DNA from: Psammoneis japonica
Taxonomy: Eukaryota
Direction of reading: 5' to 3'
DNA: 20,000 nucleotides
Assembly (NCBI GenBank): GCA_008632985.1
Contig: QPGO01000002.1
Location: forward strand, 1,043,048-1,063,047
In this document: positions 1 through 20,000 of the stretch, piece after piece
Layout: each line of letters opens with the position of its first letter
How positions within the stretch are numbered: the first letter of the stretch is position 1
Notes under the pieces: generated by a model
Seen by the model: only the letters and a program-made list of their open reading frames with translations
What the model was told of the DNA's origin: nothing
Databases searched by the model: none
Position numbers and translations under genes: made by a program

Positions 1-1
1 T

Positions 2-169
2 CTCGTCACCAACCCATAAGGCGTGGGTGGCGTCGAATGGTGTTCTCGCAACTGCTCCTCCAAGAGCTTCAACGTAAAAGCCCATTTCGCTTGCATGTTC
101 GTTGTGGTGGTGCTCACTCGTTAGAATATAAACAGAGGCATTTTCTAGTGGTGATTCGTCGTACGACAT
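2..169 (-). CDS. 5' end of a paralogue of the neighbouring BRCT-like/J-domain gene (runs off the left edge)
   Basis: Not in the ORF track. Manual translation from the ATG at 169 gives MSYDESPLENASVYILTSEHHHNEHASEMGFYVEALGGAVARTPFDATHALWVGDE. This aligns without gaps to the N-terminus encoded from 2633 (SPLFRASVYIISSPHHHDEHAEEMRFFIEALGGQVAGSPYDATHALWVGDE). Confidence 0.85.
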   Translation of the reverse strand, partial: MSYDESPLENASVYILTSEHHHNEHASEMGFYVEALGGAVARTPFDATHALWVGDE

Positions 170-765
170 TGCTTCTTCTAATCTTGGAGGCTTGACTAGG
201 TCTAGAGTAACTTCTACTGTAAAAGATGTGTCACTACGGATCGATTGTTCTCAATTTTGGAATTTTTGAAATTGTTGGTGGCAGATTTGCTGACGTAAGC
301 TCGGAAGCCACGCTTGTTCGCGCATGACGTTGCATCCAAATAACACGCAAAGTATCCAGAAGCTAGAGAGCAATAGTCTACGTAGCTTTCTAGCTAGCTA
401 CTCTAGTAGCAGAGGTATCGGTTCTCTGGAGAGCTAGCCCTCGCTAGTAGTAGCTACAAGAATCAATGTTAGGGGTCAGAAGTTCTGCACTAGACTCTCC
501 CACTGTCTCTTGCTACTAGAGAGAGCACAAGGCTGCAAACATTTAGGACTGGGATTGATCAAATCTTTGCAACCCACAGACACTAGAGAATCCCAACACT
601 ATTGCTCTAATGCACTTCATGCAAATTCCATACCTTATATCTTTGTCGCGCAGCATAACTCCCAGTGAGGCATATACTCAATGTCGAATTTGAATGTCTG
701 TTCACAGGTACAAGTAGAGGACCTCGAGCTTCGATAGCTAATCCGTAAAAATCCCCACTAGTGAT

Positions 766-2633
766 TTAACCAGCACCGTCAACAATAGCATAAAACACAC
801 CCTCCTTGTCGAGTGAAGTGAGAATGTCATTGAGCGTTGAGCGCTTCTCGGGATCCGAAGGGACCAACGCCTGGTAGTGCCCGGGTGTATATTTGAGGGT
901 AAGCGTGTTTGCCTTTCCCCATGCCTTGTCATCATCAGCAACACTCGAGTAGTTCGTACCCTTGTATACGTCTACAAAACCAGATGTTGAGTCAAAGACG
1001 ACAATCGCCCACTCTGAGAGCAGTGTGGACGACTCAAGAGTGTAAACGAGAAAATCAGAAAACGCCTGAACCTCTTCGCCGACCATGCCTTGGTGCGCCC
1101 ACTCTGGATGAGCTTTTACCACCGCTGATTCAATGGTACGCTTAAGCTGCAGGGCTGTTTCACCAATCAGGGTCTTGTCCAATTTCTTCAACTCGGGGTC
1201 GTCATCTTCGGTCCCAACGAGAGCTCCAACTCCACGCAAGTAGGACGAGGCCAAGCTGAGATAGAAGCACGAATTAGCAATGCGTTGATTCTGCTCATTA
1301 CGGTTGAATGCTCCTGCGTCCTTTGTAACGAGGCCCAATGAGTCCACAGCATGAGCCATGTTGGATGTGTTGACGTCAATCATCGCACCGTGGTGTGCAA
1401 ACATATCTTCCACGAGTTTTCGGTGATCTTGTAACTCATTGTCCCAATAGGCCGTACTGTGAATAGTCTTGCTTTTTTCAGTTTTGGCCTCCTCTTCAAC
1501 AAACGTCTTTTCCTCGCGAGAGGTGGATTCGAGAAGAGATCTGTATGCTCGCGCCAAGTTAGCAAACTCGTTCGCACAACCACCCTTGTCTGGATGAATC
1601 TGTAACGCTTTCTTCCTGTAGGCTGAGCGAATCTGTGCTGGTTTCGCCGTCTCGGTAACACCCAAGGTCTCGTATACGCAAGGATCGGGCGCTGCACTTC
1701 GTCCCTTATCAACATTCTCTTGAGAAACGATCGAGTAGTCCAAGACGGACAGTTCAATCGCCCTTGCAATCTCGTCTTGTTCCATCTTTTCTGGATCCTC
1801 CATTGTGAGCTTGTAAAAGGTCTCACTGATAGAAGTCCCTAGCCTCAACGGCGTGTCCACGCCAATGTTGTACCTACCGGCTGCAGGAACAAGTTGGCCA
1901 CCAGCTTGCTCAGGTATAGGCACATGTGCCGATTGAGGAGACACGGATGCGGCAATTGGAACCAATTGTGCTTCTCTAAACGGTGTAGCACCTGGAGGAT
2001 CAATCTTATAGTCTGTAGAGACAACAAGATCACTAGAAGGCCCGCTCGTTTTGGAAGCACGAGCGAGCACAAGGGCAAGCTGCTCGTCAAGCCCGCTTTC
2101 TTCACTTGAAACTGCAGGAGGATCTTCAGACTTAGCCTCAAGTAGATCTTTCTCTTTGACTTCAGGTTCGGGTTGAGAAATAGCTTCTGATAGATCTTCC
2201 TCCTTGACTTCTTGTTTGGGTTTTGGCTTTTCTGCGGGCTTGGCTGGAAGGCTTTCTTTCTTCAATTCGGTCAACGCTTACTCTTAGTTTTTGGACGTTG
2301 TTGAAGATTGTATACAGCGGCGGGAATAAACGGAGTGATGTCAATATCTGACCAGTGCTGGTCTTCTTCCAACACTGACATTTGTTGAAGCCAGCCCCCG
2401 TCCACAATGGCCACGTTAAGATGTTGACATTTCAGCATGACATGTTCGACATGCGGAGTGACTGCATTTTCGTCGCCCACCCAGAGGGCGTGGGTCGCAT
2501 CGTATGGAGAACCCGCGACCTGTCCACCAAGGGCCTCGATGAAGAACCTCATTTCCTCGGCATGCTCATCGTGATGGTGGGGGCTTGAGATGATGTACAC
2601 AGATGCTCTGAAGAGGGGAGAATCAATTGTCAT
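766..2633 (-). CDS. Multidomain protein: BRCT-like N-terminus, UIM, DnaJ (J) domain, OTU-like cysteine-protease C-terminus; reading-frame break or intron near 2275
   Basis: ORF 2271..2645 (ATG 2633) has a BRCT-like pattern (LGG..V, ATHAL, IVDGGWL). ORF 766..2274 has a UIM-like EQDEIARAIELSVLD (~1740-1785), a J domain YETLGV...IRSAYRKKALQIHPDKGG...F...RAY (HPD at 1588-1596), and OTU-like NSCFYLSLA (Cys 1267-1269) and PGHYQAL (His 877-879). The two ORFs overlap by 4 nt and the downstream one has no ATG of its own at the start, so they are read as one gene. Confidence 0.8.
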
Positions 2634-3149
2634 TTTACTTGTCAACTTCGTCTTTTGCTTCGTCGAGCTACAGATGCGACTCTTTAAAGAGGGGTCGCCT
2701 TACGTGCAGTGCTCAAGGGGCGAGGTGTTAAAGGGGCGACGGTTCTTCTTGCTCTCAGGGTTGCTGTTCTTGGTTGTTTCGTTTTTTCGTTGAACAGCGA
2801 ACAGCGGTGACACGAAAAATCTTTGTACTGATAGCTGGAGGTAAGGTTATGGGTCCAGGGCGGCCGGTCCCTGCTCGCTTGTTTTAGCTTGAATTCTGTC
2901 ATTGTTTTAGCGTGCTTCACCGTGGTGAAAACCGCATGCCACAAGTTTGTAACGGGGTTTCCGCCATGGGACTTACATCAGAATTATGTTCTTCATGGTG
3001 TGTCAAATGATCGACGTGATTGTCCCATGGCAGAAGACTGATTTTTTAGAAAGCCAATGACCACCAGCAAGGAGCGAGCGAGATGAGCGGTCTTTGATTG
3101 TTCAAAGGTTGACCAAGAATGGGAGCCAACACCTGGCCCACACCATGTT

Positions 3150-4650
3150 GGCAGCACAGGCATGCTCATGAGTGACAGCTTGGTGGGCCTCTGCAATTAA
3201 GGTGCAGAGAGACTGTTGTGGAAGCCATGCCTGGGGAGGTGGACAGTGCACTTGCCAGGAGGGGCTTTGTTTTTGTTCTTGTGGCGCAACATGTGACAGA
3301 GTCACACAAGAACAAGGGCAGCTTTCACACAATTCAGAGATGCCACTGTTGCAGGCTGGCAGCTTGGAGGAGGATGCCAGTCACTGGGCCTGTCATGGTG
3401 ACTGAGCCCTTTCCTTTGCAACTTGCAAGCTGGTGTGTGTGTTTTGTCACAGCCCGCATGGTGGGCTGCATTTTCCCGCACATGTCAACCATGCTGCCTG
3501 CCACTGCCTCCTCTTGGAGCATCATGCCAGCCAGTTCAAGATCCAAATCATTGATGACCCCACCCACCTGAGTTGGCATCTTGTGTGGCGCAGCTTTGAA
3601 GATCTGTGCCGGAGGCCGTCAGCGAGAAATCTCGTCATTTGGCCCCAGCAGCAAGGCACCTCTGAGCTCCAGTTTGGCAGCACTGGTGCAGGCACACCAC
3701 AGAAGTGTTCTTTGGCAGCAGAAAAGAGTTTGGCCAGTTGTGTGGGGCATGGCACCATGTCTGAAGCTGGCATTTGGCACCTGAGTCTGTGAAAGACATG
3801 GGAGAGTTTTGCAAGTTTGACAACATCAGCTGAAAAACACAAAGCATCAATGATCCAACCCAGGATGACCCTGATGGCCAGCCATTTGGTCCCCCCCCCC
3901 CCCTCCTTCAAGAGCTTCTCAAGGGATGTGGTTTCTCTGCAGCAGTGGTCATTGGCTCACATGTTGAGCAAGCAGGAGAGCTGGTGGTTGTTGACATGGA
4001 GGCATTCTTGATGGCACAGATGATTGAGCCAAGCCTTGCAACCTTCTTGCATGACTCCAACATTGTTGTCTGGGTGAAGAACATCAAAATGTTGGAACTG
4101 CCTTCAGCTCTCAGCAGCATCTCTTCCATTGAATTGACTTTGGATCCATGAGCTTTTGCAAATGGCTGGCATGTGTTGGTTGGTCAGCAGGCAGAACATT
4201 GACTTGCAATGCCTTGTCTCATGGGCTGCCACCTGCTCCAGTGGGTGCACTGGAGGAGGACCCCATGCAGCAGCTGTGCATGCATTGGCCAAATCCGTTG
4301 GTGCCCACAAAAAAGCAAAACAGACTTTTGACCCAGCCCTTGGACAGAGCCAATGAAAAGGTGATGAGAGGCTCTTTGACCAGACCTTCCAGAGATGCCA
4401 AACCTGGTTTGGGTGTGTCAGCAGGCTTCAAGCCCACCCCAGAGAACCCGTTGGCATGATCCAGCTTGATGAGATAAAAACTGGAGATCTTGTGTGGGAC
4501 TCGACCCAGCATGCATCTGAATTGCATGGCTTCTGGCATCTGTGAGTGGTTAAACAAAAAGTGGAAGCAGATCGGGCAGACAATGAGAGGTGGAGTAGAA
4601 GGAAAGAAAAATGTTGGGGACACATTGCGATTGTCAGGTGATGGACAATT
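3150..4650 (-). mobile_element. Decayed DIRS/Ngaro-like (tyrosine-recombinase class) retrotransposon pol fragment (RT + RNase H), multiply frameshifted
   Basis: Colinear minus-strand remnants of motifs I recognise from this class: PEAMQF, YLIKLDHANGF (KxDxADGF), EPLITFSLALSKGWVKSLFCF (PLALPMGWxESPPYF), DLANA, HVNN at 3987-3998 (YVDD), KW...VILGWIID, CPTQLAKL (RPTRxAEL), INDLDLELAG (TNSDLELAG), KGSVTMTGP...LLQ (RNase H). No gag, recombinase or terminal repeats were recognised. Boundaries are approximate. Confidence 0.85.
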
Positions 4651-5109
4651 GTTTGCTGTTATGGACAAAGATGATTAGAGGAGTGCGCGAATGACACGTT
4701 TGTTTCCTCAGCGCGAGTTTATGCGAACGTCTGTGACAACAATTCAGGACGCAAGGAATGGGCAGGGAAAATAATTAGAAGCGCTGTCAACGAACATCTG
4801 GGAAAGCGAGAGCGAATCGCCCTCTCTGGATGTGGAAGGCTCCTCGTCGTTTCTTCCGAAAGGAGAGAACTGCGCAAAAGCTTGAGAGGTGCTCAATCCC
4901 TTAAAAAGTTGAGAATTCACACGTTATCAGAATGGGATTTACAGAACGAAAGCTACAAAAACAACAACAGCTTAAAGGTTGTCTCAAGCCTGCTGGCCGA
5001 TTTTAAGTAGAATTCACTCAAAACGTACTCTACATGTTGCCTTAGTTTTGCATTAAATGTGCTTACCAGCTGACTGGGTGGTTAGCGTTCTCCTGCTCTC
5101 TCGCTCTCT

Positions 5110-5661
5110 CTAGCGCTTGGACTTGCCACTAAGGCCAACTTCCATGAGTACGTTCCCGGAAATAGCAACGCTAGCCGCAAGTCCCGCTGTGTACGCCAAG
5201 GCACGAAAGGGTTGCTTCTGAACGAAGTAGTAAAGGAAGAAATGCGACAAGCGCGCGTATACAAAGGTCGTGACGGCTGTCGGAGCCCAAGCTGGTAGAG
5301 TGGCAGTGGCATACGGCCAGAGAGTAGCCACGGCAAAAAAGAATGGCTCGTTTTCGGTCGCGTTGCGTTCCATGGACTGGAGACGGTACAGATCATTCTC
5401 ACTTGTACCCGCCTTGACAAAGCAACCCATGGCGTAGTAAAAAAGGTTGAAAAAGCCTCCTCCGGTTGGATCGACCCACTTGGACGGATTGCTCTCGGGT
5501 GTTCCGTCGCCTCCTTCCTTGTCGGGAATGTTGCCGTACTTTCCCGTGAGGCCATTTGCGAGACGGACTCGAATCACCATTACATGATTAACGCACACTT
5601 TGACCGTCAGAACAGCGGCAGCCCATGCTAGAGTCTTGTTGTACGATTCCGTGCTGCTCAT
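5110..5661 (-). CDS. MAPEG family membrane protein (microsomal glutathione S-transferase / PGES-like), 183 aa
   Basis: ATG at 5661. Four hydrophobic segments, plus RLQSMERNATENEPFF (MAPEG R..H.N..EN equivalent), FVYARLSHFFLY and QPFRALAY motifs. Confidence 0.85.
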   Translation of the reverse strand: MSSTESYNKTLAWAAAVLTVKVCVNHVMVIRVRLANGLTGKYGNIPDKEGGDGTPESNPSKWVDPTGGGFFNLFYYAMGCFVKAGTSENDLYRLQSMERNATENEPFFFAVATLWPYATATLPAWAPTAVTTFVYARLSHFFLYYFVQKQPFRALAYTAGLAASVAISGNVLMEVGLSGKSKR

Positions 5662-5879
5662 GATGATAATGATGACTACGAAGCTGGCGAAAGGTGACTG
5701 CAACAAGACGGCGGCCGCGACTAGCTAGAGAGAGAGGGAGAGTGGAGAGAGTGATGAATAGAGGAAGTGAACAAGAGTTGTTGATGTCAACGTTCGAACG
5801 TTTCGTGGAGCGAAATCTTCTTCCCGCGATGGGAGAGCAACGGACGTACGACAACGGACGTGAAAGAATTTTGCATCAT

Positions 5880-6330
5880 ACATGCATTCGTTCATGATTG
5901 CTTCAGCGGCCACCGCCGTTTCGAACAGTGCAGTTAACTCCGGCTCTAACTCTAGTTTGTGGCAGAGGTCCATTTGCAGAGCTCAAGCTCCAGACTCAAT
6001 CACCACTGGGGTGGGTGGGAGGATCCTTTTAAAGCTGTCTGCCAGCTGTTGGTGCAACAAAACAAAAAACGACAACAGAGAGGACGACCTCGTCAGCCGA
6101 GAGAGACATCGGCAATTGGCGGTCAGGCAAACAGCAAGCATTTGACATCTGTCCTTTGTGGGACAGACTTGAGCCAATCAACAGCCCTTGCATCATCTTC
6201 CCCATTCTGCAGTGGCTGCCTCCACTTCCAGCGGCACAGCCAAGAACGGCGCCCCAGCTCTGACTCCAGCCAGCTGGAAGCAGAGGTCCATTTGCGGAGC
6301 TCCAGACCCAATCACTGGGAGCCTGACACA
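5880..6330 (-). pseudogene. Relic of an intron-containing gene with two copies of a ~35-aa module
   Basis: Identical 16-mer GCAGAGGTCCATTTGC at 5962-5977 and 6280-6295. Minus-strand translations are VIESGA*ALQMDLCHKLELEPELTALF and VIGSGAPQMDLCFQL/LESELG. Between them is an intron-like 3' end (GCTGAC at 6097-6092, pyrimidine tract, CAACAG| at 6046). An in-frame TGA and frameshifts are present. Confidence 0.5.
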
Positions 6331-9090
6331 CAGGCTCCCAGGCCCAGCTTTGATGAGGTTGCCAAAGGCAGACCAAACAAATTCGTGTGGGAAGGCAACA
6401 TGGGCAGGAAGGGAAAGGTCTCAGCACAAGGGAGCTTCTTGGTTGTTGATGCATGAGCTGAGTTTTCACCTTGAGAGAGCCCCCGGGATAAGAAACTTTG
6501 CATGGCAGGCTCAGCTTTGATGCAAAGACAGCACATTGTTTTGTCAGAGAAAGTGTCATTGTCCAATGAATGGGGGCAAGACTTGGCTGCACTGGTCGCA
6601 CGGCACTTCATCAGGCTCATCATGATGTGGGGAAATCATGAGCCACTGTTGTGAAAAAGACATGTTTCATTCAAAACACACCAGTGTTTAAATGCTGTTT
6701 GCCTGGACAACATGGCTGGCATTGTTTGTCATGCAGGCAAGGCTCAAAAACTTCTTTGCAGTCAATGGCAGAGTGTGTTTTGCCCAAATGGCTCATGGTT
6801 TCAGACCAGCATCTGGCATCTTTGGCATCACAGATTGTGGGACATGGGGCACCATCATCATCATGTGGATTGCAAATGGCCACAATGGCTGTCTTTGACA
6901 AAAGAAGCAGGAGAGAGAGTGCTCTCCTGGAGAAAAAAACCCCTCTCAGCTGGCACCACTGTTGAGCTGTGTGGCAAAGGTGGTTGCTGCTGCTGAAGAA
7001 AAGGGTGCTGCTGCTGCTGCTGCTGCTGCTGGAAACAAAGGGTGCAGCAGAGATTCACCACAAAATTGTGCTCACAAGAAAAGATTCAGACCATCAACAT
7101 GTCAATGAGATTGAAAAAATCCCTGCCATGCTTTCCTCAACAGAGACATGATGCTCCAGGAGCCAGCCCTGGGCAGGACTCTGTGTGACATGGGCCCACA
7201 AAATTCTGCATGGGTGCAAGCTTTGCAGTTCATGCACCAGGCAATGGGAACATGTTTGTTTTCAACACCAAATGAATGACCACACAATTGCCCCTCTTCA
7301 TGTTGGGTGTTTTTGAAAACCTGCTTCTGTTCCAGCGCACGCTCTGCACACATTGAAAAATTGCTTTGGAGACAAGAAAACATCAAAAGTGGGTGAATGG
7401 ATTGCCCAACAATTGGGCTGCAAAATGACACAAAATGCAGCCAAAGTCATGCAGAAATGTGTGTGCATGTCACATGGTGCATGATAAAAAATGTCAGCAT
7501 CACAGTTCAGCCAGTGCTGCAAGGCCCCACCTGGAGCTCGGGGGCACCCAGAGCTGCCAACAATCCCTTGGAATGGCCAAGCCTTGCAGCACAAAAGCCT
7601 CACAACAAAAGGCTCAGTTTTTGCATGTTGTCTCACCTGAGCAAACTCCCTGCTTCTCACTCAGATGGACCCACACGGAAGGAGAGCCAACATTCGTGGC
7701 AAGGGTTTTTCAACTCATTGTGTCCTGGAGCCTTCTTCTTGGCCCCAGCTTTTGCAGTGCCTCTCAGAAAGAGACTGTCACCATTGGCTTTTGTGAAAGT
7801 GCAAGAAAGAGTGTGCTCTCAAAGATTGAAAGTTGACTGTGTGAGGATGTCATGCAGGAGGCTGAAAACAAGTCTGAGTTTGAAACTCTTTTTTAAAGTG
7901 GTGCTGCTTTGTTTGTGATCAGCGTGGTTGAACAACATGATGACCCCACATGTGGAAAGTGGAGGTGAGTTTCAATGCAAAAGATTTGTCAATTTTTGCA
8001 GCAAGAACAAGAGATGAAGGCAGCTGCAAAACTTCCCTCTTCCTCCATCTGGAGGTGAGGTCTTGGGAGCTCACACGCATTTGTCTGCTGCCAGTGTGCC
8101 CTGTTCATTGTCATTGCTGCAAGCCAGACATTCATTGCAGTTGACACTTTGCCAAACTGTCCCTGCCACAAGACATCAAGACCCACCTCATGCCCCTCCT
8201 TGAGCAGCACTGCCACTTCACGTCACCCCTGGATGGGTTGGCAGCAACAGATCTGACATTGAAGCAACTCCAGCAACTCTTGCATCAGCAAACTTTGCTC
8301 AGGTCCTGGAGTTCTTGGGGCAGCTGCAGCAAACACTGACAGTGGACTCAGCTCGGGCACTGGGTGGAGCAAAGCAATTCAAGCAACTGTGCCACCACCA
8401 GAGCAGAGGAGCCGACTCAAGCCCCCCAGCCCCCCCCCCCCCCCCAGTGGACATGCTGGCCCAACTCCAGCAACCACAAAGAGCAGCAAACTCAGCTCAA
8501 GCCCTGGTTGCAGTGGAGCTCTGGATTTGGCAGAGTGACTCCATCAGCTGTTGCCAGCAGCAAGCTTGTGTCACATTGGCGGCCTCCCATGCCCAACCAA
8601 CATCTGCGCTGGCAGTTGGGTGTCCCACACGCCACCTGCTGGGCTGAGCCTGGGCTCAGACATTGATGGATGGAAAGATGGATCTCCTCCCTCCTGCTGC
8701 ATCTCTCAGGCTGGCTCCAGCGGAATGGGCACAAGTCCTGAGTTGGGTGCTGGCTCGCTCCTTGCAGAGAGCATGTGGGAAGAAGCAGCGCACCAGCACC
8801 CAATCCTGGCATTGGCAAGTGCTGGCTGTGCGCTGCAGCTGGCTGGCCGCACTTCTCTTGTGACGTGCTGACAAAGCCTCAGATGCAGCAGTTTGTTGTG
8901 TTTTTGTCAATGGCGCTGCCATGATGACGACAAGTGGGGGGGGGCTCATCACTTTCCACCCGAACAACCATGTGAGAAGGAGGAGAATTCAGACAGACGA
9001 TTCCTCACCAGGGCCGCCCGCATGTGGGCAATGCATTGTGGTGCCCTTGGGTGTGTTTCGTGCACAATTCTTCGCAGAAAAGTTTTGCGT
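5960..9090. other. CpG- and TpA-depleted hypermutated island 2 (decayed coding or repeat sequence of unidentified origin)
   Basis: About five TA dinucleotides in ~3.1 kb by manual scan (~6030, 6489, 6689, 7485, 7894), few CG, and abundant TG/CA. Overlapping short ORFs in all frames are Cys/His/Gln/Trp-rich and almost Tyr-free. Confidence 0.85.
7006..7031 (+). repeat. (TGC)8 microsatellite
   Basis: tgctgctgctgctgctgctgctgctg, with a shorter TGC run at ~6985-6995. Confidence 0.95.
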
Positions 9091-9366
9091 GTGTAGATTT
9101 CATGCCAGTGACAAGTGCGGTGACTGGCGGTCACCTTGCCTCTTGAGAGTCAGTCAATGCAGTAAAAAGAGCGCCCTCCCAAAGCAGTGCGGTCGACGCG
9201 GCGGCGGGTGTGGCGGTTATTCCACTGCGATCGGCGGACGCGGCACACTTTTTCTCAAAGACGAACGAACAGTTGCACAGCATTGGCGGCAACAGCTTTT
9301 GGAAAATCGCTCTGCCCTCTGCCATGGCGTTTATTTGCATTGCTACTAGAAGTACTTACAACAAGC

Positions 9367-10833
9367 ATGAGTAAATTAGAGAGACTCCTCTTGATGAGCT
9401 TGCTGGGTTTTGCCTTGCTTCAGCTGCTTTCCTTTTACAACATTCACCATGCTACCAACGTGCGAGTTGGTGACGACATGCAAATAGAAACAAACAGAAA
9501 TTCATACAAAAACGACAACAATCGGTCTTTGATGGATTATTCTCCTTCAAGACAAGAATCAGCCTCGGCCTGTCTCTTGATCATGGATGACAATCACTAC
9601 TTGATTGAATGGATTGCCTATCATTATCACGTGTTGAATTTGCGCCACTTGATTGTCGCCACTGACCCCAAGAGTAAAACGTCCCCCAGTCGAATCTTGA
9701 ATCGCTGGAGAAACTACATTCAAATTGAAGAATGGACCGATGACGATTTTTGGCCAAGCAATACTACCAAGAAGTTAAGAAAATATGGCGGAGCGAGCGG
9801 TGAATTGAGAAAGCATCGTGCTCGACAAGGGCTCTTCACGTTGCAGTGCTTGCGGCATTTCAAGAGAAAGGACAAATCGTGGGTCCTACTCACGGATACT
9901 GACGAATATACAACCATTAACCCAAAATTTACACCAAGCGTCCTTCCGCAACAACAGCAACGACCAATAATCGAACAGCCCGGGTCGGTCTTGACCTTTC
10001 TTAATGAAATGTTGCTTCCCGACAAAAAGGTCAAGGAGATTGACTATCCATGTGTGTATATGTATCGACATCAATTCAGCAACAAGGAGAGTCCACGCGA
10101 CAAGGTCCAAGACGGGGTTCCTTCTTCACAACTGAATCCCTTTCATTTCCAAACACTCCGTTGGAGATATTGTGATTGGATTGATTTATGGCACAATGCG
10201 ACGATTGCCCATTGCAAGGTAACGAGGAAGTTGCCAGGAAAAACAATGATTGATCTAAAGAGATTGAGATTATTGGATTTGTATCATCCCGCCAATGCTG
10301 GCAATCCACACTTTCCCCTCGAGGGACTGTGCCAATCGACGTGGCCCAAGCTGGCAACCTCCCCACTGGCGGTTCATCACTACATTGGCACGTTGGAACA
10401 GTGGCTGTACCGAACCGGAGATACCCGTGGCAACGCGTATCGAATGGCCTTGTATGACCACACTAACGACTTTACAGGTAAGTCTGAAAATGATAATGTC
10501 CGATTGTGGCTCAAGGGTTTCGTGGACAATGTGGGTCAAGCGGAAGCGGTGCGATTGTTGCAAGGAGTTGGACAACTCGAACCACTGCCGCAACAACAAA
10601 AACTCGTGGAGATTTCAAATCAAACTTCTAGCAATACTACACAAGACGTTTACAAGGTGGGAGAAAGAGTTCAAGGAAACTACAAGGGAGACGGATACTG
10701 GTTTTGGGTTGACATTTTACGAGTGTATCCTGGAGGCTATTACAACATCTTGTACGATGATTGTTCCCAAGAATTGGGAGTGCCCGCATCCATGCTTCGA
10801 CGAACAGGCAAAGTGGATGAGCTAGAAAGGTAG
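9367..10833 (+). CDS. Type II membrane glycosyltransferase-like protein (GT92/DUF23 or Glyco_tranf_2_4-like) with C-terminal Tudor/Agenet-like domain, 488 aa
   Basis: ATG at 9367 followed by a signal-anchor LLLMSLLGFALLQLLSF. Family motifs SACLLIMDDNHYLIEWIAYHY, WVLLTDTDEY (DxD), PGKTMIDL and VHHYIGT. C-terminal YKVGERVQGNYKGDGYWFWVDILRVYPGGYYNILYDD. Confidence 0.85.
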   Translation: MSKLERLLLMSLLGFALLQLLSFYNIHHATNVRVGDDMQIETNRNSYKNDNNRSLMDYSPSRQESASACLLIMDDNHYLIEWIAYHYHVLNLRHLIVATDPKSKTSPSRILNRWRNYIQIEEWTDDDFWPSNTTKKLRKYGGASGELRKHRARQGLFTLQCLRHFKRKDKSWVLLTDTDEYTTINPKFTPSVLPQQQQRPIIEQPGSVLTFLNEMLLPDKKVKEIDYPCVYMYRHQFSNKESPRDKVQDGVPSSQLNPFHFQTLRWRYCDWIDLWHNATIAHCKVTRKLPGKTMIDLKRLRLLDLYHPANAGNPHFPLEGLCQSTWPKLATSPLAVHHYIGTLEQWLYRTGDTRGNAYRMALYDHTNDFTGKSENDNVRLWLKGFVDNVGQAEAVRLLQGVGQLEPLPQQQKLVEISNQTSSNTTQDVYKVGERVQGNYKGDGYWFWVDILRVYPGGYYNILYDDCSQELGVPASMLRRTGKVDELER

Positions 10834-11040
10834 ACATTGTCTTGAGAATAATGTAGCTGGCTTTCCAGAAAGATGCTTGCCATTGTCGAAATGCACAAAA
10901 AATCTGAATAAGTTGAGGCGCCACCTTTTGGCTTGTTCGGGTCGTCGGAAGCCCTCGAGATTTTCCTGTGCACAGAACTGTCATTTCGCGTGGTTATGGG
11001 CAAGAAGGGGCTGCGTGTGATTTAATTTTGAGGTGCTGGT

Positions 11041-12500
11041 NGGTTTACCTTCCATTCACACCTGCCAGTCCTGAACAACCCTTCTCTTGCTTGCCGACAT
11101 GTCAAGCTCATTGTCCGAGTGGCAAACTCTCTGCTTTCGTCCCAGTGTCCAAAAGTGTGAAATTGAGTCAGTCTTTGTTGAAGGCAAGCCTCTTCCTCCT
11201 TGGAAGCCATGTTTTTGCTCCAGACGTTGTGCTGTTCTTGAACCAATTTCTGAATGTGACTGTCCTTTGCTGTTGAAGTGTGGATGCTGTGTGTCCAGTG
11301 CCAAAGAAAGCAACAAACCCTTTCACATGTCTCATTTCATTTCAACCAGTTGTCTCCAGTGGGCATCACTGCAAGGTGGTGCAATGTCTGGCCAACTGCA
11401 CTTGCTTCTGCTGCATCCCCAAGTGTGTGGGCTGGCTGGCACCAGCATTGCCAGGCAAAGGTGGGCTAAAACAGCACTTTGCACCAGTTTTTTTTTTTTG
11501 TGTTGACAAGCCCTCCTCTGGAGTGAGAGAATCTGCTCCCGTTGATTGATGATTTTCAACCGACAAACACCAGCATTCTCTTGGCATCCCACTCTATGAT
11601 GCAGTGGCAATGGTTTGTTTCACACAATGGCTTTTTTAACCTCAATTTCTTTTGGCAGCTTGTGAAAGTTGTGATGTTTGCCCATCCCAGCTCCAGCTTG
11701 CACCGATGATCAAAAGGACAGGTGGGGGTGACGGCTTGCTCCATGCTCTCAACTCTTGACATCAAGCTCCAACAAGCCTTAACCCCTGCCAATGTTTCCA
11801 TGATGTCTGTCATCATGGCCATGTCTTTTGCCTTGGGAGCATCATGGTTTTGCTGCATCACAGCATTGCCAACAACAGATGACGACACAGCATGGTGTGT
11901 GGCTCATTGCGCTCAATTGCAAACAAAGCCTGGATCATGACAATCCCAAAGAGATCACTTTGGACATGACTGTGCAGCAGAAGTGGAGCAACATAGAGTC
12001 CAGCAGGAAACCATCATGATCAGACATTGGGAAACCTGTGAAAAATCTGCATGTTCTGATGTGCGCCCACAAAGAGATCCATCAACCCACTGAACAGCAC
12101 CGCACTTAGACAGGGAGAGAGAGATTCTGTGGTCTGCTTGCACTGGCTGTGGTTGAGTCATTTTAGCATTGTCATGATGCTCTTTCAAGGCCGAGACTTT
12201 GTGCTCTCCTCAGTTTAAAACAAAGAGAGAAGCTCCTTTTTTGGGACTTCAGATGCTGCAGTGACGTGTTGGGGCAAGCAGCTGCATTGTGCTTCCACTT
12301 CAGTGCAGAATGTGGCACAAGAGTTTGAGTTCCCAAACACAGCTTTTTTGTCACAAAAGACATTGTGATCCCAGTGGTGCTTGCCAACTGATTCTTTGTC
12401 CTTCTAGCGTGCAGCCAGCAAATCGCACAATTTCATCAACTGAGCAATGATTGATCAGCAACAGTGGCAGGGGAGTGGAAATCCATGGATCTGCCCCTGC
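11041..12500. other. CpG- and TpA-depleted hypermutated island 3 (origin unidentified)
   Basis: About ten TA in ~1.45 kb by eye, low CG, TG/CA-rich, with Tyr-poor Cys/His-rich ORFs in all frames. It begins at the single N at 11041 and lies between two convergent genes. Confidence 0.8.
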
Positions 12501-12704
12501 CCCGCACCACACTGTATGTCCTCTGAAGTTACACACAAATTTTGGGTTGTAGGTTATGACAGACATTTCCTCCATTCCTTGTGCGAACATGACAGCCTAC
12601 ACTCTACAGGAAATATTCCAAACAAGGCGAGAACAAAACAATTGTGTTTCTCTCGTGTAGCTAAATTAAAAGCAATGTCAAGAAACGGTAATACCTGCTT
12701 CCAA

Positions 12705-13585
12705 TTAAACATCCAGAAAATCCCCTTGTGTTGTTCTGCTGTCATAAGCAGGGGGTTGCATTCTTCCCTGATTCCCACTGGCGTGTCCAGCCGAAAAATT
12801 ACGCATTTCATTCTCCACTTCACGAATAAAGGCCAAACTGCCCCCAGCCGGAGAAAAAACCACTGTAAGTCGTGGACATCGAATCATATCAAAACAGCAC
12901 GATCGATCTGGTTTTCCCGCAGACCGTGGCCACATAAAAAATGGCGTGGAGGGAGCTGTGGTGACAATCGCAACGCCATCCATGGGCGTTGTCAGCATGC
13001 CTCGGTAGGGCCATACGCGCATAAGGGAACAGTTTCCACCACCCACTCTTTGTAGAGACACAATCTTATCAAAGGGAACGTCGACTTCAATGTTTCCAAT
13101 CCAGAACCGCAAGCCACCGTCCGTCGTAATGTCAACACATCGGACCATATTGTACCAGAACCACGCCACAGCCCACAAATTGCCAATCGAAACAGAAACA
13201 ACCGTACCATGTGCACCAATCGGGACAGCAGCGACTAGCAGTAATACAAAGATGGTTTCCATCAAAATAAAGCGCAGTTTAAAAGCTAAAATCAACAGAC
13301 GAAAAAATAAATCAGTGAGTTGCGCGTTTTCAAATCCCCCACGTACAAACATACCAGGATTCACGTAGAATCCAATGCGCTCGCGTACTTACACCACGAA
13401 AAGGGAGCGTTTGCAAAGCTCAAAATAACACTCCCATCGTCCGTCACATACGTCAGTGTTTGTGCAATTAACAATGGATCTTCATCGACAATCAATTCAT
13501 GTTGTTGTTGTTGTTGCTGCTGTGGTTGTCCTCGTTGCATGGCACCGTTCATATCGTCGTCGTCGTTTGCGGTTGACGATGCCAT
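12705..13585 (-). CDS. Two-exon membrane protein (2 TM followed by a PH-like beta-rich segment), ~257 aa, function unknown
   Basis: Exon 1 is 13585-13393 (MASSTANDDDD...polyQ...APFSW). The intron is 13392-13286 (GTAAGT...TTTTAG, 107 nt, phase 1) and exon 2 is 13285-12705, joining in frame. Two hydrophobic helices are followed by VRCVDITTDGGLRFWIGNIEVDVPFDKIVSLQRV, which resembles bacterial-type PH domains. Confidence 0.8.
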
Positions 13586-13926
13586 TGCTTTGCGGTATTT
13601 TTTGACGGAGTTATTTCTGCGGACTGATGTTATTTTTATATTCGTGTATGTACACTTCACTGCGGATTCCGGCTCGCCAAGCCAGCGTCTGCACATCAAC
13701 CTTTTTAAGGAATTCGGAATCCACGTAATGTCTCATTCAAAAAGATTTTGCGTTCGCGTGCGGATCTTTGTCCGCATCCAAATTCAACTCGTACGCAATC
13801 CTATTGGTTACACGTAGAATCCTACGCACGCGTCAGTGTTCCTCAAAACTGACGGTTGGTGCACGTTCCCAACGACGTGAACACGGTGTTGAATCTTGAC
13901 CAACGGCAAAACTAATTGGTGTGACC

Positions 13927-14625
13927 ATGAAGCTCAACCTTGTGCTCCCGCTCTTTTTGGTCGCTTCGGCGTCGGCCTTTGCGCCATCCTCACAAGCATT
14001 TGTCCGGCAATCTGCTCTGCGCATGTCAGATGAACCTCCGACGGAGGCTCCTCCGGCTCCTGCACCAGCAGCACCACCCAAGTCGGAGACAGCCATTGTC
14101 CCCGTCAAGGAAGAGACTGTCGAGTTTACCGCTGGGATTTTGGGTGGTGTTGCCGGCTTTGCTCTTGGTGGACCCGTCTTGGGTGCAATTGGAGCTGCCG
14201 CTGCTAACTACGTCTCCAAGAATGAGGGCGAAGTCTCCGAAGTCGTCTCTACCGTCTCCAAGACCTCGATCGAGCTTTACAATTACCTTGCCAAACTCGA
14301 TAACAAGTACGAGCTACTCACCAAGGCAAAAGGTTCGCTTGAAGATGCTATTGATAAGCTCAAGTCGAAAGGAAATGTTGATCCCGAATCTATTGAAAAG
14401 GTAGAGAAAGCTCTGGCTACTACCAAATCCAAGATTACAGAAATCAATGACGAGTATGATTTGGTTGGTGCCGGTGTTACCGCCCTGGGGGTCGTTGGTG
14501 ACCTTGTCGAGAAGGCCGTTGTGAAGGCTGGTGAACTCAACGAAGAATACAAGCTCACCGATAAGGCAAAGGATGCCTTGAAGACTGCTGTTGAGAAAGC
14601 AAAGGATGCCAAGGCGAGCATGTAA
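13927..14625 (+). CDS. Plastid-targeted protein of unknown function with a glycine-zipper segment and helical repeats, 232 aa
   Basis: Signal peptide MKLNLVLPLFLVASASA followed by FAP (canonical diatom ASAFAP motif) and a Ser/Arg transit peptide. Glycine zipper AGILGGVAGFALGGPVLGAIG. Codon usage looks biased, as in highly expressed genes. Confidence 0.92.
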   Translation: MKLNLVLPLFLVASASAFAPSSQAFVRQSALRMSDEPPTEAPPAPAPAAPPKSETAIVPVKEETVEFTAGILGGVAGFALGGPVLGAIGAAAANYVSKNEGEVSEVVSTVSKTSIELYNYLAKLDNKYELLTKAKGSLEDAIDKLKSKGNVDPESIEKVEKALATTKSKITEINDEYDLVGAGVTALGVVGDLVEKAVVKAGELNEEYKLTDKAKDALKTAVEKAKDAKASM

Positions 14626-15203
14626 GCTAACAATAACTTGAAGCGCCTCACAACTCTCTAGAGAATTTTAACATACTAATAAATACGGCAGGGTTTTGAA
14701 TTAACGATGCATTTCTAATTGCTGATGAATGGGTCACCGTAGAAGTTTTGTCCGTGATACCTTCGTCTACACGGTACGGTCTACGGTCTAAGTGACCATG
14801 AAATGATATAGCTCTAGTTGAATGTTTCATTGCCACCACCTAGTGAATCTGTTTGCCAAATGCATAACAACCTCGAGTCAATCCCAACCTTGTGATCCCA
14901 GAAACCAGGACAAATAATACCGGTAATAGTGACCACTGGATGGAACGATGCCTGCCTGATGCGTGAGCAATGGCGCAATGCAACATTGGCGCGAGGGGCG
15001 CAAAAAGATCGGATATCTTTTCACAATCAACTTTTCGTCACGTGAAGTGCGCATCTGCTTTCTATATTCTTTGTAGAATTGTACTAGATTTTTGCGAGCT
15101 ACGTAAATCACTAACAATCCAATGTTCTTGCATGTTCCGACCCACAAAGATGCTCTCACATCACAATTCTCATTCACTACTCTAGTTCATTCGAAGGGTG
15201 TTT

Positions 15204-16451
15204 ATGCGTTGCATTCTTTCAACCTCTCGCCGAAGAGTACACTTACAGGCTTATATAGTTGCTCTTGTTAGTTTCAGAAGTGCTACTGGTCTCGCAGCAA
15301 CTGGCTTTGAACCCAACAACATCAACAACAACATCATGCCGGAAGAAACCGCTCCCACAACCATGATTGCTGCTCAGGGCAAAGACTATGGCGATATTGA
15401 TGAAATGATTTCCGTCAACAGCGGGGTTCGCATTCCCTCTCTCCAAGACTTGCCGGAGAAAAAGCGCAAAGACTGGTTGCTAATCAAGACACTGGCAGTA
15501 GCCTTGGCCCCCGGTGACTGCCGCGTCTTGTCTGGAAAGACAAGTCCAATCCAAGGTCCACCGTCCTTTCCCTATGTTCCGGGTGGCGATTGTTGTGGTA
15601 TTGTACAACAAGTCCCAGAGGGTCATGAATACTTCAAAGTTGGTGACCGAGTTGCTGCACGATTTAATATTGAAGGACCGAGAGGTGCCCTCGGTCAGTA
15701 TGCACTAGTTCATCAAGGCGTTTGTGACAAGGTGCCAGAGGCGATTTCTAATGACGAAGCGGCAGCACTTGTTGGAGCCTCTCCAGCCATGCTCCTGGCA
15801 AATCGAATCAAGGAGGGAGAACGAGTTCTAGTGTTGGGTGCTGGAGGAGGTGTAGGTAGCCATGTGTGTCAACTTATGCGTACCACACAGAATGCATCCC
15901 ACATTGTCGGTGTTTCCAAAGACCCAGAGCGCCTTCTACGTGACCCAATCAAGTGTGACAAGGCGATTGACTACACTCAAGAGGATCCATGGAACATGAA
16001 GGAATACAAGGACAAGCCTTTTGATGTAGTGATTGACTTGGTGGGTGGTTCCTGGCTCCGAATCATTAAAGAGTCCAAAGAAAAGGGACCCATGATTGTC
16101 AAGACTGCATCACAAGGAGGTCGGTTTCTTACCTTGGCACCAGATAATCCTCTTTTTGAGTGCCATTCCATGTGGCAAGCAGCAAAGATATTCATGTTTA
16201 CGTCACTATGGAGAGCCATCAAGTCGAGGACGTTCTGGAGAAGAAGCCTACCCAAGTACACTTTTGCAATGAGCCTGGATGATGGAAGGGACGTTGCAAC
16301 GAAGACCTTGAAGCTTGCAGCGGATGGAAAGCTAAAGGCCTGCATCGATAAAGTGTTTGCCTTGACTACGGAAGGTGTTCGTGCAGCATTTCGCAAACAA
16401 GAGTCTCGTCATACCCGTGGCAAAGTTGTGGTACACATTGCAGATGAGTAG
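15204..16451 (+). CDS. Medium-chain dehydrogenase/reductase, zinc-independent quinone-oxidoreductase / RTN4IP1-like, 415 aa
   Basis: PYVPGGDCCGIV, FKVGDRV, GALGQYA, EAAAL, Rossmann GERVLVLGAGGGVGSH, FDVVIDLVG and C-terminal RGKVVV. The N-terminal extension may be a targeting peptide. Confidence 0.9.
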   Translation: MRCILSTSRRRVHLQAYIVALVSFRSATGLAATGFEPNNINNNIMPEETAPTTMIAAQGKDYGDIDEMISVNSGVRIPSLQDLPEKKRKDWLLIKTLAVALAPGDCRVLSGKTSPIQGPPSFPYVPGGDCCGIVQQVPEGHEYFKVGDRVAARFNIEGPRGALGQYALVHQGVCDKVPEAISNDEAAALVGASPAMLLANRIKEGERVLVLGAGGGVGSHVCQLMRTTQNASHIVGVSKDPERLLRDPIKCDKAIDYTQEDPWNMKEYKDKPFDVVIDLVGGSWLRIIKESKEKGPMIVKTASQGGRFLTLAPDNPLFECHSMWQAAKIFMFTSLWRAIKSRTFWRRSLPKYTFAMSLDDGRDVATKTLKLAADGKLKACIDKVFALTTEGVRAAFRKQESRHTRGKVVVHIADE

Positions 16452-16512
16452 AGTTATTGCGCGTTCGGGCCAGCCACACAGTCGTTTAATGAAACATAAT
16501 TTACATAGCGAT

Positions 16513-18445
16513 TCATTGAAATGAATCGACAATCTCTTCGTCGACTACGCTTTCTTCCGTCTCGGTCTTGAAAGCGACCGGGACTTCTTCTGTTACCTTG
16601 GATGCTTTGATCATTTCCCAGGCTTCATTTTTCGCCGCCACGTCGCCAACATTCGCCGTGTACTCTTCGTACTCGTACCCAAACGGTTCTCCCAGGAGAG
16701 GAGTGACGGACTGCGGTAGCGTTCCTTTGCCAGTGACACTGTAGCTTACAATATTCAAAAACATATCAAACGCCACTGGAAACGGAATTCTCACAATGAA
16801 ATTGAGTCCAAACCACATTCGCGCATACCACGTTTCGTGTTTGTCATTGTTGGAAGACCGGGCCATCCCGCCAAGAATCCACCCCACAATTCCAATGGCA
16901 GTCGAAAGAATCCATCAAAGAATCCACGCAGTCCCTCGACATTTTGTTTCATGAGAAATTCTCCTCCAAACACGGCAAAGTTACGCTGACGGATATTGTC
17001 GGGAGACCAAATGGCGTGGTATGCGTTTGCTGCCGCGCGGTCCAAGTTGGGTTCCGACTTTTGCAATTCGGATTGAATGGCCTTGGCCATGTCGGTGGCA
17101 CCCATCATGACGCGACACAAGTGATAACCCGTGCTGGGATGAACCATGGCGGCGGCTCCACCCAAACCCACGACACGCTGGTTCTTGAGTGGGAGTGGAC
17201 CGCCCATGGGAATGTAACAAAATCTAGAACAAGAGAGACACGAGTGAGAATACGAAACGGCATTGAAACATCACATCGATGCAAAGAAAGGAACCAAGCA
17301 AAAACTCACTCTTCCTCTTCAATATCTGTAACTTTAATACCCAAATGTTCCAAACGACGAAAGCATCGGTCCTTGCATTCTTGAAAACTAATCGCTGGAC
17401 GCGCCACGAGGGAGGTTTCTTCGAAAAAAATCGTATTGTCCTTGAGTGGCATGGCATACATAAAGGTGGGAGCCGCCGTAGCTTTTTGCAACCACGTTTC
17501 GTCGGAATCAAAATGATCCGTTCGATAGTCAAACAATGTCATGGCTTCCTTGTCGTAGGGACCAATGCGATCCGCCGACAAGGACGATGATTCATCGACA
17601 TTGACCAAGGCACCGTAGGCAATCTGAAAACCAGGAGGATCATTGGGATAGGATTTGGTGTCCTTGAGGACAAGACCCGTTTCGTGGCCGGTGCAGTCCA
17701 CCACGAGCTTGGCACGAACCATCGTGGGTGTTCCATCCTTGGCCTCGAGTCGAATGGTGGTTCCCTCTTCGTCGTGTACCAGCGACCCGGCGGGAGAATA
17801 CACGTTTGTGCTTGTGGCGGTGGAAATGTGATTGGATTCCAATACACGGTACGAGGTCGAGAGCGATTCTCTCAATGCATACTTGTCGACACGACAATAG
17901 GGACGATCGAGACGTTTTCGTTCTTGTACTGGAATATCAAAAGATCCACCAAAGAAACAATCTGTAACTTGCCATTCTCGATCAATGCATTGTCCGTTCT
18001 TGCCATTCTCCAACTCGACTCCCTGTTGCTTGTAGGCTTGTACAATGGCATCCCATTCATCTCTCCAAACACCATAATTGGGAGCCCATTCCCGATCATA
18101 ATTGGCATCCGCCAATAAAACATTGAGTTGTTTATTGGAATCCAACAAGGATGCAATCGCTCGTGCTGCAGGACCACTCCCGAGAACGAGTACATCACAA
18201 ACCTCATCATAATTTGCATTGAATGATGAAGCAAACAATCTTGTGGTGGAGGCATGACGTTTTTGCTGTAAATTAGTCAAACCAAAACCATTCGTCTGTG
18301 ACAAAGAATCTCCTGACTTGGAATGATAATGTGTCACTCGACTGGATGAGCTTGTAATCCTACTGGAAGAACGATGCAAACCAGGTGAGACCAGAGCCGA
18401 AACCGATCCTGCCGACAACAGCAAGAACGTCCAAGACGTCTTCAT
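16513..18445 (-). CDS. LCYB: Lycopene beta-cyclase, plastid-targeted; 2 exons; apparent 1-nt deletion at ~16851
   Basis: Exon 1 is 18445-17310 and the intron is 17309-17224 (GTGAGT...TTCTAG, 86 nt), joining EEEE-FCYIPMGGPLP. Motifs: DVLVLGSGPA, PNYGVW.DE, FQIAYG, PTFMYAMP, FFEETSLVARP, GGAAAMVHPSTGY, FFDGFFRLP. The frame switches at GWPGLP|NNDKHETW and continues to the stop at 16513. Confidence 0.93.
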
Positions 18446-18537
18446 TTTTTCTCAAGTCAAATGTATTCTCGAAAATATACCAATGGAAGCGATGAGACTC
18501 GCTCTTTAAGTGTCAAGGAACATTCAGGAACGCCGTT

Positions 18538-18771
18538 TGACGTGTGTAACTTGACAATCAAAAGGAGACAGGAGACAGGAGCAAAAAGCAGTCGATGTTT
18601 TCGATTGCGATTTGTCTTCAACCCCCAAAAAAAAAAAATGAGGGCGAGAAGCACCAACGTCATAGAATCGGTAATGAGCCATGTTTCAAAGCGTCATGAT
18701 GAGAAAGTCATGACGCAAACATTGGACACGTAAGTGGGACAAGATGACGTCATAAACGTTATTTATATAAG
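18538..18771. promoter_or_regulatory. Cluster of TGACGT (bZIP/aureochrome-type) motifs and a TATA-like element in the divergent promoter
   Basis: TGACGT at 18538-18543, ACGTCA at 18657-18662, palindrome ATGACGTCAT at 18744-18753, near-matches GCGTCA (~18691) and TGACGC (~18711), and TTTATATAAG at ~18762-18771. Confidence 0.5.
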
Positions 18772-18929
18772 GCAATGCGAAGCCAACGCACGTCGTTGAT
18801 TTGATCGTTTGTTCGTTGCCTTTTTGTTTTCCGCCCAACAAACCTGCCGCAACGTTCCCCGCTTGACAGCAGCGAAAGCAAAAAGATCAAGGTGGTGTCA
18901 ACCATCATCAATGAATAAATAGCAACACC

Positions 18930-20000
18930 ATGGGTCGATGGTCGTATGCACTCCCCACCTTCTTGGCTCTAGCCTCATCACAATCTTCAGAGGCCTTTGT
19001 TCCGACGGGATGGTCTAGAAAAATTCGTTTCCAAAGCAGCGCTCAAGATCATGCTACCATGATGCAAGCCTCACCTGAAGAATTTTATGATCAAGAGGAA
19101 CATTTACATTTTATACCACCCGATCGACAAGAACCAGAGCCGTTTGAGGAACCAGATTATCGTATGGAAGAGTATGGAGTTGGAACGGATGAGATGCACG
19201 CCATGCCCACGTCCGATACATTAATGCCCGACTATGTCGAGGGAAATCGCGCAGCAGCAGCGGAACGTCGAGGTCGTCCAATTGCGGAGGAAAACTACCA
19301 TGAAACACGTTCACGATCCAATTCTCGTTCTTCTTTAGCACCCGATTATCCCGATCGAGCTCCTCCGATTCCTTGCAATGAACGGGGTCGGACACCATCA
19401 CCTCGATCACGTTCCTCTTCTCCGGCGTCACTGACACCGGATTATCCCGATTATCAGAGATTGGGTGGTACAGGCAATTCCGTCATGCCATCGTCAACAT
19501 CACGTCATTCCATGCCTTCTTCTCTTTCCATTTCTCCCGATTATGTCGATCGTCAAATGGGTGCACCCGTCAATGAAGTATCCGTGGCACGTGATGTTTT
19601 GTTGGAAGCGGGTTTTGAACCACACGAAATTTCATCTATATTGGATTTGTTTACACACAAAATGACAACCAATGCCGCCTTTTGTCGCAAGAGTTTTGAA
19701 GAACGTGTGGCGGCAGCTGCGGCAGGTGCACTTTGTTCCGATATTCGTAGTAGTCCTCGTGAGGGTGCCAAGGCCATGATGGATGCCATGTATCGACAAC
19801 AAGAGCAAGAAGAAGCTAGTACTCCGAGTCTGTCGCCGCCGAGGAGTAGAAATTCAATGGATCGATCGAGGAATGATTATTCTACTGCTCGTGGTATGGA
19901 TAATAATGGCTACTCAGATCAATCGGATACGTTTAGTAGAGACAGAAGCAGATCACGAGAAAGACCCATCATGAATGACTATTCCGACAGTGAACGAGAC
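18930..20000 (+). CDS. Probable plastid-targeted, largely disordered Ser/Arg/Pro/Asp-rich protein with PDY repeats (3'-truncated by the window)
   Basis: Missing from the ORF track because it has no stop. Manual translation is open for 357 codons from ATG 18930: MGRWSYALPTFLALASSQSSEA-FVP (ASAFAP-like), then six PDY motifs and a short helical block VARDVLLEAGFEPHEISSILDLF. Confidence 0.8.
   Translation, partial: MGRWSYALPTFLALASSQSSEAFVPTGWSRKIRFQSSAQDHATMMQASPEEFYDQEEHLHFIPPDRQEPEPFEEPDYRMEEYGVGTDEMHAMPTSDTLMPDYVEGNRAAAAERRGRPIAEENYHETRSRSNSRSSLAPDYPDRAPPIPCNERGRTPSPRSRSSSPASLTPDYPDYQRLGGTGNSVMPSSTSRHSMPSSLSISPDYVDRQMGAPVNEVSVARDVLLEAGFEPHEISSILDLFTHKMTTNAAFCRKSFEERVAAAAAGALCSDIRSSPREGAKAMMDAMYRQQEQEEASTPSLSPPRSRNSMDRSRNDYSTARGMDNNGYSDQSDTFSRDRSRSRERPIMNDYSDSERD

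What the first reader, a model, noticed from the sequence alone, without database searches (positions are those of the whole stretch)
3100..12500. Three islands losing both CpG and TpA: candidate RIP-like genome-defence hypermutation with an unusual TpA->TpG/CpA component
Seen: islands at ~3100-4650, ~5960-9090 and ~11040-12500 are strongly depleted of TA and CG and rich in TG/CA. I find no TA at all between 3201 and 4474 (~1270 nt), whereas flanking genes and intergenic DNA use TA and CG freely, and the transitions occur over tens to about a hundred bases. Established: CG loss is the expected footprint of 5mC deamination, and diatoms methylate transposons at CG. Fungal RIP creates TpA rather than removing it. 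Inference: a second, targeted process converts TpA to TpG/CpA (A:T->G:C) in the same silenced DNA, for example TpA-directed DNA adenine deamination, a mutagenic adenine or thymine modification, or biased repair. I do not know of a described mechanism for this.
Basis: partly seen in the sequence, partly recalled or inferred. Interest (0 to 1): 0.9.

Follow-up and report, generated by a model that had tools for sequence, protein, structure and literature searches.

The report
TpA- and CpG-erased DNA islands, diatom
Three unrelated stretches of non-coding DNA between normal genes of a diatom have lost almost every TA and CG pair to TG/CA, the footprint of a TA-directed hypermutation so far reported only once, in an unrelated alga, here combined with ordinary CG decay.

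Summary
Three islands (3089-4475, 5957-9093, 11047-12510) have TA o/e 0.00-0.09, CG o/e 0.11-0.19 and CA/TG o/e 1.7-1.9. Flanking genes are ordinary. Contigs built from a public DNA run reproduce the islands and bridge their borders.

The TG+CA surplus equals the TA+CG deficit, and TG and CA are interspersed at random. This fits site-by-site transitions on either DNA strand.

The three islands are unrelated to each other. They show no coding signal, no protein or virus relative and no transposon ends. Other copies or neighbours in the genome are also TA/CG-free.

TA loss reaches further than CG loss, so two processes are likely.

A 2026 preprint shows, by mutation accumulation, TpA->TpG/CpA hypermutation of integrated viral DNA in Bigelowiella natans. 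It does not mention CpG or diatoms.

Best reading: the same kind of TpA-directed editing, run to saturation, plus methyl-CpG decay in silenced repeat or foreign DNA of a diatom. The direction of change, the nature of the target and the enzyme were not shown here.

The parts
3089..4475 (.). Island 1 core, essentially free of TA and CG
   Evidence: (3100-4475): TA 1 (o/e 0.01), CG 10 (0.10), TG 162, CA 154. The TA-free gap runs 3198->4475. The left border is sharp, after the CG at 3088. X1 contigs bridge both borders (records 1-3).
4476..4700 (.). Graded right margin of island 1
   Evidence: TA 4 (o/e 0.24), CG 6 (0.61), intermediate between island and flank.
5082..5724 (-). Untouched host gene between islands 1 and 2 (MAPEG family)
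   Evidence: Pfam PF01124, E 1.8e-09. Flank B has TA o/e 0.60 and CG 1.11.
5957..6300 (.). Left margin of island 2: TA lost, CG partly kept. It carries a 42-nt direct repeat (5962-6003 and 6280-6315).
   Evidence: TA 1 (P 3.2e-05), CG 10 (o/e 0.39). Repeat. X1 contigs diverge upstream exactly at 5959, and one joint goes back from 6218 to 5965.
6301..8720 (.). Island 2 core
   Evidence: TA 4 (o/e 0.03), CG 17 (0.11), TG 263, CA 280. Summed contig depth is 142-261 at 7063-7764 against about 52-62 elsewhere. This hints at further copies, but the tool warns that summed depth is not a copy number.
8721..9093 (.). Right margin of island 2: TA-free, but CG not significantly depleted
   Evidence: TA 0 (P 7.8e-07), CG 15 (o/e 0.52, P 0.13). 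This shows that the TA and CG footprints are separable.
9187..10833 (+). Untouched host gene between islands 2 and 3 (weak glycosyltransferase-2-like match)
   Evidence: Pfam PF13704, E 1.4e-05, below the curated cut-off. Flank C has TA o/e 0.51 and CG 0.91.
11047..12510 (.). Island 3, with slightly more residual TA and CG
   Evidence: TA 9 (o/e 0.09), CG 17 (0.20), TG 165, CA 157. One X1 contig spans 9502-13000 with 2 other letters and 6 gaps (record 8).

Best explanation
The islands are silenced, non-genic DNA in a diatom nuclear genome, most likely relics of repeats or foreign DNA. Two context-specific transition processes acting on the DNA itself have converted them.

(1) A TpA-directed A:T->G:C hypermutation turns TpA into TpG or CpA, depending on which strand is hit. 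It has run to saturation.

(2) The usual CpG->TpG/CpA decay of methylated cytosine.

Process (1) is the same kind of process that mutation accumulation has shown in integrated viral DNA of the chlorarachniophyte Bigelowiella natans. There the proposed, unproven enzyme is an ADAT2-type adenine deaminase acting on DNA.

Shown here: the composition, its confinement to three unrelated segments, the transition mass balance, the random choice of strand, and the partial uncoupling of TA loss from CG loss.

Inferred: the direction of change, the targeting logic, homology with the B. natans process, and the enzyme.
For: - Composition and statistics.
- Real in reads-derived contigs that bridge the borders.
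- Mass balance: YR steps make up 0.234-0.238 of dinucleotides in the islands and 0.234-0.244 in the flanks, so the CA+TG surplus equals the TA+CG deficit.
- Simulation: converting every TA and CG of the flanks to TG/CA raises the k-mer correlation with the islands from 0.64/0.61/0.57 to 0.93/0.90/0.88 for k=2/3/4.
- Strand choice: TG and CA are in random order (runs z 1.03, -1.11, 0.35). This fits hits on either strand of a palindromic dinucleotide.
- Not one element's own composition: the three islands share no similarity.
- Selectivity: host genes 100-300 nt away are untouched.
- Two footprints: TA loss extends where CG is retained (8721-9093: TA 0, CG o/e 0.52).
- Rate: an equilibrium would need a TA loss rate about 99-141 times a background transition rate. 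The B. natans process is about 1000 times background. From the preprint's own numbers it is about 1.1e-5 per TpA per generation, which is 99% loss in about 4e5 generations (my calculation).
[quoted passage not shown] 0 of 427 bins pass in 80 metagenomic loci of diatoms and other algae.
- Not confined to this locus: the six loose-end consensus sequences shown (46 more were not), from contigs that leave the islands for other places, hold 0 TA and 0 CG in 161 nt. The TA/CG count is by my eye from the output; the probability is P 3e-7 at flank rates.
- Some allele or copy differences sit at these very sites: 7485 TA vs CA, 7978 CA vs TA, 7217/8 CA vs TG, and 7277, 7951, 8766 and 8790 CG vs TG/CA.
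- Precedent: bioRxiv 10.64898/2026.01.13.699255 (abstract, Results and Discussion read).
Against: - No polarised substitution data. The direction TA->TG/CA is inferred from composition only.
- Only 1 CA<->TG double difference was seen among the 25 differing positions listed inside the islands. If each copy had been converted independently, about half of the ancestral TA/CG sites should differ this way. Conversion therefore largely predates the divergence of the copies or alleles seen, and current activity is not shown.
- The target class is unknown. 0 of 55 ORFs reach a Pfam cut-off (7 weak sub-threshold matches). 18 read-through frames gave no match beyond one at E 0.5. There were 0 hits among 1.84 billion representatives for one frame of island 2 and no IMG/VR relative. 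No terminal repeats or target-site duplications were found.
- The B. natans process shows no CpG component, and its viral regions are far from saturated (Rho_TpA 0.45). Identity of the two processes is therefore an assumption.
- The islands are 2-7 points richer in G+C than the simulation predicts (0.48-0.53 vs 0.463).
- The platform of run X1 is unknown.
Confidence: 0.6

Rival explanations
1. A mutagenic by-product of a symmetric base modification, with no deaminase defence involved. In this reading TpA, like CpG, carries a maintained mark in heterochromatin, for example oxidised thymine (5hmU/5fU, JBP/TET-type) or adenine methylation. Mispairing or faulty repair of the marked base then gives T->C or A->G.
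For: Both lost dinucleotides are palindromic, and strand choice is random. The right borders are graded, as expected from the spreading of a chromatin state. A preference of thymine-modifying enzymes for TpA in dinoflagellates and kinetoplastids is recalled from memory and was not checked here.
Against: No report of such a mark in diatoms was found (the 15 papers holding '5-hydroxymethyluracil' and 'diatom', judged from the listing's titles and abstract starts only, concern dinoflagellates). The left borders are sharp, and one coincides with a repeat junction (5959). TA loss and CG loss do not share the same footprint.
Confidence: 0.15
2. One dual-specificity deaminase makes both changes: C->U in CpG and A->I in TpA. 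Both give TpG on the edited strand.
For: TA and CG are lost together in the island cores. The preprint cites ADAT2 enzymes of Trypanosoma and amphioxus as acting on both A and C (I read the preprint, not the primary papers).
Against: The footprints separate at both margins of island 2. In B. natans 230 of 231 mutations in the hypermutable regions were A->G/T->C at TpA, with no CpG component. CpG decay through methylation already explains the CG loss.
Confidence: 0.1
3. The composition is intrinsic. The segments arrived already TA- and CG-poor (a foreign donor, or elements selected for RNA stability or against nuclease sites), and nothing happened to them in place.
For: Other copies or neighbours are equally TA/CG-free. 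CA<->TG double differences between copies are few. CpG and UpA are both suppressed in many RNA viruses and mRNAs (PMC3829696, seen only as a listing and abstract start).
Against: Three unrelated sequences share the trait. TA o/e of 0.00-0.03 is far below any natural genome-wide bias I know of (recalled). No such window occurs in 464 kb of metagenomic loci from diatoms and other algae (0 of 2202 400-nt windows). There is no virus or protein relative. The composition would still need a process of this kind somewhere.
Confidence: 0.07
4. RNA-level hyperediting of retroelement transcripts (ADAR- or APOBEC-like), fixed by reverse transcription.
For: ADAR prefers a 5' U. This is stated in the preprint's Discussion.
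Against: Editing of one RNA strand predicts TG without CA, or long same-strand runs. Here TG is about equal to CA (162/154, 330/356, 165/157) and their order is random. No reverse transcriptase relic was found.
Confidence: 0.03
5. A sequencing or base-calling artefact at modified bases, carried into the assembly.
For: The platform of X1 is not on record, and X1 may not be independent of the assembly. A single N lies at 11041, on the border of island 3.
Against: Contigs at about 55x word depth agree letter for letter over hundreds of bases and resolve half-depth alleles. The effect is absent from the neighbouring genes.
Confidence: 0.03

Closest known systems
TpA-restricted hypermutation of integrated NCLDV and virophage DNA in Bigelowiella natans (bioRxiv 10.64898/2026.01.13.699255, 2026)
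   Same: TpA->TpG/CpA on both strands. TpA depletion is coupled to CpA+TpG enrichment in clustered 1-kb windows. The effect is confined to particular non-host-like segments next to normal DNA. The window passes the preprint's numerical criteria.
   Different: The host is a stramenopile (a diatom), not a rhizarian. The islands are saturated (Rho_TpA 0.00-0.11 against 0.45 for the NCLDV region). They are small (1.4-3.1 kb against 25-186 kb). CpG is lost as well. No viral or transposon genes are recognisable. No de novo mutations were observed here.
Repeat-induced point mutation (RIP) of ascomycete fungi
   Same: A saturating hypermutation made only of transitions, limited to segments of non-genic DNA, with some leakage into the flanks.
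   Different: The direction is opposite. RIP turns CpA into TpA. Here TpA/ApT is 0.01-0.11 and (CpA+TpG)/(ApC+GpT) is 1.96-2.23. Dependence on repeats and a premeiotic stage were not shown.
CpG decay by deamination of 5-methylcytosine in methylated transposons (vertebrates, plants; DNMT5-dependent CG methylation of transposons in diatoms, PMC9998398)
   Same: CG->TG/CA, with CG o/e 0.1-0.2 in silenced DNA.
   Different: It does not touch TpA. The CG-depleted zone here is narrower than the TA-free zone.
ADAR / APOBEC editing of repeats and retroelements in animals
   Same: Deamination used against selfish nucleic acids. ADAR favours a U before the edited A.
   Different: These act on one strand and leave strand-consistent clusters. 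Here the strand choice is random. ADARs are known only from animals (recalled).

Membership tests
TpA-directed hypermutation of foreign DNA (B. natans type) | [quoted passage not shown] | tested here: met
   Bins 6001, 7001 and 8001 pass consecutively, and bins 3001, 11001 and 12001 also pass (6 of 20 bins). 0 of 427 bins pass in 80 metagenomic loci of diatoms and other algae.
TpA-directed hypermutation of foreign DNA (B. natans type) | New mutations are almost only A->G/T->C, and all fall on TpA | tested here: inconclusive
   Only unpolarised differences between the window and run X1 are available: 2 TA<->CA differences, 1 CA<->TG double difference (two positions) and 4 CG<->TG/CA differences. 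Together these make 8 of the 25 differing positions listed inside the islands. A mutation-accumulation or trio design is needed.
TpA-directed hypermutation of foreign DNA (B. natans type) | The target is integrated viral or other foreign/selfish DNA | tested here: inconclusive
   No Pfam, protein or IMG/VR relative and no transposon ends were found. There are hints of further copies elsewhere: depth peaks and loose ends that are also TA/CG-free.
TpA-directed hypermutation of foreign DNA (B. natans type) | A local rate orders of magnitude above background | tested here: inconclusive
   Inferred only. The observed TA frequency (0.0025) needs a loss rate about 99-141 times a background transition rate if the islands are at equilibrium.
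Fungal RIP | C->T at CpA, giving high TpA/ApT and low (CpA+TpG)/(ApC+GpT). The usual cut-offs of about 0.89 and 1.03 are recalled, not checked. | tested here: not met
   TpA/ApT is 0.01, 0.03 and 0.11. (CpA+TpG)/(ApC+GpT) is 2.23, 2.15 and 1.96. The flanks give 0.60 and 1.22.
Fungal RIP | Triggered by sequence duplication; depends on a RID/DNMT4-type enzyme | not testable with these tools
   No genome is held. Diatom DNMT4 is related to RID, but its function is unknown (PMC9998398, passages read).
Methyl-CpG decay | CpG depletion with a matching TpG/CpA surplus in DNA that is CG-methylated | tested here: inconclusive
   Depletion is met (o/e 0.10-0.20). Methylation itself cannot be read from the sequence.
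RNA hyperediting fixed by retrotransposition | Strand-consistent runs of A->G (or C->T) | tested here: not met
   Runs test on the order of TG and CA: z 1.03, -1.11 and 0.35. TG and CA counts are near equal.

The most novel reading that the evidence does not exclude
Diatoms have a DNA-level, TpA-directed editing defence homologous to the one just seen in a chlorarachniophyte. That would make it ancient within the SAR supergroup. In diatoms it works on the same silenced DNA as CpG methylation and erases every TpA within a few hundred thousand generations. Because both targets are palindromic dinucleotides, the TpA arm may rest on a heritable symmetric mark that has not yet been discovered, and not on a free-running deaminase.
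Probability: 0.3. Interest if true: 0.85.

Novelty: new member of a known kind. Interest (0 to 1): 0.62.

Why it matters
TpA-directed hypermutation has so far one report, in one rhizarian alga, and no known enzyme. A saturated example in a diatom has three consequences.

- It would show that the process is not a curiosity of one species. It would place it in one of the most important groups of marine primary producers.
- It would show what the end state looks like: zero TpA over more than 1 kb, next to intact genes.
- It would give a simple, annotation-free sequence signature (TA and CG both near zero, CA/TG about 1.8) for finding silenced foreign DNA in algal genomes.

It also raises a testable question: are TpA editing and CpG methylation two arms of one silencing pathway? 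Finally, it warns annotators that homology searches will miss such DNA.

Tried and rejected
- Own genome: none is held, so no genome-wide scan and no alignment of copies.
- RNA: no RNA holder is listed for the stretch.
- Coding or transposon origin. 55 stop-to-stop ORFs of at least 70 aa: none reaches a Pfam cut-off, with 7 weak matches at E 0.0035-0.064. 18 read-through frames: only DUF3008 at E 0.5. The longest ORFs are no longer than in Markov simulations (P 0.83, 0.66, 0.55). The period-3 signal is weak (3.3-7.2 against 4.3-28.7 for the flanking genes).
- Protein searches. ORF 7397-7915 has no homologue among 39 word-sharing candidates. Frame +0 of island 2 has 0 hits in 1.84 billion representatives. 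Only this one frame of one island was searched in that way.
- Virus origin: no match in the phage collection. In IMG/VR 2 pattern matches were found, and neither was confirmed.
- Hypermutated copies of neighbouring genes: purine/pyrimidine-coded 28-mers of the islands match nothing else in the window. The hits to the 80 loci (18, 32 and 3) are of the order expected by chance from the printed per-word rate, about 0.0036 per 28-mer (the per-island figure is my estimate).
- Shared family: blastn with word size 7 finds nothing between the islands except a 42-nt internal repeat.
- Terminal inverted or direct repeats, target-site duplications: none convincing.
- Rfam: no match.
- Higher-order k-mer constraints beyond the two dinucleotides: none.
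- A shared motif in the residual CG clusters: not significant.
- Earlier notes of this scan: nothing relevant.
- Related genomes: 80 metagenomic loci around lycopene cyclases of diatoms and other algae (464,082 nt) hold no such window. These loci are gene-rich contigs, and none is from a close relative (at most 70% identity over full-length matches; one 109-residue fragment, L078, reaches 76%). This says the trait is unusual, not that it is absent from other diatoms.
- Literature. Searches found no description of TA+CG-free islands in diatoms. One search failed on a term format and was not repeated. Its Tables S2 and S6-S11 may hold context details that bear on the comparison.
Full report
**Observation.** A sliding-window count over the 20-kb window shows three blocks in which TA and CG almost vanish and TG and CA nearly double.

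| Block | TA count (o/e) | CG count (o/e) | CA o/e | TG o/e |
|---|---|---|---|---|
| 3200-4475 | 0 (0.00) | 10 (0.11) | 1.89 | 1.78 |
| 6100-9000 | 4 (0.02) | 33 (0.17) | 1.73 | 1.82 |
| 11050-12500 | 9 (0.09) | 16 (0.19) | 1.80 | 1.75 |
| four flanks | (0.51-0.64) | (0.86-1.11) | 0.93-1.20 | 1.09-1.30 |

The TA-free gaps are 1277 nt (3198->4475), 1200 nt (7894->9094) and 796 nt. The longest gap outside the islands is 214 nt. Against the flank rates the Poisson probabilities lie between 1e-14 and 1e-37.

The left borders are sharp (after 3088, 5953 and 11046). The right borders are graded over 200-370 nt. No other dinucleotide or higher-order word is unusual once TA and CG are accounted for.

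**Is it real DNA?** One public DNA run (coded X1) holds 88% of the sampled words of 2800-5000. Its contigs match the islands and cross their borders: 2500-3251; 3261-3903 with no difference; 3947-5847; and 9502-13000 with 2 other letters and 6 gaps. Half-depth variants show that two haplotypes are resolved.

The platform of X1 is not on record, and X1 may be the data behind the assembly. This excludes an assembler artefact. It does not exclude every chemistry artefact, but I rate that possibility low.

**Where it lies.** The flanking ORFs are ordinary eukaryotic genes: DnaJ, MAPEG, a weak GT2-like match, a zinc-type dehydrogenase and lycopene cyclase. The lycopene cyclase ORF is 57-68% identical to its best relatives. 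All 11 hits that carry an organism name among the best 120 are diatoms (that these genera are diatoms is my own knowledge). No hit exceeds 68%, so the species' proteome is not in the collection, and the organism is not Bigelowiella.

The layout is gene - island - gene - island - gene - island - gene. The genes between the islands have normal TA and CG.

**What the islands are.** They look non-coding.
- 0 of 55 ORFs of at least 70 aa reach a Pfam cut-off.
- 18 read-through frames give nothing.
- ORF lengths are at chance for this composition, and the period-3 signal is weak.
- One ORF and one 1046-residue read-through frame have no relatives in the two large protein collections.
- There is no match in the phage collection or IMG/VR and no Rfam family.
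- No terminal repeats or target-site duplications were found.

The three islands are unrelated to each other. In purine/pyrimidine coding they are also unrelated to the rest of the window, so they are not converted copies of the neighbouring genes.

There are hints that segments recur elsewhere in the genome.
- 49 of the 85 contigs laid are only 90-95% alike.
- Summed depth rises to 142-261 at 7063-7764, against about 52-62 elsewhere.
- Contigs leave the window's sequence at 5959 (exactly the left border of island 2), 7418, 7435, 11156 and 11188.
- The six loose-end consensus sequences shown (46 more were not shown) hold no TA and no CG in 161 nt. I counted this by eye from the output. The probability is P 3e-7 at flank rates.

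The trait therefore exists at other loci of this genome. The tool warns that summed depth is not a copy number.

**Mutational footprint or native composition?** Four results point to transitions at YR steps on the DNA.
1. YR steps make up the same share of dinucleotides in the islands (0.234-0.238) as in the flanks (0.234-0.244). The CA+TG surplus therefore equals the TA+CG deficit, and the purine/pyrimidine pattern looks undisturbed.
2. Converting every TA and CG of the flanking DNA at random to TG or CA reproduces the island k-mer spectrum much better than the untouched flanks do (r 0.93/0.90/0.88 against 0.64/0.61/0.57 for k=2/3/4). The islands remain somewhat richer in G+C than predicted. 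That would fit AT-rich ancestors.
3. TG and CA are equally frequent and in random order. This is expected if either strand of a palindromic dinucleotide can be hit. It is not expected from editing of a single RNA or DNA strand in runs.
4. Three unrelated sequences share the trait, while genes a few hundred bases away do not.

At equilibrium the residual TA frequency would require a loss rate per TA of about 100-140 background transition rates. For CG the figure is about 21-31. The TA arm is thus the stronger and more unusual one.

TA loss also reaches further than CG loss. At 8721-9093 there is no TA (P 8e-7), but CG is at o/e 0.52 (P 0.13). At 5957-6300 there is 1 TA and 10 CG. This argues for two processes with overlapping targets.

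**Evidence against recent or independent conversion.** Of the 25 differing positions between the window and X1 contigs that lie inside the islands, 8 change the state of a TA or CG site: TA/CA at 7485 and 7978, CA/TG at 7217-7218, and CG versus TG/CA at 7277, 7951, 8766 and 8790. Only one of these events is a CA-versus-TG double difference. Independent conversion of each copy would give many double differences. Most of the conversion therefore predates the divergence of the alleles or copies seen. The differences cannot be polarised, and ongoing activity is not shown.

**Comparison with what is known.** Fungal RIP goes the opposite way. Here TpA/ApT is 0.01-0.11 and (CpA+TpG)/(ApC+GpT) is 1.96-2.23.

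CpG decay through cytosine methylation explains the CG arm. In Phaeodactylum, loss of DNMT5a removes methylation and de-represses young transposons. Many diatoms also carry a RID-related DNMT4 of unknown function (PMC9998398, passages read).

Nine full-text searches found none for diatoms. They did find a 2026 preprint on Bigelowiella natans, of which I read the abstract, Results and Discussion.
- In mutation-accumulation lines, 231 of 302 nuclear point mutations fell in two integrated viral regions, at about 6e-7 per site per generation.
- 230 of the 231 were A->G or T->C, all of them on TpA.
- Only some lines were affected.
- The genome holds 124 clusters of TpA-poor, CpA+TpG-rich windows.
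- A set of TpA-poor predicted genes is enriched in reverse-transcriptase and DDE domains.
- An ADAT2 homologue is proposed as a DNA adenine deaminase.

The preprint's main text contains neither 'CpG' nor 'diatom'. Our window passes its numerical criteria in 6 of 20 1-kb bins, three of them consecutive. None of 427 bins passes in 80 metagenomic loci of diatoms and other algae. From the preprint's numbers I calculate about 1.1e-5 mutations per TpA per generation, which means 99% loss in about 4e5 generations. Saturation as seen here is therefore plausible on a short evolutionary time scale.

**Verdict.** The best explanation is TpA-directed A:T->G:C hypermutation of the B. natans kind, run to completion, together with methyl-CpG decay in silenced repeat or foreign DNA of a diatom (confidence about 0.6).

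It is a further member, in a new lineage and in an extreme end state, of a kind of system described only in one recent preprint. It is not a categorically new process.

Three things remain open:
- the direction and timing of the changes;
- what the islands once were;
- whether the enzyme is an adenine deaminase, a thymine- or adenine-modifying system, or something else.

Noticed in passing
islands, 15 residual TA (e.g. 3198, 6030, 6689, 7894, 11637, 12216): The few TA that survive are mostly in TTAA (7 of 15) or TTA/TAA context (12 of 15, against 210 of 512 in the flanks; Fisher P 0.003). Either the process spares TpA flanked by T/A, or new TA arise at T-run/A-run junctions.
   Followed up: partly
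window 11041 (and 11038-11110): The single N of the window lies exactly on the left border of island 3. The X1 contig lacks 4 bases at 11038 and has single-base insertions at 11054 and 11110. The assembly is locally uncertain there.
   Followed up: no
window 8016-9519: X1 contigs here have about half the usual depth (21-25 against about 55). Half-depth variants continue into the start of the GT2-like gene at 9441-9501. The two haplotypes seem strongly diverged, or one lacks this part.
   Followed up: no
window 5962-6003 and 6280-6315: A 42-nt direct repeat 318 nt apart sits at the left end of island 2. One X1 contig joins 6218 back to 5965, which suggests copy-number variation of a unit of roughly 250-320 nt.
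   Followed up: partly
window 3893-3906, 8422-8445, 8935-8943, 11489-11500, 7006-7031: Long homopolymer runs of C, G and T and a (TGC)8.7 array lie inside the islands. No such runs were seen in the flanking stretches that were read.
   Followed up: no
window 3589-3633 and 6070-6120: The residual CG in otherwise CG-free DNA are clustered: 5 within 45 nt and 6 within 51 nt. A shared motif between the two clusters was not significant.
   Followed up: partly
window 17306-18445 (-): The lycopene cyclase ORF covers only the first 379 residues of relatives that are about 560-650 residues long. The rest must lie downstream on the minus strand, behind an intron or a frame change.
   Followed up: no

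Follow-up and report, generated by a model that had tools for sequence, protein, structure and literature searches.

Kilobase-scale islands depleted of TpA and CpG and enriched in CpA and TpG on both strands in the Psammoneis japonica genome

Three islands within a gene-dense window of the Psammoneis japonica genome are almost completely stripped of the dinucleotides TpA and CpG and carry a nearly matching surplus of CpA and TpG. The window is the whole 20,000-nt stretch of DNA that was analyzed (GCA_008632985.1, QPGO01000002.1:1043048-1063047), and positions are counted from its first letter. Taken as a whole, the best explanation, to which we assign a probability of about 0.6, is that the island examined most closely is a non-coding relic in which CpG and TpA were converted to CpA and TpG on both strands. 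A first-pass annotation of positions 3700-4480 had arrived at the same mutation rule, and at a two-stranded, DNA-level process rather than a single round of RNA editing, by reading short minus-strand strings as the decayed catalytic motifs of a DIRS-type retrotransposon. The rule is supported by the mass balance of dinucleotides in all three islands and the two-stranded process by the equality of CA and TG counts; the catalytic motifs and residues from which they had been derived support neither.

Three intergenic islands are nearly devoid of TpA and CpG

Island 1 (about 3050-4450, 1401 nt), which is intergenic and holds 3700-4480 for the most part, retains 1 TA and 13 CG, while island 2 (about 6000-9050, 3051 nt) retains 5 TA and 39 CG and island 3 (about 11050-12400, 1351 nt) retains 8 TA and 14 CG. 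Observed-to-expected (O/E) ratios for TA are 0.01, 0.03, and 0.09 in islands 1, 2, and 3, respectively, compared to 0.54 elsewhere in the window, and those for CG are 0.13, 0.19, and 0.18 compared to 0.95. The CA and TG ratios are raised to 1.72-1.87 and 1.76-1.81, respectively (1.87 and 1.78 in island 1), from ~1.2 in the rest of the window. AG is elevated as well (O/E 1.13-1.27 compared to 0.94), as is CT, and AA is not depleted. The edges of the islands are sharp when viewed in 200-nt bins. Outside the islands, TA and CG sites are spaced at a median of 8 nt and a maximum of 79 nt, whereas the longest TA- and CG-free stretch (3634-4295) is a 663-nt gap that runs from the CG at 3633 to the CG at 4296. 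This compositional anomaly is far beyond chance. All of the islands are intergenic, and the host genes that flank them have normal TA and CG content. Because neither TAA nor TAG can occur, TGA is the sole stop codon within the islands, and all six reading frames are open there for up to 91-192 codons.

Some smaller features were also observed along the islands. In the rightmost part of island 2 (8600-9050), 0 TA are found in the 200-nt bins spanning 8601-9000 and 2 TA in the bin 9001-9200; the last TA of the island is at 7894, and CG recovers, with 14 CG sites between 8607 and 9019. As TA is absent while CG recovers, the boundaries of the two depletions are not exactly shared. A perfect (TGC)8.7 microsatellite is located inside island 2 at 7006-7031, and just this (TGC)n tract and one 12-mer pair make up the tandem repeats. 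At the left edge of island 3 there is a single N (11041), and the sequencing run's contig has small indels at 11038-11110.

Reverse transcriptase-like strings on the minus strand

The codons quoted in the first-pass annotation are all found on the minus strand where it had placed them. DHANGF, its motif A (4461-4444; GAT CAT GCC AAC GGG TTC), lies in the frame of a stop-to-stop ORF at 4222-4674, and VKSLFC, its motif B (4332-4315; GTC AAA AGT CTG TTT TGC, the TGC being 4317-4315), follows in the same frame at a spacing of 43 aa. HVNN, its counterpart of YVDD (3998-3987; CAT GTC AAC AAC), is in a frame that differs from that of VKSLFC and is shared with CPTQLAKL (3749-3726), which falls inside ORF 3525-3956. 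In-frame TGA stops occur between the proposed motifs (4106-4104) and between HVNN and CPTQLAKL (3959-3957), and they appear as X65 and X114 of P0001, a 259-aa minus-strand read-through of 3522-4298 in which X stands at TGA. Every reversion proposed for the four strings fits an origin of CA or TG from CG or TA. A second site, HPDN (4076-4065), is in the frame of HVNN, 26 codons upstream of it, and can be reverted to YLDD just as readily. In addition, a run of 12 G at 3893-3904 (minus strand) breaks the supposed coding region, and contigs of the sequencing run stop between 3903 and 3947.

Of the alternatives to our reading, the one that survives best holds that island 1 contains a decayed DIRS-like reverse transcriptase (RT) in which DxADGF, VESPxY, YVDD, and RPTRLAEL can still be read codon by codon, with Tyr to His and Tyr to Cys changes on one strand. 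The four strings do lie in the correct order on one strand with reversions that all conform to the rule, and we nevertheless consider a decayed RT unlikely, starting with the geometry of the proposed motifs. Motif C of RTs normally comes within a few dozen residues of motif B; here, the spacing from VKSLFC to HVNN is 111 aa, with a frame change and stops between them. When all possible reversions in 3050-4450 were enumerated, two twelve-mers, HVNN (3998) and HPDN (4076), were found to be revertible to Y[VILM]DD, and because the two revert equally well, the assignment of motif C is ambiguous. Given the 111-aa gap, the other frame, and the rival HPDN site, the claim that the quoted codons occupy the places of RT motifs is unsupported. 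In dinucleotide shuffles of the same region, at least one revertible site was present in 16 of 100 and at least two in 1 of 100. A single revertible YxDD site is thus unremarkable, while two in one frame constitute a weak hint in favor of an RT. A further weak hint that the minus strand once coded, beside these two sites, comes from the stops within 3700-4480, which number 13 in the minus frames and 28 in the plus frames.

Homology searches were carried out with a range of sequence pieces and databases, and none of them gave an RT, RNase H, or recombinase signal, leaving the annotation's assignment to DIRS, or to any recognizable RT, without a match. Pfam returned 0 families for four focal pieces including P0001 (E≤10) and, for 15 ORF pieces (E≤1), only chance-level matches and the MAPEG family of the neighboring gene. 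A check against RT and RNase H profiles had been suggested along with the annotation, and Pfam searches of the 112 stop-to-stop ORFs in the three islands that reach 50 aa (E≤0.5) yielded no such family, nor an integrase or recombinase. With phmmer, P0001 had 0 hits among 1.84 billion representative proteins (E≤0.001), and P0001 and ORF 4222-4674 had 0 hits each in the PDB (E≤10). A word-index protein search among longer proteins with ORF 4222-4674 (E≤0.01) and another with its residues 40-135 (E≤10) found no match, and these Pfam, phmmer, PDB, and word-index searches were equally free of tyrosine recombinases. The ESM Atlas provided no usable match, scans of viral contigs with two ORFs found no relative, and two pattern scans of metagenome contigs, in which Y or R was allowed at each CA/TG step so that unmutated copies could match, gave 0 matches. 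Rfam at its gathering threshold likewise gave 0 matches, and neither a repeat search nor self-blastn found terminal or internal complementary repeats around island 1.

Codon structure was also sought in the nucleotide sequence. A 3-nt periodicity is absent from island 1 (p=0.78) as well as from 3522-3956, 3960-4298, and 4222-4560 (p=0.39, 0.16, and 0.27, respectively), whereas three real genes of the window used as controls display it at p≤1e-4. With neither homology signal nor codon periodicity, the proposed descent of HVNN, VKSLFC, and the other strings from YVDD, VESPxY, and their counterparts is unsupported, as are the "ancestral residues" of the annotation, which were taken from a presumed family consensus rather than from an aligned relative. 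The same holds for the argument that Tyr to His and Tyr to Cys changes on a single strand reveal a two-stranded process; it was not established, as His and Cys codons can be reached from Arg (CGY) in addition to Tyr (TAY).

The mutation rule could not by itself have hidden an RT. After complete in silico conversion of CG and TA to CA or TG in seven genes of the window (50 replicates each), protein identity was still 79-86%, so that an RT altered merely by the rule would be detectable. As none was detected, the island either never encoded an RT or has undergone many further changes and frame shifts, and in the latter case codon-by-codon ancestry cannot be trusted. CA and TG together account for 318 of the 1400 dinucleotide steps in island 1. 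Since about one in four steps there is in this sense "revertible", the likeness to RT catalytic motifs, which is not demonstrable, may be coincidental. With respect to DIRS and other tyrosine-recombinase retrotransposons, the likeness consists only of the resemblance of motifs proposed in the annotation, and the difference is that RT, RNase H, recombinase, and terminal repeats all went undetected here.

Copies of island sequence elsewhere in the genome

Contigs of the one sample to which all three sequencing runs belong were compared to the window. Those of an accurate-read run show 0 differences from the window over 3261-3903 and 3 over 3947-5847, and the window sequence is real. Relative to a baseline depth of ~55-60, depth reaches 398 at 2844-3187, 199 at 5940-6283, 1010 at 7316-7659, and 247 at 11100-11443, indicating that the genome contains further copies of some island segments. 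Within 3700-4480, depth is 52-77 when copies of at least 80% identity are counted, and this region is therefore essentially single copy at that identity.

The window differs from the other copies in run X1 by 107 transitions and 53 transversions. At least four of the differences listed are adjacent CA/TG swaps (8511/12, 8536/37, 8718/19, and 8886/87), several are CG/CA alternations, and a lone TA difference among them is found at 7485, where the window has TA and the other copies have CA. A loose-end consensus of the other copies has CG where the window has TG. Taken together, these differences indicate that ancestral CG and TA sites were resolved independently after duplication.

At 7400-7435 lies a 36-nt unit whose core is palindromic (GCCCAA..TTGGGC). 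Run X1 has at least 21 contigs with this unit, and their summed depth is in the thousands compared to ~55-60 for single-copy DNA; the flanks of its other copies are related and keep CG where the window has TG. The unit probably belongs to a family of dispersed repeats. A direct duplication (5904-6005 and 6210-6317) at the left edge of island 2 has ~75% identity after pyrimidine-purine steps are recoded, and 81% identity over 42 nt in the raw sequence. Between the islands, self-blastn found no match. Three candidate relationships between islands were rejected: a collinear tblastx chain of islands 1 and 2 (E=1.2e-5) was equaled in 2 of 60 dinucleotide shuffles, blastn with pyrimidine-purine steps recoded alike did not outperform shuffles (p=0.2, 0.37, and 0.1; 100 each), and a local alignment of HPDN (island 1, 4076) with CLDN (island 2, ~6690), with CA opposite TG in two codons, was within shuffle noise.

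Dinucleotide mass balance and strand symmetry

The number of dinucleotides lost from each island was compared to the number gained, with expected values taken from the remainder of the window. Island 1 is missing 121.1 CG and TA and has a surplus of 108.1 CA and TG; for island 2 the corresponding values are 246.4 and 213.4, and for island 3 they are 100.5 and 96.1. Missing CG alone (~80, ~155, and ~58 in islands 1, 2, and 3, respectively) is too small to provide the CA and TG surplus, and loss of TA must therefore contribute to it. By arithmetic from this balance, ~64-90% of the missing TA is back as CA or TG. The balance supports the conversion of CG to TG or CA, and of TA to TG or CA, by transitions. 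That the change ran from TA to CA and TG, as opposed to a native lack of TA, rests on this mass balance and on a few differences between paralogues.

The direction of change is what separates our reading from one in which TA and CG are natively absent or are selected against, for example in virus-derived or other foreign DNA or in a spacer that lacks TATA-like and methylatable sites. CpG and UpA avoidance is described for many RNA viruses in an excerpted source (PMC5659819), and no ancestor with TA was recovered here, as such avoidance would have it. We give this reading little credence, however, for the gain of CA and TG is mass-balanced with the loss of CG and TA, the CA/TG swaps and the paralogues that keep CG point to ongoing mutation, and neither a viral nor any other protein signal was found. 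Moreover, a TA O/E of 0.01-0.09 is far more extreme than values known to be reported for such genomes, and avoidance of this kind would not lead one to expect swaps between paralogues, though with one window to judge by, selection against TA and CG retains some probability.

If the lost TA had been converted on one strand only, CA and TG should be out of balance. On the plus strand, CA/TG counts are 156/162, 347/324, and 142/156 in islands 1, 2, and 3, respectively (binomial p=0.78, 0.40, and 0.45), and a runs test of CA and TG (z=0.79, -0.94, and 0.5) gave no sign of strand-coherent tracts. Had all lost TA become TG on one strand, imbalances of ~41, 91, and 42 would be expected, compared to the observed 6, 23, and 14, values that are 1.6-4.4 SD apart depending on orientation. 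The symmetry of CA and TG between the strands argues against editing of a single-stranded RNA.

This bears directly on a reading in which the RNA of a retroelement was subjected to A-to-I editing with a 5' U preference and then reverse transcribed, alongside ordinary CpG decay. ADAR-type enzymes deaminate adenosine with a preference for a 5' U, which fits a change of TA to TG, and some island segments are indeed repeated in the genome. Nonetheless, we regard RNA editing as very improbable: a process confined to the sense strand would have produced the imbalances given above while CA and TG are balanced in every island, the island ORFs carry no retroelement protein signature, and ADAR enzymes are not known to occur outside animals. 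A sequencing or assembly artefact, such as base-calling errors at modified bases, is scarcely credible. Miscalls that depend on modification would be consistent with the sharp borders of the islands and with an anomaly limited to two palindromic dinucleotides, but contigs assembled from exact 31-letter words at a depth of ~55 show 0-3 differences from the islands per piece, which implies accurate reads, with the caveat that this run may have supplied the assembly itself.

Discussion

Under the explanation that we favor, a relic altered at both dinucleotides on both strands, the self-complementary pyrimidine-purine steps CpG and TpA would have been turned almost fully by transitions into CpA and TpG, on both strands alike. 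The process would act on DNA, or at least be two-stranded, and would be limited to the islands, sparing genes and ordinary intergenic DNA. Island 1 would be the old, non-coding remnant of what was probably a repeat or transposon. For the CpG part, the simplest possibility would be deamination of methylated CpG in silenced repeats, while the TpA part would call for a second, island-specific A:T to G:C process acting at TpA. Such a process may well have been continuing or repeated, because C to T changes at CA would otherwise regenerate TA over the long decay that the absent protein signal implies. Candidate causes for the TpA part include a miscoding A or T modification at TpA, a DNA adenine deaminase, and error-prone repair of the polymerase eta type at WA motifs, the last of these being triggered by T:G mismatches. 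The polymerase eta candidate is weakly echoed by the raised AG and CT ratios; AA, however, is not depleted.

CpG is the textbook hypermutable dinucleotide, and the hallmark of methylation decay, a low CpG O/E with a matching, strand-symmetric excess of TpG and CpA, is observed in the islands: CG O/E is 0.13-0.19, TG and CA are in excess on both strands, and the pattern is found only in silent intergenic islands. Methyl-CpG decay leaves TpA untouched, whereas TA in the islands is purged even more than CG (1, 5, and 8 remaining sites compared to 13, 39, and 14). The purge of TpA is near-total, restricted to the islands, and mass-balanced by a gain of CpA and TpG, and it has no textbook cause.

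Repeat-induced point mutation (RIP) in fungi offers another comparison. It converts CpA to TpA, so that TA becomes enriched. Like the changes described here, RIP is dinucleotide-specific, consists of transitions only, affects both strands, and is regionally bounded. The outcome differs, as the islands lose TA (O/E 0.01-0.09) and gain CA and TG (CA O/E 1.7-1.9), lack strand-coherent tracts, and include a focal region that is single copy at 80% identity or more. RIP is also directed at repeats, and many diatoms are reported to have DNMT4 enzymes, of unknown function, that are relatives of RID, the enzyme behind fungal RIP (PMC9998398). Hyper-editing of retroelements by ADAR-type enzymes resembles the islands in changing A to G preferentially after T or U; it predicts an excess of TG on the sense strand, which is not seen, and no retroelement was demonstrated. 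Finally, error-prone patch repair by polymerase eta, known from somatic hypermutation and from non-canonical mismatch repair, links deamination of C to A:T to G:C changes at TA and AA on both strands. The elevated AG and CT ratios of the islands resemble its effect, but known WA hot spots exceed other sites only a few-fold, whereas the islands have lost nearly all TA and show no depletion of AA.

We tentatively suggest, as a possibility that falls somewhat short of an even chance, that TpA is a second hypermutable dinucleotide beside CpG, targeted through chromatin or repeats and purged on both strands of silent islands more completely than CpG. If so, an undescribed DNA-level activity would underlie it, which might be a DNA adenine deaminase, a modification that makes A or T miscode at TpA, or error-prone repair that is specific for TA and coupled to the deamination of methyl-CpG, and the process would amount to a genome defense similar to RIP with the opposite dinucleotide outcome. 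Excerpts of two studies report that diatom transposons are CpG-methylated and that knockout of DNMT5 abolishes their silencing (PMC2806351, PMC9998398). The available portion of the former makes no mention of a dinucleotide signature (PMC2806351), and the parts of the literature searched gave no account of diatom repeats being purged of TA and CG together.

Should the purge be mutational in origin, it would imply that diatoms, which are major primary producers of the ocean, possess a novel DNA modification, deaminase, or repair bias. It would also provide a simple signature by which silenced diatom DNA could be found, namely kilobase-long tracts that lack TA and CG and have TGA as their sole stop codon. 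There is a practical warning as well: with six frames open for 100-190 codons and roughly one dinucleotide step in four "revertible", motif-spotting and ORF calling in such DNA are especially prone to false positives.

Host genes in the window

A gene for a MAPEG-family protein is located at 5110-5724 on the minus strand (Pfam, 2.2e-09), and a lycopene beta-cyclase, split over several ORFs, at 16513-18451, also on the minus strand; the best matches of the lycopene-cyclase ORF are in diatoms, with 55-68% identity. At 13900-14625 on the plus strand, a protein is encoded with an ASAFAP-type motif, which we take to be a plastid signal. Two minus-strand ORFs, 3-112 and 2470-2579, share a segment of 71% identity (…HHH.EHA.EM.F..EALGG…THALWVGDE), pointing to a paralogous domain duplicated ~2.5 kb apart.
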